NCBI GenBank assembly: GCA_016716885.1
Contig: JADJUV010000025.1
Span: 2,688-66,687 of the forward strand
Origin: Candidatus Trichofilum aggregatum
Lineage (GTDB): Bacteria; Chloroflexota; Anaerolineae; Promineifilales; Promineifilaceae
Direction of reading: 5' to 3'
DNA length: 64,000 bases
Shown here: positions 1 to 64,000 of the stretch, in pieces
Layout of the letters: every line of letters starts with the position of its first letter
Position numbering within the stretch: the first letter of the stretch is position 1
Notes under the pieces: model-generated
The model's database searches: none
What the model was told of the DNA's origin: nothing
The model's input: only the letters and a program-made list of their open reading frames with translations
Program-made: the position numbers and the translations under genes

Positions 1-240
1 CTACTTATTAGGAAGACAACAAGTGTAACAAGTAACCAGTTTGTCCAATTCATTCTCTTTTAAGGCGTTTTGGGTGACGAACAGGGTTTCGGTGGTGAGT
101 TGCAGGTCGAGGAAGATGGTAGACTGGATGGTTTCGCCGGGGGCAAATTCACCCAGCAGGGCATATTCGCGGCCGCGTTCCGGCAAAAAATAATCCGTAA
201 TCGTGCGTGTCTTGGGGTTCGCCAGCCAGTATTCCTTCAT
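1..240 (-). pseudogene. Uma2-family (DUF820) endonuclease-like C-terminal fragment
   Basis: 79-aa ORF starting 1 nt after the stop of the upstream response regulator. The KEYWLANP...TITDYF segment looks like the C-terminal third of ~190-aa Uma2 proteins, and the N-terminal part is absent. Confidence 0.4.
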
Positions 241-241
241 C

Positions 242-883
242 CTACACCAGTCCTCGCCTCACCGCTTCCGCGGCCGCTTGCGCCCGCGTCTGCACCCCCA
301 ATTCGGCAAAAATCTGGCGCACCTTCCGTTTGACCGTGGCATCACTCATAAACATCACCTGGGCGATGTCGCCGTTGCTGGCGCCCTCGGCCAGCAGGCG
401 CAGGATTTGACGCTCCTCTACATCCAGGGCGAGTGTGTCTTTGGGGCGTGTTACCGGCTGACCTAACGCCCGTTGAATGACCTGCTCCGTCACCTGGGGG
501 CTAAAGGCCCGTTCCCCCCGGTGGACGGCCTGAATCGCATTCACCAGCATCTCATCCGACACGTTTTTGAGGATAAACCCCAACGCCCCCACCCGCAGAG
601 CTTCCATGATGTACTCCTCATCATCATACGAGGTGAGCATAAGTACTTGGGCGGTGGGAACTTGTTGCCGAATCTGGCGCAGAACATCCAGCCCCGATTC
701 ACCCGGCAGGCTGATGTCCAGCAAGGTCACATCCGGCGGAGCGTCCTGGAAATAGGCCAACGCCTGTTTGCCATTCTCCGCCTCACCCACCAGTTGAAAC
801 TCCGGGTAGTTGGAGAGCAAACTACGGATGCCCTGCCGCACAATAGGATGGTCGTCTACGACTAAAACGGTGATGGAAGTCAT
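242..883 (-). CDS. NarL/FixJ-family response regulator (receiver + LuxR-type HTH)
   Basis: VLVVDDHPIVRQG receiver start, LLDISLPGESG phospho-acceptor region, and C-terminal ERQILRLLAEGASNGDIA...TVKRKV LuxR HTH. Confidence 0.95.
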   Translation of the reverse strand: MTSITVLVVDDHPIVRQGIRSLLSNYPEFQLVGEAENGKQALAYFQDAPPDVTLLDISLPGESGLDVLRQIRQQVPTAQVLMLTSYDDEEYIMEALRVGALGFILKNVSDEMLVNAIQAVHRGERAFSPQVTEQVIQRALGQPVTRPKDTLALDVEERQILRLLAEGASNGDIAQVMFMSDATVKRKVRQIFAELGVQTRAQAAAEAVRRGLV

Positions 884-896
884 AGGGTTATGGGGG

Positions 897-1000
897 CAAA
901 TAATTAATCGGTGAATGGTTGAATGGGTGAATTGTTAATGAAGTCCGAAATCGCCTCATTAACAATTCACCAATTCACCAAATTCAACAATTAATTATTC
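897..1000. repeat. Long imperfect hairpin built from GGTGAAT-like words, between kinase and regulator genes
   Basis: Perfect 16-bp arms GGTGAATTGTTAATGA (926-941) and TCATTAACAATTCACC (956-971). Outer arms of GGTGAAT/GGTTGAAT words pair with ATTCACC words. Confidence 0.75.
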
Positions 1001-2298
1001 TCTTCTTCTGACACCTGGGTAATGGGCACAAGCAACTCAACATGGGTGCCGTGTGCCAGTTGGGACTGGATGGTAACGCGGCCGCCTAAACTTTCGGCTC
1101 GTTCCTTCATGCCAATCAGCCCCAGGTGGCCGTTGCTGTTCTGGTAAATGCCGGCCATATCAAACCCCCGCCCATCGTCAATGACGGTGAGTTTGAGGGT
1201 GTGGGGGGCAAAAGCGAGAACCACTTCGACATCGGTCGCGGCCGCGTGAACACTCACATTATGCAACGATTCCTGGAGCAGGCGAAACACGGCAATTTCT
1301 ACCTTCGCGGGCAGGCGGGCCGGTTCCCCAAACACCGCCACCCGGCAAGGAACCCCGTTGAACCCTTCAAACTGCTCGGCCAGGCGGCGAATGGCCGGGG
1401 CCAAACCGAGGGCGTCCAGGGTTGGCGGCCGCAAATCATAAATCACCCGCTTAATCTCCGCTTCCACCTGGCGCAAAATATTCTGCACCGATTCCAGCGA
1501 CTCATCCGCCCGCATCCACTCCGCCCGATCTAGCCGTTGCCGCGACGACTTAAGCTCCAGCATAGCCCCGATGAGCAACTGATTGATGCCATCGTGCATA
1601 TCTTGGGCAATTCGTTGCCGCTCCATCTCCTGCACATTCATCGTTTCTGTGAGCAAACGCTGCAACTGAGCCGCTTTCTGGGCCAGATCATCCCTGGCCT
1701 GCTCCAACTGCCAGGTGCGCCGGGCTACCTTTTGCTCCAGCGCTTCATTGGTAGCCTGCAACTGCTCGTAAAGTTGGGCATTGCGGATAACAATGGCTAC
1801 CTGGGCCGCATAGGTCAGGAGTAACTGCTCATGTTCATCCTCATAAGCGTCGGGCCGGTTCGCCACACCTATCATACCCATCGGTTCGTCGCGGATGCAC
1901 AGGGGCACGCCCAAAAATGTGCCCACCGGTGGATGTCCTTTGGGTTGGCCCACTCGCTGGGGGTCGGTCATGGCATCCAGGGAACGGATGGGTCGGTTCT
2001 CAATAACCACCCGGGCGAAAATATTGGGACGTAAAGGGATGAGGCGATTGTGTTCGTAGAAGGGCAGGCTGGGGTGAAAACCTTGAATGGCGACCACGTC
2101 CAGCGCTTTGTCATTGGCGGTAGTCAGGCCAATGAAGCCAAATTGGGAGCCGGTGAGTTCCAGGCAGTGGCGCAGGGCCGTCGCCAGTACCGTGTCCAGG
2201 CTACGCAGGGCGGAAAGTTCAACGGCCATCTGATAAAGAGCCTGCAAACGCTCAAACGGTTCGGTTTGCAGAGGATCGGGGGGTGTCAGGGTTAGCAT
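991..2298 (-). CDS. GAF-domain sensor histidine kinase (HisKA_3/NarX-DesK type)
   Basis: N-terminal GAF-like region, coiled coil, H-box QDMHDGINQLL, and C-terminal HATPase motifs (DDGRGF, GLIGMKERAESLGG). Sits immediately upstream of the cognate regulator. Confidence 0.9.
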   Translation of the reverse strand: MLTLTPPDPLQTEPFERLQALYQMAVELSALRSLDTVLATALRHCLELTGSQFGFIGLTTANDKALDVVAIQGFHPSLPFYEHNRLIPLRPNIFARVVIENRPIRSLDAMTDPQRVGQPKGHPPVGTFLGVPLCIRDEPMGMIGVANRPDAYEDEHEQLLLTYAAQVAIVIRNAQLYEQLQATNEALEQKVARRTWQLEQARDDLAQKAAQLQRLLTETMNVQEMERQRIAQDMHDGINQLLIGAMLELKSSRQRLDRAEWMRADESLESVQNILRQVEAEIKRVIYDLRPPTLDALGLAPAIRRLAEQFEGFNGVPCRVAVFGEPARLPAKVEIAVFRLLQESLHNVSVHAAATDVEVVLAFAPHTLKLTVIDDGRGFDMAGIYQNSNGHLGLIGMKERAESLGGRVTIQSQLAHGTHVELLVPITQVSEEENN

Positions 2299-2400
2299 TC
2301 CCTGATTGTAAGGAGTGGATGGTAATTGTCAACGTGTTGCCAGCAAGCGGGTGTGCGCCAAATTTATGGCTGACTACAAGAGTGGAGAAGAATGAGGTGT

Positions 2401-2633
2401 CAGCCATTCTCAATTTGAGACCATGCGTAGGGGCGGCACAGGGGGGCCAGGATTTAGCCAGAACAGGAAGCCTAACTACAGTTCGTGGCGTACCTACCCA
2501 CCTGTCTCGCCCTCTTGTGAGCCGTCGTGGTAAGAGGGCGAGACGACGCGGAAAGATCGTGGCCCGGTTCATCCGCATTGAACCCGCATCGTCCCGCCCC
2601 TACCCTTGTTGGATGACAAATTGAGAGTTGCTG
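2401..2633. mobile_element. MITE-like 233-bp element, copy 1
   Basis: Terminal inverted repeats CAGCCATTCTCAATTTGAGA / complement of CAGCAACTCTCAATTTGTCA. Internal arms GTAGGGGCGG...CCGCCCCTAC and CCACCTGTCTCGCCCT...AGGGCGAGACGAC. Flanked by the 9-bp direct repeat ATGAGGTGT (2392-2400 and 2634-2642). Second copy at 63139-63341. Confidence 0.7.
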
Positions 2634-2810
2634 ATGAGGTGTATAATTACCTGCACATTCCGTCCTAACCTGGATAAGCCTGAACCAAAGCGGTTTTGCC
2701 ACGAATTAACACGAGTTAGGACGAATGAGAAAAAGATAATTCGTGCCAATTCGTGAAGTTCGTGGCAGATATCCTTGTTTTCTGCACAAGAAATTGACTT
2801 GTAACCTGCT

Positions 2811-2910
2811 ACTCGACTTTGGCAAAAATGAGAACGACCTCTGGAAATCCTCTCGTTGTTTAATCTCTTCGTCTCCAGAGGTGAAATTAAAAACGCCAAA
2901 CTCCAGTAAA
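2811..2910 (+). repeat. ~100-bp nested-hairpin repeat, copy A
   Basis: ACTCGACTTTGGC...GACCTCTGGAAA...TCTCCAGAGGT...CGCCAAACTCCAGT. The same architecture occurs at 17701, 29282 (reverse) and 33229. Confidence 0.8.
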
Positions 2911-2931
2911 ATAGTAAAAAACACGGGTCCC

Positions 2932-4513
2932 ATGATTACTTTAATACGGTGGGTTACGTTTTATGCGGAATCGTTGACCGGGGGATTATTCCTCTGGTTG
3001 GGTCTTTATATTCTTTCGCGAGGTTTTCCGCTGGCTCGTGGGGCTGAAAAACGTTGGTGGTGGCGGCACGGGACTTTTGCGGCGGGATTAAGTTTTGTCC
3101 TGGCAGCCTGGTTTATTTTTGGGATTGCCCTGCGTTCGATTGTGGTTGATCAGGATGAGTATGTCTTGTGGTTACGCTTAACCTGGTGGCCGGTGCCTCT
3201 GGCTTTGGTGTTGTGGTTGCGAGCCGTATGGCTTATTCCGGCGAAGGGTAAACCGGCGGAATTGTCTGATGGGGAGCGCTGGGTGTTGTGGGGCGGGCTG
3301 ACCGCGGCCGCGCTGCTGGCCCTTTCTCAGTTTCACCGCCAACACGGTTTTCCGTTATCAAGATGTTGTCGCTACCGCGGCCGCGTGGACTGATTATTAT
3401 CACATCCCCCCTAACACACCTCCCTATTACCTGTTTATTGCCTTCCTGCTCCTGATTCTCTTCAGCACCGCCCTCTCCCTATATCAGCGTTACCGTTCCA
3501 GCCCTCCGGGTTCCCCGGCCCAACGCGAATTTCGATTGCTGACATGGGGCACGCTACTTTTCATTGTTGGCGCAACCATTGGTGTAGCTGATTCCCTGTT
3601 GGGGCAAAACGCCTGGCAAGAACATGTGGGGTACGCCATTGCGGCCGCGGGCATTCTGTTCCTGGGGCGTGGTGTCTTGCGCTACAATGCCCTCATTGAT
3701 CAGAAGATCATTCAACAGGATTTTGGACGCTCTTTACGGGGGGCGTTGGCGAGTTCCCTACTCTTTCTCCTCATATTCAACGTCGCTTTTGCGGTTACGG
3801 ACAATCCGCTTCCCCCATTGGTTGTGCCGCTCTTAATCTATGTGCCCATTTTTATTACCACTCCCTTACGATGGTTCATCAGCCTGATGGATCAATGGTT
3901 GTTACCTGCCTGGCAAGCCCAGTTCATGTGGCGGCTGACCGAAGTGCGTCAACAGGTGCTCACATCGCCTAATAAGCAAGAAGCTTTGCAACTGGCCATG
4001 GAACAGTTACGCCAGAGCACGCAGGAAGCGCAATTGGGCCAGATTCAGGAAATGATTGGGGCTGAGGTAGCAGCTATTTTCCGCCACAGCGGTTTTAAGC
4101 AGGAATCTGTGCTAACCAAGAGCCAATTGTTTGAGTTAAGTCAGGTTGAACAAGCCCTGAACGCATATTGTCAGGAGCATAACCTGGTGATGGGCTTGCT
4201 GACTAATCGGGAGAAGTCTCGTTTTTTGCAAGGGTTCTTGTCCCATTTCATGCACCAGCATCTTAGGCCATCCGCCCGCCATGCCGACCGTCACCCGATT
4301 GATGACCACGAAATTGAATATTTGCTCCTCTACAAAAGCTACGTTGAAGGCAAGATACGAATGGAAGTCATTCACGAAATAGAGGCTGAGACGGGTTTTC
4401 GCCTGGCGGGGAGTGGAACTGGCGGCCGCGTTTATGCTCAATTTTTGCAGAATGGTCGGCAACGCCTGGCCGAACTTCTATGGCATGAGGAACTCCGTTT
4501 TTACAACAGTTAA
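2932..4513 (+). CDS. Polytopic membrane protein of unknown function, apparently one gene split by a frameshift near 3331-3333
   Basis: ATG at 2932 follows the repeat. The hydrophobic ORF ends at 3393, but the frame of ORF 3536..4513 is open back to about 3302 and reads on as TANTVFRYQDVVATAAAWTDYYHIPPNTPPYYLFIAF. No recognisable family. Confidence 0.5.
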
Positions 4514-4686
4514 CCTCAATTTACCCCCCTTCCACCATCCATCATCTAAAGAGAAACTCCCTTTATCACCTATTGACCCCCTGTAGACAACATTGGGACA
4601 ACATTTGTGGTTGTATTGGACAGCTTTTCGCTCTATGAAAGGGAGTGTTCCTGTTGCGACCTTGCCTGATGATAAGGAGAAATGAA

Positions 4687-5355
4687 ATGCGTCTATTGAG
4701 GTATTGGTACATTTTGTTGGTTGTGGCTGTGGTTATACCCTGTTTAGTCTGGGCGTTTGTCTGGTTTTTGCGCTATTTTCTTGGCCCCGATCTGTGGTTT
4801 GCGTTTGGCTATCTTTACTTCCTGTTGAGCTTGGGAATGAGTTCCAGTTTGTTGTCTTATGGGGCTAAAGCGCTTGTCTATGGGGGAATTGGCCTGGGTT
4901 TGTGGCTTTGGTTGCGGCAAGATGGTCGGTTCGCGGCCGCGCAGGAGCAAGCGCAGATGCAACCCTTGCGGATTTTGGTCTTGGGCCAGGGTGATACCAG
5001 TCTGGAACACCAGTTAATCAAGAAAATGGAGCAAGCTCTACCCGAATGTCATCTAACCTATTTTGACCTGACCGCGGCCGCGGTTGAAGGTTCTCTCCCT
5101 GTCAGCCAACAGTTTGTCGGCATAGACCTGATCATCGGTCGCTGGCCGTTGACCTTGGCCGGGAAAGAGGCTATGCCCCTTACCGACGAAGTAACAGCAC
5201 TCCTCGTCAGTAGCTCTGCACCCAGAATTATCATCCCCCATCAAGTTTCTGGTTCGGACTGGGCGGGACTGATGAATGATAGTGACAATATGGTGATTGA
5301 ATCTGTTGTAGATAAAGTGAAAAAGTTGTCGCTTCGCCAGGCTGCGTATGAATAA
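4687..5355 (+). CDS. Membrane protein, unknown function
   Basis: AAGGAGA RBS 7 nt before ATG 4687. Two to three predicted TM helices followed by a soluble domain. Start uncertain (the ORF opens at 4645). Confidence 0.6.
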   Translation: MRLLRYWYILLVVAVVIPCLVWAFVWFLRYFLGPDLWFAFGYLYFLLSLGMSSSLLSYGAKALVYGGIGLGLWLWLRQDGRFAAAQEQAQMQPLRILVLGQGDTSLEHQLIKKMEQALPECHLTYFDLTAAAVEGSLPVSQQFVGIDLIIGRWPLTLAGKEAMPLTDEVTALLVSSSAPRIIIPHQVSGSDWAGLMNDSDNMVIESVVDKVKKLSLRQAAYE

Positions 5356-5680
5356 AAAAGTGTCGAAAATGGTTTCTTCAGTAGCTGATTTGTTGGCCGT
5401 CATTAGTTGTTTGTGGGGCATGGCAGGGGTGTGTGGTCTGGCATGTGGTCTTAGCTTTGTGGGATTAGAACCCATATTCGTTATTGGTCTCTATGTAGGA
5501 TTGCCCTCTTTTGCAATTGGCATTCTGGCGCTTATTGCTGGTCTTTTGACATACCAGGCGGGAAAGCCACAAACGCAACTAAAGATGGCGATTATCGGGT
5601 TATTCTGCGGGGCATTAGAGATTGCGGCCGCATTTGCGCTCATCACCTATTTCACCTATTTATTCACTTCAATTCATTAG
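5348..5680 (+). CDS. Small membrane protein, unknown function
   Basis: 110 aa with three hydrophobic segments. Overlaps the upstream stop by 8 nt. Confidence 0.55.
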   Translation: MNKKVSKMVSSVADLLAVISCLWGMAGVCGLACGLSFVGLEPIFVIGLYVGLPSFAIGILALIAGLLTYQAGKPQTQLKMAIIGLFCGALEIAAAFALITYFTYLFTSIH

Positions 5681-5770
5681 TCATCGTTCGTTTTTAACTT
5701 AGCGATTTTTAGATTGCGGCAGTCTTCAAGACTGCCGCAATCTAGCGAACTTATTCACGAACGACTACTT
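5678..5770. repeat. Long hairpin with a perfect 16-bp inner palindrome
   Basis: AGATTGCGGCAGTCTT (5711-5726) C AAGACTGCCGCAATCT (5728-5743). Outer arms AGTCATCGTTCG / CGAACGACTACT pair imperfectly. Lies directly after the stop at 5680. Confidence 0.8.
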
Positions 5771-5841
5771 AGTTGTTGGGTTATCCATCAGGCCATTTGT
5801 TGTTGTGGCTTTGGATGTCTCATTCGTGAGGTACGGATATT

Positions 5842-6419
5842 ATGAACCTACACTTACACTGGAAAGAGCAAGTACCGAATGGGCTGACGCTGAGCCGGTT
5901 GGTGTTGACGCCGGGGTTGCTGGTTTGGCTGTGGGTGGATAATCCCAGACTGTTTCTGCTTTACGGGCTGGCTTTGGTGCTGACGGATGTGTTGGATGGG
6001 GTGTTGGCGCGGACGTGGGGCGTGATGACGGATCGCGGCCGCGACCTGGACGGCAAAGCGGATATGGTTTTTCACACTACCTTTTATGGGGGAGCGGTCT
6101 GGTTCTTGTGGGATGAGATCGCGGCCGCTTGGCCCATCGTCTTCTTGCCCATTCTGCTCTTTGCCCTGCTCCAGCCCCTCGGCTACCTGCTCACCGGCAA
6201 ACCGCGCCAGATTCACCTCATCAGCAAAAAATCACCTCAATCGCCTTTGTCCTCTGGATCAGCACCTCGCTCTGGTCACAATTTAACTACCCGTTCCTGA
6301 TGCTCTTCAATGCGTTGACCCTGGCTGTATTTATTGAGGAGATAACCCTCTATTTGATTTTACGGACAAGAATTGATGAGAACCTGGTTTCAATTCTTCA
6401 ACTAAGGAGGCGATTTTGA
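5842..6419 (+). CDS. CDP-alcohol phosphatidyltransferase family protein, frame broken in an A6 run (6226-6231)
   Basis: Signature DVLDGVLAR-x8-G-x3-D-x3-D (TDVLDGVLARTWGVMTDRGRDLDGKADM). After the A6 run the hydrophobic continuation ITSIAFVLWISTSLW... is in the next frame (ORF 6129..6419). Confidence 0.75.
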
Positions 6420-6889
6420 AAAATAAAATAGCTTATCATTGGTTCATTGGTTTGGTTTTTGGGTTAGCGTTAGCGGTTGGGGCCTATTTTAGACAGTCAG
6501 CACAGGCTCACGAAGGGCATACGGTTGACTTGATTTACTTTTTGGCTGAAAGTGACCCGGAGGGAGTGCGATTGGAATGGAGAACTGCCTCGGAGCATGA
6601 CATTGCCGGTTTTCGGGTGAAAAGAGCAACTCAGCCGGATGGCCCTTATGAAACCATTGATGTTGTTTGGAATGGTCAAACGGTTAATATCATTCCGGCG
6701 ATGGCAACATTCCCTGAAACTGGGGAACTGTATGAGGTGTGGGATGTCGCGGCCGCAGGTGGACAAACGTATTGGTACAAACTGGCAGTGCTTGAATTTA
6801 GCGGAATCGAAGTGTTGTTTGGCCCTGTTTCAACTGTTGGTGGTTACAGCCCAAGAATCTATCTACCGCTTTTATTGACTTCATACTAA
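6416..6889 (+). CDS. Secreted or membrane-anchored protein, unknown function
   Basis: AAGGAGG RBS. TTG start overlaps the upstream stop (TTTTGA). N-terminal hydrophobic signal/anchor, a beta-rich body, and a hydrophobic C-terminus RIYLPLLLTSY. Confidence 0.6.
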   Translation: MKNKIAYHWFIGLVFGLALAVGAYFRQSAQAHEGHTVDLIYFLAESDPEGVRLEWRTASEHDIAGFRVKRATQPDGPYETIDVVWNGQTVNIIPAMATFPETGELYEVWDVAAAGGQTYWYKLAVLEFSGIEVLFGPVSTVGGYSPRIYLPLLLTSY

Positions 6890-6969
6890 CTCAGACAAGC
6901 TGGAGAGCTAGAAGGAGAATGCATGGCTTTACGCCTATCTCTTGCTCCAACCTCTCGCTCTAGCTCCCC

Positions 6970-7638
6970 TTAGATCAGCCCTAGTTCTCGTGCCTTAAGG
7001 GCCGCCTGCGTGCGATCCCGCACCCCTAGTTTGCCCAAAATATTGGTGATGTGGTTTTTGACTGTGCCCTCGGTGATGTAAAGGGCGTTGGCGATTTCCC
7101 GATTGCTGGCTCCTTGTGACAGGTGGCGCAAAATCTCTAACTCACGCTCAGAGAGGGGTTCTAGCAGTGGGGTGGACGTTGGCGTGGTTGCGCCGGAAGA
7201 TGGCGAAGAGGTGTCGCCGAGCCGGTAAAATTCGGCTACCAGGCGGGTAGCCACCGAGGGATGCAGGAAGGACTCACCGCGAGCGGTGGTGCGGATGGCC
7301 TCAACCAGCCGGGTTGAAGGCACGTCTTTGAGCAGATAGCCCACGGCTCCGGCGCGTAACCCTTCAAAAACATGTTCGTCGTCGTCGAAGGTGGTGAGGA
7401 CGATGACCTGGATGTGGGGATAGGCCGCCCGCAGGCGCCGGGTCGCGGCCGCGCCGTCTAACACCGGCATCCGCAAATCCATCAACACCACATCCGGTTG
7501 CAGGGCCGCCGCCTGGGTCAGCGCTTCTTCCCCATTCCCGGCCTCACCCACCACCTGCACATCAGGGTAAACCGAGAGCAATGTGCTCAACCCTTCTCGG
7601 AAGAGGGCCTGATCATCAACTAGAAGTACACGAATCAT
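6970..7638 (-). CDS. NarL/FixJ-family response regulator
   Basis: MIRVLLVDDQALFREG receiver and C-terminal ERELEILRHLSQGASNREIA...TVKNHI LuxR HTH. Confidence 0.95.
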   Translation of the reverse strand: MIRVLLVDDQALFREGLSTLLSVYPDVQVVGEAGNGEEALTQAAALQPDVVLMDLRMPVLDGAAATRRLRAAYPHIQVIVLTTFDDDEHVFEGLRAGAVGYLLKDVPSTRLVEAIRTTARGESFLHPSVATRLVAEFYRLGDTSSPSSGATTPTSTPLLEPLSERELEILRHLSQGASNREIANALYITEGTVKNHITNILGKLGVRDRTQAALKARELGLI

Positions 7639-7654
7639 TGATTGTCCTCACTCG

Positions 7655-7682
7655 TGGTGCATGGTGTATGGTGCGTGGTGCA
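7655..7682. repeat. Heptamer array (TGGTGYR)x4 between kinase and regulator genes
   Basis: TGGTGCA TGGTGTA TGGTGCG TGGTGCA, followed at 7699-7717 by GGTTACTGGTTACTGTTCAC, the complement of the GTGAACAG word family. Confidence 0.8.
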
Positions 7683-7717
7683 TAGAACCTGTTAACTTGT
7701 TTGTCATTGGTTACTGG

Positions 7718-8932
7718 TTACTGTTCACGGCCCTCGCTCTTCTCTACGGGTAACGACACGACCAGCCGGAACCCTTTGCCGGGTGTGGTTTCTGTCCGGA
7801 CATGCCCGCCTAACAGAGAGACCCGTTCCTGGATGCCGATGAGACCAAAGCCGTTGTGAGTGCTCGCGGCCGCGCCAATGCCATTATCGGCTACCGTTAA
7901 TTTGATCCACTCCGACCCATAATCCAGCCCCACATCCACCCGAGAAGCCAGAGCGTGTTTGCGCACATTGGTCAGCCCCTCTTGTACGGCCCGGTAGAGG
8001 GTCATCTGTACCTCATGGGGTAGGGGGAGAATGTTACCCGTGACTTGCCACGCGGCCGCGAGGCCCGCTTCCCGGCACCCTTCTATCAGCTCACCAATCA
8101 CATCCGTCAGAGAACGATTATCCAGCGGCGATTCCCGCAACGCTTTCACCGACCGGCGTACCTCATGCAAACCATCCTGGGTCAGTTGTTGGGCTTTCTG
8201 CAACGCCCCCAACCCCTTCTCCCTGTCCTTATCTATTACCGCCTGAGCCGCGCCAAGTTGAACATTAATCACCGTCAGATAATGTCCCAGGCTATCATGA
8301 ATATCGCGTGCCAGCCGATTGCGCTCCTTCGTTGTAGCTAACTCCTCAACCTGCGCCGCATACAGCCGGAGTTTCTGATTGGCTTCATTCAACGCCGTTG
8401 CCAACCGCTCCATATTTTCCCGTGCCGCTCGTTCCCGCTGTGCCATGCGGGTAAACACATTGACAAACAAAATAGCCGGTATCAAAGAAAACACCGTGTC
8501 GGCAGCTACTTCCCAGCCAAAAATTTGCGTGGTTGGCCAGACAAACGTGATCACGGCTAATAGCGAAACGATGGCATTCCAAAATTTAGGGTGGGGCGAA
8601 ATTTCCAGGCTTTGTGACACCACCGGCAACACAATTAGCCAGGTCATGCCAAAATTCTGATCTTGCATGGACACAAAGTTAATAACCGTTGCCAGAATCA
8701 ATGCTGTCGGAAAATAGACGCCGGTAAGCCAGCCAGAAGGGGATTCATCGCCAAGAAATAGGGCCGCCCAAACGTTTATCAGCAGAAAAAGAGCGCCTAA
8801 TATCAGGAGTAAGCTCAGGGTTCCCGAACGATGCTCACCACGAGCAAGGCTCACGACAAATACTGAAACGACCAGCACCAGCATGGCCGTCAGCCCCCCT
8901 TTTTCCCGCTCTATCCGTTGCACTAAACTCAT
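7718..8932 (-). CDS. Membrane sensor histidine kinase (HisKA_3, LiaS/DesK-like)
   Basis: Five to six N-terminal TM segments, H-box RDIHDSLGHYLT, and HATPase_c motifs (DNGIG, GLIGIQERVSLLGG). Confidence 0.9.
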   Translation of the reverse strand: MSLVQRIEREKGGLTAMLVLVVSVFVVSLARGEHRSGTLSLLLILGALFLLINVWAALFLGDESPSGWLTGVYFPTALILATVINFVSMQDQNFGMTWLIVLPVVSQSLEISPHPKFWNAIVSLLAVITFVWPTTQIFGWEVAADTVFSLIPAILFVNVFTRMAQRERAARENMERLATALNEANQKLRLYAAQVEELATTKERNRLARDIHDSLGHYLTVINVQLGAAQAVIDKDREKGLGALQKAQQLTQDGLHEVRRSVKALRESPLDNRSLTDVIGELIEGCREAGLAAAWQVTGNILPLPHEVQMTLYRAVQEGLTNVRKHALASRVDVGLDYGSEWIKLTVADNGIGAAASTHNGFGLIGIQERVSLLGGHVRTETTPGKGFRLVVSLPVEKSEGREQ

Positions 8933-8989
8933 CTTATTTATTCCGCCTTATAGGCCTGTACAGCTTGGCGTAAGTAGGTTGTATGTGTA

Positions 8990-9160
8990 CCTGTATCGGT
9001 TTGTCGCCGGAAACCCCCACCCCCCAACCCCGCCCCCTAGGGCGGGGAACTTTCTAAAGTGCCGGTTTTCGAGCGGCGGCTCGAAAACCAGCACCTTGAT
9101 ATTCCCCTTCCCCGGGAAGGGGGTTAGGGGGATGGGTCTTCCGACTCAATCTCCGAAGGG
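8990..9160. repeat. G/C-run-rich composite repeat, copy 1
   Basis: CCGGAAACCCCCACCCCCCAACCCCGCCCCCTAGGGCGGGG, then hairpin GGTTTTCGAGC-GGCG-GCTCGAAAACC, then CCCCTTCCCCGGGAAGGGGG. Modules recur in reverse orientation at 24110-24215. Confidence 0.65.
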
Positions 9161-9255
9161 CTTAGATAAAGTTGGTCGGGTCTCTCGTCTCCGTGCCGTA
9201 GGTTATTTAATCCTTGATCCTAAGTTAAAACCAACACGACTGACCCCAAAATGTT

Positions 9256-11184
9256 TCACAGGATCCGCCGGGCAATAATTTCCTTCATAATTTCCGTCGT
9301 GCCCCCACCAATGGTGAGGATACGATTATCCCGGTATAGCCGTTCCACCAGATATTCCCGCATAAAGCCGTAGCCACCAAAAATTTGCACGGCTTCATAA
9401 GTCACTTTGTTGCTCACTTCGCAGGCAAAATTCTTGGCCATCGAAACTTCTTTCACCTGGTCTACGCCAGCACTCATTTTGGCCGCCACCCGGTAGGTAA
9501 ACTCCCGACTAACTTCCACCTGAGTCGCCATATCGGCTAATTTGTGGCGCGTCACCTGAAAACCCGTTAAGGATTTGCCAAAGGCTTCCCGCTCCTGGGC
9601 ATAACGCAGCGCCTCATTCAGGGCCATTTCGGCCGTCATGTTGGCTATCACCGCCAGTTGCAACCGTTCGCGCTGGAAGTTGGCCATGATGGCGTAAAAA
9701 CCCATGTTTTCTGGGCCAATGAGGTTTTCGGGGGGTACCTGGCAATCGCTGAAGAATAGTTGAGCCGTATCAGACGCCCACCAGCCCATCTTGCGCAGGG
9801 GTTGAGACACAGAAAAACCGGGCGTATCTCGTTCGATGACCAGCAGGCTGATGCCCTGAGCGCCAGGGCCGCCCGTGCGCACGGCCACTGTGACCTGATC
9901 GGCCCGGTAACCACTGGTGATGAAGGTTTTACTGCCATTAACCACATAGTGATCACCAGCCTGGACAGCCGTCGTCTGTAAGCTGGCTACATCAGACCCA
10001 CCGCCCGGCTCGGTGACAGCCAGGGCGGCAATTTTTTGTCCGGCCAGGACGGGGGGAACAAACCGCTCTTTTTGAGCGGCTGTGCCCAGAAGGATAATGG
10101 GGGGTAGGGCGATGTGCAGTGAGCCTAATCCCGCCACGACACCGGCGGAACCGCCGCGCATGAGTTCTTCCCACACGGCAATCTGGGCGAAGAGGTCGCC
10201 AGGGGAGCCACCTAGCTCTTCAGGATAACCGAGGCCGAGAATCCCGACCGCGGCCGCGTCCTCATACAATTTTCGCGGAAAAGCCCCTGCCTCTTCCCAC
10301 TCATCCACAAACGGCTTGATCGCCTTGGTGACAAACCGCCGGGTGGTCTGCCGGATCATCTCATGTTCAGCGGTGAAATATTCCTGGAAGCTCATTTTAT
10401 TGTTGGTCTTCTCCAGCCATTGGAGAATGTGGTCGGCGACGGACTGCCAGCCAGATTCCAGCATCATATCATGGGCCATGTCGGCGAATATTTTGGCCCC
10501 GGTGCCATAAGCACGAGCCGTCGCGGCAACTTCCTGGGGCGAAAACAGCGTGTCGTCAGCCGCCCCAAGCACTAACATAGGTACGCGGCTAACTTTCTTC
10601 TGTTTGACCAGATCAAGGGCTGTGTAATCCAGGAAACCCATATAGGACTCATCCTGGAGCCGCTGTTGATAAGCCACGACCTGCTCTTCGGGCATAGTGG
10701 GGGAGAAAAAATGGGTGCGGGCCAGTTCAGGGGTAGCGACCAGGGGGTATAGGCTGAGTTTGAGGTTGGCTTTGAGAAAGGGGATGGGGTGATGGCGGAG
10801 CACTTTGAAGACGGTTTTGAGGGTTCCGGTGGGGGGAATAGAAGCGAGTAGGACTGCGGCTGCGGCCGCGTACTTTTCCAAATATTTCTGCGTCACAAAC
10901 CCACCCATCGAATGGCCAATGAGTACCGGTGGGGCGGGTAGCTGGGCTACCACATGGGCCACATCATCCACATACTCCCGTATGCGTGTCCAGCGCAGGC
11001 GTTCCTGGCCGGGGCTGTTGCCATGCCCACGCAGGCTCAGGGCATAACTGGCATACCCATGTTGGGCAAAATAAGGCAGAAAATGTTCATCCCAGCACCA
11101 GGCTCCATGCCAGGCGCCATGAATAAACAAGAGGGGTGTCGGTTTGGCGATACCTTCGGGTTGGCGGTTAATGAGTTCGAGCAT
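9256..11184 (-). CDS. In-frame fusion of an alpha/beta-hydrolase and an acyl-CoA dehydrogenase
   Basis: N-terminal ~260 aa carry HGAWHGAWCW and the nucleophile elbow GHSMGG. From MSFQEYFTAEHEMIRQ onward this is a typical ~380-aa ACAD (AVTEPGGGSD, GGGTTEIMKEIIAR). No stop between them; an internal GGAGAAG + ATG is retained. Confidence 0.75.
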   Translation of the reverse strand: MLELINRQPEGIAKPTPLLFIHGAWHGAWCWDEHFLPYFAQHGYASYALSLRGHGNSPGQERLRWTRIREYVDDVAHVVAQLPAPPVLIGHSMGGFVTQKYLEKYAAAAAVLLASIPPTGTLKTVFKVLRHHPIPFLKANLKLSLYPLVATPELARTHFFSPTMPEEQVVAYQQRLQDESYMGFLDYTALDLVKQKKVSRVPMLVLGAADDTLFSPQEVAATARAYGTGAKIFADMAHDMMLESGWQSVADHILQWLEKTNNKMSFQEYFTAEHEMIRQTTRRFVTKAIKPFVDEWEEAGAFPRKLYEDAAAVGILGLGYPEELGGSPGDLFAQIAVWEELMRGGSAGVVAGLGSLHIALPPIILLGTAAQKERFVPPVLAGQKIAALAVTEPGGGSDVASLQTTAVQAGDHYVVNGSKTFITSGYRADQVTVAVRTGGPGAQGISLLVIERDTPGFSVSQPLRKMGWWASDTAQLFFSDCQVPPENLIGPENMGFYAIMANFQRERLQLAVIANMTAEMALNEALRYAQEREAFGKSLTGFQVTRHKLADMATQVEVSREFTYRVAAKMSAGVDQVKEVSMAKNFACEVSNKVTYEAVQIFGGYGFMREYLVERLYRDNRILTIGGGTTEIMKEIIARRIL

Positions 11185-11223
11185 GATGTTCTCCGAGGGG
11201 AGTTTTAACCGGCTTTATCAGAG

Positions 11224-11305
11224 GAGTGGAGACTTTAGTCGGAACGTCTACCGGCTAAAGCCGCGACTCCGAATTTTTGGGTCTACCGGCTAAAGCCGCG
11301 ACTCC
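11224..11305. repeat. Hairpin plus 35-bp-period direct repeat with an ACTTTAG/CTAAAG core
   Basis: GGAGTGGAGACTTTAGTCGG pairs with CCGGCTAAAGCCGCGACTCC. GTCTACCGGCTAAAGCCGCGACTCC occurs twice (11246-11270 and 11281-11305). Confidence 0.8.
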
Positions 11306-11328
11306 AAAATCAGCCTGAGCCGTTTTCT

Positions 11329-12403
11329 TCAGCATAACGCATCCAGGTGGGAGAGGATACGTTCCGGGTTTTTGAGCCGTTGGGCGGCGGTGCGGGTTTC
11401 GGCAATGGCCTGGGTGATGGGTTGGCCTAGTTGGGCCAGCAGGCGGCAAATCTCCAGACGACATTGACATTCGGTAGCCAGTTGGCCGGTGTTCACCAGT
11501 TCTAACAGTTGTTGTTGGCGTAGTTCCAGGGCGCGGGCTGGTTCGTTAAGGCGAAGGTGGAAAGCACAGAGAGCGTCGTAATAATCCGTGGGGGGTTTGC
11601 CGGGCCAGCGCTCGGCCTGGTTGATAGCCTGCCGGGCGAACCGTTTGGCTTTGGGGGATTTCGTCCTGGTACGCGGCCGCGCACGCCTGCCAGGCCGCAT
11701 AAATAAACCGGTGCGCCGTCCACGACCAATAACTTCGTTCAATGGCCTTCATGCCCAGATTGGCATATTCCGCCAGCTTGCCCCACTCCTTCAGCTTAAA
11801 AACAACCGCACATAGCCCCAGATACACATTGATCCGGTAATCATCTTTGTCATCTTCGGCCCGCGTTTCCAGACGCGCCATCCGGTTTAATTCAATCGAG
11901 AGAGCCTTGTCCGCGTTGCCTTTTTTCAATTCAAACTGGGCACGTTTGCCCAAGAGGCAATGATAACATTCCACTTTGGGGCTGACTTCCTGCTCCATAT
12001 AGCTGAGCGCCTGCTCGATTTGCGGCGCATACCCCAACGGATCGATGCCCATGTAGGCGCGAATCAAATCCTCATGCACGCAGATACGTTGGGGGCAATC
12101 ACGCATGGCCGGTTTGCGGGCGGTTACAGTGGCCTGGATGGCTTTATCCAGAGCCTGACTGTATTCGCCCTTGTCGGCCATCAGGGTGAGCAGGTGCAAA
12201 TGGGTGAAACAGAGTTCCCACCACGGTTCAGCCAGGCGGCGAGCCAGGGTTAACCCTTCGTCCAGCAAACTGAGTTGCCAGTTGGGGTCTACATCCTCAG
12301 CCCGATTAGCGGCGAAGAACAGTTCAACCAGGTGTAAACGCTCCAAATCCTGGGCGTCATACGCCTGTCGGTGATAATCGTCAACCCATTGCCAGATGCT
12401 CAT
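11329..12403 (-). CDS. Helical-repeat (TPR-like) protein, unknown function, frame broken at a G5 run (11653-11657)
   Basis: Start MSIWQWVDDYHRQ at 12403. Removing one base of the C5 run (minus strand) joins ...AAYQDEIP to KAKRFARQAINQAERW... (ORF 11329..11742). Confidence 0.5.
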
Positions 12404-12473
12404 AAGTTTCGAGTTTTGAGTTTCGAGTGATGAAGTGCTGAGTCTCTCAGTCTCCAGTCTCTTAGTCTCTCCC

Positions 12474-13938
12474 CTACAACAATCCAGTCCGATGATTGAA
12501 GTCCTCAATGAGGCGGTCAATTTCGGCGGTGCGGCCGCGTAAACTTGTCCAATACGCTTCATCATACCACTGGGCCTGGATTTCCTCAAAGGTGCGCCCT
12601 TGTTGTTCCACCCAGGTGTAATATTTGAGGTTGTGAATCCGTTTGCGATCCTGGTAGCTGAGTTCCTGCATATTGTCGGTGGTTGTGCCTAGCATATAGC
12701 GATGGAAGGCCGCGGCCGCATCCAATTCCGTAAAGTCTCCCTTCTTCCGTGCGTAACTCCTGCACCCGGCTCCGGTACATCTCCATGGAGTCCGTCGCCA
12801 CCGTCAGCAACACATCCCGCTCCGTCATCTCATAATATTTCGCCATTTTGATAGCCGAGAGTACGTTGGCAATGCCGGAGATACCCAGGCTGGGCAATTG
12901 TTGGATGAGGTCGGGAGAAACCCCTTGTTTGTGCAGATATTCCTGCCCTGTTTCTTCGTTGAAGAGGCGCATCAGCCCCATCGCGGCCGCGTCGTCAATC
13001 GCCACCACCATGTCCGTATTCTTAACGTTGTGAATCCAGGGCACATGTTTGTCGCCAATCCCCTCGATGCGGTGCGCCCCAAAACCATTGTTGAGGAGCG
13101 TGGGGCATTGCAGGGCTTCGCTGGCGGTGATCAGACTGCCCGGATATTGCTCCTTCAGATAATCCCCGGCGGCAATTGTCCCGGCCGAGCCAGTGGTCAG
13201 AGCGACGCCCCGGTACCGATCTTGTGGCCCCATCGCCTGATTCAGGACTTCCTGCATGGCTCGCCCGGTCACTTCAAAATGCCACAAATAGTTGCCAAAC
13301 TCCTCAAACTGATTAAAGATGACCAGGTCTTGACCGGAACGACGTAGCTCCCAACATTTGTCGAAAATTTCTTTGACGTTGCTTTCCGTGCCGGGGGTTT
13401 TGATGATTTCGCCCGCGACCTGTTCCAACCAGGCGAACCGCTCGCGGCTCATTCCTTCGGGCAGGATAGCGATGGATTCACAACCGAGCAGGTTGGAATC
13501 ATAGGCCCCGCCCCGGCAGTAATTACCGGTGGAAGGCCAGACCGCTTTCTGGCTGGTGGGATCAAATTGGCCGGTGACGAGCCGGGGAACCAGGCAACCA
13601 AAAGCGGCCCCAACTTTGTGTGCCCCGGTGGGGAACCATTGGCCCAGTAAAACTAAAATGCGGGCCGGTATACCGGAGAGCGCGGACGGAATTTCCATAT
13701 AGTTAGCCCCGCCAAAACCGCCCCCGAAGGCCGTGGGCTGGTTGTGCCAGGTTATGCGGAACAGGTTGAGGGGATTCAAATCCCACAGTCCCACATCGCG
13801 CAGTTTTTCCTGGACGGCCTGGGGAATGAGGCTGGGGTTAATCATCTGTTGGAAGGTGGGGATAATAATGTGCCGTTCGCGGCCGCGTTGTATGGCGCGT
13901 TCCAGAGCGGCTTCATCATAAATGGTCAGGTCTATCAT
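12474..13938 (-). CDS. PLP-dependent enzyme of the tryptophan-synthase-beta fold (OrtB-like lyase/thiolase family), frame broken near 12738
   Basis: PTGAHKVGAAF putative PLP-lysine motif and a ~470-aa architecture with an N-terminal extension. The tail DFTELDAAAAFHRYMLG...HRTGLL is in ORF 12474..12725, one frame off. Confidence 0.6.
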
Positions 13939-13965
13939 GGGGACTCCTTATCGTGGGACTTTAGG

Positions 13966-14040
13966 AATTTACGATTGACGATTGACGATTGGCAGATGTG
14001 CCCTTAATCGTCAATCTAAAATCGTAAATCGTCAATCAAA
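13966..14040. repeat. Hairpin of heptamer words (ACGATTG)x3 / (AATCGTN)x4
   Basis: ACGATTGACGATTGACGATTG, a loop, then AATCGTCAATCTAAAATCGTAAATCGTCAATC. The right arm overlaps the last codons of thrC. Confidence 0.85.
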
Positions 14041-15286
14041 TAGTTGTTGGACGGCGGCCAGGGTGGGGGGAATGGTTTGCGGCCGCGTGCCCACCGCTTC
14101 TACCCCCTTCATGGCACTGGCGATGTCTTTCAGCCCATTACCGGTGTTGAGGACAACGATGCGTTCTGCGGGGGAGACCAGGTTGTGGGCCACCGCCTGG
14201 ACTAAACCGGCGTATGCGGCCGCGCCCGCTGGTTCCGCAAACACCCCACAGCCTCGCGCCAGGGCCGGAATGGCCGCCAAAATTTCCTCATCCGACACCG
14301 TGACAAAGGCCCCGCCCGTCTCTTTGACCGCAGCCATGGCCTTCAGCCGGTCACGCGGCAGACCGGCGCTGATGCTATCGGCGACGGTGCTGGCCCGGAT
14401 GGGCGTTTTGGTGAGGACATCTTCGCCCTGTGCCCAGGCTTCGGCCAGGTAGTTACTGCCTTCAGCCTGTACCCCAATCAGCCGGGGCATCCGCACAATC
14501 CAGCCCAGGGCCAACAAATCCTTCAGCCCCTTGTGCAAACCCCCGATGATACAGCCATCGCCAACGCTCACCAGAATAACATCCGGGGCCTGCCAGCCCA
14601 ATTGTTCGCAGATTTCATAACTGGCCGTCTTTTTGCCCTCGGTCATGTACGGGTTGTAGCCAGTGTTGCGGTTGTACCAGCCGTAATGGTCGGCCGCTTG
14701 TAGACAGAGTTCAAAAGCGTCGTCGTAGGTTCCTTGCACCAGCAACACCGTCGAGCCAAAGGCCAGCAGTTGGGCGATTTTGGCGGGTGGGGCGGTCTGG
14801 GGCACGAAGATGACGTTTTTCTGGCCGACACTGGCGCACAAATTGCTGAGGGCCGCGGCCGCGTTGCCGGTACTGGCGGTGGTAATCACCTCAGCCCCTT
14901 GTTCCTGGGCCTTCACCACGGCCAGGGCACTGGCCCGGTCCTTGAACGAGGCCGAGGGATTACGTCCATCATCTTTGACCCACACATGGGCCAGCCCCAG
15001 CCCCGCTCCCAGGTGCGGGGCCGGGTAAAGGGGTGTCCAACCGACCTGCAAGGGGGGCGCGGCCGCGTCCGGGCGGATGGGCATTAACGGCCGATAGCGC
15101 CAGATGGAAAAATCTCGACTGGCACTCAGGGTTTCCCGATCTACCTGGAAGCGCAGAGCATCATAATCGTAGATGACATCCAGGATGCCTTCCTTGACCA
15201 TGTTCCGGGCAGATATAAGCCACATCGGTAGGGGTATAGGTGCGGCCGCAAATCAAACAGCGTAAGTGGAAAGTGGGGTGGGACAT
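14032..15286 (-). CDS. thrC: Threonine synthase, N-terminal zinc-ribbon segment out of frame (shift near 15196)
   Basis: PLP motif SFKDRAS with TASTGNAA. Upstream ATG at 15286 encodes MSHPTFHLRCLICGRTYTPTDVAYICPEHG, the usual Cys-x2-Cys ribbon, in another frame just before ...KEGILDVIYDYD. Confidence 0.85.
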
Positions 15287-15305
15287 GAGGCGGGATTATA
15301 ACATC

Positions 15306-15352
15306 GGAACTGTGGGAACTCATGGGAACTCCAGGAACTTGTGGGAACTCAC
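15306..15352. promoter_or_regulatory. Phased GGAACT x5 array (period 9-10 bp) in the thrC/pabB divergent region
   Basis: GGAACTGTG GGAACTCATG GGAACTCCA GGAACTTGTG GGAACTC. The complementary AGTTCC array lies at 18040-18095. Confidence 0.6.
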
Positions 15353-15406
15353 CGTGTCGAGTTTTTACGTTGCGGCCCTGGTTTAGCGGCCGCGAAAGCT
15401 GATACA

Positions 15407-16534
15407 ATGCACAGGATGATTACGTTGTTGACGCCGCGCTGTGTTTTGTTGCAGGTGGGCCGGGTTTGGTGGCAGTTTGAACAGCCGGAAATGGTGTTCG
15501 CGGCCGCAACCCCCACCGATATTCTCCCCGCTCTCCACACGATTGAACAGGCTGTCAACACCCAGGGCCTCTACGCCGTTGGTTTCCTCACCTACGAAGC
15601 CGCGGCCGCGTTCCACCTCACCACCCACTCCCCATCACCTGATAACCTGCCCCTGCTCTGGTTTGGCCTTTTCCGCGAGCCAAAGATTTTGCCGCAGTTG
15701 CCGTCTCCGGCCTCGTCATTTACCCCCACGACCTGGCAACCGTCGCTGGACGCGGCCGCGTACACCACCGCCATCCAGGCCATCAAAGATGAAATCGCCC
15801 AGGGTAACACCTACCAGGTCAACTTCACCTTCCCCTTGCACGCACCTTTTGACGGCGATGCTTACGCCCTGTTTCATCACCTGGCCCTGGCGCAACGAGC
15901 CAGCTACACCGCTTATTTTGACCTGGGTACTCATGCGATTTGCTCGGCGTCGCCGGAGCTGTTTTTTGGCCTGGATGGGGAGCGGCTGTGGTCCAAACCG
16001 ATGAAGGGCACGATGGCACGCGGCCGCGACCCCACCACCGACGAACAAAACCGCCTGGCTCTCTACCATTCCGACAAGAACCGGGCCGAAAATGTGATGA
16101 TTGTAGACATGATCCGCAACGACATGGGGCGCATCTGCCGCCCCGGGTCGGTGCAGGTTCCCCACCTGTTTGCGACGGAACCGTACCCCACGCTGTGGCA
16201 AATGACCTCAACCGTTACCGGCATGACCTCGGCCCCGTTCAGCGACATCATGGCGGCGATGTTTCCCTGCGCCTCGATTACGGGTGCGCCCAAAGTGCGG
16301 ACGATGGAGATTATCAGGGGGTTGGAGCCGCGGCCGCGTTCCCTTTACACTGGCTCTATCGGCTACCTGGCTCCGGGGCGACAGGCCCAGTTCAACGTCG
16401 CCATCCGCACCGCCCTGGTTGACCGGACTGCGGGGCAGGCCAGTTATCATGTCGGCAGTGGCATTGTGTGGGATTCGGATGCGGCCGCGGAGTGGGATGA
16501 GTGTTTGTTGAAGGCGCGGATTTTGGAAGGATGA
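15407..16534 (+). CDS. pabB: Aminodeoxychorismate synthase component I (chorismate-binding enzyme family)
   Basis: Chorismate-binding signatures: NTYQVNFTFP, SPELFF, PMKGT, ENVMIVDMIRND, ITGAPK, SLYTGSIGY. ATG 15407 chosen over the ORF opening at 15341. Confidence 0.8.
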   Translation: MHRMITLLTPRCVLLQVGRVWWQFEQPEMVFAAATPTDILPALHTIEQAVNTQGLYAVGFLTYEAAAAFHLTTHSPSPDNLPLLWFGLFREPKILPQLPSPASSFTPTTWQPSLDAAAYTTAIQAIKDEIAQGNTYQVNFTFPLHAPFDGDAYALFHHLALAQRASYTAYFDLGTHAICSASPELFFGLDGERLWSKPMKGTMARGRDPTTDEQNRLALYHSDKNRAENVMIVDMIRNDMGRICRPGSVQVPHLFATEPYPTLWQMTSTVTGMTSAPFSDIMAAMFPCASITGAPKVRTMEIIRGLEPRPRSLYTGSIGYLAPGRQAQFNVAIRTALVDRTAGQASYHVGSGIVWDSDAAAEWDECLLKARILEG

Positions 16535-16567
16535 GAGGGGAAATAACTGAAGCAGTAACCTGTTTAT

Positions 16568-16918
16568 TTATGAACGGGCAAAACGAACCTGCTTTTCAGT
16601 GACTACCACAAATTGATCGGGAAGTCGGTCAAGATAACTCTCGAATAACTGACGCAGAGTGCTAATTTTTATAACAGAACGATCATTCTCAAGGCGCATC
16701 AAGACAATCCCGCGATGCGGCCGCTTTTCTCGATAAACCTTTTCGCCAAAGTCTTTATCATTGGTAATCAAAATCCAGTTCTCAGCAAAAGCTTTGCGGA
16801 TAATATCTTCGTCATTCACTCCCGGTGACTCTTCATACACAGAGAAAACCTCGTGACCCTGTGCTCGGAGCCACTCAGCGACCGCAGGGCCAGTACATTC
16901 GTCTACCAGGAAACGCAT
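16568..16918 (-). CDS. DUF5615-type PIN-like domain protein (putative toxin)
   Basis: MRFLVDECTG...ILITNDKDFG pattern. Start abuts the upstream stop (TAAATG). Confidence 0.7.
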   Translation of the reverse strand: MRFLVDECTGPAVAEWLRAQGHEVFSVYEESPGVNDEDIIRKAFAENWILITNDKDFGEKVYREKRPHRGIVLMRLENDRSVIKISTLRQLFESYLDRLPDQFVVVTEKQVRFARS

Positions 16919-17167
16919 TTAAGCCAGCTCCACCACAAGTGGCATGAAAGCAGTGTTTTCCAGAGATTTTGTGGCGAACAGAATACACGCCTGAATATCC
17001 TTCTGGTTTAGGGTTTTATATTCATCCAAGATTTCGTCATTCGTCGCCCCATGAGCCAGCAAATTGAGAATATACTCAACGGTCAGGCGGGTGCCGCGAA
17101 TGACCGGTTTGCCAGTCATTACTTTGGGGTTAACGGTTATTCTTTCCAGAAGTTGTTGATCATCCAT
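16919..17167 (-). CDS. DUF433-family protein (putative antitoxin)
   Basis: ITVNPKVMTGKPVIRGTRLTVEYILNLLAHGATNDEILDEY is the typical DUF433 core. Start MDDQQLL at 17167. Confidence 0.7.
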   Translation of the reverse strand: MDDQQLLERITVNPKVMTGKPVIRGTRLTVEYILNLLAHGATNDEILDEYKTLNQKDIQACILFATKSLENTAFMPLVVELA

Positions 17168-17324
17168 AGCTTTTGTTTCCCAAGGGATAGGTCGTTTCCA
17201 GAACAGTAACGAGTTGTTTAAAGTATACAGGGAAGGTACAGATGTTGGAAGGGGAACCGCGGCCGCATCCACCATCCTCACCCGCCCCTCAAACTGCGTC
17301 CACACTATCCCCAAAATTCAATCG

Positions 17325-17678
17325 TTATGCTTCATGATCGGGATTCTTTTGAGTCAATTTGCGGAGGAACGTGTGAATACCTATCAACGGAAGCATCAGG
17401 CACAGCATAAGTAAACCACCCACCATGACGGATATGGGTAATGCGGGGATAGGAGTCTCGAAACCCACAAATACGCGATACACAACCGCAAACACCAATG
17501 TAAAGGAAAGGAGAAAAAGCCCACTAACCAGCAACCATTTCGAGGTTGCTGTCTTTCTGGCATGACGAACAAAGCGGGAAGCCATCTGTGTCGCAATGAG
17601 ACCAGCGATACCTCCCACAACAGCAAATAAGACATCCCAAGCAGTCTCCGGGGGTACAGAATTGGGGTTGGGCATCAC
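17325..17678 (-). CDS. Small membrane protein, unknown function
   Basis: 117 aa with three hydrophobic helices. Confidence 0.5.
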   Translation of the reverse strand: MMPNPNSVPPETAWDVLFAVVGGIAGLIATQMASRFVRHARKTATSKWLLVSGLFLLSFTLVFAVVYRVFVGFETPIPALPISVMVGGLLMLCLMLPLIGIHTFLRKLTQKNPDHEA

Positions 17679-17700
17679 AATACCTCTTTTTCATTAATGA

Positions 17701-17800
17701 TTCGACTCTGGGGAAAATTTGGACGACCTCTGGAAATCTCTTAATCTCTCAGTCTCTTGGTCTCCAGAGGTCAGCACAAAAAACGCCAATGTCGAGTAAT
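17701..17800 (+). repeat. ~100-bp nested-hairpin repeat, copy B
   Basis: TTCGACTCTGGGGAAAATTTGGACGACCTCTGGAAATCTC...GGTCTCCAGAGGTCAGCACAAAAAACGCCAATGTCGAGTAAT aligns with copy A. Confidence 0.8.
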
Positions 17801-18039
17801 GATTCAATACACGATTATACCCCTCGCGGCCGCGACAACCCCTATCCCGTGCCTGGCACAGGGCAGCCCAACCTTCACCCACCAAAACCTCGCGCCCTGT
17901 GCCAGGCACGAATCCCCAAAACCCCACCCTCGTTTTACCACTTCCCCCTTTCGTGATAAAAATAACCATCCACCTATGCCATTCGTAACTACCCCATTTG
18001 CCCTAACCACGTCATCATTACCAGGGCAACCTGAAATAC

Positions 18040-18095
18040 TGGGAGTTTCGAGTTCCCACAAGTTCCTATGAGTTCCTAGAGTTCCTATGAATTCC
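18040..18095. promoter_or_regulatory. Phased AGTTCC x4-5 array upstream of folD
   Basis: GAGTTTCG AGTTCCCACA AGTTCCTATG AGTTCCTAG AGTTCCTATGA ATTCC. Period 9-10 bp, 35 bp upstream of the folD start. Confidence 0.6.
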
Positions 18096-18127
18096 ACCCC
18101 CCATTCCCCCAACCGGAGAAAAATCCT

Positions 18128-19015
18128 ATGACTGCCAAAATCATTGATGGCAACGAAATTGCCAACCGTATCCGCGAAAACGTCCGCCTCGACGTGGCCA
18201 AAATGAAAGCCGAACACGATTACGTGCCCGGCCTCGCCACCGTCCTCGTCGGCGATAGCACCGCCTCCGCCACCTACGTGCGCATGAAACGCAAAGCCTG
18301 CGAAGAAGCCGGCATCAACTCCATCCATCACGAACTGCCCGGCGACATCTCCCAGGCCGACCTCGAAGCCCTCGTCCGCCAGCTCAACGCCGACCCCGCC
18401 GTGAATGGCATCCTGGTGCAACTCCCCCTGCCTGATCCCCTCGACGAAGAAGCCGTGCTCAACGCCATTGACCTCAAAAAAGACGTAGACGGTTTCCACC
18501 CCGTCAACATCGGCCGCCTCGCCATGAAAGGGCGCGACCCCCTCTTCATCCCCTGCACCCCCTACGGCTGTATGGTTCTACTCGAAGAAGCCGGGGCCAA
18601 ACTCAAGGGCGCCAACGCCGTTGTCCTGGGCCGCTCCAACATCGTCGGCCTGCCCATGGCCATGCTCCTGCAAAAAGCCGATGCCACCGTCACCATCTGC
18701 CACAGCCGCACCCGTGACCTCACCGGTTTCCTGCGCCAGGCCGATGTCATCATCGCCGCCGTCGGCCGCGCCGAAATGGTCACGGGCGACATGATCAAAC
18801 CCGGAGCCGTCGTCATTGATGTCGGCATCAACCGCAAAGACGACCCCACCGCCAAACGGGGCTACCGCCTCGTCGGCGACGTGCATTACGAATCCGCCAA
18901 AGAAGTGGCGGGCGCGATTACCCCCGTCCCCGGCGGCGTCGGCCCCATGACCATCGCCATGCTCATGCAGAACACGCTCAAAGCGGCGCAACTTGTTGTT
19001 AATAGTAAGAAGTGA
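18128..19015 (+). CDS. folD: Bifunctional methylenetetrahydrofolate dehydrogenase / methenyl-THF cyclohydrolase
   Basis: Characteristic ILVQLPLP, DVDGFHP, TPYGC, VVLGRSNIVGLPMA and ITPVPGGVGPMT motifs. Confidence 0.95.
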   Translation: MTAKIIDGNEIANRIRENVRLDVAKMKAEHDYVPGLATVLVGDSTASATYVRMKRKACEEAGINSIHHELPGDISQADLEALVRQLNADPAVNGILVQLPLPDPLDEEAVLNAIDLKKDVDGFHPVNIGRLAMKGRDPLFIPCTPYGCMVLLEEAGAKLKGANAVVLGRSNIVGLPMAMLLQKADATVTICHSRTRDLTGFLRQADVIIAAVGRAEMVTGDMIKPGAVVIDVGINRKDDPTAKRGYRLVGDVHYESAKEVAGAITPVPGGVGPMTIAMLMQNTLKAAQLVVNSKK

Positions 19016-19083
19016 ACAGTAAACAGTAAACAGTGAACAGTAGGCCATGACTGTTCACTGACCACTGTTCACTGTTTACTATC
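19014..19083. repeat. Hairpin of heptamer words (TGAACAG/TAAACAG)x4 and complement, between folD and fhs
   Basis: TGAACAG TAAACAG TAAACAG TGAACAG T, loop AGGCCATGA, then CTGTTCA CTGACCA CTGTTCA CTGTTTA CT. Confidence 0.9.
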
Positions 19084-19102
19084 CCATCCCCAGGAGAATC
19101 CC

Positions 19103-20881
19103 ATGAGTCGTTTCAACCGTTTGACCCCCGTTCCTTCTGATCTGGACATCGCCCAGGCGGCTACCCCTTTATCCATCATCGAAATCGCCGCCCAAATCGG
19201 CCTCAGCCCCGACGATTTGATCATGTACGGCAAAACGAAGGCCAAAGTCCATCTGGATGTGCTCAAAAGATTGCCCGAAAAACCCATTGCCAAATATGTG
19301 GACGTGACCGCCATCACCCCCACGCCCCTGGGCGAAGGTAAAACCACCACCAGCGTCGGTCTGACACAGGGGTTGGGCGCATTGGGCTACAAAGCCATCG
19401 CCTGCATCCGCCAACCCAGCATGGGGCCGACGTTCGGCATCAAGGGTGGGGCGGCTGGTGGTGGTTACAGCCAGATCATCCCCATGGAAGATTTCAACCT
19501 GCACCTGACGGGGGATATTCATGCCATCACGGCGGCACATAATCTGGTCGCGGCCGCGATTGATGCCCGCATTTTCCACGAAGACCGCATGACCGATGAG
19601 CAACTGGCGAAAATCGGCCTCACCCGGCTAGACATTGACCCCTACGCCCTCACCTGGAACCGGGTCATGGATGTGAACGACCGCAGTCTGCGTAACGTCA
19701 TCGTCGGCCTCGGCCCCAACGAAGACGGGCGGCCGCGCCAGACCGGCTTCGATATCACCGTCGCCAGCGAAATCATGGCGATTTTGGCCCTGGTCAATGG
19801 CACGGATTACCGTTCCGCTTTGAAAGATTTGCGCCAGCGTTGCGGCCGCATCGTCATCGGCAACAGCAAGAGCAAAAAACCGATCACCCTGGAAGAGTTG
19901 GGTGTGGCCGGAGCCGTGACCGTACTCATGAAAGATGCCCTGCACCCCAACCTCATGCAAACCCTCGAAGGGCAACCGGCCTTCGTCCATGCTGGCCCCT
20001 TCGCCAACATCGCCCACGGCAACTCATCCATCCTGGCCGACCAGATCGCCATGCGCCTGGGCGATTTCGTCATCACCGAATCCGGCTTCGGCGCGGACAT
20101 TGGCATGGAGAAATTCTTCGACATCAAATGCCGCTACTCCGGCCTCATTCCCAACTGCGTGGTGCTGGTGGCGACCATCCGCGCCCTGAAGATGCACGGC
20201 GGCGGCCCCAAAGTGGTGCCCGGAAAACCGCTCGCGGCCGCGTACATCGAAGAAAATATTGACCTGCTCAACGCGGGCATGGCTAATCTGGCGGCCCACA
20301 TTCGCAACGCCAAACGGTTTGGCATCCCCGTTGTCGTCGCCATCAACAAATTCCACACCGACACCCCCGCCGAAGTTGAAGCGGTGCGTCAGGGAGCTAT
20401 CGCCGCTGGGGCAGAAACGGCGGTGATGAGTGATCATTGGGCCTTGGGTGGTGATGGGGCGATGGAACTGGCGGAAGCGGTCGCGGCCGCGTGCCAACAA
20501 CCGTCCAACTTCAGCTTCCTCTACCCGCTGGAGCAATCCATCAAGGCCAAGATTGAGACGATTGCCAAGGAGATGTACGGCGCGGCCGCGGTCACTTACG
20601 AACCCCTGGCCGAGCAACAGATCAAATCCTACGAAGCCAACGGCTTCGGCAACCTGCCCATCTGCATGGCCAAAACGCATCTCAGCTTAAGCCACGACCC
20701 CAACCTGAAAAACGCGCCCACCGGTTTCACCGTCCCCGTGCGCGAAGTACGGGCCTCTGTCGGTGCTGGGTTCATCTATCCCTTGCTAGGCACCATGCGC
20801 ACCATGCCTGGCCTGGGCAGCAAACCCGCCTACATGAACGTAGACATAGACGAAGACGGTCGCGTCCTCGGCCTGTTCTAA
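19103..20881 (+). CDS. fhs: Formate--tetrahydrofolate ligase
   Basis: [13 protein letters not shown]-loop region, [15 protein letters not shown] and ICMAKT motifs. Full length is intact. Confidence 0.95.
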
Positions 20882-20896
20882 AATCCACTTGAACCA

Positions 20897-20935
20897 AATA
20901 GACGGATTACGCCAAACCTGGGTAATCCGTCTATT
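20897..20935 (+). terminator. Stem-loop downstream of fhs
   Basis: AATAGACGGATTAC (20897-20910) pairs perfectly with GTAATCCGTCTATT (20922-20935). The T tract is weak (TATTAATT). Confidence 0.55.
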
Positions 20936-21258
20936 AATTCTCTTCCTTAAACGTCGATTAGATTTGCCTCACTCAGTCCACTTCATTCCCCTCTCGTTTT
21001 TACCTTTTCCTCTCTGGCCAAAGGCCTTTGTATAACCTATCTATACCCCTCACTTGTATCAAGGTACATGAGAAATCGCGGCCGCTACCCTACAGTAAGG
21101 CTAACGTCTGGTCTTGCCCGATGTTTAACCAGGCGATAACCATACAGGCAGTGGGCATAAACAAAGGTTTTCGCCCCGTCACCCCCTCGCTTTGTCGCCG
21201 CGTCGGGCATATATCCCTGTTGGGGAGCCAACCTTGTTTCAGGGAAAAGGAGTATCAC

Positions 21259-23100
21259 ATGAATAAACATCCACTAAATCGCCTGATGCCAGGGCAACGC
21301 CTTATCGCGCTGCTGTGGGGACTGCTGGTAGTTATGATGATAACAGGGTGTGGCACTGGCGCGGCCGCGGACCCCACCCCCACGCCTGATCAAGAGGCTC
21401 AAATCTCCGCCGCCGCCCAAACCTACCTCACCTTAAGCCAGGATGCCCTGGCCCAACAATTAGGTATTCCTCCCCCAGAGATTGAACTGGAAAGTATGAT
21501 TGAACCGTTTGAAGTCGGTGGAACCTTCATCATCAGACTGAACGCCCAGGGCCAAACCTATGAATACCACGGTATGAATAACGAAGTCCTGCTTGTTTCA
21601 GACCCCTTACCAACGGCCGCCGCCACGGTAGAAATAGCGGCCACAACTGATACCACGCTCACCCCTTCCATCCCCACCGGAACCTACACCTCGACCCACA
21701 CTTTCGAGCTAGCGCTGGTAGATGATCTACAAATCATGTTTGATGACGGGGCGCCTGCCCCTGTGAGTGTGTTCATCAGTGGGCAACTACGGGGTGGCTG
21801 CGAAGAAATTTATGAAAGTAGTGCCATCATGGTAAACGACACAACCTTTGTGGTTGATGTGATGACCCGTCGTCCGAATGATGTAGCCTGTACTCTGGCA
21901 CTCGTTCCTTACACCCACACCGTATCGCTGGGCACCGAAGCCGCAGATTTACCCCCTGGCGAGTACACTGTGGTCGTAAACGATGAACACACCACCACTT
22001 TTGCCTGGCCAAACGGCAGTGGCATCAACACACCCTTGCCGCCCACGGTAAGCTTCACCCTGACGGAGACGGTTGCTATCTCTAGCACCACCCAGATCAT
22101 CACGGCCACTGAGGTGACTGAAGACAGGCCGTACTGGGAACTTTTCCCCCTGCATACGGAAATCACATTAGCCGGATATGTCCAGCCAGATTCTTTGCTG
22201 GTCCCGCGCCTTTTGGTTTATCCGGCCAGTGAGTTTGCGCGGCTGAGCGACGCGGCCGCGGCCCAAATTGACGCCCTCAGTGAACTCTTGGCCACAGAGC
22301 CACTACTGGTTGAAGCGCAAACATTGCCATTTCTGCCGCTTTTTAATGCTGCACCCATGTTCCATGCCCAGGGGCAGTATTTGGACTTCGCCAACGGTAG
22401 CGGCATTCGCTACTTGACTCAATACGAACAGGCAACCGTCCCTGTGAACAATCAGGAGCTGTTCTACACGTATCAAGGTTTAACCGATGACGGCGCGTAC
22501 TACGTAGCGGCGGTCTTCCCGGTTTCCCACCCTGATCTGCCCGCCGATATCTCCTCTGTACCAGAGGACATGGCGGATGACTTTGAAACTTATATGAACA
22601 GCGTCATAGAGCAGATGAATGGGGCGGACGCGGCCGCGTTCACGCCGGATTTAGCCACACTTGATGCGTTGGTTCGCTCAATAATGGTTACAGGCCAAGG
22701 TGAACCCGTTGATGAGGGCATTGCCGTCTACACTGGGGCCGATCTGGTACGTGAGCTGGAAAGTGCCGGAGCCACCGTGGCTCTTAGTACCGAACCCATC
22801 TCGGGAGCAGATATCTTTACCGTGTCTGGATACATCCTTTTTGTCAACGGCGAGGAGATTACGCTTTATCAATATGAAAGTGGGGACGCGGCCGCGAGTG
22901 ATGCGGCCCGCATCTCGGCTGATGGATTCATCATTGAGCCGCCTGAAGGCAGTGAAAGCGGAGAGATTGTTGTAGATTGGCTCAATCCCCCCCACTTTTA
23001 CCAGCGCAACAACCTGATCATCCTCTACGTAGGCACGGATGAAAGCATAATAACATTGCTGGAATCTGTGCTCGGCTCACCCTTTGCTGGTGGTCAATAA
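21259..23100 (+). CDS. Large lipoprotein, unknown function
   Basis: AAAAGGAG RBS. MNKHPLNRLMPGQRLIALLWGLLVVMMITGC lipobox followed by a PT-rich linker. No recognisable catalytic motifs. Confidence 0.7.
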   Translation: MNKHPLNRLMPGQRLIALLWGLLVVMMITGCGTGAAADPTPTPDQEAQISAAAQTYLTLSQDALAQQLGIPPPEIELESMIEPFEVGGTFIIRLNAQGQTYEYHGMNNEVLLVSDPLPTAAATVEIAATTDTTLTPSIPTGTYTSTHTFELALVDDLQIMFDDGAPAPVSVFISGQLRGGCEEIYESSAIMVNDTTFVVDVMTRRPNDVACTLALVPYTHTVSLGTEAADLPPGEYTVVVNDEHTTTFAWPNGSGINTPLPPTVSFTLTETVAISSTTQIITATEVTEDRPYWELFPLHTEITLAGYVQPDSLLVPRLLVYPASEFARLSDAAAAQIDALSELLATEPLLVEAQTLPFLPLFNAAPMFHAQGQYLDFANGSGIRYLTQYEQATVPVNNQELFYTYQGLTDDGAYYVAAVFPVSHPDLPADISSVPEDMADDFETYMNSVIEQMNGADAAAFTPDLATLDALVRSIMVTGQGEPVDEGIAVYTGADLVRELESAGATVALSTEPISGADIFTVSGYILFVNGEEITLYQYESGDAAASDAARISADGFIIEPPEGSESGEIVVDWLNPPHFYQRNNLIILYVGTDESIITLLESVLGSPFAGGQ

Positions 23101-23144
23101 CCTGATGCCGCGCCCATCATCATTTATGTTGAGTAAAATAGGAA

Positions 23145-23174
23145 TTGACAACCCTTTGTCAACTGTTTTATAGT
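23145..23174 (+). promoter_or_regulatory. Near-consensus sigma-70-type promoter
   Basis: TTGACA (23145-23150), 18-nt spacer, TATAGT (23169-23174). Confidence 0.6.
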
Positions 23175-23180
23175 AGCAAT

Positions 23181-23387
23181 GTCGATATAGCCTCAGATGA
23201 CAGGCAGTTGACCAGAAAAGTAAGTGGTATTGAATTCCCGCTAGTGTGCCGGAAAGCCTCGACCAAACCAGGATTCGTCCCGGGGTCAGAGCCAACATCT
23301 GTGTCAGTGGCCACCACGGAATTCCCCTGACATACACCCACTTTACCTCTGGCAGTGACACTACCTGATCCATCTGAGGTTTTTTTC
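23181..23387 (+). ncRNA. Candidate ~200-nt structured sRNA (6S-like closing helix), identity unknown
   Basis: Starts just after the promoter. The 5' ~45 nt (CCTCAGATGACAGGCAGTTGACCAGAAAAGTAAGTGG) pair imperfectly with the 3' ~45 nt (CCCACTTTACCTCTGGCAGTGACACTACCTGATCCATCTGAGG). Ends in T7. No ORF. Confidence 0.45.
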
Positions 23388-23569
23388 GTCCTTATGGGCC
23401 ATTAGTATGAGTTTGTTATGAGCAAGTGAGCCAGGGAGCACCTGTGAGAAGATTGCTCTGGACAAAATCCACAAAAGGTGACATACTCCATTCGTTATAT
23501 TGTTTTCCATCTCGGCTCAGTTTGCACTGTGATTTGGTATGGAAGTTAGTTCACTTAGGAGAAGACAAG

Positions 23570-23953
23570 TTGTCTAAGAAAATTTATGTTGGTAATCTGT
23601 CCTTTGAAGCAACAGAGGAGCAAGTTCGAGAGTTATTTGGACAGCACGGCACGGTAGAATCTGTTGCTCTGATCAATGATCGGGACACGGGCAGATTTCG
23701 TGGCTTCGGCTTTGTCGAAATGGAAGACGCTGCGGCCGCTGATGCTATTAAGGCTCTTGATGGCAAAGAAGTAGACGGTCGTGCCCTGCGTGTAAACGAA
23801 GCCCGCCCCCAAGAAAACCGTTCATTCGGTGGTGGTGGCGATCGTGGTGGCCGTAGCAGTGGCGGCAGCGGTGGTTTCGGCGGCGGTCGTCGCGATTCCG
23901 GTAACCGGAGTGGCGGTGGCAGCGGTGGCAACAGTGGTAGCCGTCGTTGGTAA
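23570..23953 (+). CDS. RRM-type glycine-rich RNA-binding protein
   Basis: RNP2 KIYVGNL and RNP1 RGFGFVEM, with a C-terminal RGG/GGS tail. TTG start 8 nt after TAGGAGAAG. Confidence 0.9.
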   Translation: MSKKIYVGNLSFEATEEQVRELFGQHGTVESVALINDRDTGRFRGFGFVEMEDAAAADAIKALDGKEVDGRALRVNEARPQENRSFGGGGDRGGRSSGGSGGFGGGRRDSGNRSGGGSGGNSGSRRW

Positions 23954-23996
23954 TTTCTGAACTGTAACTCAACTGAACCAGATTGGTTCGTTGGTT

Positions 23997-24038
23997 TAAA
24001 AAAGACCGTTTCCTTAACTGGAAGCGGTCTTTTTATTT
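23997..24038 (+). terminator. Intrinsic terminator of the RRM gene
   Basis: AAAAAGACCGTTTCC, loop TTAACT, GGAAGCGGTCTTTTTATTT. Confidence 0.85.
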
Positions 24039-24070
24039 GTAGCTATTCAGCTAATCATTTTGAGTTTTTG

Positions 24071-24237
24071 TTCGTAGTGACCGCTTTTGTTGATTAAATT
24101 TTTAATCGGGTAATGAGGGATCCTCCCCCTTCGCTGGGGGAAGTCGGGTGTGGCGCGCCGAAACCGGTCCGCCCGGGGGCGGGGGGGTGGGGGAAACCGG
24201 TCACCTGACTATTTTCAACTAAAGCGGTCACTACGAA
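24071..24237. mobile_element. MITE-like element with 18-bp inverted termini enclosing G/C-run repeat copy 2
   Basis: TTCGTAGTGACCGCTTTT (24071-24088) and AAAGCGGTCACTACGAA (24221-24237). The interior carries GGGGGCGGGGGGGTGGGGGAAACCGG, the reverse complement of the 9003-9050 module. Confidence 0.6.
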
Positions 24238-24323
24238 TCGTATCTTTTTCTTGAAAGCTATAGCAGGGTGAAGCTGCGTCCTAAAAAATCTGCCTGAAGT
24301 TTCGTTTTCTGGAAGGTGAATCT

Positions 24324-24872
24324 ATGAATGTCTTGGTAACGGAACGGCTGCATTTACGCCACCTTACGATTAACGATGCGCCGTTCATCTTTGAACTACT
24401 GAATGAACCCTCTTTTATCCAAAACATCGGTGACCGGGGGATACGCACGGTAGATGATGCCCAGGCCTATATTTTGAACGGCCCTGTAGCCAGCTACGAA
24501 CGATTTGGTTTTGGTTTGTTTTTAGTCGAGCTTAAAGAAGCGCATACGCCAATTGGCATGTGTGGGCTGATAAAAAGGGATAATTTGCCTGATGTAGACG
24601 TCGGTTTTGCGTTTCTCCCCCGGTTCTGGGGGTTGGGGTATGCCTTTGAGTCGGCTGCGGCTGTGATGACTTATGGCCATGAGGTATTGGGGTTGAACCG
24701 GATCGTGGCTATCGTTTTGCCAGACAACGTTGGCTCCATCAATGTCCTACAAAAAATTGGCCTTACCTTTGAGCGGATGATTCGTTGGACTGATGATGGC
24801 AGCGAGCTTAAGTTATTTGGCCCGCCGGAAAAGCCCACAGTCCTGGCAAACCACCCGTATGCAGAAAAATGA
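24324..24872 (+). CDS. GNAT-family N-acetyltransferase (RimJ/RimL-like)
   Basis: 182 aa with RLHLRHLTINDAPFIFELLNEP... and FWGLGYAFESAAAV acetyl-CoA-binding region. Confidence 0.8.
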   Translation: MNVLVTERLHLRHLTINDAPFIFELLNEPSFIQNIGDRGIRTVDDAQAYILNGPVASYERFGFGLFLVELKEAHTPIGMCGLIKRDNLPDVDVGFAFLPRFWGLGYAFESAAAVMTYGHEVLGLNRIVAIVLPDNVGSINVLQKIGLTFERMIRWTDDGSELKLFGPPEKPTVLANHPYAEK

Positions 24873-25857
24873 GATGTTCATCTGGTTGAAAATGCCCCTG
24901 GTGTCGTAAATCTAATAAACCGGCGAACGCTTTGGCTGAATAGACGGGGTCAAGAAGAATGCCTTCTTGTTGAGCCATGAGACCCATGGCCTGCCGGGTA
25001 GGTTCGTCAAGCTGGCTATAACCGGGGCCAGCATACCGGTTTTCAATGAGAGGGATATCGCGGCCGCGCCAGCCCTCATGCTCCCCCAATAAGCGGCTAA
25101 TCTGCCCGGCCAACCGGGCCAGACTGTCCGGGAATCCCCGCCACAACTTACCAATATCCAACCCCAACACCCGCAAGGGCGAATTGAGCAACCGCAAACC
25201 GGTCATTAGTCCGGCCAACGTTCCCCCTGTGCCAGCAGCGGTCAAAATCGTGGTTTTATCTGGGGGTAAACCCATGGCCTGGACCTGCTGATGCAGTTCA
25301 AGCGCGGCCGCGACATACCCCAAACAGCCCAAAGGTGTATGCCCACCCACCGGCATATAATACGTTCCTGGCCCTACAATGAGCCGAGATACCCACCGCA
25401 CCAGCCGGGTGGTCTGTTCCAGGGTCATTGCGCCGCTACTTTGGCCGCCAAAGGGGATGAAGTGCAGGCTGGCTCCTAATAGGTCATCTAACAGCAGATT
25501 GCCCTCTAGTGGCACCGGGCGCGGCGCGAAGAAAAAAAGATGGGCTTGTAGACCGAGGGGAACGCACGCGGCCGCGGTCATACGAGCATGGTTTGACTGC
25601 AAACCGCCAAAGGTGACAACCTTTTTATAGCCCCGGTTCACGGCTTCGGCCAGCAGAAATTCCAGTTTGCGCCCTTTGTTGCCCCCCATCGCCGGGCCAA
25701 TGCCGTCATCCCGTTTGATCCAGAGGGTGGGGCCAGCCAGTTGTTTTTCCAGCCGCGCCAACCGCTCCAGCGGTGTAGGGTAGCTGCCATAAGTCAGCCG
25801 GGGAAAGCAGTTGAGGCGGATGGCTAGATCGTCAGGAATCATGAGTATAGCTTTCAA
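24808..25857 (-). CDS. ACC deaminase / D-cysteine desulfhydrase family PLP enzyme
   Basis: YPTPLERL..LWIKRDD...GGNKGRKLEFLL..., GGLQSNHARMTAAA and TGGT motifs. The 3' end overlaps the convergent GNAT gene by 65 nt. Confidence 0.85.
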   Translation of the reverse strand: MKAILMIPDDLAIRLNCFPRLTYGSYPTPLERLARLEKQLAGPTLWIKRDDGIGPAMGGNKGRKLEFLLAEAVNRGYKKVVTFGGLQSNHARMTAAACVPLGLQAHLFFFAPRPVPLEGNLLLDDLLGASLHFIPFGGQSSGAMTLEQTTRLVRWVSRLIVGPGTYYMPVGGHTPLGCLGYVAAALELHQQVQAMGLPPDKTTILTAAGTGGTLAGLMTGLRLLNSPLRVLGLDIGKLWRGFPDSLARLAGQISRLLGEHEGWRGRDIPLIENRYAGPGYSQLDEPTRQAMGLMAQQEGILLDPVYSAKAFAGLLDLRHQGHFQPDEHLIFLHTGGLPGLWAFPAGQIT

Positions 25858-25884
25858 GAAAAGGATTTTCGGTTTGTTGTCGTG

Positions 25885-25928
25885 ACTTTAGCCGACCAAC
25901 GGTAGCCCGCTAAAGCGGTCACTACGAA
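25885..25928. repeat. Hairpin with ACTTTAG/CTAAAG core; right arm identical to the 24219-24237 terminus
   Basis: GTCGTGACTTTAGCCGA ... CCCGCTAAAGCGGTCACTACGAA. The 19-nt CTAAAGCGGTCACTACGAA is identical at 24219 and 25910. Confidence 0.75.
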
Positions 25929-25963
25929 CGAAAATTCCAGATGATTATCAGCCCATCTATCAT

Positions 25964-26932
25964 TCAAGCCTTGTTATTTAGCCGCAATTCTTCTACCCAC
26001 CGGCGCAAATCTTCCCTGAACCAGTCCGGCTGTTCAATGGTGGCGCGAGAACCTAATCCTAACAGATGGGCGCGGGCCTGTTCCTGGCTGACAAAGGAGA
26101 GCGTGAGTTGAATCCGACCCTGATCGTCGGTGGGGCCAGCCTGGGCCAGTAAGGTGTGGATGGCGTCGCCGTAGAGTTCGGTGAGGTAGGCCATGCCCGC
26201 GGCCGCGACCCGGGCTACTACCTCAAAACGGGGGAACTGTTGCTCTACGCCAGCCTGCCATTCTTGCCAAAAGGGGGCCAGGTTGAAGGTGTGCGGCCGC
26301 GTAAAGGTTTGCTCCGTCAGGTGGGCTTCCTGAATGCGGGTTACCCGATACACCATGATAGTGCCCCGGTTGCCCACCACCATATACCAGATACCCCCTT
26401 TGGCTACCAAACCATACGGCTCCACCAGCCGCGTAATCCAGCGGCCATCCTGGGTGCGATAAACCATTTTCAGGCGACGATGTTGCCACATCGCTTCTTC
26501 AACCAGCGGCAGAAACGGCGTCGTTTCGGCTGGGCCAAACCAGGGATTATTGTCCACATAAACCCGTTGGCGTACCTGTTCGGCCAAATCTTGTTGCGGC
26601 TTCGGCAAGGAGGCGGTGAGTTTGAGTAAGGCGCTGTTGAGAGTGCGGCCTTCACTCCACGGGGTGTCGGTTTGGGGGATGCTGGCGACAAACAAAGCGC
26701 GAATCTCAGCGGCGGTGAGGCCGGTGAGGCTGGTGCGGTAATTGTCCAGCAGGGCACAGCCGCCATTGGGGCCACGTTCGGCGTAAACAGGCACCCCGAT
26801 AAGGCTCAGGGCTTCGATGTCCCGGTAAATGGTGCGTTCGGAGACTTCCAACTCCCCGGCCAGTTCGCGGGCGGTGAGTTGGCCTCTGGTTTGCAGGAGA
26901 AGGAGAAGGGAGATGAGGCGATCAGCGCGCAT
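25964..26932 (-). CDS. YafY-family transcriptional regulator (HTH + WYL domain)
   Basis: MRADRLISLLLLLQTRGQLTARELAGELEVSERTIYRDIEAL, then a WYL-like core (GIWYMVV). Confidence 0.85.
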   Translation of the reverse strand: MRADRLISLLLLLQTRGQLTARELAGELEVSERTIYRDIEALSLIGVPVYAERGPNGGCALLDNYRTSLTGLTAAEIRALFVASIPQTDTPWSEGRTLNSALLKLTASLPKPQQDLAEQVRQRVYVDNNPWFGPAETTPFLPLVEEAMWQHRRLKMVYRTQDGRWITRLVEPYGLVAKGGIWYMVVGNRGTIMVYRVTRIQEAHLTEQTFTRPHTFNLAPFWQEWQAGVEQQFPRFEVVARVAAAGMAYLTELYGDAIHTLLAQAGPTDDQGRIQLTLSFVSQEQARAHLLGLGSRATIEQPDWFREDLRRWVEELRLNNKA

Positions 26933-27202
26933 AGGATGAGATTAGGAGACTGAGAGATTGAGAGATTAGCGTAATCTTCGCCGGAGTCGTATAAGTGATT
27001 TGCCATAGGGTGTGTTTCCATTTCAGTTGGACAGCAAATAATTGAGTGTGCATTGGGCAGATGAACCTGGGCAGGACATCTCGCCGCCCCGTGCCAGGCA
27101 CTTCTTGCTCAACTCCTTTGAAACATACCTTTGCCATATAGCCAATGGTGACTATTTGTTGTTTACTTAAGCATACCACCATCATCCGGGCAGGAGAAAA
27201 TT

Positions 27203-28159
27203 ATGCTGACAAATCAATTGGTTGAGCGGAATTTTTATGATTGGACGCAAAATTTGCAAGGGCTGTTGTGGCAGGCCGCGGCCGCGATCAAATCGCGTGC
27301 CCCCCAACCTGATCAGCCAGCCCCGGCTCCCCCTGTGATTATGCAACTACGGCGGGGTTATGCCGAAAGCCCGGCCTGGTACATGGTGCAGGCTCTGGAA
27401 TTCGACCCGGAGCCGCTGAGTGTGGCCCGGTTGCGGGTGCGGGCGGTTTATTCGGGGGAACGGATCGCGGCCGCGCTGTTGGAACTTTTGGCGACTGAGG
27501 GTTGGCTTGATTATCAGGGGGATGGGGATTATGTGCCCACTCCGGCGGGGCGGGACGTTATGGAGCGCATGCGCCAGCGTACTGGAGAATGGTTGGGCGG
27601 TTTAGAAACGGAGTTGACGGATCTGGGTGGTTTGGCAATTTTATTGGGGCGGGTGATTGCCAGTTGTATGGCGACGGAAGCGGATGGCCCCTGGTGTTTG
27701 CGTTACTCACGCCGCCGGGCGCCGGGTGATGACGCGGCCGCGGTGCTCAAAATCAACCAATATTGCGCCGACTTCAACGCCTTTCGGGATGATGCCCACA
27801 TGGCCTCTTATCGGCCATACGGCGTGAGTGGACAGGTGTGGGAAATCTTTTGGACCATCTGGCAGGAGCAGGCCAACACGGTAGATGCAATTCACGAGGC
27901 GCTGGTTTACCGGGGGTTGTCGCGGCGGGAGGTGGCCCAGGCGGTTGATGAACTGGTGACAAGGGGCTGGGTCGCGGCCGCGGAAAATAACGACTACACC
28001 ATCACCGAAGCGGGTCGGGCCGTCCGCGAAACCGCCGAACAAGTCACCAATGAACGATTTTATGCCCCATTTGTTTGTTTAAGCGAAACAGACCTGGCTG
28101 ATTTGTTAGAACGATTGGCGCGGTTGCAAACAGAATTGACCCAGTTAGCCGGAGCGTAA
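27203..28159 (+). CDS. Hypothetical protein with two winged-helix-like segments
   Basis: ELLATEGWLDYQGDGDYVPTPAGRDVMERM and DELVTRGWVAAAENNDYTITEAGRAVRETA resemble MarR-type wings. Divergent from the WYL regulator. Confidence 0.5.
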   Translation: MLTNQLVERNFYDWTQNLQGLLWQAAAAIKSRAPQPDQPAPAPPVIMQLRRGYAESPAWYMVQALEFDPEPLSVARLRVRAVYSGERIAAALLELLATEGWLDYQGDGDYVPTPAGRDVMERMRQRTGEWLGGLETELTDLGGLAILLGRVIASCMATEADGPWCLRYSRRRAPGDDAAAVLKINQYCADFNAFRDDAHMASYRPYGVSGQVWEIFWTIWQEQANTVDAIHEALVYRGLSRREVAQAVDELVTRGWVAAAENNDYTITEAGRAVRETAEQVTNERFYAPFVCLSETDLADLLERLARLQTELTQLAGA

Positions 28160-28368
28160 AGCCGGGAATCACACCAGCGAAACGGGCCATGGTGGCTGAG
28201 GTACTGTTGACAGCCCTAAATAGATACATTATATTCTTTTACGACGCACTGCGTCATGGAAGTCTGAATCGAAGAGCCGTCAGCTAAATAGCCTTCTCCC
28301 TAAGCATTTATGCCCGGTTGAAAAGCTGACCGGCTGACTGCTGACAAGCTATTTTAGAGGAGCCAACT

Positions 28369-28962
28369 ATGCCTGCTGAAGCAGGGTTTTCTTTTACGAC
28401 CCATGGCGATCACTTAATCAATGCGCGTAAGCTCAATGAGAACGATATTGATAACCTGATTGACTTGTTTGACCATTTAAGTGCGGAGAGCCGGTATCAT
28501 CGTTTCCATCGTCCCTTGGCTCATCCTTCATTGGAGCAGGTGCGTCAGGGAGCCGAGCAGTTACTCCATGTGGATGGGGTTGCCTGGATTGCCTTTGCTG
28601 AGGTGGATGGCGCGGCCGCGCCCGTGGCTGTGGCCCGTTATGTCCGTCTCAGCCAGGATCAGGCCGAGCCAGCTCTGACAGTGCGGGATGATTTCCAGGG
28701 GCAGGGGATTGGCCGGGTGTTGTTTGCGCGGCTCATCGCGGCCGCGCAAAAAGAGAATATTCGGCAGTTTGTAGCCACCGTGCAGTCTGACAATCAGGCG
28801 GCTGTGCGACTGGTAAAACATGCCGGTTTGCCCACGACGCAAACGGTATCCGATGGGCAAATTGTCCTGACGATTGAGTTAATGGGAGAGGGGGCGGGGA
28901 CGCGGCCGCACAACGGTCATTCTGCCCCGGCCATTCGTCATCTGACCTCGGTTACGGCATAA
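28369..28962 (+). CDS. GNAT-family acetyltransferase
   Basis: DFQGQGIGRVLFARLIAAA acetyl-CoA-binding motif. Confidence 0.75.
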   Translation: MPAEAGFSFTTHGDHLINARKLNENDIDNLIDLFDHLSAESRYHRFHRPLAHPSLEQVRQGAEQLLHVDGVAWIAFAEVDGAAAPVAVARYVRLSQDQAEPALTVRDDFQGQGIGRVLFARLIAAAQKENIRQFVATVQSDNQAAVRLVKHAGLPTTQTVSDGQIVLTIELMGEGAGTRPHNGHSAPAIRHLTSVTA

Positions 28963-28978
28963 TAACGAGCCATATCTC

Positions 28979-29281
28979 ATGTCCCATAAGGAGTCACACA
29001 TGGTTTCTGCCCTGGTATTGTTGAACATCGAACGGAATCGTATCAACGAAGTTGCTGAGGCGCTCGTCGCTATTCGCGGTGTGACCGAGGTGTATTCAGT
29101 GGCCGGGCGTTATGATTTGGTGGCTGTGATACGCGTGGCCGATACGGATGCCCTGGCCGATGTGGTCACTGGCAAAATGCTACAAATAGAAAGCATTGTC
29201 GCATCGGAAACCTTGATCAGCTTCCGCGTTTTTTCGCGGCATGACTTAGAGAGTATGTTTTCGATTGGGATTGAGGAATGA
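28979..29281 (+). CDS. Lrp/AsnC ligand-binding (RAM) domain-only protein
   Basis: VSALVLLNIERNRINEVAEALVAIRGVTEVYSVAGRYDLVAVIRV pattern. The start could be 29000. Confidence 0.7.
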   Translation: MSHKESHMVSALVLLNIERNRINEVAEALVAIRGVTEVYSVAGRYDLVAVIRVADTDALADVVTGKMLQIESIVASETLISFRVFSRHDLESMFSIGIEE

Positions 29282-29383
29282 AATGGAGTTTGGCGTTTTT
29301 TCTGTTGACCTCTGGAGACTAAGAGACTGAGAGACTAAGGGATTTTCAGAGGTCGGACTAATTTTCGCCAAAGTCGAGTAATC
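29282..29383 (-). repeat. ~100-bp nested-hairpin repeat, copy C (reverse orientation)
   Basis: GGAGTTTGGCGTTTTTTCTGTTGACCTCTGGAGACTAAGAGACTGAGAGACTAAGGGATTTTCAGAGGTCGGACTAATTTTCGCCAAAGTCGAGTAAT. Confidence 0.8.
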
Positions 29384-29453
29384 TACTAAAGATTTTTGTG
29401 GAGATACACGAGAGACTGAAGAAGCTCAATCTCCACTCTCTCGTCTCTCTTTC

Positions 29454-30182
29454 TTAGCTTGCTAGAGCGGGGAGGGGGGCAGTCGCACGGCGCACTGCTG
29501 ATTTAGGGCGGGGTAGACGTACCTTACAGACAACGGGTCGGTGAATGGGTTGGTAGCCCATATCGCAGATGCTGGCATTGATAAAGGTTGTGCCGTAGCG
29601 AATGGTAACACCGGCACTGTCGTGGATGTGGCCGAAGAAGTGATAGCGCGGCCGCACCTGTTGCACCACTTCCAATAAATCCTGACAACCAACCCGTTCA
29701 TGGGTCTGGCTAATATAATCCCGAATGCCAAAAGGCGGCCCGTGGGTAATAAGCACATCCGTATCAGGGGGGATCAGGTCCCACTTGGCTCGGATTTCTG
29801 GCCCCCGGTTAAGATTGAAAGCCCAATCTAAGAAGCGGGGTTGCCAGGGGCTACCATAGAACTTTAGCCCTTCGATGGTGACAGATTCGTCTTCCAAATA
29901 GATGGCGTTGGTGAGAAGAGCGCGTGCGGCCGCGGGCTGTTGCTCAAAACACAGGTCATGATTGCCCGCCACTACAATCTTGTAGCGGTGAGGCAAGGTT
30001 CCCAAGAAAGCATTGAACTCGGCGACTTCGCCTAATTCCCCCGTCCAGCTTAAATCACCCGAATGAATCAATACATCCCCCGGGGGAATGTCAATCAGAC
30101 GGTGCATGCCGTGGGTATCACTAATGGCGACGATGGTTAATTCACGAGAGTATAGATAGGATGAGGGAGGTAATGTTCGCAT
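29454..30182 (-). CDS. Metallophosphoesterase (calcineurin-like)
   Basis: ISDTHG, GDLS, GNHD, ITHGPP and GHIH motifs in canonical order. Confidence 0.85.
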   Translation of the reverse strand: MRTLPPSSYLYSRELTIVAISDTHGMHRLIDIPPGDVLIHSGDLSWTGELGEVAEFNAFLGTLPHRYKIVVAGNHDLCFEQQPAAARALLTNAIYLEDESVTIEGLKFYGSPWQPRFLDWAFNLNRGPEIRAKWDLIPPDTDVLITHGPPFGIRDYISQTHERVGCQDLLEVVQQVRPRYHFFGHIHDSAGVTIRYGTTFINASICDMGYQPIHRPVVCKVRLPRPKSAVRRATAPLPALAS

Positions 30183-30314
30183 ATTGCTGGTGACTGAGTT
30201 TCAGAACAAAGGGTCAGTCAACCGGCAGAATTCCAACGACGTGCGGGGGTAGTGCCAGGGTGTATTGGTTATTTGTCATTCTTCATTCTCAAATAGCCAA
30301 TACACCATGATTTT

Positions 30315-33026
30315 TTACCCCTTCAATTCCAACCAGTTGTTACCGGTACTGGCCTCAACTTTGAGCGGAACATCTAATTTGAATGCCCCTGACATGACTT
30401 CTACCACCAGGGATTGAACCGCGTCACTCTCTTCTTGAGGAACTTCCAGTACCAATTCATCATGTACCTGCAATATCATACGGGCACGGAAGCCATCTGA
30501 CAATCTCTTGTGTAGCATTATCATCGCAATCTTCACAATGTCAGCGGCTGTGCCTTGAATGGGGTGATTGACGGCTTCTCGTTCGGCTCGCATGAGTGCC
30601 TGAACGTTGCGTTGCCCAGCCTGGGACTTGAATATGTCAAAATAACGTCGCCGTCCTAATAGGGTTTCGACAAACCCATCCTGGCGGGCCTTTTCTTTGG
30701 TGCCTTCCAGGTAACGTTGGATGCCAGGGAAGCGGGCGAAATATTCTTTGATGTAATTTTCGGCTTCGGCCAGAGTAAATTCGGAATCGCGGGAGAGGCG
30801 GTAAGCCCCCATGCCATAGATGAGGCCGAAGTTGACGGATTTGGCGAAACGCCGTTGTTGAAAGGTTACTTGTTCTACGGGCAGGCGAAACACCGCGGCC
30901 GCGGTGGCCCGGTGAATGTCTTGATCTTCCCAGAAGGCCTGAAGCAACGCCTCATCCTGGGTGATATGGGCCAAAATGCGTAACTCAATCTGGGAATAGT
31001 CAGCGGCAATAAAGACCCAACCCGGCTCTGGCACAAAAGCCCGCCGAATTTTCTGACCCAACTCGGTGCGGATGGGGATATTTTGCAGGTTGGGGGAGTT
31101 GCTGGCAATGCGCCCGGTTACGGAGCCAGTCTGGTTGTAGCTGGTATGGACACGCCCGGTGGTACTGTTGACCATTGTGGGGAGGGCATCCACGTAGGTG
31201 CTTTTCAGTTTGCCCAACTCCCGGTATTCCATCAGGCAGGCGATGATGCCGGTATCGTCACCCGGTTCCAGGCTTTCTAGTACGTTGACAGCCGTGGAAA
31301 AATAGCCCGTCTTGTTCTTTTTCAACCCTTCACGGGGCAGGTTGAGCTTTTTGAAGAGAATGTCGCTCAATTGCTGGGGTGAATTAATGTTGAACGGTTC
31401 ACCCGCCAGGCGATGGATATCGGCTTCTAGTTCGGCGAGCCGTTTGTCTAGCTCTTTGGCCATCTGGGTCAGGAAGGTTACGTCGAGGCGCACGCCAGCC
31501 TGTTCCATGTCTGAGAGGATGGGCATGAGAGGCATTTCGATGTCGAGTATTTTGTCTAACTTGAGGCTAATAATCTCCTGGCGCAGAGGTTCTAACAGGC
31601 GCAAGGTCATGACGGCATCACTGGAACCGTACGCGGCCGCGTCCTCAATCGGCACTTCGGCAAAATTGCGCTGCGCCTTGCCAGTCCCAATCAGCTTCTC
31701 GATGGGGGTCATTTCGACCCCCAACCGATGTCGGGCCAAATCTTTCAGCCCCTTGTGCTTGGTATCGGGGTCAATCAGCCATTCACCGATCATGGTGTCA
31801 AAGGTGATGGGTGTGGCCCGTACTCCCGCTCTATCCAGAATGGTGTAATCATATTTAGCATTGTGAGCAATTTTGGCGATGTTGGGGTTGGTCATGGCCG
31901 GACGGATGGCGTCCAGTACGGTTTGTAAGGCCAGTTGCCCCTCGGCCAACTTACGGTCGCCAGCGAAGAGGTTCATCTGGCCGCTGGTGGTTTGCGGTTC
32001 ATTTTGCAGATGCCCCACGGGGACGTAATAACCCACAGTTGGTTCAACGGCCAGACAGATACCCACAATTTCGGCGTTCATCTTTTCCAGGCTGGTGGTT
32101 TCCAGGTCGAAGCTGATAAGTTTGGCCCGGTTGAGATCGTTGACCAGGGCCTGGAGTTGGGCCGGTGTCTGTACGGTGATGGTTTGGTAGGCGGCACTGA
32201 GGGCTTCTTCTTCCGGGGTGGGGGTGGTCGCGGCCGCGTCTGTCATCTCGGCCAGCAACCGACTCAAGGTGCGGAACTCTAGCTCGCGGAACAGGTCCAA
32301 CACCGGGGCAGGGTCAAAATCATGGGTCAGGCAAGCCTCTAGTTCAAGCGTAATGGGGGCATCGCGCACAATCAAGGCCAATTTATAACTCAAATAGGCC
32401 ATCTCCCGATTCGCTTCCAGCTTTTCGCGCTCCCCTTTTTTCAATTCTAGGGCTTTGAAATCTACGATCTGGAGGGGTTGAAACTGGTATTTTTCTACGA
32501 CTGCGGCCGCGTCAAATTTTTGTGGCTCCCGTTGGAACTTGCCCGCAGGTGGTAACTCAACCAGCGTGTTCTCATCTACCAGTTGGAGCAGGTCACGATC
32601 CCCGGTGATGATATGGGTCGGTACCGCCAAATCTTTCGCCTGCCGGGCCACCGTCCCCAATAAATCATCCGCTTCAAACCCTTCCATCTCCCAAATCGGG
32701 ATATTCATCGTCCGCACTACCTGTTTGATGCGTTCAATTTGCAGACTCAGTTCATCCGGCATTTTAGCCCGCGTACCCTTATATTCTTCGTATAGGGCAT
32801 CACGGAATGTTCCACCCAGGTCAAAAGTAACCGCCAGATAGCGCGGCGGCTGGGGCGACAGAATTTGCTCTAACAAAGTACGCGTAAAACCAAACGTCGC
32901 GTTGGTGGGTTCGCCCTCTTTGGTCGTAAATTGTTCAACCGGTAAGGCGTAGAACATGCGATAGGCCAGGGCATGGCCGTCAATGAGGAGTAGCTTGTGA
33001 ATGGATTGGGGTATAAGTTTAGTCAT
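30315..33026 (-). CDS. polA: DNA polymerase I
   Basis: 903 aa with a 5'-nuclease N-terminus (LLIDGHALAYRMFYA), a 3'-5' exonuclease (SFDLETTSL) and pol motifs (DYSQIELR, RRFAKSVNFGLIYG, QVHDELV). Confidence 0.97.
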   Translation of the reverse strand: MTKLIPQSIHKLLLIDGHALAYRMFYALPVEQFTTKEGEPTNATFGFTRTLLEQILSPQPPRYLAVTFDLGGTFRDALYEEYKGTRAKMPDELSLQIERIKQVVRTMNIPIWEMEGFEADDLLGTVARQAKDLAVPTHIITGDRDLLQLVDENTLVELPPAGKFQREPQKFDAAAVVEKYQFQPLQIVDFKALELKKGEREKLEANREMAYLSYKLALIVRDAPITLELEACLTHDFDPAPVLDLFRELEFRTLSRLLAEMTDAAATTPTPEEEALSAAYQTITVQTPAQLQALVNDLNRAKLISFDLETTSLEKMNAEIVGICLAVEPTVGYYVPVGHLQNEPQTTSGQMNLFAGDRKLAEGQLALQTVLDAIRPAMTNPNIAKIAHNAKYDYTILDRAGVRATPITFDTMIGEWLIDPDTKHKGLKDLARHRLGVEMTPIEKLIGTGKAQRNFAEVPIEDAAAYGSSDAVMTLRLLEPLRQEIISLKLDKILDIEMPLMPILSDMEQAGVRLDVTFLTQMAKELDKRLAELEADIHRLAGEPFNINSPQQLSDILFKKLNLPREGLKKNKTGYFSTAVNVLESLEPGDDTGIIACLMEYRELGKLKSTYVDALPTMVNSTTGRVHTSYNQTGSVTGRIASNSPNLQNIPIRTELGQKIRRAFVPEPGWVFIAADYSQIELRILAHITQDEALLQAFWEDQDIHRATAAAVFRLPVEQVTFQQRRFAKSVNFGLIYGMGAYRLSRDSEFTLAEAENYIKEYFARFPGIQRYLEGTKEKARQDGFVETLLGRRRYFDIFKSQAGQRNVQALMRAEREAVNHPIQGTAADIVKIAMIMLHKRLSDGFRARMILQVHDELVLEVPQEESDAVQSLVVEVMSGAFKLDVPLKVEASTGNNWLELKG

Positions 33027-33228
33027 GAGAAGGTATCTTCACTATTGGTCATTGGTTCGGTGAACCGCGGGAATGCGGCCGCCTGAGGCAAGTTACTGGG
33101 GTGAATTATACCAGACTTGCCCGGTTTTCTGTCTGTCTGGGTATAATCGGGTTTGCCTTTGGTGGATTTTGAGGAAAACCCGCACACCTCTGTAACCAGG
33201 AAGTGACAGGCTCCATTTACACTAACTC

Positions 33229-33322
33229 ACTCGACTTTGGCGAATTTTACGTCTATCTCTGGAAATCTCTCACTCTCTTAATCTCCATAGGTCAACACAA
33301 AAAACGCCAAGCTCCACTAACT
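33229..33322 (+). repeat. ~100-bp nested-hairpin repeat, copy D
   Basis: ACTCGACTTTGGCGAATTTTACGTCTATCTCTGGAAATCTCT...CTCCATAGGTCAACACAAAAAACGCCAAGCTCCACTAAC, in the polA/pat divergent region. Confidence 0.75.
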
Positions 33323-33436
33323 CGATCTTTCACCATCATCATGCCCCGTGCATGACATTTACCCTTGAGCCACCAAAAAAATTCGGGCAAGGCGTGATTT
33401 CTTTCGGTGGACTCATTATTTGGAGAACCATTTATT

Positions 33437-36184
33437 ATGACGCAAACAGTCTCATCCAGAGCACATGACATTCTAGGCGTTCAACGCAAACCTTTGGATG
33501 CCATTTTCGCTCCCCGGAGCGTAGCCGTGATTGGCGCAACCGCTAAAGCTGACAGCGTGGGGCGCACGATTCTGTGGAATCTGATCAGCAATCCGTTTGG
33601 GGGCACGGTTTACCCGGTCAACCCCAAATACAATAGTGTCTTGGGCATCCGCGCCTATCCCAATGTGGCTGCCATTCCGGAGCCGGTAGACCTGGCCGTT
33701 ATCGTTACCCCATCCACCAGTGTGCCGGCGCTCATGCAGGAGTGCGCTGATGCCGGAGTACGCGGCGCTATCATTATTTCCGCCGGGTTCAAAGAAACAG
33801 GGCCAGAAGGGGTGGAGTTAGAGCGACAGGTATTGGAAATTGCCCGTAAAGCGCAGATGCGCGTTATTGGCCCTAACTGCCTGGGGGTGATGAGTCCGGT
33901 GAGTGGCTTAAACGCCACCTTTGCTGGGGGCATGGCCCGCCGTGGTAATGTCGGTTTTATCAGCCAGAGCGGCGCTTTGCTGACGGCTATTCTGGACTGG
34001 AGCTGGCGGCAAAATGTGGGTTTTAGTGCCTTTGTGTCGGTAGGTTCGATGTTGGATGTGGGTTGGGGGGATTTGATCAATTACCTGGGCAATGATCCCA
34101 ATACGCAGAGTATTGTCATTTACATGGAAACGATTGGTGATGCGCGGGCCTTTATTTCGGCGGCGCGGGAAGTGGTGTTTACCAAGCCAATTATTATCAT
34201 TAAACCAGGACGGACGGCGGATGCGGCCAAAGCGGCCGCGTCGCATACTGGCTCATTGACGGGTAGTGACGAGGTGTTAGAGGCGGCTTTCCGCCGTTGT
34301 GGCGTTTTACGGGTGAACGAGATTTCGGACCTGTTTGATCTGGCGGAAGTGTTGGCGAAACAGCCGCGGCCGCGAGGCCCACGCCTTACCCTCATTACCA
34401 ACGCCGGTGGACCAGCCGTGCTCGCCACCGACAGCCTCATCCTTAATGGGGGTGAACTGGCCCAACTCTCCCCGGAAACGGTTGAAGCCCTGAATCAAAT
34501 TTTGCCTGCCCACTGGAGTCATAACAACCCGGTCGATATTTTGGGGGATGCCGGAGCCAAACGGTACGCCGATACCCTGGACATCATCGCCAATGACCCC
34601 AATAGTGACGGGGCCTTGATTATTTTGACGCCCCAAGATATGACCGATGCCACTCAGACAGCCCAGGAGATCAAAACCCGCTTTGGTCGCCCGGCGACAT
34701 CCGGGGTGGGTAAGCCGGTGTTGGCGAGTTGGATGGGTGGTCAGTCGGTGATAGCCGGGGAGACGATTCTCAATGAAGCCAATATTCCTACATACCCTTA
34801 CCCGGACACAGCTACCCGTATTTTTGCCTATATGTGGATGTATAGCCGCCGGATGAAGTTCCTTTATGAGACGCCAGAGTTTATCGCGGAGGTGGAAGGG
34901 CAGGATCCGCCCCGGGTGGTGGCTGAAAGGATTATTGAACAAGTGAGGAAACGCGGCCGCACGCTCCTCACGGAATATGAATCCAAACAGATTTTTAACG
35001 CCTATGGTATCCCCACTGTGGCTACCCATCTGGCGGCTGATGAAAATACCGCTATCCATATCGCCAACGAATTGGGTTATCCGGTGGTGCTCAAAATAAA
35101 CTCTGAAACCATCACCCATAAAGTAGATGTGGGCGGGGTAAAGCTCAACCTGGCGGATGAAAAAGCCGTGCGTCAAGCCTTCCGAGCCATTAAAAAAAGT
35201 GTGACCGAAAAGGTAGGGCGCAAAGATTTTCAGGGTGTGACTGTTCAGCCGATGGCTAAATTGGATGGTTATGAAATCATCATCGGCAGTAGCCTTGATC
35301 CCCAGTTTGGCCCGGTGCTTTTGTTTGGGTCGGGGGGGTCGTTGGTAGAGGTGTACAAGGATAGTGCCCTGGGTTTACCGCCGATGAATAGCACGTTGGC
35401 CCGGCGTATGATGGAGCGGACGAAGATTTACAAGGCGTTGCAGGGGGTTCGCGGCCGCGCTTCCGTCAACATGGCCGAGTTAGAAGCGATTATCGTCCGG
35501 TTCAGCCAGTTGGTGGTGGAGCAACCCTGGATACAGGAGATAGACATTAACCCTCTGCTGGCTTCAGAAGAGCGGTTATTGGCTCTGGATGGTCGCATTC
35601 TGCTGCATCCCCTGGAAACCCGCCTGGAAGACATCCCCGGCCCGGCAGTGCGCCCTTATCCCAGCCAATATGTGAGCCAATGGACCACCAAACTGGGCGA
35701 ACCGGTCACCATTCGTCCCATCCGCCCCGATGATGAGCCACTCATCGCCAAATTCCACCAAACGCTTTCCGATGAGAGCGTATACATGCGTTATTTCCGT
35801 AGTCTCAAACTAGATACGCGTGTGGCTCATGAGCGGTTGACCCGTATTTGTTTCATTGACTATGACCGAGAAATGGCTCTGGTCGCCGAACGCCAAAACC
35901 CCGAAAATGGCGAACGGGAAATCATGGCGATTGGTCGGTTGAGTAAGCAACTATATGGCAATGAAGCTGAGTTTGCCCTATTGGTAAACGATCAATACCA
36001 GGGGCATGGGTTGGGTAAAGAATTACTGCAACGGCTGATTCAGGTAGGTAAGGATGAAAAGATGGAGCGAATTGTGGGGTTTGTTTTGCCGGAGAATACG
36101 GCTATGAAAGCCATCTCCCAGAAACTAGGTTTCCAGATGCATATCAGCCAGGGAGTCGTGGAAGCGGTGTTGCCTTTGTCGTAA
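33437..36184 (+). CDS. Pat/PatZ-like protein: ADP-forming acyl-CoA synthetase domains fused to a C-terminal GNAT
   Basis: CoA-binding start ([10 protein letters not shown]), succinyl-CoA-synthetase-like and ATP-grasp regions, then a GNAT ([17 protein letters not shown]). GGAGA RBS before ATG 33437. Confidence 0.85.
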
Positions 36185-36223
36185 GGTAAAAGGATAAGGG
36201 TCGCGGCCGCGAAATCAAAATTA

Positions 36224-36275
36224 GCTGTTGGGGAACTCAGCGGGTTGCCCCAGAATTCCCCAACAGCCAATTTTG
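36224..36275 (+). terminator. Stem-loop after the Pat-like gene
   Basis: GCTGTTGGGGAA (36224-36235) pairs with TTCCCCAACAGC (36256-36267), followed by CAATTTT. Confidence 0.6.
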
Positions 36276-36593
36276 GTTCATTCGTATCATTCGTGGAAAA
36301 ACCATTTTGTTTCTGATATGCCCAGGTTTTGGTACTTTATGTTACAATAATGATGCCTCGGTTGGTTGGTCTCTATGCTCGGCATCAACTTGATGAATTG
36401 TCTGCCCTGAGCAAACATCTACGCAACACCTACTTCCCACCTCGTTGCGTATCCCGCCTTGACGCTTTCATAAAGAGAAATATTGGGAACGTGTGCAATT
36501 TGCTCAGTTTAGATATGACAAATATCACTCCCCAGTCCCAATAACAAAGGTAACATCATTCACGCATTCACATAGGCTAATGGGTGAATTTTC

Positions 36594-36621
36594 ATGACAG
36601 ACTCAGTATCGCGAGTATAAT
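36594..36621 (+). promoter_or_regulatory. Candidate promoter of the cytochrome operon
   Basis: ATGACA, 16-nt spacer, TATAAT (36616-36621), 55 nt upstream of ATG 36677 within a ~490-bp AT-richer spacer. Confidence 0.4.
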
Positions 36622-36676
36622 GGGCTGAACCGTAATTGTCAGTTCCAGTGTCATAACTGAATGGAGGAATGTCGTT

Positions 36677-37954
36677 ATGCGGCGAACCATCTTGATACTT
36701 TTGGCTTTTATCGCGGCCGCATCTTTTCTCACGGCCTGTATTGAACAACCAGGTCCCATGGGGCCTGCTGGCCCACTAGGGGACCAAGGCCCCCCTGGTC
36801 CCGAAGGCAGTGTGGGTCAAACCGGTGCACCCGGCACACCCGGTCGTGATGGGGCCAGCTATGTTCCGCCCGCCTTTGTTGGTAGTGAAACCTGTGCTGA
36901 ATGCCATGAGAGTATTTACACCGTCTTCCAACAAAGTGGTCACCCCTGGAAACTAACCCCCGTTGTCAATGGCGAACCGCCTGACTATCCCTTCAGTAGC
37001 ATCCCCAGACCACCCGAAGGTTATACCTGGGACGACATCAGCTATGTAATTGGGGGATACAACTGGAAAGCTCGTTTCCTTGATCAGCAAGGTTATATCA
37101 TCACCGGAACGGATGAAAATGCGACGACGCAATACAATCTGCCCAACGATGAATTGGGAACCAATGGTGGCTGGGTTGGGTATCATGCGGGCGAGGCCAA
37201 CTTGTCCTATGATTGCGGAGCCTGTCACACCACTGGTTATAGCCCTGAAGGTCATCAGGATGGGTTGCCCGGCATTGAAGGAACCTGGGCCTTCCCCGGT
37301 GTTCAATGTGAAGAATGTCATGGGCCGGGCAGTCTACATGCTAACCACCCGATGGCTTATGGGATGGAAATAGAGCGGGACGCGGCCGCGTGCGGCGAGT
37401 GTCATGTCCGTGGTGACTTTACCGAAGTTAATGCTGGTGATGGGTTCATTCAGCATCATGAACAATACGAAGAGTTATTCCAGAGTAAACACGCCGTTAT
37501 AGATTGTGTTTTATGCCACGACCCCCATTCCGGTGTTGTCCAACTACAAGAAGCGGGCGAACAAACCACCCGTACCCTCTGTGAAAACTGCCATTTCAAA
37601 CAGGCAGAAAACCAGAACAACGAAGTTCACAAAAGCCTGACCATCGAATGTGTTCAGTGCCATATGCCTCGACTCGTTCGTAGTGCGGAAGGCGACGCGG
37701 CCGCATTCACAGGGGACATTCGCACCCACATGGTCGCCATTGACCCCACCCAGATCAGCCAGTTCAGCGAAGACGGTACGGTGGCCCTGTCCCAGATTTC
37801 TCTGGATTATGCCTGTCGTACCTGCCATCGTCCTGATGGTCTTGGTCTCCCTAAAACAGATGAAGAGTTACTCCAGGTAGCTATTAATTATCACATCCCC
37901 GTACCTGCACCGGTTGAAGCACCTGCTGAGGCCACCGCGACAACAACACCGTAA
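36677..37954 (+). CDS. Octahaem c-type cytochrome lipoprotein with an N-terminal collagen-like Gly-X-Y stalk
   Basis: Lipobox FLTAC and 11 consecutive GXY triplets. Eight CXXCH motifs: CAECH, CGACH, CEECH, CGECH, CVLCH, CENCH, CVQCH, CRTCH. GGAGG RBS. Confidence 0.9.
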   Translation: MRRTILILLAFIAAASFLTACIEQPGPMGPAGPLGDQGPPGPEGSVGQTGAPGTPGRDGASYVPPAFVGSETCAECHESIYTVFQQSGHPWKLTPVVNGEPPDYPFSSIPRPPEGYTWDDISYVIGGYNWKARFLDQQGYIITGTDENATTQYNLPNDELGTNGGWVGYHAGEANLSYDCGACHTTGYSPEGHQDGLPGIEGTWAFPGVQCEECHGPGSLHANHPMAYGMEIERDAAACGECHVRGDFTEVNAGDGFIQHHEQYEELFQSKHAVIDCVLCHDPHSGVVQLQEAGEQTTRTLCENCHFKQAENQNNEVHKSLTIECVQCHMPRLVRSAEGDAAAFTGDIRTHMVAIDPTQISQFSEDGTVALSQISLDYACRTCHRPDGLGLPKTDEELLQVAINYHIPVPAPVEAPAEATATTTP

Positions 37955-37965
37955 GGAGAATTAAG

Positions 37966-39615
37966 GTGCTTCGTCAACGTAGCCGTTTTTTCCCTCTGCT
38001 TTTAACTACACCAGCCCTGTTGTTTATAATGGGGTTGGTGTGGTATTGGCTGGCGCCTTCGTCCGCGGCCGCATCTTCAGCCACCCTTCACCCGTCTATG
38101 GGGATAACCCAGGTAATGGCCCAAACCGAGCCAACTCCGCAACCGGCCGATGATAGTGCCTGTCGGCTCTGTCACAGCGACACGACGGCCCAAATCACGT
38201 TTCCCTCTGGTGAGACGCTACCGGTTCAAGTAACCCTGGACGAGTTGGATAGTTCGGCTCACGGTCAGCACAGCGAGGCCAACCTGGCCTGTACCTCTTG
38301 CCATGCCCCGGCCGAATATCAATATCCTCATCAGCCCATTGAAGCACCGGACCTCCTTTCCTACCAGTTAGCCCAATCTCAGGCTACTTGCGAACGATGT
38401 CACCAAAACGCGCATATTACCAGCCATGAGGAAATTGATGATGTAGCTCCCGTCACCTGCGTCTCCTGCCATTCAGCCCATGATGTCCAGGTTAAAGAGG
38501 CCTGGCATGAAGGGGAAGGGGTAGAAGAGAGTTGTGTGGCCTGTCATGAGAGCAATGAGGTGGGGGTTCGCGGCCGCGCCGAACTCACTCAAGTCATCCA
38601 AAACGGCTTATTCACCACCACCGCCCCCACCAATACCTACTGTGCTTCCTGCCACAGCCTGGAAAACTTCTCGCTCACCCTTGCCAGCGGCGAACTTCTA
38701 GACCTGACCGTTACCGAGGACACCTTAGCCCATTCTGTTCATGGCGAAGGCAACGAATGGCAAGCCCTGGCCTGTGTAGATTGCCACGATGGTTATAGTT
38801 TCCCTCATGAGCCAGTCACCGCTGAAAATCTGCGTGCCTATAGCCTGGAAAAATACCCCGCTTGTGCTGAATGTCACCAACCTAAATACGATCAAGCTCA
38901 GGACAGCGTCCATGCTATCGCTCTAGAAGAAGGTACGTTGGAAGCCGCCGTTTGTACCGATTGCCACGGAGCGCATGACACCCCACCGCCCGCCGAACCC
39001 CGTGAACGCATTGCCCAAACCTGCCGCCAATGTCATAGCACCATCTTTGATGAATATGCCGAAAGCGTTCATGGCGAAGCCCTTCTCAGCGAAGGCAACG
39101 AAGATGTGCCCACCTGTACCGATTGTCACGGCGTTCATAACATTAACGACCCCACAACGGCCCTTTTCCGTGTGCGTTCCCCTGAGTTGTGTGCCAGTTG
39201 TCACGCTGACAACGAATTGATGAACAAATACGAAATCTCGACCGAGGTCTTTGATACATACGTGGCCGATTTTCACGGTACAACCGTCACACTGTTTGAG
39301 CATCAAGACCCAAACGTTGAGACTAACAAAGCGGTTTGTTACGATTGTCATGGTGTTCATGACATTCAAAAACCGGACGATCCTGAATCAGGTATCAAGA
39401 ACAACCTGCTCGAAACCTGTCGCCAATGCCATCCTGACGCCACGGAAAACTTCCCTGACTCCTGGACGAGCCACTTCCGGCCATCCCTGGATAACAACCC
39501 CCTGGTCTATCTCGTAAACTCGTTTTACTGGGTCGTGATTCCGGGAACGCTGGGGTTCTTTGGTTTTCTGGTTGTGACAGATATTTACCGGCGTTTCATT
39601 CTGCGCCGTCGTTAA
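37966..39615 (+). CDS. 14-haem c-type cytochrome with N-terminal signal/anchor and C-terminal TM helix
   Basis: Fourteen CXXCH motifs, many in repeated S-x-HG...C-x-x-CH-G-x-H modules. C-terminal LVYLVNSFYWVVIPGTLGFFGFLVVTDIYRRFILRRR. GTG start after AAGGAGA. Confidence 0.9.
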   Translation: MLRQRSRFFPLLLTTPALLFIMGLVWYWLAPSSAAASSATLHPSMGITQVMAQTEPTPQPADDSACRLCHSDTTAQITFPSGETLPVQVTLDELDSSAHGQHSEANLACTSCHAPAEYQYPHQPIEAPDLLSYQLAQSQATCERCHQNAHITSHEEIDDVAPVTCVSCHSAHDVQVKEAWHEGEGVEESCVACHESNEVGVRGRAELTQVIQNGLFTTTAPTNTYCASCHSLENFSLTLASGELLDLTVTEDTLAHSVHGEGNEWQALACVDCHDGYSFPHEPVTAENLRAYSLEKYPACAECHQPKYDQAQDSVHAIALEEGTLEAAVCTDCHGAHDTPPPAEPRERIAQTCRQCHSTIFDEYAESVHGEALLSEGNEDVPTCTDCHGVHNINDPTTALFRVRSPELCASCHADNELMNKYEISTEVFDTYVADFHGTTVTLFEHQDPNVETNKAVCYDCHGVHDIQKPDDPESGIKNNLLETCRQCHPDATENFPDSWTSHFRPSLDNNPLVYLVNSFYWVVIPGTLGFFGFLVVTDIYRRFILRRR

Positions 39616-39623
39616 GGGGAAAC

Positions 39624-40493
39624 ATGGAAAAAACTGTGCCACAACCTGCAAAAGTCTATCCACGCTTTCGCCTGGGCGCTCGCATTGAGCACTTTATCCT
39701 GATGACCTCATTCACCGTTCTGGGGGTAACCGGATTGGCGCAAAAATATGCGGTCATTGCCCCGGGCGAATGGCTCATTGATGTGATGGGTGGTATTGAG
39801 CTGACAAGATGGATTCACCGCCTGGCCGCTGTCGTTCTGGTTCTAGGGTCTGCTTATCATTTGCTGACATCTGCCTATCGTCTATTTGTGAAGCATGAAC
39901 AGATGCAAATGATTCCTGATAAGAAAGATTTGCAGGATATGCTGGATACGATTCGCTACAACCTGGGTTTGATAAAGCAGCATCCTAAAATGCGAAAGTT
40001 TAATTTTGGCGAGAAATTTGAGTATTGGGCGGTTGTTTGGGGCACGCTCATTATGGCCATTACTGGGTTTGTTTTGTGGAACCCTATCGCGTTTTCCTCA
40101 GTATTTCCTGGGCAACTTATACCGATGGCCAAAGCCGCTCATGGTGGTGAAGCGTTGTTAGCTGTGCTCGCCATTATTCTCTGGCACATGTACAACGTTC
40201 ATATTAAACATTTCAATCCCAGTATCTTTACCGGCAATCTTCCCCGTCATCAGATGGAGGAGGAACATGCCTTAGAACTGGAGCGGTTAGAGGCAGGAGA
40301 GCCACCCTGGCCCGAACTGGCTCTGCCGGTTTTGCAAAGACGCTTACGGGTTTTTGTGGTTGCTAGTATCCTGGTCAGTATTGTTGTTGTTGCTGTTGTG
40401 GTATGGGCCATCACGTTTGAAGAGACAGCTATTACGACCATACCCCGTGTAACGCGTGAAATTTTTGTCCCAGCGGGAACCACAGTCCCATAA
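39624..40493 (+). CDS. Dihaem cytochrome b membrane subunit (FdnI/HydC-like family)
   Basis: Four to five TM helices with conserved His pairs (IEHFILM, WIHRLAAVVLVLGSAYHLL, AHGGEALLAVLAIILWHMYNVH). Starts 8 nt after the upstream stop. Confidence 0.8.
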   Translation: MEKTVPQPAKVYPRFRLGARIEHFILMTSFTVLGVTGLAQKYAVIAPGEWLIDVMGGIELTRWIHRLAAVVLVLGSAYHLLTSAYRLFVKHEQMQMIPDKKDLQDMLDTIRYNLGLIKQHPKMRKFNFGEKFEYWAVVWGTLIMAITGFVLWNPIAFSSVFPGQLIPMAKAAHGGEALLAVLAIILWHMYNVHIKHFNPSIFTGNLPRHQMEEEHALELERLEAGEPPWPELALPVLQRRLRVFVVASILVSIVVVAVVVWAITFEETAITTIPRVTREIFVPAGTTVP

Positions 40494-40574
40494 ACAGTTG
40501 TTCAAGAAACTCATTTATCGGATTGAACGATTGTTTATAGTCTTGACTGCTCCCGTTTAGTAAGGAGGAAGGCA

Positions 40575-42831
40575 ATGAAGCATCACAGAATAAGGCCCTA
40601 CTTGCTAGGGGGGTTGCTTCTGCTGTTTTCTCTGATCCTGGTCGCCTGTTCCCAAGAGCCGGAAACAGTAGTTGAAACCCGAGTTGTCGAAGTTACCGTA
40701 GAAGTTCCGGGTGAAACGATTACAGAAGAGGTCGAAGTTACCCGGGTTGTGGAGGTTGCGCCAGAAGTACCGGCGGGACCTTCTGTACCGTATGAAGAGC
40801 AGTGGGCATCCTCAGCTCATGCTGACGCCAGCGCGGAAGCGTTTGTGCATTGGAATGAGGAAGACCCGGCTGAAGTGCCGGATCGGTGCGCCAAATGCCA
40901 TAGCACCCCTGGCTTCCAGGATTTCCTGGGAGCGGATGGGAGTGAAGCTGGTGTTGTGAACGCGGCCGCGCCCATCGGCTCAACCGTTGAATGTGTGGCT
41001 TGTCACAACGAAGTTGCCTCTCACCTGGATAGTGCGGTTTTCCCCTCCGGGGCTGAACTCACTGGTTTAGGGCCAGAAGCGCGTTGTATTCAGTGTCATC
41101 AGGGCCGCGCATCTACTGTACAGGTCAATGACTCCATCGCCACTGCCGGTCTGACGGAAGCGGACGAGGACGTGGTGAGTGAGGATTTGGGCTTTACCAA
41201 TATTCACTACTTCGCGGCCGCGGCTACTCAATACGGCACCTCGGTCATGGGCGGTTACGAATATGTTGGCAATGCCTACGATGCCCGTTTTGACCATGTC
41301 GAGCCATACAACACCTGCGTGGACTGTCATGATCCCCATACCCTGGAAGTCAAACTCGACGAATGTGTCGTCTGTCATGAAGGCGTTGAAGACGCTGAAG
41401 ATTTGGTAGACATCCGTATGGTTGGCTCCCTGGTCGATTATGATGGCGATGGCGATATGGAAGAAGGAGTTTACTTCGAAATCGAAGGATTGCGTGACAT
41501 GCTTTATCAAGCAATGCAAGCCTATGCTACCGAAGTTCCTGGTACAGCTATCGTTTATGACGAGGCAAACCATCCCTACTTCTTCATTGATAGCAACGGC
41601 GACGGCATTACCGATGAAGCCGAAGTCAACGGCGACAATCGCTTTCAATGCCTGGACAGCCCGTTTAGCCAAAGCGGCTTACAACTACCAGGTTTCCCTC
41701 AAGGATCCGGGTCGTTTCGCGCATGGTGGCAAATATATCATCCAGTTACTGTATGACTCTATCGAAAACCTGAATGCGGGTATGACCACCCCGGTTGACT
41801 TGACCAATGCCAATCGGCTAGATCGAGGCCACTTTGCGGCTTCCGAAGAAGCGTTCCGTCATTGGGATGGTGAAGAAGATGGTGGCATTGTGCCTGGCAC
41901 ATGTAGCCGTTGCCATTCTGCTGCTGGTCTGCCTCTGTTCGTGACCCAGGGCGTAGCCATTAATCAACCCGCTTCCGGCGGTTTGAACTGTGCCACCTGC
42001 CACAATGACCTGACCACCTTCACCCGCTATGAAGTAGCAACCGTGCCCTTCCCCAGTGGTGTCAGACTGACCAATCCGGAAGAAGACCTGGACAGCAACT
42101 TGTGTATCTCCTGTCATCAGGGCCGTGAATCTACGGCTAGTGTCAACCGATTAATCGGTGGTCTGGCCGACGATGAAGTTTCCGAAAATCTGCGCTTCTT
42201 AAATATCCATTACTTTGCCGCTGGTGCTACGCTGTTTGGCACGGAAGCGAAGGGTGCGTATGAATATGAAGGTCAGACATACGTAGGACGCAATGAGCAT
42301 GTAGGGGCGTTCAATAGCTGTAATGAATGCCATGACACCCATGCGTTGGAAGTACAGGTTGAAGAGTGTGCTGACTGCCACGAAAGTGTTGCTTCGGCGG
42401 AAGATCTGGTAAACATCCGTTTTGAGGAAAACACCATTGATTACGATGGCGATGGCGATGTTACTGAAGGTATTGCTCTGGAAATCGCAACAATGAAAGA
42501 GCAGTTGTATGCCGCCATGCAAGTGTATGCCACGGAAACCGTAGGCACCGGCATTCTCTACTCTGAGGCGGCTTATCCGTACTATTTTGCTGATGCAAAT
42601 GGTAACGGCGTGGCTGATCCCGAAGAGCTGAATAATGATGGTCGTTATAACACCTGGTCACCGCGTTTACTCCGGGCCGCGTACAATTACCAGTATGTGA
42701 CCAAGGACACAGGTGCGTTTGCTCACAATGGTCTGTATGTCTTGCAACTCCTGTATGACGGTCTAACCGACTTGGGAGCAGACACCAGTGCCATGACCCG
42801 CCCCGAAGTACCAGCGCCAGCGGCGGAATAA
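40575..42831 (+). CDS. Decahaem c-type cytochrome lipoprotein made of two tandem 5-haem modules, frame broken at TTT 41643-41645
   Basis: Lipobox LILVAC. Module 1 has CAKCH, CVACH, CIQCH, CVDCH, CVVCH; module 2 has CSRCH, CATCH, CISCH, CNECH, CADCH. ORF 40575..41756 and ORF 41422..42831 join as GDNRF|NAWTARLAKAAYNYQ, matching module 2 (NDGRYNTWSPRLLRAAYNYQ). Confidence 0.85.
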
Positions 42832-42920
42832 TTACCCTAACATTATCCCTAGTCCACTGGCTTGAAACCGGAACAGGCATACAGGTGTACGAGCCAGTGG
42901 GTTAGGGGAAAACAGAAAAT

Positions 42921-42954
42921 AAAAATGGGCACCATGTGCCCATTTTTGTTTTCT
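42921..42954 (+). terminator. Intrinsic terminator of the cytochrome operon
   Basis: AAAAATGGGCAC, loop CAT, GTGCCCATTTTTGTTTT. Perfect 8-bp GC-rich stem flanked by A and T runs. Confidence 0.85.
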
Positions 42955-43108
42955 TCCGTCTATTCATCAATGCTCTGTGCTGCTTGCTACAATTTGGCTT
43001 ATCTGACGCTTTGCGTCAAAATTACCTTTCAGGATTTATGGTTAGCACACCATCAGCGTTAGTGCTTCATGAACCTATCCCCTGCATTAACACTTGTTGG
43101 AGGCTTTG

Positions 43109-44944
43109 ATGCGCAAGAAAGTTTTGTTTGCCCTGCTTTTATTTAGCTTGTTCCTGTTGGCCGCTTGTCAGCAGGACAATAACTCCCCAGAAACGGTGGT
43201 CACCCGCATTGTGACCAGCACGAATGAAGTCGTTGTCACTGAAGTTATTACTCAGGAAACGGTGGTTACTCGTGTTGTTGTTGAAGAGCGACTCGTTACA
43301 CCTACACCTACTCCTTTGCCTGCGGGTGGTGAAATTGTTACCGCCTCTCTGGCCGATATCCGTAGTTTGAACCCGGTTCTTAGTAATGATGGTGCATCTA
43401 GCACCGTCACCAGTCAACTTTTTGTGAGCCTGTTGGCCCTTGATGCGCAGACCGGCGCCTTAATGCCGCGCGCGGCCGCGGATTGGACCGTGTCTGAGGA
43501 TGGCCTCACCTACACCTTTAACTTACGCCAGGACATTGCCTGGAGTGACGGCACGCCTCTCACCGCCGATGATGTCGCGTTTACCTTCCAGGCCATCACT
43601 ACCCCTGAGCTAAACTCTCCACACCTGGCTAACTTCGTCAATATCACCCGTTGGCAGGTGGCGAATGCGAACACCCTTGTTGTTGAACTGGGTGCACCTG
43701 ATTGCACGGCCATTTATGCGTTTAATGTGGGCCTGATTCCGGCGCACATATATAACAACGATCCCCTCAATATCCTTGATAGTGAGGAAAACCTGGCTCC
43801 AACGGTCACATCTGGGCCATTCCTTTTTGGGGAATACCAACCGGGGCAGCAGGTGCGCCTGGTGGCAAATCCGACTTATTATGCCGGGCAACCGGTCGTA
43901 AATAGTTGGACGATGAAGATTTACCCCAATGCCATTCCCATGTTGAACGATCTTTTGGCCGGAACCATTGATTACACTACCGTAGATGCGGAGTTTGTGG
44001 GGCGTGTGGAGAGTGCGATGGCGCGGGGAGCTGATGTAGAAATCAATAAGTGGTTTGTCAACGGCTTCACCTATCTGGCGTTTAATCTGGCTGATCCGGC
44101 CAATCCGCAAAATGGCTGGCTGGATGAAAATGAGGATGGCGTGTATAACCCTGGTGAACCAGTGCAGACCCAGGATCCACATCCGGTGCTGAGTGATCTG
44201 GCGGTGCGGCAGGCCATCGCCTTGGCCCTTGATTATGATGACATTATCAGTCAGGCGGTTTATGGGCAAGGTGGCCGCATTGTGGCGGATATTTCACCGG
44301 CGATTGATTGGGCTTATAATGATGCCTTGACACCCTATGAACCAGATATGACGCAGGCTGTTGCCCTGTTGGATGGGGCGGGCTGGGCCTTGGTTGAACC
44401 AGAAGATGAGGAGTTGCCCGCGATTCGGGCCAAGGGGGATGTGCCCCTGGCGCTGACGATTACTTTGAATGCGGGTAACCCTAGCCGGGAACAGGTAGCG
44501 CTGCTGGTGGCGGAGCAGTTGGGGAAACTTGGCTTTGCCATAACAGTCGAAGTTTTGCCGTTTGATGAGGCGGTGTTGAAATTGCGTAATCAGACCTTTG
44601 ACATGGCCGTGGCGGGCTGGTTAGATGTGAACCCGGAGCCGGATGATAGTAATTTTCTCTCGTACACGCAGGATACGGTAGGGATGGGTTTTAATTTCGC
44701 CTCGTATTACAATGAAGCGGTGGAAGATAATTTGGCTCGCGGCCGCAGTGTGGCTGGTTGCGCGGCCGCAGACCGGGCCTCGTTCTATCAGACAAATCAG
44801 GAACTGGTTTATCAGGACATTCCCTACATCCCCCTCTATGCTCCGCTGGTCAATGTCGTTTGGAGTACCCGGTTGCAGAACTTTCACCCCAGCGGTTGGA
44901 ACCTTTTTGCTAATGTGCATGAGTGGTATGTGATTGATCACTAA
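43109..44944 (+). CDS. ABC transporter substrate-binding lipoprotein (family 5, peptide/nickel type)
   Basis: MRKKVLFALLLFSLFLLAAC lipobox, V/T/E-rich tether, then family-5 SBP features (LNPVLSNDGASS, WSDGTPLTADDV, YTFNLRQD). No permease or ATPase genes adjacent. Confidence 0.85.
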   Translation: MRKKVLFALLLFSLFLLAACQQDNNSPETVVTRIVTSTNEVVVTEVITQETVVTRVVVEERLVTPTPTPLPAGGEIVTASLADIRSLNPVLSNDGASSTVTSQLFVSLLALDAQTGALMPRAAADWTVSEDGLTYTFNLRQDIAWSDGTPLTADDVAFTFQAITTPELNSPHLANFVNITRWQVANANTLVVELGAPDCTAIYAFNVGLIPAHIYNNDPLNILDSEENLAPTVTSGPFLFGEYQPGQQVRLVANPTYYAGQPVVNSWTMKIYPNAIPMLNDLLAGTIDYTTVDAEFVGRVESAMARGADVEINKWFVNGFTYLAFNLADPANPQNGWLDENEDGVYNPGEPVQTQDPHPVLSDLAVRQAIALALDYDDIISQAVYGQGGRIVADISPAIDWAYNDALTPYEPDMTQAVALLDGAGWALVEPEDEELPAIRAKGDVPLALTITLNAGNPSREQVALLVAEQLGKLGFAITVEVLPFDEAVLKLRNQTFDMAVAGWLDVNPEPDDSNFLSYTQDTVGMGFNFASYYNEAVEDNLARGRSVAGCAAADRASFYQTNQELVYQDIPYIPLYAPLVNVVWSTRLQNFHPSGWNLFANVHEWYVIDH

Positions 44945-45062
44945 CCCCCGAGAAGCGACGAAGCAGGGAAGAGGTGGGATGCCAAATCGCTGAGCCTTGG
45001 AACCGGCCATAACCTGAGTCCTTTGTCCTACGGGAAATAAGAGCTAGAGAGGATTTGCTTAC

Positions 45063-45539
45063 ATGGCAGACGTCAAACAAATTTTGGTGGTGGATGATCA
45101 TTTTGAGATGCTGGAGTTTATGCGGACGGTGTTGCAGCACAGCGGCCGCGACTACCAGGTATTGGCTGTTCCCTCAGCCGAAGAAGGGATGCTGGAACTG
45201 CTCCGTACTCCCTTTGATCTGCTCATTACCGATGTCCGTCTGCCCGGCATGAGCGGTTTTGATCTCATTCGCCGCGTGCGCCGCGCCCGGCCAGAATTGC
45301 CCGTGATTATGATTTCTGGGTATGGCATTGAACAAGGGCAAAAAGAAGCGGCCGCGTTGGGGGTGGTTCATTATTTTGTCAAACCCCTGGATAGTGACTT
45401 GTTGCTGCTCACGGTTCAACGAACCTTATTTGGTGAACCTGTTGGAAGAACCACCCGCGCCGGAGCCAACACCTGCGCCTGTCGCAGTTCCCTTATGCCC
45501 TCGGCCTCATCTACCGTGAGCGTTGATTGTTACCATTAA
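45063..45539 (+). CDS. CheY-like receiver-domain protein
   Basis: ILVVDDHFEMLEF, LLITDVRLPGMSG and HYFVKP receiver motifs. The C-terminal ~35 aa are of doubtful frame. Confidence 0.8.
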   Translation: MADVKQILVVDDHFEMLEFMRTVLQHSGRDYQVLAVPSAEEGMLELLRTPFDLLITDVRLPGMSGFDLIRRVRRARPELPVIMISGYGIEQGQKEAAALGVVHYFVKPLDSDLLLLTVQRTLFGEPVGRTTRAGANTCACRSSLMPSASSTVSVDCYH

Positions 45540-46810
45540 TCAGCGGTTGCACACCTTGCGCAACGAAATTAGCGCCACCTATGTTGTTCTGGCAGATGCC
45601 AGCGGCCGCATCCAAACTGATTCTGGCATGGGAAAGGGGCTGGCCCTCCTGACCTGCTCAATACCGTGGCTACCAGCCTGCGCCACAACCAGCTCCTGGC
45701 CGAGCAGTTAGGCAACCAGGATGCCATTACGCTGCAATATCAATCAGGCACGAAAGCGGAACTCTATGCCATGAGCGTAGGGGATGCCTATCAGATTCTT
45801 ATCTTTTTTACGGCGGAAACCCGCCGCGGCCGCGTAGGCACTGTCTGGGTATTCGCCCAACGTTTGGTCAAAGAGTTGCTGCCGCTACTCCCCACCAGGG
45901 CAGCGACTCCCTTTGCCCCTGCGCCTGAGGCGCCGACAATCCTCCACGAACTGTCACCCAGGCCCGAAGAGTCGCCGATTTGCCCGATTTTCCATCCAAA
46001 ACACCGCTTCTCAGGTGGAAAGAGCGCTGTCTGATCGTGTGCGCACTCCCACCCGTGCCCCCAGTTACCTCGCCAGAAGCACCCTCCCCCAACCTTGGTT
46101 CCCGCCGAATTTATCCTGGAAGCAAATGAATCAGCCGATGCCGCCACGCTGAACAACTTTTGGGATCAGGCGGTCGAAGAGAGCACGGCCGGTAATGGAG
46201 AGGCGTTCTCCTTTGCTGAGGCGATGCGTCAGGGTCTCATACCCGGTGGGTTGGTCCAGTCTCAAGAGAGTGGTGATGAGGCGGCGGAGGCGGCTCTGGC
46301 AGAATGGCTCGATTTGTCTGATGAGGCTATGCCAGATGAGATGCCGGAAGATTGGTTAGATGACGCGGCCGCGGCGGAACCTGTACCTGGTGATGGTTTA
46401 TCCTTTGCCGAAGCGATGAGCCTCGGTTTGTTGCCTGGTGAACTGACACAAGAATCATCAGGTACCCCGGATGATGCCGCTCTGGCTAATCTGTTTCCTT
46501 GGCCCCGGAAGAAGCCCTCGACCTGGATGCTTTTGGGATGAGGCCATTAACCAGAGCCGGGAAGACCGGGTCAGGCGGATTCCTTCCCCCAGGTTCAAGG
46601 GTCTCATGCAGGGGTGATGATGAGATGTCTATGGACCTGGACGCTTTGTTAAACACGCCGTAGACAGCGCGCTAGACCTGGACGCCCTTTGGGCCAGTGC
46701 GGTTACGGATGAACAAGGGGATGCGGCCGCGACCACTGGCCTTTCTCTAGCTGAAGCCGGGCGAGAAAGGGCTTTTCAAAGCGGATTCGGCCTGGGAGGA
46801 AAGCGAGTAG
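45523..46810 (+). pseudogene. Frame-hopping remnant: Roadblock/LC7-like domain followed by Pro-rich and acidic repeat modules
   Basis: Sensible peptide alternates among frames: INQRLHTLRNEISATYVVLADASGRIQTDSG, then PDLLNTVATSLRHNQLLAEQLG...ILIFFTAETRRGRVG, then repeated LDLDAFWDEAI / FSFAEAMRQGLIPG / LSFAEAMSLGLLPG / GLSLAEAGRE units. At least five frame changes or stops. Confidence 0.5.
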
Positions 46811-46815
46811 ATTGT

Positions 46816-46844
46816 TTGACACACAGACATAGCAGATGTACGAT
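46816..46844 (+). promoter_or_regulatory. Near-consensus sigma-70-type promoter upstream of the phosphoribosyltransferase gene
   Basis: TTGACA (46816-46821), 17-nt spacer, TACGAT (46839-46844). Confidence 0.5.
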
Positions 46845-46954
46845 CTTCCGATTGTTATTTTCCTAGTTTAGGCCAACTCTAGGGTGGCTAGTTACGAAAA
46901 TTATGCCTTAAGGGCAAAAGCCGTTCATTACTCCAAAAGGCGGAAATAAGCGCC

Positions 46955-47479
46955 ATGAAAAAACAGCAACCAACACGCCGTGAAGTACTTACCTGGTCCG
47001 ATGTGGATAAACTCATTGATTATCTGGTGCCACAGATTCACGGACGTTACGACTCCATGATGATCATTACCCGGGGTGGCCTCATCCCTGGGGGTTTGAT
47101 GGCTGAAGCGTTGAATATCACCTATATTCTCACGGCGTCGGTGCGTTTTCCGGCCGATTATGTGGGGACATTGCCGAGTTTGCAGGAAGAGCGGTATGCT
47201 ATCCCGGAATTTTTGCAGTTTCCCAACGATAACCTGTTGGAAGGGCGGCGTATCCTGGTGGTGGATGATGTGTGGACACGCGGCCGCAACATCGTCACCG
47301 TCGCCAGCCGCATAGACGCCGCCGGGGGTACTCCCGAAACCTGCGTCCTTCATTACAAACCCGGCTCATCCCTTTACCCCGGTCACACCCCCACCTACTA
47401 TGCCGCCGTTACCGATGCTTACATCATCTATCCCTGGGAGCTAGATCGTGGCCTGGAAATTCTGGGCGTCTGGAACTAA
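46955..47479 (+). CDS. Phosphoribosyltransferase (purine PRT type)
   Basis: PRPP-binding motif ILVVDDVWTRGRN. 174 aa. Confidence 0.8.
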   Translation: MKKQQPTRREVLTWSDVDKLIDYLVPQIHGRYDSMMIITRGGLIPGGLMAEALNITYILTASVRFPADYVGTLPSLQEERYAIPEFLQFPNDNLLEGRRILVVDDVWTRGRNIVTVASRIDAAGGTPETCVLHYKPGSSLYPGHTPTYYAAVTDAYIIYPWELDRGLEILGVWN

Positions 47480-47550
47480 CGGGCATTCACCGTCACCTCA
47501 TCTAAACTTGCCCGTTCCCTCTCTCTTTGTTACTATCCCCGCTCTACAAA

Positions 47551-47688
47551 TGTGCCCGTGGGGCCGGTGATGACTGGGTCCCTGGCGGCGGGGGCCGTCG
47601 AACCGTGTCAGGTCCGGAAGGAAGCAGCACTAAGGCGTATCCCTCGGGTGACCAGGAAAACCTGGTGATCATCGGTCTCATGGGCACA
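47551..47688 (+). ncRNA. ffs: Signal recognition particle RNA (4.5S type)
   Basis: Contains GTCAGGTCCGGAAGGAAGCAGC, identical to the universally conserved domain IV core. 5' TGTGCCCGTGG pairs with 3' CTCATGGGCACA. Followed by T7. Confidence 0.9.
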
Positions 47689-47767
47689 TTTTTTTGGTAC
47701 ACCCCAAGAATTTGAAGTTTACGACGGTTTCCCATCGTCCAACTTCAATCCCCAACCCTAAATCCGT

Positions 47768-49178
47768 ATGACGCGCCCCGTTAAGATTTTTCTCCTGTTT
47801 TCATTTACCTTGCTGGCGCTAGGTGGACTTTTTGGTCACAGCCTGGGCCTTGTCCCAGGATACCTATGCCGTCTATGTAGATGGGCAGACGGTGCAGGTG
47901 CAGGGGGAGTATGAGACGGTCGCTCAGGTGCTCGCGGCCGCGAACATCATCACTCGTCCCGAAGACATCATCCAACCCGCTCCTTCTGCTCCCATCACCC
48001 CAGATGTGGCTATACAGGTGCAACACGCCACCCCCATCACCTTGCGTAACGAGAACGGAACCCGGACTTATTTCACCCATCAGCTCACGTTGGGCGCGTT
48101 TCTCAACGAAGTTGGCCTCATGGCTCAGCGCACCGATCAGGTCTACGCTGACGGCCTCATCCTTTCCTTCAACCAGATCAATGACACACCCTTACCCCAA
48201 ACCGTAGAAATTGGGGATTTTTTGACTGTGACCATCCACGAAGGGGGCCAGCAGAAAACGGTGCGCACGGCCGTACAGACGGTGGGCGCGGCCATTCAGG
48301 AAGCCGGTATTACCCTTTACGCCGCCGATGGGGTGGAGCCACCGCCGGGTAGCTGGCTCACGCCTGATCTGCACATCTATATCCAACGCTCTCAGCCCTA
48401 CACCATCCTGGTGGATGGTCGCACCATCCAGACCCGGAGCCACAGCACCAGCGTTTTGGCGGTACTGGCCGAGACGGGCATTGGCCTGGTGGGTTTTGAT
48501 TTCACCCGCCCATCGGCGGAAACGTTGCTCCAATCAGGGGGAACCATCCAGGTTGTCCGTGTTACCGAGGATTTTCGGCTGGTGGATGCGCCGGTTCCCT
48601 ACGAAACGCTCTGGCAAGCGACGGATCAGGCCGAAATTGATACGCGCATCTTGCTCCAGGCGGGTGTGCCGGGTATTCAGCGGCAGCGGGTGCGGGTGCG
48701 TTATGAAAACGGGGCGGAAGTGAGCCAGCAGGTGGATGGGGAATGGTTAGCCCAGGAGCCAGTCAGTGAAATCATCGGTTATGGCACCAAAATTGTTTTG
48801 CGGGTGCTGGATACGCCTGATGGGGCGGTGGAATATTGGCGGGTGGTGCGGATGCGGGTGACTTCTTATACGGCATCCAGTTCAGGTAAGGAGCCGGATG
48901 ATCCGGCGTATGGGATTACGGCCAGCGGCTTGACCGCCGGAACCGGTATTGTAGCGGTGGATCGGGCGGTAATTCCGTTTCGGACGTATGTGTATGTGCC
49001 GGGTTATGGGATGGGTTATGCCGGTGACACGGGGGGTGGGGTTCGCGGCCGCTGGATTGACCTGGGTTATGATGAAGAGGAGTATGTGGGCTGGTCTGGA
49101 TATGTGGACGTTTATTATCTCACGCCCGTGCCGCCGACGGAGCGCATCAATTTCCTCATCCCCACCACCTTGCCTTAA
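47768..49178 (+). CDS. YabE/RpfB-like cell-wall protein (DUF348 repeats, G5 domain, 3D domain), frame broken in a T5 run (47829-47833)
   Basis: C-terminal 3D motif (VTSYTASSSG...GIVAVD...IPFRTYVYVPGYG) and a G5-like segment. ATG 47768 encodes the TM anchor MTRPVKIFLLFSFTLLALGGL one frame off from ...LVTAWALSQDTYAVYVDG. Confidence 0.8.
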
Positions 49179-49193
49179 CCGGGAAAGAAGTTT

Positions 49194-49335
49194 CACAGAG
49201 GGCACAGAGAGGAAGACACAGAGACACACAGAGTTTTAAAAGCAGTTTGTTTTCTCTCTGTGAATCTCTGTGTCTTCATCTCTGTGCGCTCTGTGTAACC
49301 TCTTCCTGACTTGCTGTACAAAAAGTTGACTGATT
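49194..49335. repeat. ~140-bp CACAGAG/CTCTGTG hairpin element, copy 1
   Basis: CACAGAGGGCACAGAGAGGAAGACACAGAGACACACAGAG, a loop, then CTCTCTGTGAATCTCTGTGTCTTCATCTCTGTGCGCTCTGTG, plus a shared tail ...CAAAAAGTTGACTG. Homologous to 51459-51600. Confidence 0.85.
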
Positions 49336-49339
49336 ATCT

Positions 49340-50167
49340 ATGAACCCCAAAGCGATTTTGCAACAATATGGGCTGGAGCCAAAGAAAAGTCTGGGGCAGA
49401 ATTTTCTGTTTGATGATCAGGTGCTGGGCAGAATTGTCGCGGCCGCGTCCCTTACTACCACCGATCATGTGCTGGAAATTGGGCCGGGTTTGGGCCACCT
49501 CACCGAACATCTGGCGAACGCGGCCGCGGCCGTCACCGCTGTTGAACTCGATCAACGCTACCTGCCCATTCTGCATGACCGCCTGGGCCATCTGCCCCAG
49601 GTGCGCCTCATCCACGGCGACATTCTGGAGCAAAACCTGGCCCTTCTTTTCCCCCAACAAAGCTACAAAGTGGTCGCCAACGTGCCCTATTACATTACCG
49701 GGGCCATTTTGCGCCACCTGCTTTCGGCGCAGAGCAAACCCTCGCTGATGGTGATGACGGTGCAAAAAGAGGTGGCCCAACGGCTCGCGGCCAAACCGGG
49801 CGACCTGAGCCTGATGGCGGTCAGTGTGCAATTTTACGGCCAGGCCCGGCTGGTGAGCACCATTCGGGCCGGGGCCTTCTGGCCGCGCCCAGAGGTGGAT
49901 TCGGCCATTGTGCGGTTGGACTTGTACCCGGAACCGCTTTTGCCCCTGGCCCAAGAGGATGCTTTTTTCCGGGTGGTGAAGGCCGGGTTTAGCCAGAAAC
50001 GCAAACAACTGAAGAATAATTTGTTGGCACTGGGGATGGGCAGTGAGCGGGTTGCGGCCGCGCTCCAAAAAGCCCATATAGACGGCCAAAGGCGGGCGGA
50101 AACGCTAACGTTGCCGGAATGGGTGGCACTTTATCAAAACTTGAGCGTTGTGGCGGATGATAAATAA
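49340..50167 (+). CDS. rsmA: 16S rRNA (adenine1518/1519-N6)-dimethyltransferase
   Basis: LGQNFL, EIGPGLGHLT and NVPYYIT motifs. Confidence 0.93.
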   Translation: MNPKAILQQYGLEPKKSLGQNFLFDDQVLGRIVAAASLTTTDHVLEIGPGLGHLTEHLANAAAAVTAVELDQRYLPILHDRLGHLPQVRLIHGDILEQNLALLFPQQSYKVVANVPYYITGAILRHLLSAQSKPSLMVMTVQKEVAQRLAAKPGDLSLMAVSVQFYGQARLVSTIRAGAFWPRPEVDSAIVRLDLYPEPLLPLAQEDAFFRVVKAGFSQKRKQLKNNLLALGMGSERVAAALQKAHIDGQRRAETLTLPEWVALYQNLSVVADDK

Positions 50168-50410
50168 TAAGAAGTTCACTCCATATCGCCATAATAATTG
50201 AGAAGGATGATCGAACGCACCTGGATATTTAGGTACGCTTGATCACGATGCATGGGGTTTGTTTTGGTTGGCGGCAGGGAGATTGACCCTAATTGTTGGT
50301 GCTGGTGTTGACGCAGTTTGAGGGGGTGGTGACGGATGATTTGGAGCGGTGGGGGGTTCAGGTGGTGGCGCGTAGGCAGAGTATAAGGGTGGGGGAGTGA
50401 GAGCAAGGGG

Positions 50411-50698
50411 TTGCGGATGCTCACACTTCGGAGACAGTACATGACCATCTATCAGTTAGTCCAGAAATTTCGTAGCATGACAGAAGAGCCTTCTCAGTAT
50501 CAGTTATGGGGCGATAATGAGATCCTTGTGGAGTCGTGTTCTTATACAGAAGGAATTGAACACCTATATCAACTGATAAAACCTGGAGACATATATCGAG
50601 AAAAAGAGATCGGAGCAAAATTTATATCGGAAATTACTTACGCGGAAGTCATACATATCCGAGAACGTGATACCCACTTTAATCGTGGGAAATTGTAG
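50411..50698 (+). CDS. Hypothetical protein (AT-richer ORF)
   Basis: ORF only, with no motifs. The start could be MTIYQL at 50441. Confidence 0.35.
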   Translation: MRMLTLRRQYMTIYQLVQKFRSMTEEPSQYQLWGDNEILVESCSYTEGIEHLYQLIKPGDIYREKEIGAKFISEITYAEVIHIRERDTHFNRGKL

Positions 50699-50707
50699 GT
50701 AGGATTC

Positions 50708-50775
50708 GCGGCCGCGTTCCCCCTCTCATCCTGCCAAAATCAGCGCCTTCAACAAACATTCCTGCCACGCCGTGG
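50708..50775 (-). pseudogene. Remnant of a pabB-like 3' end
   Basis: The minus strand reads ...WQECLLKALILAG-stop versus pabB ...WDECLLKARILEG-stop. The nucleotide match to the reverse complement of 16490-16546 runs about 55 nt. Confidence 0.6.
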
Positions 50776-50805
50776 ACAAAGTTAAAGTTATGCGGAATAT
50801 AAAAA

Positions 50806-51399
50806 ATGCAGATTGATACCATCCTACGCCGCCTCTATACGCTTGCCGTTGTAACGGGGTGGATTCTTCTGGCAGTTATATTATTCTATCTTGCTCGTCC
50901 AAGAGCTGATTGGGAAACCATCACCCATGAACAATATGGCTTTTCTTTTGAATACCCGACTGAGTGGCGGGCCAGAAAATATGGCGAGGATATTTCCTAT
51001 CACGGTGACGAAGAGCTGAAAGTGCTCCTTTCTCTTCCCTGGAACGATTACGCCAGTATCGAAATTCGAGTTGTTCCCATGAACAATCCCACATTAGACA
51101 AAGCGATTCGATGGGGCGAACAGAGAATTGCCCGAATAAACAGGTTATTGGTTTCACGCGGTGACGAACCTATTACGGAACTTTATTGGCGACAAGAAGA
51201 GCTTAACGGGCAAATAATCGCACGCCGACGGTATCAAGGGTACAACGTGAAAACGGGAGAGGTTTATCTGACTGAGGATGTTTACCTTGTCCGTGCGGGT
51301 GACATCATCGTTTTCATGCTTCATAGTCGAGAATCCAGCTTTGAATATTTTACGGATGAGTTTGAACGGATAGTTTCTAGTTTCTCAACGGTTGAGTAG
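50806..51399 (+). CDS. Membrane-anchored hypothetical protein
   Basis: N-terminal TM (LYTLAVVTGWILLAVILFYL) followed by a beta-rich domain (GFSFEYPTEW). Confidence 0.55.
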   Translation: MQIDTILRRLYTLAVVTGWILLAVILFYLARPRADWETITHEQYGFSFEYPTEWRARKYGEDISYHGDEELKVLLSLPWNDYASIEIRVVPMNNPTLDKAIRWGEQRIARINRLLVSRGDEPITELYWRQEELNGQIIARRRYQGYNVKTGEVYLTEDVYLVRAGDIIVFMLHSRESSFEYFTDEFERIVSSFSTVE

Positions 51400-51458
51400 C
51401 GGCCGCGTTCCCCCTTCATCCTTCCTAACCTGAACAAGCGAGAACCAAAAAGAAGGAA

Positions 51459-51600
51459 CACAGAGGGTTACAGAGAAGACACGGAGATACACAGAGTTAT
51501 AAAAACGGTCTTGGCTTTTCTCTGTGAACCTCTACGCTTCCTCTGTGAATCTCTGTGTCATCTCTTTCTTGCTAACTGGTCAAAAAGTTAACTCGTAAGG
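51459..51600. repeat. ~140-bp CACAGAG/CTCTGTG hairpin element, copy 2
   Basis: CACAGAGGGTTACAGAGAAGACACGGAGATACACAGAG, a loop, then CTCTGTGAACCTCTACGCTTCCTCTGTGAATCTCTGTGTC and tail ...CAAAAAGTTAACTCG. Confidence 0.85.
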
Positions 51601-51603
51601 TAA

Positions 51604-52744
51604 CTACATTATTACCGGCGCAGACGAGCATAGGTGCGGCCAGCAATCTCGGCGCGTAATTGCTACCAGTTCGGGGTATTGGTAGAAGAAAAGCACCTTT
51701 TCCTCGGCAATCGTGTCCCCATTTGGTTTGGGTTCCAGGACAAAGGCCATAAACGTTTCCGCGATGTCTTCTGCCGGATTGGTGGCGGCGTAATCGGTCA
51801 CGAACTGATCCTCATACATCTGATAAAACTCATCAGAATCCGGGTCGGATTCCAACCAATCCTCATAGATGTCACCCCAGAAGGTATCAAAAAGACGTTG
51901 ATGTAGGAGTCTCTCAGGCTACAGCCTTCACCAGGGAAAAAAGTAGGACATGAGGCTTCGGCTTCCTGATATAAGTCCTCGTCGTCGGGCTGGGCAAAAA
52001 CCTCGTTATCAAAAGGAACCTGAGATTCATTGAGGGTGAGGACGTGGGCAAATTCATGCACGAGGGTGTAGATGAGTTCATCCTCGTTGGCGGCATCGGC
52101 AATGTCTACGCTCAAAATCCAACGGCTGGGATCATCCGGGTCTGGCTCGACGGCGGCTAATACCTCGTCTACCCCATCGGTAAAGATGACATATTTGGCA
52201 AAATAAGTGCGATGTTCGGCCGGGATGAGGTTGGCAAAGAGAACCCAAATGCGCTGGTGCGCGGCCGCGTCGTCCTGGTACGCCTGTAGGTTACTCGTAA
52301 TGGCCGCCGGTTGCGGGTCGGTAATTTTATTTCCCTGGATGACATAGGTGATGATAGCATCTTCACTGGTAGCGAAGCCCTCTTCGCTGAACTCCTCTTC
52401 CCCGGAAAGGAAAACCCCCAAAACTTCATCTACCAGGGTATAAAACTCTTCATCAATCACTTCACAGTCATCATCCACACATTCCCCGTCATAGATGGGA
52501 TAACACATCTGATCGGCTTCATCGTATTCCTCATCGTCATAACAATCTTCGGGCGACATATAATATTCATCGGCATAAGCTTCATCATCATACAGGGCAT
52601 TTTCGCCTGAGTTGTTCACTCCTCATTGTAGGCATAATCGTCATTATAGTTTTCATATTCGTTGTTGTACGTTTCGGTATTGTTACCGCAAGCAAAAACC
52701 GCCAGGGCGACAAACAAGACCAGGGTAAACCAGAACCATTTCAT
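51604..52744 (-). pseudogene. Acidic lipoprotein with an HExxH metalloprotease-like motif, at least 2-3 frame disruptions
   Basis: ATG 52744 encodes MKWFWFTLVLFVALAVFAC (lipobox) and stops after 42 codons. The body (ORF 51798..52619) has HEFAHVLTL. The tail continues in ORF 51604..51855 after an A5 run (51889-51893). Confidence 0.55.
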
Positions 52745-52887
52745 TGAGCGCATCCTTTATCTCCTTCTCTGGGAAAATTACCCTCTTGCCACTGTGGGCA
52801 CGAATGATTCGTGATTTTGGCAGGTTTTGCCCAATGTGACAATGTGACAATGGGACAGGCAGCAATTCTCATTTTGAGCGAATTTGG

Positions 52888-53038
<151 letters not shown>

Positions 53039-53162
53039 AACCGAGGAATTAAAAATGCGTGGGACAGGCGTCAGGTTGTTTGACGCCGGGCGATGGGTAG
53101 CAGACAATTGGGGTATGGGACGTGTGGCGTGGGGCGTGTTACGTGGAAGAGTGGGAGCAGAG

Positions 53163-54458
53163 ATGGGCAAAACCTTAAATAGAAAAGGGCCTGTATCTAC
53201 GGCTTACATCCGACGCACCACGCACCACGCACCACGTTTATTCCTCTGGCTCACCCTGGTTCTCTGGCTGGTAGGTTGTCGCACCGAAACGGCGGGAACC
53301 GCGGCCGCGGCCCTGCCCTCGCCCATCGCCACCATCGTTTTACCCAGCCTCACCCCCACACCACCGCCCACCTTCACTGCCATTCCCACGGTAACACCCT
53401 CGCGCACCTCAACCCCAACCTGGACCCCTTCACCCACGGCCACCCCCACCCAGACGCCAACCGAAACCCCCACAACCATCCCCACGGCCACCCCCGTGCC
53501 GGTGAATCGGCGTTGCCCGGAGACATCCCCCGCCAAGCCGGAATACCAACGAGGTTTCCTGTCCCCCGAACTGTGGCCGACGCCCAGTGCCGCGGCCGCA
53601 GAACCCCATTTCTGGTTGTCGCGGCCGCTACCGGGAGCCGACCGTTTCCTCACTAATGATTGGTTGCCCTACGGCTGGGATGCGTACCGCTATTTGCTCC
53701 ACAATGGCACCGATGTGGCCGAACCCCAAGGCACACCCTTGCTCGCGGCCGCGGATGGCACTGTCGTCACGGCGGGTGAGGATGTCAACGAGTTATACGG
53801 CTGGCGTTGCGACTGGTACGGCCATCTGGTGGTAGTGCAACTAGACGATTTGTGGCAGGGTCAGCCCGTCTATTTCTTGTACGGCCACGTGCAAAACATC
53901 GTGGTGGAAGTGGGGCAGCGGGTTTACCGGGGCGAACCATTGGCCGAAATTGGCAAGGGCGGCGCGGCCTTACTGCCTCACCTGCACCTGGAAGTGCGGG
54001 TGGGAACCAACGAATTTGGCTCCACGCGCAACCCGATGCTCTGGTATTATCCCGGCACGGCGCGGGGCGTGATTGCCGGGCGACTGCTAGACCCGCAAGG
54101 GCGCCCCTGGCAGGGAATCGTCATTGAAGCGGTAGGGCGTTCAGAGAATAACCTCGAAGAACGACCCCGCACCTGGAGTTATCTGGGTGATCCGCAGGGG
54201 CTGATTAACCCGGATGAGGTGTATGCGGAGAATTTCCTCTTTGCCGACATGAAGCCGGGGCTGTATGAGTTGTTTGTGACAGTGCAGGGGGTGCAATATC
54301 GGGCCGAGGTGGAAGTGTTCGCGGCCGCGGTCAGCCCCATCACCATCATCACCGAGCCGTACCGGGAACCCACCCCCGGCCCCTCTCCCACTCTTGAGCT
54401 ACCCACCCTGGTTCCTACAACCATCATCTCGCCCACCCTCACCCTACCCCCAGAATGA
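53163..54458 (+). CDS. M23 (LytM-type) peptidase lipoprotein
   Basis: LWLVGC lipobox, PT-rich linker, and M23 motifs HNGTDV...GTPLLAAADGTVV...YGHV...LPHLHLEV. The start is uncertain; the ORF opens at 52884 only because of the homopolymers. Confidence 0.8.
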   Translation: MGKTLNRKGPVSTAYIRRTTHHAPRLFLWLTLVLWLVGCRTETAGTAAAALPSPIATIVLPSLTPTPPPTFTAIPTVTPSRTSTPTWTPSPTATPTQTPTETPTTIPTATPVPVNRRCPETSPAKPEYQRGFLSPELWPTPSAAAAEPHFWLSRPLPGADRFLTNDWLPYGWDAYRYLLHNGTDVAEPQGTPLLAAADGTVVTAGEDVNELYGWRCDWYGHLVVVQLDDLWQGQPVYFLYGHVQNIVVEVGQRVYRGEPLAEIGKGGAALLPHLHLEVRVGTNEFGSTRNPMLWYYPGTARGVIAGRLLDPQGRPWQGIVIEAVGRSENNLEERPRTWSYLGDPQGLINPDEVYAENFLFADMKPGLYELFVTVQGVQYRAEVEVFAAAVSPITIITEPYREPTPGPSPTLELPTLVPTTIISPTLTLPPE

Positions 54459-54515
54459 ATGTAATGTCATGGTGGGCATGGGACGGGAAACAGGGCAAAA
54501 CACTTTGAAGACAAT

Positions 54516-54956
54516 ATGCAATCATTAGCTGAAGACGATCTTGGTTATTTCAATGATGCGAAAACTTGGCGTTCTGGACCGAGTTTTCACGCTGTACTCG
54601 TGCAAAAGAATCAGACACCATCCATGAAGCTCATAGATAGCATAATGTCGGATGAATTTGTTCTTGAATGGAATGTTATGTCTGACCTTGTGACACAAAA
54701 TGAGGTGAAATATTGCATCATCTCTGTTCCCGCTCTTATAAACCCTGTTGGAGCCAAACTATTTCAACGCACATATGATCATTATTCGCTGTTGTATATC
54801 AGTATTCCTACCCACCATATGGAAAGAATTTGCGGGACACGGTGGGCGTTTGGTCAATTTGACCTTGACCAAATAGTTGCTTTACACAACACCTTGATTC
54901 ATCTATGTCAAAAAAATTGTAGATCTATCACACGCAACGATTGTATTGATGGATGA
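54516..54956 (+). CDS. Hypothetical protein in a low-GC patch
   Basis: 146-aa ORF with no motifs. Local composition is clearly AT-richer than the neighbours. Confidence 0.4.
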   Translation: MQSLAEDDLGYFNDAKTWRSGPSFHAVLVQKNQTPSMKLIDSIMSDEFVLEWNVMSDLVTQNEVKYCIISVPALINPVGAKLFQRTYDHYSLLYISIPTHHMERICGTRWAFGQFDLDQIVALHNTLIHLCQKNCRSITRNDCIDG

Positions 54957-55110
54957 AGTCTGGGCATGGCCAACGAAAACAGAAAATCTGCCGGTGGGGA
55001 TATTAGCAAAGCACCAGATTGCTCTACATGCTGGATGGAATATTAAGTTACTGTTGCCAACAGGCTATGCGTTAATACCTTTTCCAATTAACGAATCGGA
55101 TTGAATCTGG

Positions 55111-56280
55111 TCACTGGTGACGGGTCACTTGTAACTTCTGCAACCGCTCCGCGGCCGCGATCAGCACCGCATCCTGTTTACAAAAGGCAAACCGGGCCAG
55201 CCCCGCGCCATCGGCCGGGTTGTGGTAGAAGGCACTGGGGGGAATAGCCGCCACCCCGATTTCGGTGGTCAGGTAGCGGCAAAAGGCCACATCGTCAGCA
55301 AAACCCAGGTCGTGAATATCTACCATGACGAAGTAAGTGCCTTGTGGGATGAGCGGCCGCAACCCCGCCTGCTTCAGCCCGTCTACCAACAAATCCCGTT
55401 TGGCCTGGTACATGACCCGCAACTCCTCATAATAGGTGGTAGATGTTTCCAGAGCCACCGCGGCCGCTTCCTGGAACGGCGCCGCGCCACAGAAGGTCAT
55501 AAACTGGTGGGTGCGAAACGCCGCCTGAATCAGTTCCGGTGGCGCCACGATCCAGCCCACTTTCCAGCCCGTGGCGCTGAAGGTTTTGCCCAGGCTGGAG
55601 ATGTGCAGGGTACGCGGCCGCATTTCCGGCAAATTCGCCATCGTCACCTGCTGGTGCTCATCAAACATGATATGTTCATACACCTCATCAACCAGGGCCA
55701 GCACATCATGTTCAATACACAACGCGGCCATCCGGCTCATTTCTTCGGCGGTAAACACCTTGCCGGTGGGGTTGTGGGGGGTGTTGATGAGGATCAGTTT
55801 GGTTTTGGCGTTGAACAATCCGGCCAGATGATCAAAATCAATCGCCCAGTCTGGCGGCTGAAGCTGATAAAAGCGGGGAATGCCCCCGGCCATTTGCACG
55901 GCAGGCAGGTAGGAATCGTAAAACGGTTCGCCGATAATCACCTCGTCGCCGGGATTGATCAGTCCCAGAATGCTGGCAAAAATCGCTTCGGTGGCCCCGT
56001 GGGTGATGAGCACTTCGGTGTCCGGGTTGACGTTCAGGCCATAATCGCGGGCCATTTTCTGGGCCACCGCCTGGCGCAGACGCGGCCGCCCCACGCTGGG
56101 CGCATACTGGTTAATCTCCTGGTTAATGGCGTTGATGGCCGCTTCCTTGAGAAACGCCGGGGCGGGAAAGTCGGGGAACCCCTGGCCCAGGTTGATAGCC
56201 TGATGTTGGCTGGCGAGTTGGGTCATTTCGGCAAAGATGGAAGTGCCCAGGTGGCGGATACGTTCAGCCTGATAGCTCAT
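55111..56280 (-). CDS. Class I/II aminotransferase (YbdL/MtnE/kynurenine-aminotransferase-like)
   Basis: INLGQGFPDF, NQYAPSVG and the PLP-lysine region SLGKTFSATGWKVGW. Confidence 0.88.
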   Translation of the reverse strand: MSYQAERIRHLGTSIFAEMTQLASQHQAINLGQGFPDFPAPAFLKEAAINAINQEINQYAPSVGRPRLRQAVAQKMARDYGLNVNPDTEVLITHGATEAIFASILGLINPGDEVIIGEPFYDSYLPAVQMAGGIPRFYQLQPPDWAIDFDHLAGLFNAKTKLILINTPHNPTGKVFTAEEMSRMAALCIEHDVLALVDEVYEHIMFDEHQQVTMANLPEMRPRTLHISSLGKTFSATGWKVGWIVAPPELIQAAFRTHQFMTFCGAAPFQEAAAVALETSTTYYEELRVMYQAKRDLLVDGLKQAGLRPLIPQGTYFVMVDIHDLGFADDVAFCRYLTTEIGVAAIPPSAFYHNPADGAGLARFAFCKQDAVLIAAAERLQKLQVTRHQ

Positions 56281-56332
56281 AGTGACCTCTGGTGGAATGG
56301 ATGGGTGCGTACTATACTATGCCAGGGGAATT

Positions 56333-56490
56333 TAACCACAGATTTCACCGATTCACACAGATTTTTGGAGAGGGTTAACCACAGATTTCGCAGATTCGCA
56401 CAGATTTTTGGAGAGGTTTAACCGCAGATTTCGCTGATTAACGGCGATTTTCTCTGTGTTCTCTGTGCCTTCTCTGTGCTCTCTGTGTCC
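56333..56490. repeat. 43-bp tandem repeat (x2.8) followed by a CTCTGTG word array
   Basis: TTAACCACAGATTTCACCGATTCACACAGATTTTTGGAGAGGG, then TTAACCACAGATTTCGCAGATTCGCACAGATTTTTGGAGAGGT, then a partial unit, then CTCTGTGTTCTCTGTGCCTTCTCTGTGCTCTCTGTG. Confidence 0.9.
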
Positions 56491-56511
56491 TATTTTTTGG
56501 GAGATTGAACC

Positions 56512-57309
56512 ATGAAGGTAACGATAGCTTTGGGGCAGATGGATGTGATAGTAGGGGAGCCGGAACGGAACTGGCAGACGGTGCAACAACTGGCCCAGGA
56601 CGCGGCCGCGCGCCAGGCTGATGTTCTGGTTCTGCCGGAGTTGTGGTCAACGGGGTACGATTTGGAGCACGCGGCCGCGCACGCCACCCCTGTAGACACG
56701 GGTATGTTCGCCCGTGTGGCCGATCTGGCCCGCGAACATCACTTGCACATCCTGGGATCATGCCTGTCGCTGTTGGGGGAAAATCGGTTTGGCAACACCC
56801 TGACCTGGTTTGATCCGCAGGGGCAAAATTTGGCAACCTATAGCAAAATCCACCTGTTCCGCCTGATGGCAGAGGAGCAGTTTCTCACGGCGGGGGAGAA
56901 GTTGACCACCCTGGAAACGCCGTGGGGCAAGGCCGGGCTGGCGATTTGTTACGATTTACGCTTCCCGGAGCTGTTTCGGGCCTATGCGTTGGCGGGGGCG
57001 CGGCTGGTGTTTTTGCCCTCGGAGTGGCCCCATCCCCGCTTGGCTCACTGGCAGACGTTGGTACGCGGCCGCGCTATCGAAAATCAGATGTTCATGATCG
57101 CCTGCAACCGGGTAGGTACATCCAAAAACACCCACTTCTTCGGTCATTCCTGCATCATTGACCCCTGGGGAGAAACGGTCATCGAGGGCGACGAGTCGCC
57201 CCAACTGCTCGTCGCCACGATTGACACGGCGTTAGTAGACACCGTCCGGGCCAAAATCCCCGTCTTTGCCGACCGCAGGCCAGAGCTTTATGAAATGCGT
57301 GATGCGTGA
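56512..57309 (+). CDS. Carbon-nitrogen hydrolase (omega-amidase / Nit2 / MtnU-like)
   Basis: Nitrilase-superfamily Glu-Lys-Cys pattern (LVLPELW, YSKIHLF, GLAICYDLRFPE). Confidence 0.88.
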   Translation: MKVTIALGQMDVIVGEPERNWQTVQQLAQDAAARQADVLVLPELWSTGYDLEHAAAHATPVDTGMFARVADLAREHHLHILGSCLSLLGENRFGNTLTWFDPQGQNLATYSKIHLFRLMAEEQFLTAGEKLTTLETPWGKAGLAICYDLRFPELFRAYALAGARLVFLPSEWPHPRLAHWQTLVRGRAIENQMFMIACNRVGTSKNTHFFGHSCIIDPWGETVIEGDESPQLLVATIDTALVDTVRAKIPVFADRRPELYEMRDA

Positions 57310-57372
57310 TGCGTGATGCGTTCAGCAGGCCTCGCGGCCGCAACCAACAATGAGCGATCTCACAATAGACCA

Positions 57373-57440
57373 TCAAACAAGCGATTCGAGTCTTGCGGCC
57401 GCGTCCAGCATGACGCCGGGAACCAGCCCTATCTTGTACA
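57373..57440 (-). pseudogene. Duplicated 3'-end remnant of the amidase gene
   Basis: Reads ...GLVPGVMLDAAARLESLV-stop versus the amidase ...GLVPGLMLACRPGSEGVLLDAAARLESLI-stop. Nucleotide identity is high apart from a 33-nt gap. Confidence 0.8.
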
Positions 57441-57489
57441 GATAGCAGAGCGGTGAACTAAACTTTGTCGAACATGGTAGAATTGGCAC

Positions 57490-57818
57490 ATGAGCGAAGG
57501 CAAACGGTGGACGGGTCGTGACCGATATGGTCATATGGTATACCTGACTCAAGAGCGGTGGGAACACATTATTGAGCCAATCAACCATCCCGAAATGACG
57601 GATTTTGAAGAACATCTGAAGGTCCGTTGCAAGAGGGTAGAAGACAACAAGACCCCCTCAACCCAAGAAAGTACCGCTATAGTAAAGCCTTTGCTGATCT
57701 CGTCCTGGACAACACCCACATTGTTGTCATCGTTCTGTTTGGGTTTGGTACAGGGGAAAACAACGAACCCATTCCCAACAACTACATCGTGACCGCTTAT
57801 CAGAAAGAACTTGGGTGA
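57490..57818 (+). CDS. Small toxin-like protein (DUF4258-like, tentative), frame broken near 57627
   Basis: ORF 57490..57792 and ORF 57627..57818 join to give ...HPEMTDFEEHLK|LQEGRRQQDPLNPRKYRY...NNYIVTAYQKELG. Confidence 0.45.
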
Positions 57819-57820
57819 AA

Positions 57821-58200
57821 ATGATGAACAAACCACACTTTAATTATGATGAACCCAGCGACACGCTGTATGTCTCATTCTCTCCAGGTGAATCGGCCAC
57901 GGGCATTGAGTTGAATGAACATATTTTGTTGCGGATTAACAACACAAGAACGCCGGGCGATTAGCTCACTTTTTTGATTATTCAATTTTGGCCGAAACAA
58001 CAGAGGTTGGCCCACGCAGTTTTCCCATTGCAGGCCTGTCTGAATTATCGGTTGATATGCAAGAAATGGTCTGGGAAATTTTGCGCCAGCCGCCCGTCAG
58101 TGAGGTGTTGGGCTTGTTGGCTTATACGCCCTTGATTGCTACAGAAATGACCCCATTACATTTCTACAACCTGCCATCATGGCCTGAGGTGGTTAGATAA
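57821..58200 (+). CDS. DUF2283-like putative antitoxin, frame broken near 57950
   Basis: MMNKPHFNYDEPSDTLYVSFSPGESATGIELNEHILLRINN then, one frame off, ...GRLAHFFDYSILAETTEVGPRSFP.... Starts 2 nt after the upstream stop. Confidence 0.45.
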
Positions 58201-59572
58201 GTGATTCGAGCCTCGCGGCCGCGTCCAGCAACACCCCCTCGCTTCCCGGCCTACAGGCCAGCATGAGGCCGGGAACCAACCCGGTTTTGCGGTCAATGTC
58301 GTACCAGGACGGAATGGAAATGGCCGACAAATTGAGGATGTTGATGAGCAGGGTGGGAGTAAACACGCCCGGAACCCCAGGCCGAAGCACCGTCGCGGCC
58401 GCTTTGCCGTGTTTCATTGCCAACGCCCCGCTCGTGGGCAGAATCAGCACCCCATCCGCGCCTAATTTCTCGTAATACTTTTCCCGTGCCGCCGTGAATC
58501 GCTCCTCAATAGCTAAGGCTTTGCGCTCATTGGGTTTGATAAGGGGAGCCGCTAATAGCATGTTGAACACATATTTATGCACCGTGGGGCGGCGCAACAA
58601 CTGCCTCTGCCCTTCACCCGCCAACGATAGTTTTTCCCCTTCAGCCGTGGTGAGCAGGTTAAAGAACGGATCGGCCAGGCAGTAGGCAATGTAGCTGATG
58701 TAATCTTGCACCAGGGGGCCGACTTCGGGGATGTCGAGTGTTTCGCTGGGTAGCCCTTCGCCTTGCCATTCGGCAATGCCCCGTTTGAGGGCGGAAGCTA
58801 CGGCGTTGTCTTGCACATTCATGCGGAAGTTGGGGCGGTGATGAAGCCGTGCCGCGGCCGCATCCCCCCCCTCTCCCAACGGCTCGTCCGCAATCACACT
58901 GTAAACCAGCCGTGCATCCCGCACCGAACGAGTCAGGGAGCCTAAAGCCAGCATCGAGCCAATCATGCCGTCCATAACCGGCCAGGTTCCTTGCCGGTTG
59001 ATTGCGGCAGAATGGGGTTTGAAGCCCACCACGCCACAACAATGGGCCGGGTATCGAATGGAGCCGCCAATGTCTGACCCCACGCCAAACACCGTCGAGC
59101 CAGAAGCCACCAGGGCCGCTTCGCCGCCGCTGGAGCCACCAGGAGAGTGATCCAGGTTGAGTGGATTGTTGGTACGGCCATAACGCAAATTATCTGATTC
59201 ATACGTCATGGCGAACTCCGGCAAATTACTACGGGCGATGATGATGGCGCCAGCCTCACGTAACCGGCGCACAATTTCGGCGTCTTGCTCATGGGGAATG
59301 GGGGGCATCCGCATCGAACCGGCGGTGACGGTTTCCCCAGCCAGGCCAAAGGTCTCTTTGACGCTGATGGGTAAACCAGAAAGTGGGCCGGACTGCGGCG
59401 TGCGGGCCTGGGCCAGGGCTTCTTCGCGGAAGATGTGTACGGCGGCGTTGATGCGGGGATGTTGTGTCTCCAGGCGCTGGAGATACTCACTTACCACACC
59501 CTCAGCACTGCGTTCGCCACTCTGAATCTGCTTGAGCAACTCGGTGGCATCGGGTAGGGTCAGATAATTCAT
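58193..59572 (-). CDS. Amidase-signature family amidase
   Basis: GGSSGGEAALVASG and GSDIGGSIRYPA signature. Start MNYLTLPD chosen at 59572. Confidence 0.9.
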   Translation of the reverse strand: MNYLTLPDATELLKQIQSGERSAEGVVSEYLQRLETQHPRINAAVHIFREEALAQARTPQSGPLSGLPISVKETFGLAGETVTAGSMRMPPIPHEQDAEIVRRLREAGAIIIARSNLPEFAMTYESDNLRYGRTNNPLNLDHSPGGSSGGEAALVASGSTVFGVGSDIGGSIRYPAHCCGVVGFKPHSAAINRQGTWPVMDGMIGSMLALGSLTRSVRDARLVYSVIADEPLGEGGDAAAARLHHRPNFRMNVQDNAVASALKRGIAEWQGEGLPSETLDIPEVGPLVQDYISYIAYCLADPFFNLLTTAEGEKLSLAGEGQRQLLRRPTVHKYVFNMLLAAPLIKPNERKALAIEERFTAAREKYYEKLGADGVLILPTSGALAMKHGKAAATVLRPGVPGVFTPTLLINILNLSAISIPSWYDIDRKTGLVPGLMLACRPGSEGVLLDAAARLESLI

Positions 59573-59701
59573 AAAGAGCCTCTTCAATTGGCGGGGTTGA
59601 GATGTTCCATTGGCAAACAAAACGGAAAGAGCCGTTTAGCTTGCCTATTGTACAAGTTCTTTCACTTCATCACATAAATCTGAAGTGAACTCTAGCCCGT
59701 A

Positions 59702-61390
59702 TCAAACGGGTAAGGCTTCATCGTTGGCGAGGGCGCGGGCGTGGGCGGCGTCCATTTCGGTGATGAGGTCAATGGGGGTGGCGGCGAAACGGAGCGCGGC
59801 CGCACGTGCCCGTCCATCCTGCTCATAATCCAACGACCATTGCCCATGTTCCACCAGTAAGGCCAGCGACAACGCCCGGCCTAGCGTCATAGCAAAACGG
59901 CGTGCGCCAGCTTCGAGCGCGGGCTGGCCTTGCTGCGCGGCCGCGTTCAACCACGCCTGAGCATTAAACAGCGCTCGCTGAGCCGTGCGACCCGCGTTGC
60001 TGAGACGAGTATCACGAGCCGCCTGCACGGCTTGATCAATTTTAGCCTTGATGGCATTCAAACCAGTCCCATCCGACAGCCCGCGCAGTGTGTCCAGAGA
60101 CAACACGTTCGTCGTTCCTTCCCAGATGGGCAACACCTGGCTATCACGAAGCAGCATGGGCAGCCCGGTGTCTTCCACATAACCTGCACCGCCAAATGTT
60201 TCCAAAACCTCGCTGGCGACAGCCACCCCTTGTTTGCCGGTCGTCAATTTGGTGATGGAGGTCAAAATACGCAGCAGATCAGCCTGCTCCCCTTGTAATT
60301 CGTTGGCCTCATGCCGTCCAATCAGGTCAACCAGATAGAAACTGAGATGAAAGGCCGCTTCGCTCTCGGCCTGAAGGGTCGCCAGGGTGTCGAGATGCAG
60401 GGGTTTTTCGTTGAGGGTGCTGCCGAAGGCGAAACGACGTCGGGCATAATCACGAGCCAGGGCCAAGCCACGACGCATGAACGCGGCCGCGGTGACAGCG
60501 TTCCAGGTACGGGTCAAATGTAACATGGGCACGATGTTGCGCACGCCGTTTTCTAGCCCCATCAGTGGCTCGGCGGGCGTGCCGTTGAGCATCAATTCGG
60601 CGGTGGGCACTTTCCGGGTGCCCAGTTTGTCCTTGAGCCGGTTGACGGTAATGTTGAGTAAGCGGCCGCGGTCGTCACGCGTTTCCAGGTAAAACAAGGC
60701 CAACCCCTTGCCACCAGGGCCGTTGCCTTCGGGCCTTGCCAGAGTCAGGGCCACTTGCGAACTGGCCGCCGAGGTGAACCATTTGCGCCCATAGAGCCGC
60801 CAGACACCTTGTTCATCCTGCCGGGCAATGGTTTCCGAGAGACCCACGTCAGAGCCACCCGTGAACTCTGTCATCCATTGGCCGCTGGTCCAAAAGAAGC
60901 CGGGGTTACGGCTGGTGAGGTGGGAAACGGCCCGGCTGATGAGTTTTTGGTTGCCGGAGTTGATTAGCGTGCGGGCGGCGCCGTCCGTCATAGCCAGGGG
61001 GCAGGTGTAGACATCGGTCGAGGGGTGGAACAGGTAGGCGAGTGCGAACTGATGGGTACGGGCGAAATGGCCGAGCTTGGGTTCGTACGCGGCCGCGACC
61101 ACCCCCATTTCCGCCGCGATTTTCTCCGCTCGTTGCCACAGGGGCGTCAGCTCAATCTCATCAAGCCGGTTCCCCCAGGCATCCCACTGATTCAACACCG
61201 GTTCATTAAGCCGGTCAGCTAATTGCAGCCGGTAAAGTTCACCCCCGGCTAATTCACCCATCGTAAACAAGTCCGTTTCTATCTCTTTCAACACATCGGC
61301 GGGCAAATGCCGCCGCAAATAAGAGCGCAATACACGGTCTTCCACATATTGATTACCAAGTTCGGGTGGCGTCTGGTTAAACAGTTTCAT
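59702..61390 (-). CDS. AidB-like acyl-CoA dehydrogenase family protein
   Basis: 562 aa with an N-terminal AidB-type extension (NQYVEDRVLRSYLRRHLP), the ACAD middle and C-terminal domains (FTGGSDVG, WEGTTNV). Confidence 0.85.
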   Translation of the reverse strand: MKLFNQTPPELGNQYVEDRVLRSYLRRHLPADVLKEIETDLFTMGELAGGELYRLQLADRLNEPVLNQWDAWGNRLDEIELTPLWQRAEKIAAEMGVVAAAYEPKLGHFARTHQFALAYLFHPSTDVYTCPLAMTDGAARTLINSGNQKLISRAVSHLTSRNPGFFWTSGQWMTEFTGGSDVGLSETIARQDEQGVWRLYGRKWFTSAASSQVALTLARPEGNGPGGKGLALFYLETRDDRGRLLNITVNRLKDKLGTRKVPTAELMLNGTPAEPLMGLENGVRNIVPMLHLTRTWNAVTAAAFMRRGLALARDYARRRFAFGSTLNEKPLHLDTLATLQAESEAAFHLSFYLVDLIGRHEANELQGEQADLLRILTSITKLTTGKQGVAVASEVLETFGGAGYVEDTGLPMLLRDSQVLPIWEGTTNVLSLDTLRGLSDGTGLNAIKAKIDQAVQAARDTRLSNAGRTAQRALFNAQAWLNAAAQQGQPALEAGARRFAMTLGRALSLALLVEHGQWSLDYEQDGRARAAALRFAATPIDLITEMDAAHARALANDEALPV

Positions 61391-61557
61391 GACGATCTCC
61401 TGGGAAGGACGGGATGGTAAACAGTGAACAGTTAGGAATCAGCAGATAAAAGCAGTATAGAATATGATAGAATTGCTTCAAGTGGCAAATAGTGAGTTTG
61501 ATTGTCTAGACCGGATTGTGTAGACAGCACTGTTACATTTAGTCAGGGAGCATAAAG

Positions 61558-61902
61558 ATGGATGTCATGTTCGAGACAGTAGCCCCACCCGATATTGGTT
61601 TTTGGGAGCTTAACATTCAGCAAAAAATTGAGATTAAAACCAGTCGAGATGTCGCCCGTCGCCGGGTGAGTATTTTTGTGGGGGAGCAAATTGCTCATCT
61701 ATTATACGGAGAGCCACCAACACTGGTTTTGCGTGGTGACAGAGCTTTTTGGCGGGTTCCAGTCGCTCTAGCCACCACCACTCTCGGCCGAATTGGCCAG
61801 GTAGGCGCATGGAGTGTGTCCTGTTGGAATGTGCAAAGGGGATCCGAAACCATGCCCAACGCCTGGCTGCCGGTGCCGCACTTTGAACAAAGTCGCGACT
61901 GA
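61558..61902 (+). CDS. Hypothetical protein
   Basis: ORF only. Confidence 0.35.
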   Translation: MDVMFETVAPPDIGFWELNIQQKIEIKTSRDVARRRVSIFVGEQIAHLLYGEPPTLVLRGDRAFWRVPVALATTTLGRIGQVGAWSVSCWNVQRGSETMPNAWLPVPHFEQSRD

Positions 61903-61980
61903 AGGTCCGCAGACAGTGGTTTGGGACAGTTTTTTGGCCGTCTGGGCAGAATATGACGAGAAAGCGGTGGTTATTAAACT

Positions 61981-63024
61981 CTAAGAACGTAGCCCAGTGA
62001 CAAACGCGGCCGCAACCTCACCTAACGCTTTACCCTCTGAATACCCCCCTTCCTGAATCGCTAACACTGGCAGGCCCACCCCGGCGATGAGTTGGCCCAT
62101 CTGTTGAAAATTATCCGGGGTGAGTTGAAACTTGCCGAGGGCATCGGTCGCGGCCGCGTCCAAACCAAACGACACCACGATGCACCAGCAATCCTGCTTC
62201 ACCACCTGATCCAGCGCCTCTTGCAACGATGGCCGATAAACCGACCAATCGGTCGTGTGGAGGGGCAGAGGGTAGTTGCGATTAAAACCCAGCCCCGCGG
62301 CCGCGCCGGTCTCTTCGGCGTAGCCGGAGAAATAGGGATACTCTTCATCAGGGTCGGCGTGGATGGAGAGGAATAAAACTTCGTCGCTGTGGTAGAAGAT
62401 TTCCTGCGTGCCATTGCCATGGTGATAATCCACGTCCAGAATGGCGACGCGGCCGCGTTGGGACAATTTTTTCCCCGCCAGCGCGGCATTATTGAAGTAG
62501 CAGTAGCCGCCGTAGCGGCCGCGCATAGCATGATGACCGGGCGGACGGCACAGGGCATAAGCCCGCTCATTTTCCCCCGTTAAAAAAGTCTCCGCCATAT
62601 CCAGGGCTAACGCGGCCGCTTGCCGGGCAATGCGGTTGGTGTGCGGACCGATGGGTGTGGCCGTGTCCAGGCAATAATGCCCTGCGTGTACCGGCAACCA
62701 GCGTGGCAGGCGGGTCGTAGCCGCCACCGGCGTAAACGCCTCCGGTAACAGCTCCTGGCCGGGATAATCCTTCTCCCACTGACCATACGCCTCAGCCAGA
62801 AAATGGATCAGCTCCGCACTGTGTACGGTGAGCAGTTCGGCATCGGTAGCCTGGCGGGTGTGGGCGATGGGCCTGATGTGGGGTAAGGCCTGGATGGCGG
62901 CCAGGGTTGCGGCCGCGCGATAAGGCTGCTCCGGGTTGCGTTCACATTGGCCAAAACTCACTTGCATTTGTGGATCATGCCACCGGTGTTCGGGCATGTA
63001 GGCGAGAGGGAAAAGGTTGGTCAT
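61981..63024 (-). CDS. Histone-deacetylase-family enzyme (acetylpolyamine/acetoin-utilisation type)
   Basis: RPPGHHA, YCYFNNAA, DVDYHHGNGTQ and EGGY motifs. Start MTNLFPLAY at 63024. Confidence 0.88.
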   Translation of the reverse strand: MTNLFPLAYMPEHRWHDPQMQVSFGQCERNPEQPYRAAATLAAIQALPHIRPIAHTRQATDAELLTVHSAELIHFLAEAYGQWEKDYPGQELLPEAFTPVAATTRLPRWLPVHAGHYCLDTATPIGPHTNRIARQAAALALDMAETFLTGENERAYALCRPPGHHAMRGRYGGYCYFNNAALAGKKLSQRGRVAILDVDYHHGNGTQEIFYHSDEVLFLSIHADPDEEYPYFSGYAEETGAAAGLGFNRNYPLPLHTTDWSVYRPSLQEALDQVVKQDCWCIVVSFGLDAAATDALGKFQLTPDNFQQMGQLIAGVGLPVLAIQEGGYSEGKALGEVAAAFVTGLRS

Positions 63025-63138
63025 AGGATTGGATTCGGGTAAATTAAAGGCCCTGGACAAGACAATTTGAGGGTTGCGGCCGCGCCACGTCAACTTTAGC
63101 ACAAAAAGCCAGCATCGAACCAGGAATTACCCACCTGA

Positions 63139-63341
63139 CGGCAATTCTCCATTTAAGACCATTCGTAGGGGCGGGACAGGTGGGCCAGGATCGGGTCAAG
63201 CAGGGAACCTATTTTCCCACCTGTCTCGCCCTTTTTCAGTAAGAGGGCGAGACGACACGGAAAGATCGTTTCCAGTTCATCCTCATTGAACCCGCGTCGT
63301 CCCGCCCCTACTATCATGGTCTGTCAAATTGAGAATTGTTG
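63139..63341. mobile_element. MITE-like element, copy 2
   Basis: CGGCAATTCTCCATTTAAGACCATTCGTAGGGGCGGGACAGG...CCCACCTGTCTCGCCCT...AGGGCGAGACGAC...GTCGTCCCGCCCCTAC...GTCAAATTGAGAATTGTTG aligns along its length with 2401-2633. Confidence 0.7.
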
Positions 63342-63371
63342 TCGCATAACATTTACGCTTACAAGGAGTCC

Positions 63372-64000
63372 TATGAACACGCAAGCTCTATTCAGTTACT
63401 TAAATGCTTATCTTCGCGTTGATGAGATAAAGGATTATGGGCCACAGGGGTTGCAGGTGGAAGCCGAGAAGAGCGACATCCACAAAATAGCCCTGGGGGT
63501 GGATGTGTCACCGGCGATTATCCAGAGCGCGGCCGCGTGGGGGGCCGATATGCTGTTGGTGCATCATGGGATTCTGTGGCGCAACGTCGAGTGCTTGAGC
63601 GGAGCCTTAGGCCAGCGCGTGCGTTTGTTACTCAAACACGACATCCATTTGTACGCCGCCCATCTTCCCCTCGATGCCCACCCCGAAGTGGGCAACAACG
63701 CCGTGCTGGCCCAGATGCTAGGCGTCGCCGTCGCCAACTGGTGGTGCTCCCCCACCAACGCACCCCTGGGCGTTTTTGGTCTTTTGTCTCAGCCCGTGCC
63801 CGTCACCGACCTCGTCACCCTGCTCAACGAGCAGTTGCCTACCCAGGCACGTCTTTTGGCCCACGGCCCCGCCCAGGCCGAGCGCGTCGCCATCCTGTCC
63901 GGTTTTGGGGCCGATCAGGTAGCCGACGTGAGGAAATTGGGCGCGGACACCTACGTCACCGGTGAAACATCCCATGCCCACTACTGGGCAGCCTCTGATT
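63372..64000 (+). CDS. Nif3-like dinuclear-metal-centre protein (YbgI family), 3' partial
   Basis: Own translation from ATG 63372 gives MNTQALFSYLNAYLRVDEIKDYGPQGLQVE...ADMLLVHHGILW...YAAHLPLDAHPEVGNN...YVTGETSHA. Open to the window end and absent from the ORF track. Confidence 0.8.

What the first reader, a model, noticed from the sequence alone, without database searches (positions are those of the whole stretch)
36752..36853. Collagen-like Gly-X-Y stalk fused to a multihaem cytochrome lipoprotein
Immediately after the lipobox cysteine the octahaem protein has 11 uninterrupted triplets: GPM GPA GPL GDQ GPP GPE GSV GQT GAP GTP GRD, followed by G. Bacterial collagen-like repeats form trimeric rods of roughly 0.29 nm rise per residue, so this stretch would be about 10 nm long. 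On a cytochrome this would trimerise the protein and hold the haem domains at a fixed distance from the membrane. That is an attractive way to span a wall or sheath. I am not aware of a described collagen-stalked cytochrome.
Basis: partly seen in the sequence, partly recalled or inferred. Interest (0 to 1): 0.7.

Follow-up and report, generated by a model that had tools for sequence, protein, structure and literature searches.

The report
Collagen-stalked octahaem cytochrome lipoprotein family
A membrane-anchored eight-haem electron-transfer protein of Anaerolineae bacteria carries a short collagen-like rod of almost invariant length between its lipid anchor and its haem domain, a conserved but apparently undescribed design found in hundreds of species that probably holds the haems about 10 nm off the membrane.

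Summary
Chance expectation is about 1e-8 per window, and there is no DNA-level repeat.

All 116 eight-haem homologues (59-91% identity) carry 11-15 triplets, and 77 of 83 loci from species-level genomes carry 9-22. Eleven consecutive Gly are invariant in 68 aligned sequences. X and Y positions show collagen-type asymmetry. The spacing from the lipobox Cys to the first haem Cys is exactly 52 residues in 100 of 115 homologues.

The head resembles OcwA, MccA and an S-layer undecahaem cytochrome. The gene heads a conserved cassette: stalked octahaem, TM-anchored 14-haem wire, FdnI-like cytochrome b, decahaem lipoprotein. An unrelated hexahaem lipoprotein in related clusters carries the same kind of stalk.

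My best reading is a trimeric triple-helical spacer on a cell-surface electron-transfer module. Trimerisation and function are inferred, not shown. Five full-text searches for collagen plus cytochrome terms found no description. I rate it a new variant of known kinds, with interest about 0.68.

The parts
36594..36621 (+). sigma-70-like promoter candidate (ATGACA-16-TATAAT) upstream of the cassette
   Evidence: 11 of 12 consensus matches. This is a consensus match only. The GGAGGA ribosome-binding site at 36663-36668 was read.
36677..37954 (+). Gene for the collagen-stalked octahaem c-type cytochrome lipoprotein (425 aa)
   Evidence: There are 2176 homologues at E<=1e-3; the best is 91% identical.
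36677..36739 (+). Lipoprotein signal peptide ending in lipobox L-T-A-C (Cys21)
   Evidence: Sequence pattern. Cys21 is invariant in 68 aligned homologues. No dedicated signal-peptide predictor was available.
36752..36859 (+). Collagen-like stalk: 12 uninterrupted Gly-X-Y triplets (aa 26-61)
   Evidence: Gly29 to Gly59 are invariant and Gly26 is 94% conserved. X/Y asymmetry is shown. PF01391 scores 24.1 bits.
36860..36892 (+). Conserved junction (YVPPAFVGSET; family consensus [FY]xPPxF[VI]GSE) between the stalk and the first haem motif
   Evidence: P64, P65, F67, G69 and S70 are highly conserved. The stalk's C-terminal end is fixed relative to haem 1.
36893..37951 (+). Octahaem head domain (8 CXXCH), OcwA/MccA-like
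   Evidence: One search gives the motifs. OcwA 6i5b, E 1.7e-13 over aa 65-249. Foldseek hits 6qvm, 4rkm and 6i5b with probability 1.0 but TM 0.37-0.45.
37966..39615 (+). 14-haem cytochrome with an N-terminal signal sequence and a C-terminal transmembrane anchor
   Evidence: 14 CXXCH and a hydrophobic C-terminus followed by RRFILRRR. NrfB/DmsE-like; 6r2q_A at 3.8e-8.
39624..40493 (+). FdnI/HydC-type membrane cytochrome b
   Evidence: PF01292; formate dehydrogenase gamma models; 1kqf_C at 1.3e-12.
40575..42831 (+). Decahaem lipoprotein (two tandem pentahaem modules), split here by a 1-nt frameshift near 41645
   Evidence: It is a single 742-750 aa ORF in L001 and L002.
42921..42947 (.). Palindromic terminator-like hairpin after the cassette
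   Evidence: 12-bp stem flanked by A and T runs. The tool called it on the minus strand; it is symmetric.

Best explanation
The gene encodes a lipid-anchored multihaem cytochrome. I propose that its 36-residue Gly-X-Y segment folds with two further copies into a collagen triple helix.

Proposed sequence of events:
1. The protein is exported by Sec, and Cys21 is lipidated and stays in the outer leaflet of the cytoplasmic membrane.
2. Haems are attached outside the cell membrane.
3. Three chains associate and the helix zips from the conserved C-terminal junction towards the membrane.
4. The result is a thin, rigid rod of about 10 nm (36 residues at about 0.29 nm each) carrying three OcwA/MccA-like octahaem heads, 24 haems in all, at a set distance from the membrane.

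The protein is the first product of a four-gene module. An FdnI-type cytochrome b exchanges electrons with the quinone pool. A transmembrane-anchored 14-haem wire carries them outwards. The stalked octahaem and a separately tethered decahaem lipoprotein act as distal electron-transfer stations in the multilayered, outer-membrane-less envelope of Anaerolineae. They most likely serve extracellular or surface electron transfer.

Shown here: the anatomy, the conservation, the length constraint, the operon and the homologies. Inferred: lipidation, triple-helix formation, trimer stoichiometry, the reach, the direction of electron flow and the substrate.
For: 1. Gly periodicity is under strict selection. 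Eleven consecutive Gly are invariant in 68 sequences that share only 59-91% identity, while the X and Y positions vary with entropies up to 2.9 bits. Only triple-helix packing is known to require Gly at every third residue.

2. X/Y asymmetry is collagen-like over 1449 triplets:
- Leu 9.5% at X, 0.1% at Y
- Gln 4.1% at X, 19.1% at Y
- Asp 1.3% at X, 11.5% at Y
- Pro 44% at X, 25% at Y

3. The stalk is retained. All 116 eight-haem homologues have 11-15 triplets. Of 83 loci, 77 have 9-22 triplets. At least 572 species-representative genomes encode a relative, nearly all Anaerolineae.

4. It behaves as a ruler. Cys-to-haem-1 spacing is 52 aa in 100 of 115 homologues, 55 in 9 (one extra triplet), 51 in 5 and 56 in 1. 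In the same operons the decahaem's tether spans 60-88 aa with a continuous spread.

5. The stalk is modular.
- GXY runs of 5-41 triplets precede the same head in 25 of 149 distant representatives, including a Myxococcota protein.
- A hexahaem lipoprotein in L007, L010 and L077 carries 9-16 triplets after its lipobox. It is related to the decahaem module, not to the octahaem.
- In 1.07 Mb of related loci, every genuine GXY run of 8 or more triplets lies on a cytochrome: the octahaem, the hexahaems, and one contig-end-truncated ORF in L040 with a single CXXCH visible.

6. The head is related to surface cytochromes of wall-bearing monoderms. OcwA matches at E 1.7e-13. Foldseek finds the undecahaem S-layer cytochrome 6qvm, MccA and OcwA.

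7. The cassette octahaem / 14-haem / cytochrome b / decahaem is conserved while its flanks differ.

8. Collagen folds C-to-N from a nucleating globular domain (PMC11923368). Here the C-terminal end of the stalk and its junction are the most conserved part, and the N-terminal end frays.

9. Chloroflexota lack an outer membrane and have multilayered envelopes (PMC5808234; PMC13319060).
Against: - No oligomeric state was tested. The AlphaFold2 monomer gives pLDDT below 50 for the stalk and says nothing either way.
- Twelve triplets without hydroxyproline is short. The family lacks the usual bacterial stabilisers: Thr is about 3% at Y, and Lys is below 0.5%, so there are no KGE/KGD clamps (compared). 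A free helix might melt near ambient temperature, so stability would have to come from the lipid anchor and the head.
- OcwA is a monomer/dimer, not a trimer.
- The head appears to lack the long C-terminal oligomerisation helices typical of this cytochrome group.
- Fold matches are weak: TM 0.37-0.45 from a model with mean pLDDT 70.
- No expression, localisation or activity data exist for any member.
- The cultured iron reducer Ardenticatena maritima has at most seven-haem proteins, so it apparently lacks this protein.
- In this window the decahaem partner is frameshifted.
- Some family members lack the stalk altogether (L039, L071, L073, L075, L081).
Confidence: 0.55

Rival explanations
1. 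The Gly-X-Y segment is a monomeric, extended polyproline-II-like tether. It is a lipoprotein linker that gives the head reach or flexibility and forms no triple helix and no trimer.
For: - Lipoproteins of monoderm-type bacteria commonly carry long linkers after the lipobox. The decahaem partner has one.
- The stalk is short, has no hydroxyproline, and lacks Lys/Thr stabilisers (one search compared).
- The nearest solved relative, OcwA, is a monomer/dimer.
- AlphaFold2 gives no structure for the segment.
Against: - A single PPII strand does not need Gly at every third residue. Yet 11 consecutive Gly are invariant while X and Y vary.
- X/Y asymmetry, for example Leu 9.5% at X against 0.1% at Y, is hard to explain without inter-chain packing.
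- Length is fixed and changes by whole triplets. The ordinary tether in the same operon varies freely.
Confidence: 0.2
2. The triple helix forms, but its main role is attachment or co-assembly rather than spacing. It would dock the cytochrome into an envelope layer such as an S-layer or sheath, or build mixed trimers with other collagen-stalked cytochromes.
For: - X/Y residues Q37, P40 and D58 are nearly invariant. This suggests a binding surface on the helix.
- Other cytochrome lipoproteins in related clusters carry similar stalks.
- Envelopes of related Chloroflexota have inner, outer and proteinaceous layers.
- Known bacterial collagen-like proteins are mostly adhesins or surface-fibre components.
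Against: - In the standard cassette only one collagen-stalked protein is encoded. Hexahaem stalk lengths (9-16 triplets) do not match the octahaem's.
- The strict length constraint is more naturally explained by spacing.
- No partner has been identified.
Confidence: 0.12
3. Whatever the stalk does, the head is an enzyme for a soluble substrate (nitrite, hydroxylamine, sulfite, tetrathionate or similar) rather than a station for extracellular electron transfer. This rival concerns only the function part of the best explanation, so its confidence is not additive with the others.
For: - The head belongs to the NrfA/ONR/MccA/OcwA group, many of which are reductases.
- OcwA itself reduces nitrite and hydroxylamine.
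- One source labels a homologue a nitrate reductase cytochrome c subunit, and another a nitrite reductase c552 subunit.
Against: - Eight non-motif His are invariant (H89, H221, H260, H261, H272, H284, H318, H351). That is enough for bis-His ligation of all eight haems, so an open catalytic haem is not indicated. This is an inference.
- There is no CXXCK motif.
- All partners are electron wires plus a quinone-pool cytochrome b.
- Holding an enzyme for a diffusible substrate 10 nm from the membrane has no obvious benefit.
Confidence: 0.25
4. The run is a chance low-complexity stretch or a recent slippage expansion with no function.
For: The Pfam Collagen score for this protein is below the gathering threshold.
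Against: - Expected frequency by chance is about 1e-8.
- There is no DNA tandem repeat.
- The run is conserved in register across hundreds of species at 54-91% protein identity.
Confidence: 0.01

Closest known systems
OcwA, the outer cell-wall nonahaem cytochrome of Thermincola potens (PDB 6I5B)
   Same: - Best sequence match among solved structures, E 1.7e-13 over aa 65-249. The match covers haems 1-3 and the beta-sheet insert between haems 1 and 2.
- Foldseek probability 1.0.
- It is the surface terminal reductase of a bacterium without an outer membrane.
   Different: - OcwA has nine haems and about 525 aa, with no lipobox and no collagen-like segment. It is a monomer/dimer.
- Only the N-terminal half aligns by sequence.
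- TM-score is about 0.4.
Streptococcal Scl1/Scl2 and Bacillus/Clostridioides BclA collagen-like surface proteins (Pfam PF01391)
   Same: - An uninterrupted Gly-X-Y stalk next to a globular domain on the cell surface, giving a 'lollipop' architecture.
- No hydroxyproline is needed.
- As in BclA, the globular part is C-terminal to the stalk. This point is from memory.
   Different: - Those stalks are much longer, for example about 79 triplets in Scl2 (from memory). They are rich in Thr or charged residues and are often length-polymorphic.
- Here the stalk has 12-14 triplets of fixed length, is Pro/Ala/Gln-rich, and has about 3% Thr and under 0.5% Lys.
- The anchor is an N-terminal lipid, not LPXTG or an exosporium basal layer.
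- The head is a redox protein, not an adhesin.
Bucl8 of Burkholderia pseudomallei/mallei (collagen-like domain on an outer-membrane efflux-pump component)
   Same: It is a precedent for a collagen-like segment fused to a non-adhesin protein that is part of a membrane machine. It surfaced in the literature search (PMC7682875; abstract only).
   Different: - The domains are unrelated: an efflux-pump outer-membrane factor against a multihaem cytochrome.
- The organism is diderm.
- I did not read that paper's details on the repeats.
Collectins, C1q and ficolins, and Hydra minicollagens (short collagen stalks with C-terminal trimeric heads)
   Same: A short triple helix of about 11-27 triplets acts as a rigid spacer for three globular heads nucleated at the C-terminal side. 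This comparison is from memory.
   Different: These are eukaryotic, hydroxylated and often disulfide-bonded, with heads unrelated to cytochromes. The resemblance is one of design, not descent.
MtrCAB / CbcL-type quinol-to-surface electron conduits
   Same: - The operon combines a quinone-pool cytochrome b with long multihaem wires and distal multihaem lipoproteins.
- The 14-haem protein's N-terminal half matches chain A of 6r2q, which I take to be MtrA (from memory), at 3.8e-8.
   Different: - No beta-barrel porin is present in the cassette, whose four genes are three cytochromes c and one cytochrome b. Chloroflexota are reported to lack an outer membrane.
- The wire is anchored by its own transmembrane helix.
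- The distal proteins are tethered by a collagen stalk or a T/E/V-rich linker.

Membership tests
Collagen triple helix repeat proteins (Pfam PF01391; bacterial collagen-like proteins) | Uninterrupted Gly-X-Y repeats with Gly at every third residue | tested here: met
   The window protein has 12 triplets. Eleven Gly are invariant across 68 homologues.
Collagen triple helix repeat proteins (Pfam PF01391; bacterial collagen-like proteins) | Score at or above the Pfam gathering threshold (27.2 bits) | tested here: not met
   The window protein scores 24.1 bits. Homologues P0085, P0154, P0143 and P0133 pass at 29.4-72 bits. The shortfall reflects length rather than pattern.
Collagen triple helix repeat proteins (Pfam PF01391; bacterial collagen-like proteins) | Position-specific X/Y residue preferences typical of triple helices | tested here: met
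   Pro and Leu are enriched at X; Gln and Asp at Y. The composition is atypical for bacteria, being Thr- and Lys-poor (one search compared).
Collagen triple helix repeat proteins (Pfam PF01391; bacterial collagen-like proteins) | Actual formation of a trimeric triple helix (CD maximum near 220 nm, cooperative melting, protease resistance) | not testable with these tools
   Only a monomer AlphaFold2 model was possible. The stalk has pLDDT below 50.
NrfA/ONR/MccA/OcwA group of multihaem cytochromes c | Multiple CXXCH motifs with significant sequence similarity to a solved member | tested here: met
   There are 8 CXXCH motifs. OcwA 6i5b matches at E 1.7e-13 over aa 65-249, with weaker ONR and MccA hits.
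NrfA/ONR/MccA/OcwA group of multihaem cytochromes c | Shared fold of the whole head domain | tested here: inconclusive
   Foldseek gives probability 1.0 to 6qvm, 4rkm and 6i5b, but TM is only 0.37-0.45 and RMSD 9-11 Å. The model is haem-free with mean pLDDT 70.
NrfA/ONR/MccA/OcwA group of multihaem cytochromes c | Penta-coordinated catalytic haem and the three C-terminal oligomerisation helices described for most members (PMC9250108) | tested here: inconclusive
   There is no CXXCK motif. Eight invariant extra His could ligate all haems. Only one short helix (aa 395-404) is predicted at the C-terminus. Haem ligation cannot be assigned without a haem-containing structure.
Bacterial lipoproteins (Lgt/Lsp substrates) | Signal peptide with a positive n-region, a hydrophobic core and lipobox [LVI][ASTVI][GAS]C | tested here: met
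   The sequence is MRR / TILILLAFIAAASF / LTAC. The Cys is invariant. This is a pattern match only; no LipoP or SignalP run and no chemistry.
Extracellular electron transfer conduits of bacteria without an outer membrane (Thermincola-type) | A chain of multihaem cytochromes from a quinol-oxidising membrane component to a surface-exposed terminal cytochrome | tested here: inconclusive
   The gene content fits: FdnI-like cytochrome b, a TM-anchored 14-haem, and an OcwA-like head. The cassette is conserved. Surface exposure and activity are untested.

The most novel reading that the evidence does not exclude
Anaerolineae, and sporadically other phyla, use a collagen triple helix as a molecular ruler for respiration. 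Lipid-anchored homotrimeric 'lollipops' would hold 24 haems at a fixed distance of about 10-12 nm from the membrane, matched to the reach of a co-encoded 14-haem wire. The same stalk module has been placed on at least two different cytochrome families. This would be a previously unrecognised, widespread way to carry electrons across the envelope of bacteria without an outer membrane. It would also be the first collagen-like domain with a bioenergetic role.
Probability: 0.4. Interest if true: 0.82.

Novelty: new variant of a known kind. Interest (0 to 1): 0.68.

Why it matters
How filamentous Chloroflexota, which are abundant in sediments, hot springs and activated sludge, move electrons across a thick multilayered envelope without an outer membrane is essentially unknown. 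This family gives a concrete, testable candidate.

- It is a conserved four-gene module, and its first protein has a built-in spacer of fixed length.
- If the stalk is a triple helix, collagen-like domains gain a role in redox biology beyond adhesins and spore fibres.
- It would link envelope geometry to protein length in a measurable way. Stalk length could then serve as a predictor of envelope architecture in uncultured lineages.
- It would offer a natural self-trimerising rigid scaffold for displaying haem domains in bioelectrochemical engineering.
- The family gives annotators a clear signature: lipobox, then GXY x 11-15, then [FY]xPPxF[VI]GSExCxxCH. These proteins are currently labelled 'hypothetical' or 'multiheme c-type cytochrome'.

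Tried and rejected
- **Chance or slippage.** Rejected by the analytic expectation of about 1e-8, the absence of a tandem DNA repeat and deep conservation.
- **AlphaFold2 monomer with a 68-sequence alignment.** Mean pLDDT was 70 and the stalk was below 50, so it is uninformative on the triple helix. Foldseek TM-scores were low, so I use fold matches only as support for the sequence match to OcwA.
- **Neighbour-joining tree of 135 head domains to count gains and losses of the stalk.** Close relatives (P0002/P0049 against P0020/P0084) were split apart, so the tree is unreliable. I make no claim on the number of independent acquisitions. I state only that stalked and stalkless forms both occur among distant representatives.
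- **Taxonomy of distant stalked representatives through cluster look-ups.** Most carry no name. Only Myxococcota (P0154 cluster), Caldilineaceae (P0135) and Zixibacteria (stalkless P0122) were recovered.
- **Literature.** Five searches combined collagen with cytochrome, multihaem or Chloroflexi terms. None found a description. The PgcA paper mentions collagen only as an analogy for Pro-rich repeats.
- **Ardenticatena maritima as an experimental anchor.** Its surface cytochrome ARMA_0580 is a different protein (seven haem motifs, identified from a 74-kDa haem-stained band). That is the maximum haem count in that genome, so it does not inform this family.
- **Envelope thickness in Chloroflexota papers.** The layers are described, but I retrieved no dimensions. 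The match between stalk length and envelope remains untested.
- **PF27154, listed for the roughly 510-aa variants.** It was not recovered by my Pfam copy and I did not pursue it.
Full report
**1. The observation**

ORF 36677-37954 on the + strand encodes 425 residues. The product begins MRRTILILLAFIAAASFLTAC. That is a positively charged n-region, a hydrophobic core and the lipobox L-T-A-C with Cys21.

After four residues (IEQP) come GPM GPA GPL GDQ GPP GPE GSV GQT GAP GTP GRD GAS, and then Tyr. The run is therefore 12 triplets, 36 residues, nt 36752-36859.

Eight CXXCH motifs follow, and there is no CXXCK. With a six-frame Gly frequency of 0.083, about 1.4e-8 such runs are expected in the window. 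Tandem Repeats Finder sees no DNA repeat, and the Gly codons are mixed. Pfam Collagen scores 24.1 bits, just under the 27.2 threshold.

**2. Conservation**

They do not.

- A search of 5.8 billion proteins gave 2176 homologues, and 120 were listed.
- All 116 listed homologues with eight haems, at 59-91% identity, have 11-15 uninterrupted triplets directly after a lipobox Cys.
- The four 15/16-haem tandem-duplicated relatives of about 720 aa lack the stalk.
- In a 68-sequence alignment, Gly29, 32, 35 ... 59 are all invariant and Gly26 is 94% conserved. X and Y positions vary with entropies up to 2.9 bits. The exceptions are Q37, P40 and D58.
- Over 1449 triplets the X and Y positions are strongly asymmetric. 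Pro is 44% at X and 25% at Y; Leu 9.5% and 0.1%; Gln 4.1% and 19.1%; Asp 1.3% and 11.5%.

This is the pattern expected for a packed triple helix, not for a generic Gly/Pro-rich linker.

**3. A fixed length**

The number of residues from the lipobox Cys to the first haem Cys is 52 in 100 of 115 homologues. It is 55 in nine (one more triplet), 51 in five and 56 in one. The count of 'uninterrupted triplets' varies from 11 to 15 only because the first residues after the Cys do or do not happen to fit G-X-Y.

The C-terminal end of the run and the junction ([FY]xPPxF[VI]GSE-CxxCH) are fixed. The N-terminal end frays.

As an internal control, the decahaem lipoprotein encoded in the same operons has a T/E/V-rich tether with EVTRVVEV-like repeats. 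Its Cys-to-haem distance ranges continuously from 60 to 88 residues.

**4. Distribution**

- The best 80 are almost all Chloroflexota of the class Anaerolineae: Ardenticatenaceae, Promineifilaceae, Ca. Leptofilum, Caldilineaceae and Anaerolineales. The best identity is 80%, so the window's own species is not among them.
- Of 83 loci, 77 have 9-22 triplets, five truly lack a stalk and one is truncated.
- In one sub-group the GXY run is followed by an Ala-rich stretch and the spacing varies from 40 to 87 residues.
- A search with the head alone against 1.84 billion cluster representatives gave 1883 hits, 296 of them at E<=1e-30.
- Among the top 149 representatives, 25 carry GXY runs of 5-41 triplets in front of the head. 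The others have nothing, or Ig-like domains, or other modules.
- One stalked cluster comes from a Myxococcota MAG.
- Longer-stalked homologues pass the Pfam Collagen threshold at 29-72 bits.

**5. The stalk is a module shared between cytochromes**

In 1.07 Mb of related loci, GXY runs of 8 or more triplets outside the octahaem gene fall into two classes. Some are reverse-strand shadows of the same DNA. The rest lie on other cytochrome lipoproteins:
- a hexahaem protein of about 345-364 aa in L007, L010 and L077, with 16, 9 and 14 triplets;
- another protein in L040, in an ORF truncated by the contig end with one CXXCH visible;
- a second octahaem in L038.

The hexahaem protein is related to the pentahaem module of the decahaem at 25-29% identity, not to the octahaem.

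**6. The head and the operon**

The best solved relative by sequence is OcwA of Thermincola potens (6i5b), at E 1.7e-13 over aa 65-249. OcwA is the surface terminal reductase of a Gram-positive metal reducer. It is a monomer/dimer and also reduces nitrite and hydroxylamine (PMC6703420).

Foldseek with a mediocre model (mean pLDDT 70) returns three matches at probability 1.0 but TM only 0.37-0.45:
- the undecahaem S-layer cytochrome of Carboxydothermus ferrireducens (6qvm);
- MccA;
- OcwA.

The downstream genes are as follows.
- **14-haem cytochrome.** It has a C-terminal transmembrane helix and is NrfB/DmsE-like. It matches 6r2q_A, which I take to be MtrA from memory, at 3.8e-8.
- **Cytochrome b.** It is FdnI-type and matches 1kqf_C at 1.3e-12.
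- **Decahaem lipoprotein.** It is made of two pentahaem modules and has no solved relative.

The four genes are syntenic in Ca. Leptofilum and other MAGs while the flanks differ. They are syntenic in about 40 of the 83 loci. Shorter variants have octahaem / shorter wire / cytochrome b.

A promoter-like site (36594-36621) and a GGAGGA ribosome-binding site precede the gene. A palindromic hairpin (42921-42947) follows the cassette.

**7. Mechanism**

The strict Gly periodicity, the X/Y asymmetry, the triplet-step length changes and the conserved C-terminal junction all point one way. They fit a parallel homotrimeric triple helix nucleated at the head-proximal end and zipping towards the membrane. 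This is how collagen helices are described to fold (PMC11923368).

At about 0.29 nm per residue (textbook value) the helix is about 10 nm long. Three lipidated N-termini would sit in the membrane and three octahaem heads at the tip.

Relatives in Chloroflexota lack an outer membrane and have layered envelopes (PMC5808234; PMC13319060). A rigid rod about 1.5 nm thick is a plausible way to place a redox head beyond the wall layers.

The FdnI-like cytochrome b and the TM-anchored 14-haem protein would link the quinone pool to that head. This arrangement is analogous to FdnI with the single-helix-anchored FdnH in formate dehydrogenase-N (from memory).

Eight invariant non-motif His could give all-bis-His haems, which would favour pure electron transfer. 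This is inference only.

**8. Caveats**

- Nothing here demonstrates a triple helix, a trimer, lipidation, location or activity.
- The stalk is short and unlike typical bacterial collagens. It is Pro/Ala/Gln-rich with about 3% Thr and under 0.5% Lys, whereas typical bacterial collagens are Thr-rich and rely on charged residues or salt-bridge clamps for stability. It probably depends on tethering at both ends.
- OcwA is not a trimer.
- The cytochrome group usually oligomerises through three C-terminal helices (PMC9250108). These seem reduced here. The stalk might replace them, or the head may simply be monomeric.
- The cultured iron reducer Ardenticatena maritima lacks an eight-haem protein.
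- In this window the decahaem gene carries a 1-nt insertion.

**9. Comparison and novelty**

Both building blocks are known: bacterial collagen-like stalks (Scl, BclA, Bucl8) and OcwA/MccA-type multihaem cytochromes. Their fusion is the new element. So are the N-terminal lipid anchor, the fixed 12-14-triplet length and the conserved quinone-to-surface cassette.

Public databases already carry the Pfam co-occurrence, as the precomputed PF01391 hits show. Five full-text searches found no paper describing it.

I classify it as a new variant of known kinds. It is a large, coherent, uncharacterised family with an unusual and experimentally tractable design.

**10. Verdict**

Conservation and the length constraint are strong. 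The triple helix, the trimer and wall-spanning remain to be shown.
- Interest is 0.68.

Noticed in passing
window 40575-42831 (frameshift near 41645-41648): The decahaem lipoprotein gene is split into two overlapping ORFs by a single extra base. The window reads 'cgc ttt c aat' where the 80%-related locus L002 has 'cag ttc aat'. Relatives have one ORF of 742-750 aa. This is either an assembly or sequencing error or a pseudogene.
   Followed up: partly
window 52889-53040: An intergenic block of extreme homopolymers: about G31, A8, C17, G45, then a GC-rich stretch ending in about C19. It may be a sequencing or assembly artefact (poly-G), or an unusual spacer able to form G/C hairpins.
   Followed up: no
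window 40650-40800; also L001-L083 decahaem orthologues: The decahaem lipoprotein has its own tether after the lipobox, built from 2-4 copies of an EVTR[VI]VEV-like motif. It is rich in T, E, V and P. Its length varies, with 60-88 aa from the Cys to haem 1. This is a different and unexplained kind of stalk.
   Followed up: partly
L007 9528-10622; L010 11439-12473; L077 1-1038; L040 11161-11958: Other cytochrome lipoproteins next to the same cytochrome b cassettes carry 9-16 GXY triplets after their lipobox. The hexahaem type (345-364 aa) replaces the decahaem and is distantly related to its pentahaem module. The L040 ORF runs off the contig end with one CXXCH visible.
   Followed up: partly
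proteins P0154, P0167, P0182, P0183, P0205, P0228, P0259: In some distant homologues, including a Myxococcota cluster, the GXY run is followed by one or more Cys- and Asp-rich 'CWDLDGDGE...D..DC' motifs that look like calcium-binding repeats. These lie before the octahaem head. My Pfam copy does not recognise them.
   Followed up: no
proteins P0121 (1398 aa, 32 CXXCH), P0007, P0010, P0011, P0122 (about 720 aa, 16 CXXCH): The octahaem head occurs as tandem duplications of two to four copies in stalkless proteins. One of these (P0122) is from a Zixibacteria MAG. Domain multiplication appears to be an alternative to oligomerisation.
   Followed up: no
L027, L037, L063, L071, L072: Copies 59-65% identical to the window protein sit in MAGs labelled Zixibacteria, Sulfomarinibacteraceae, Methanosarcinales, Desulfarculaceae and Acidimicrobiaceae. 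This may be binning contamination or horizontal transfer. L071 lacks the stalk.
   Followed up: no
window 36752-36859 minus strand, and the equivalent positions in related loci: The reverse complement of GXY-coding DNA also reads as Gly-Pro-X repeats. Naive six-frame scans therefore report 'shadow' collagen-like ORFs on the opposite strand.
   Followed up: yes
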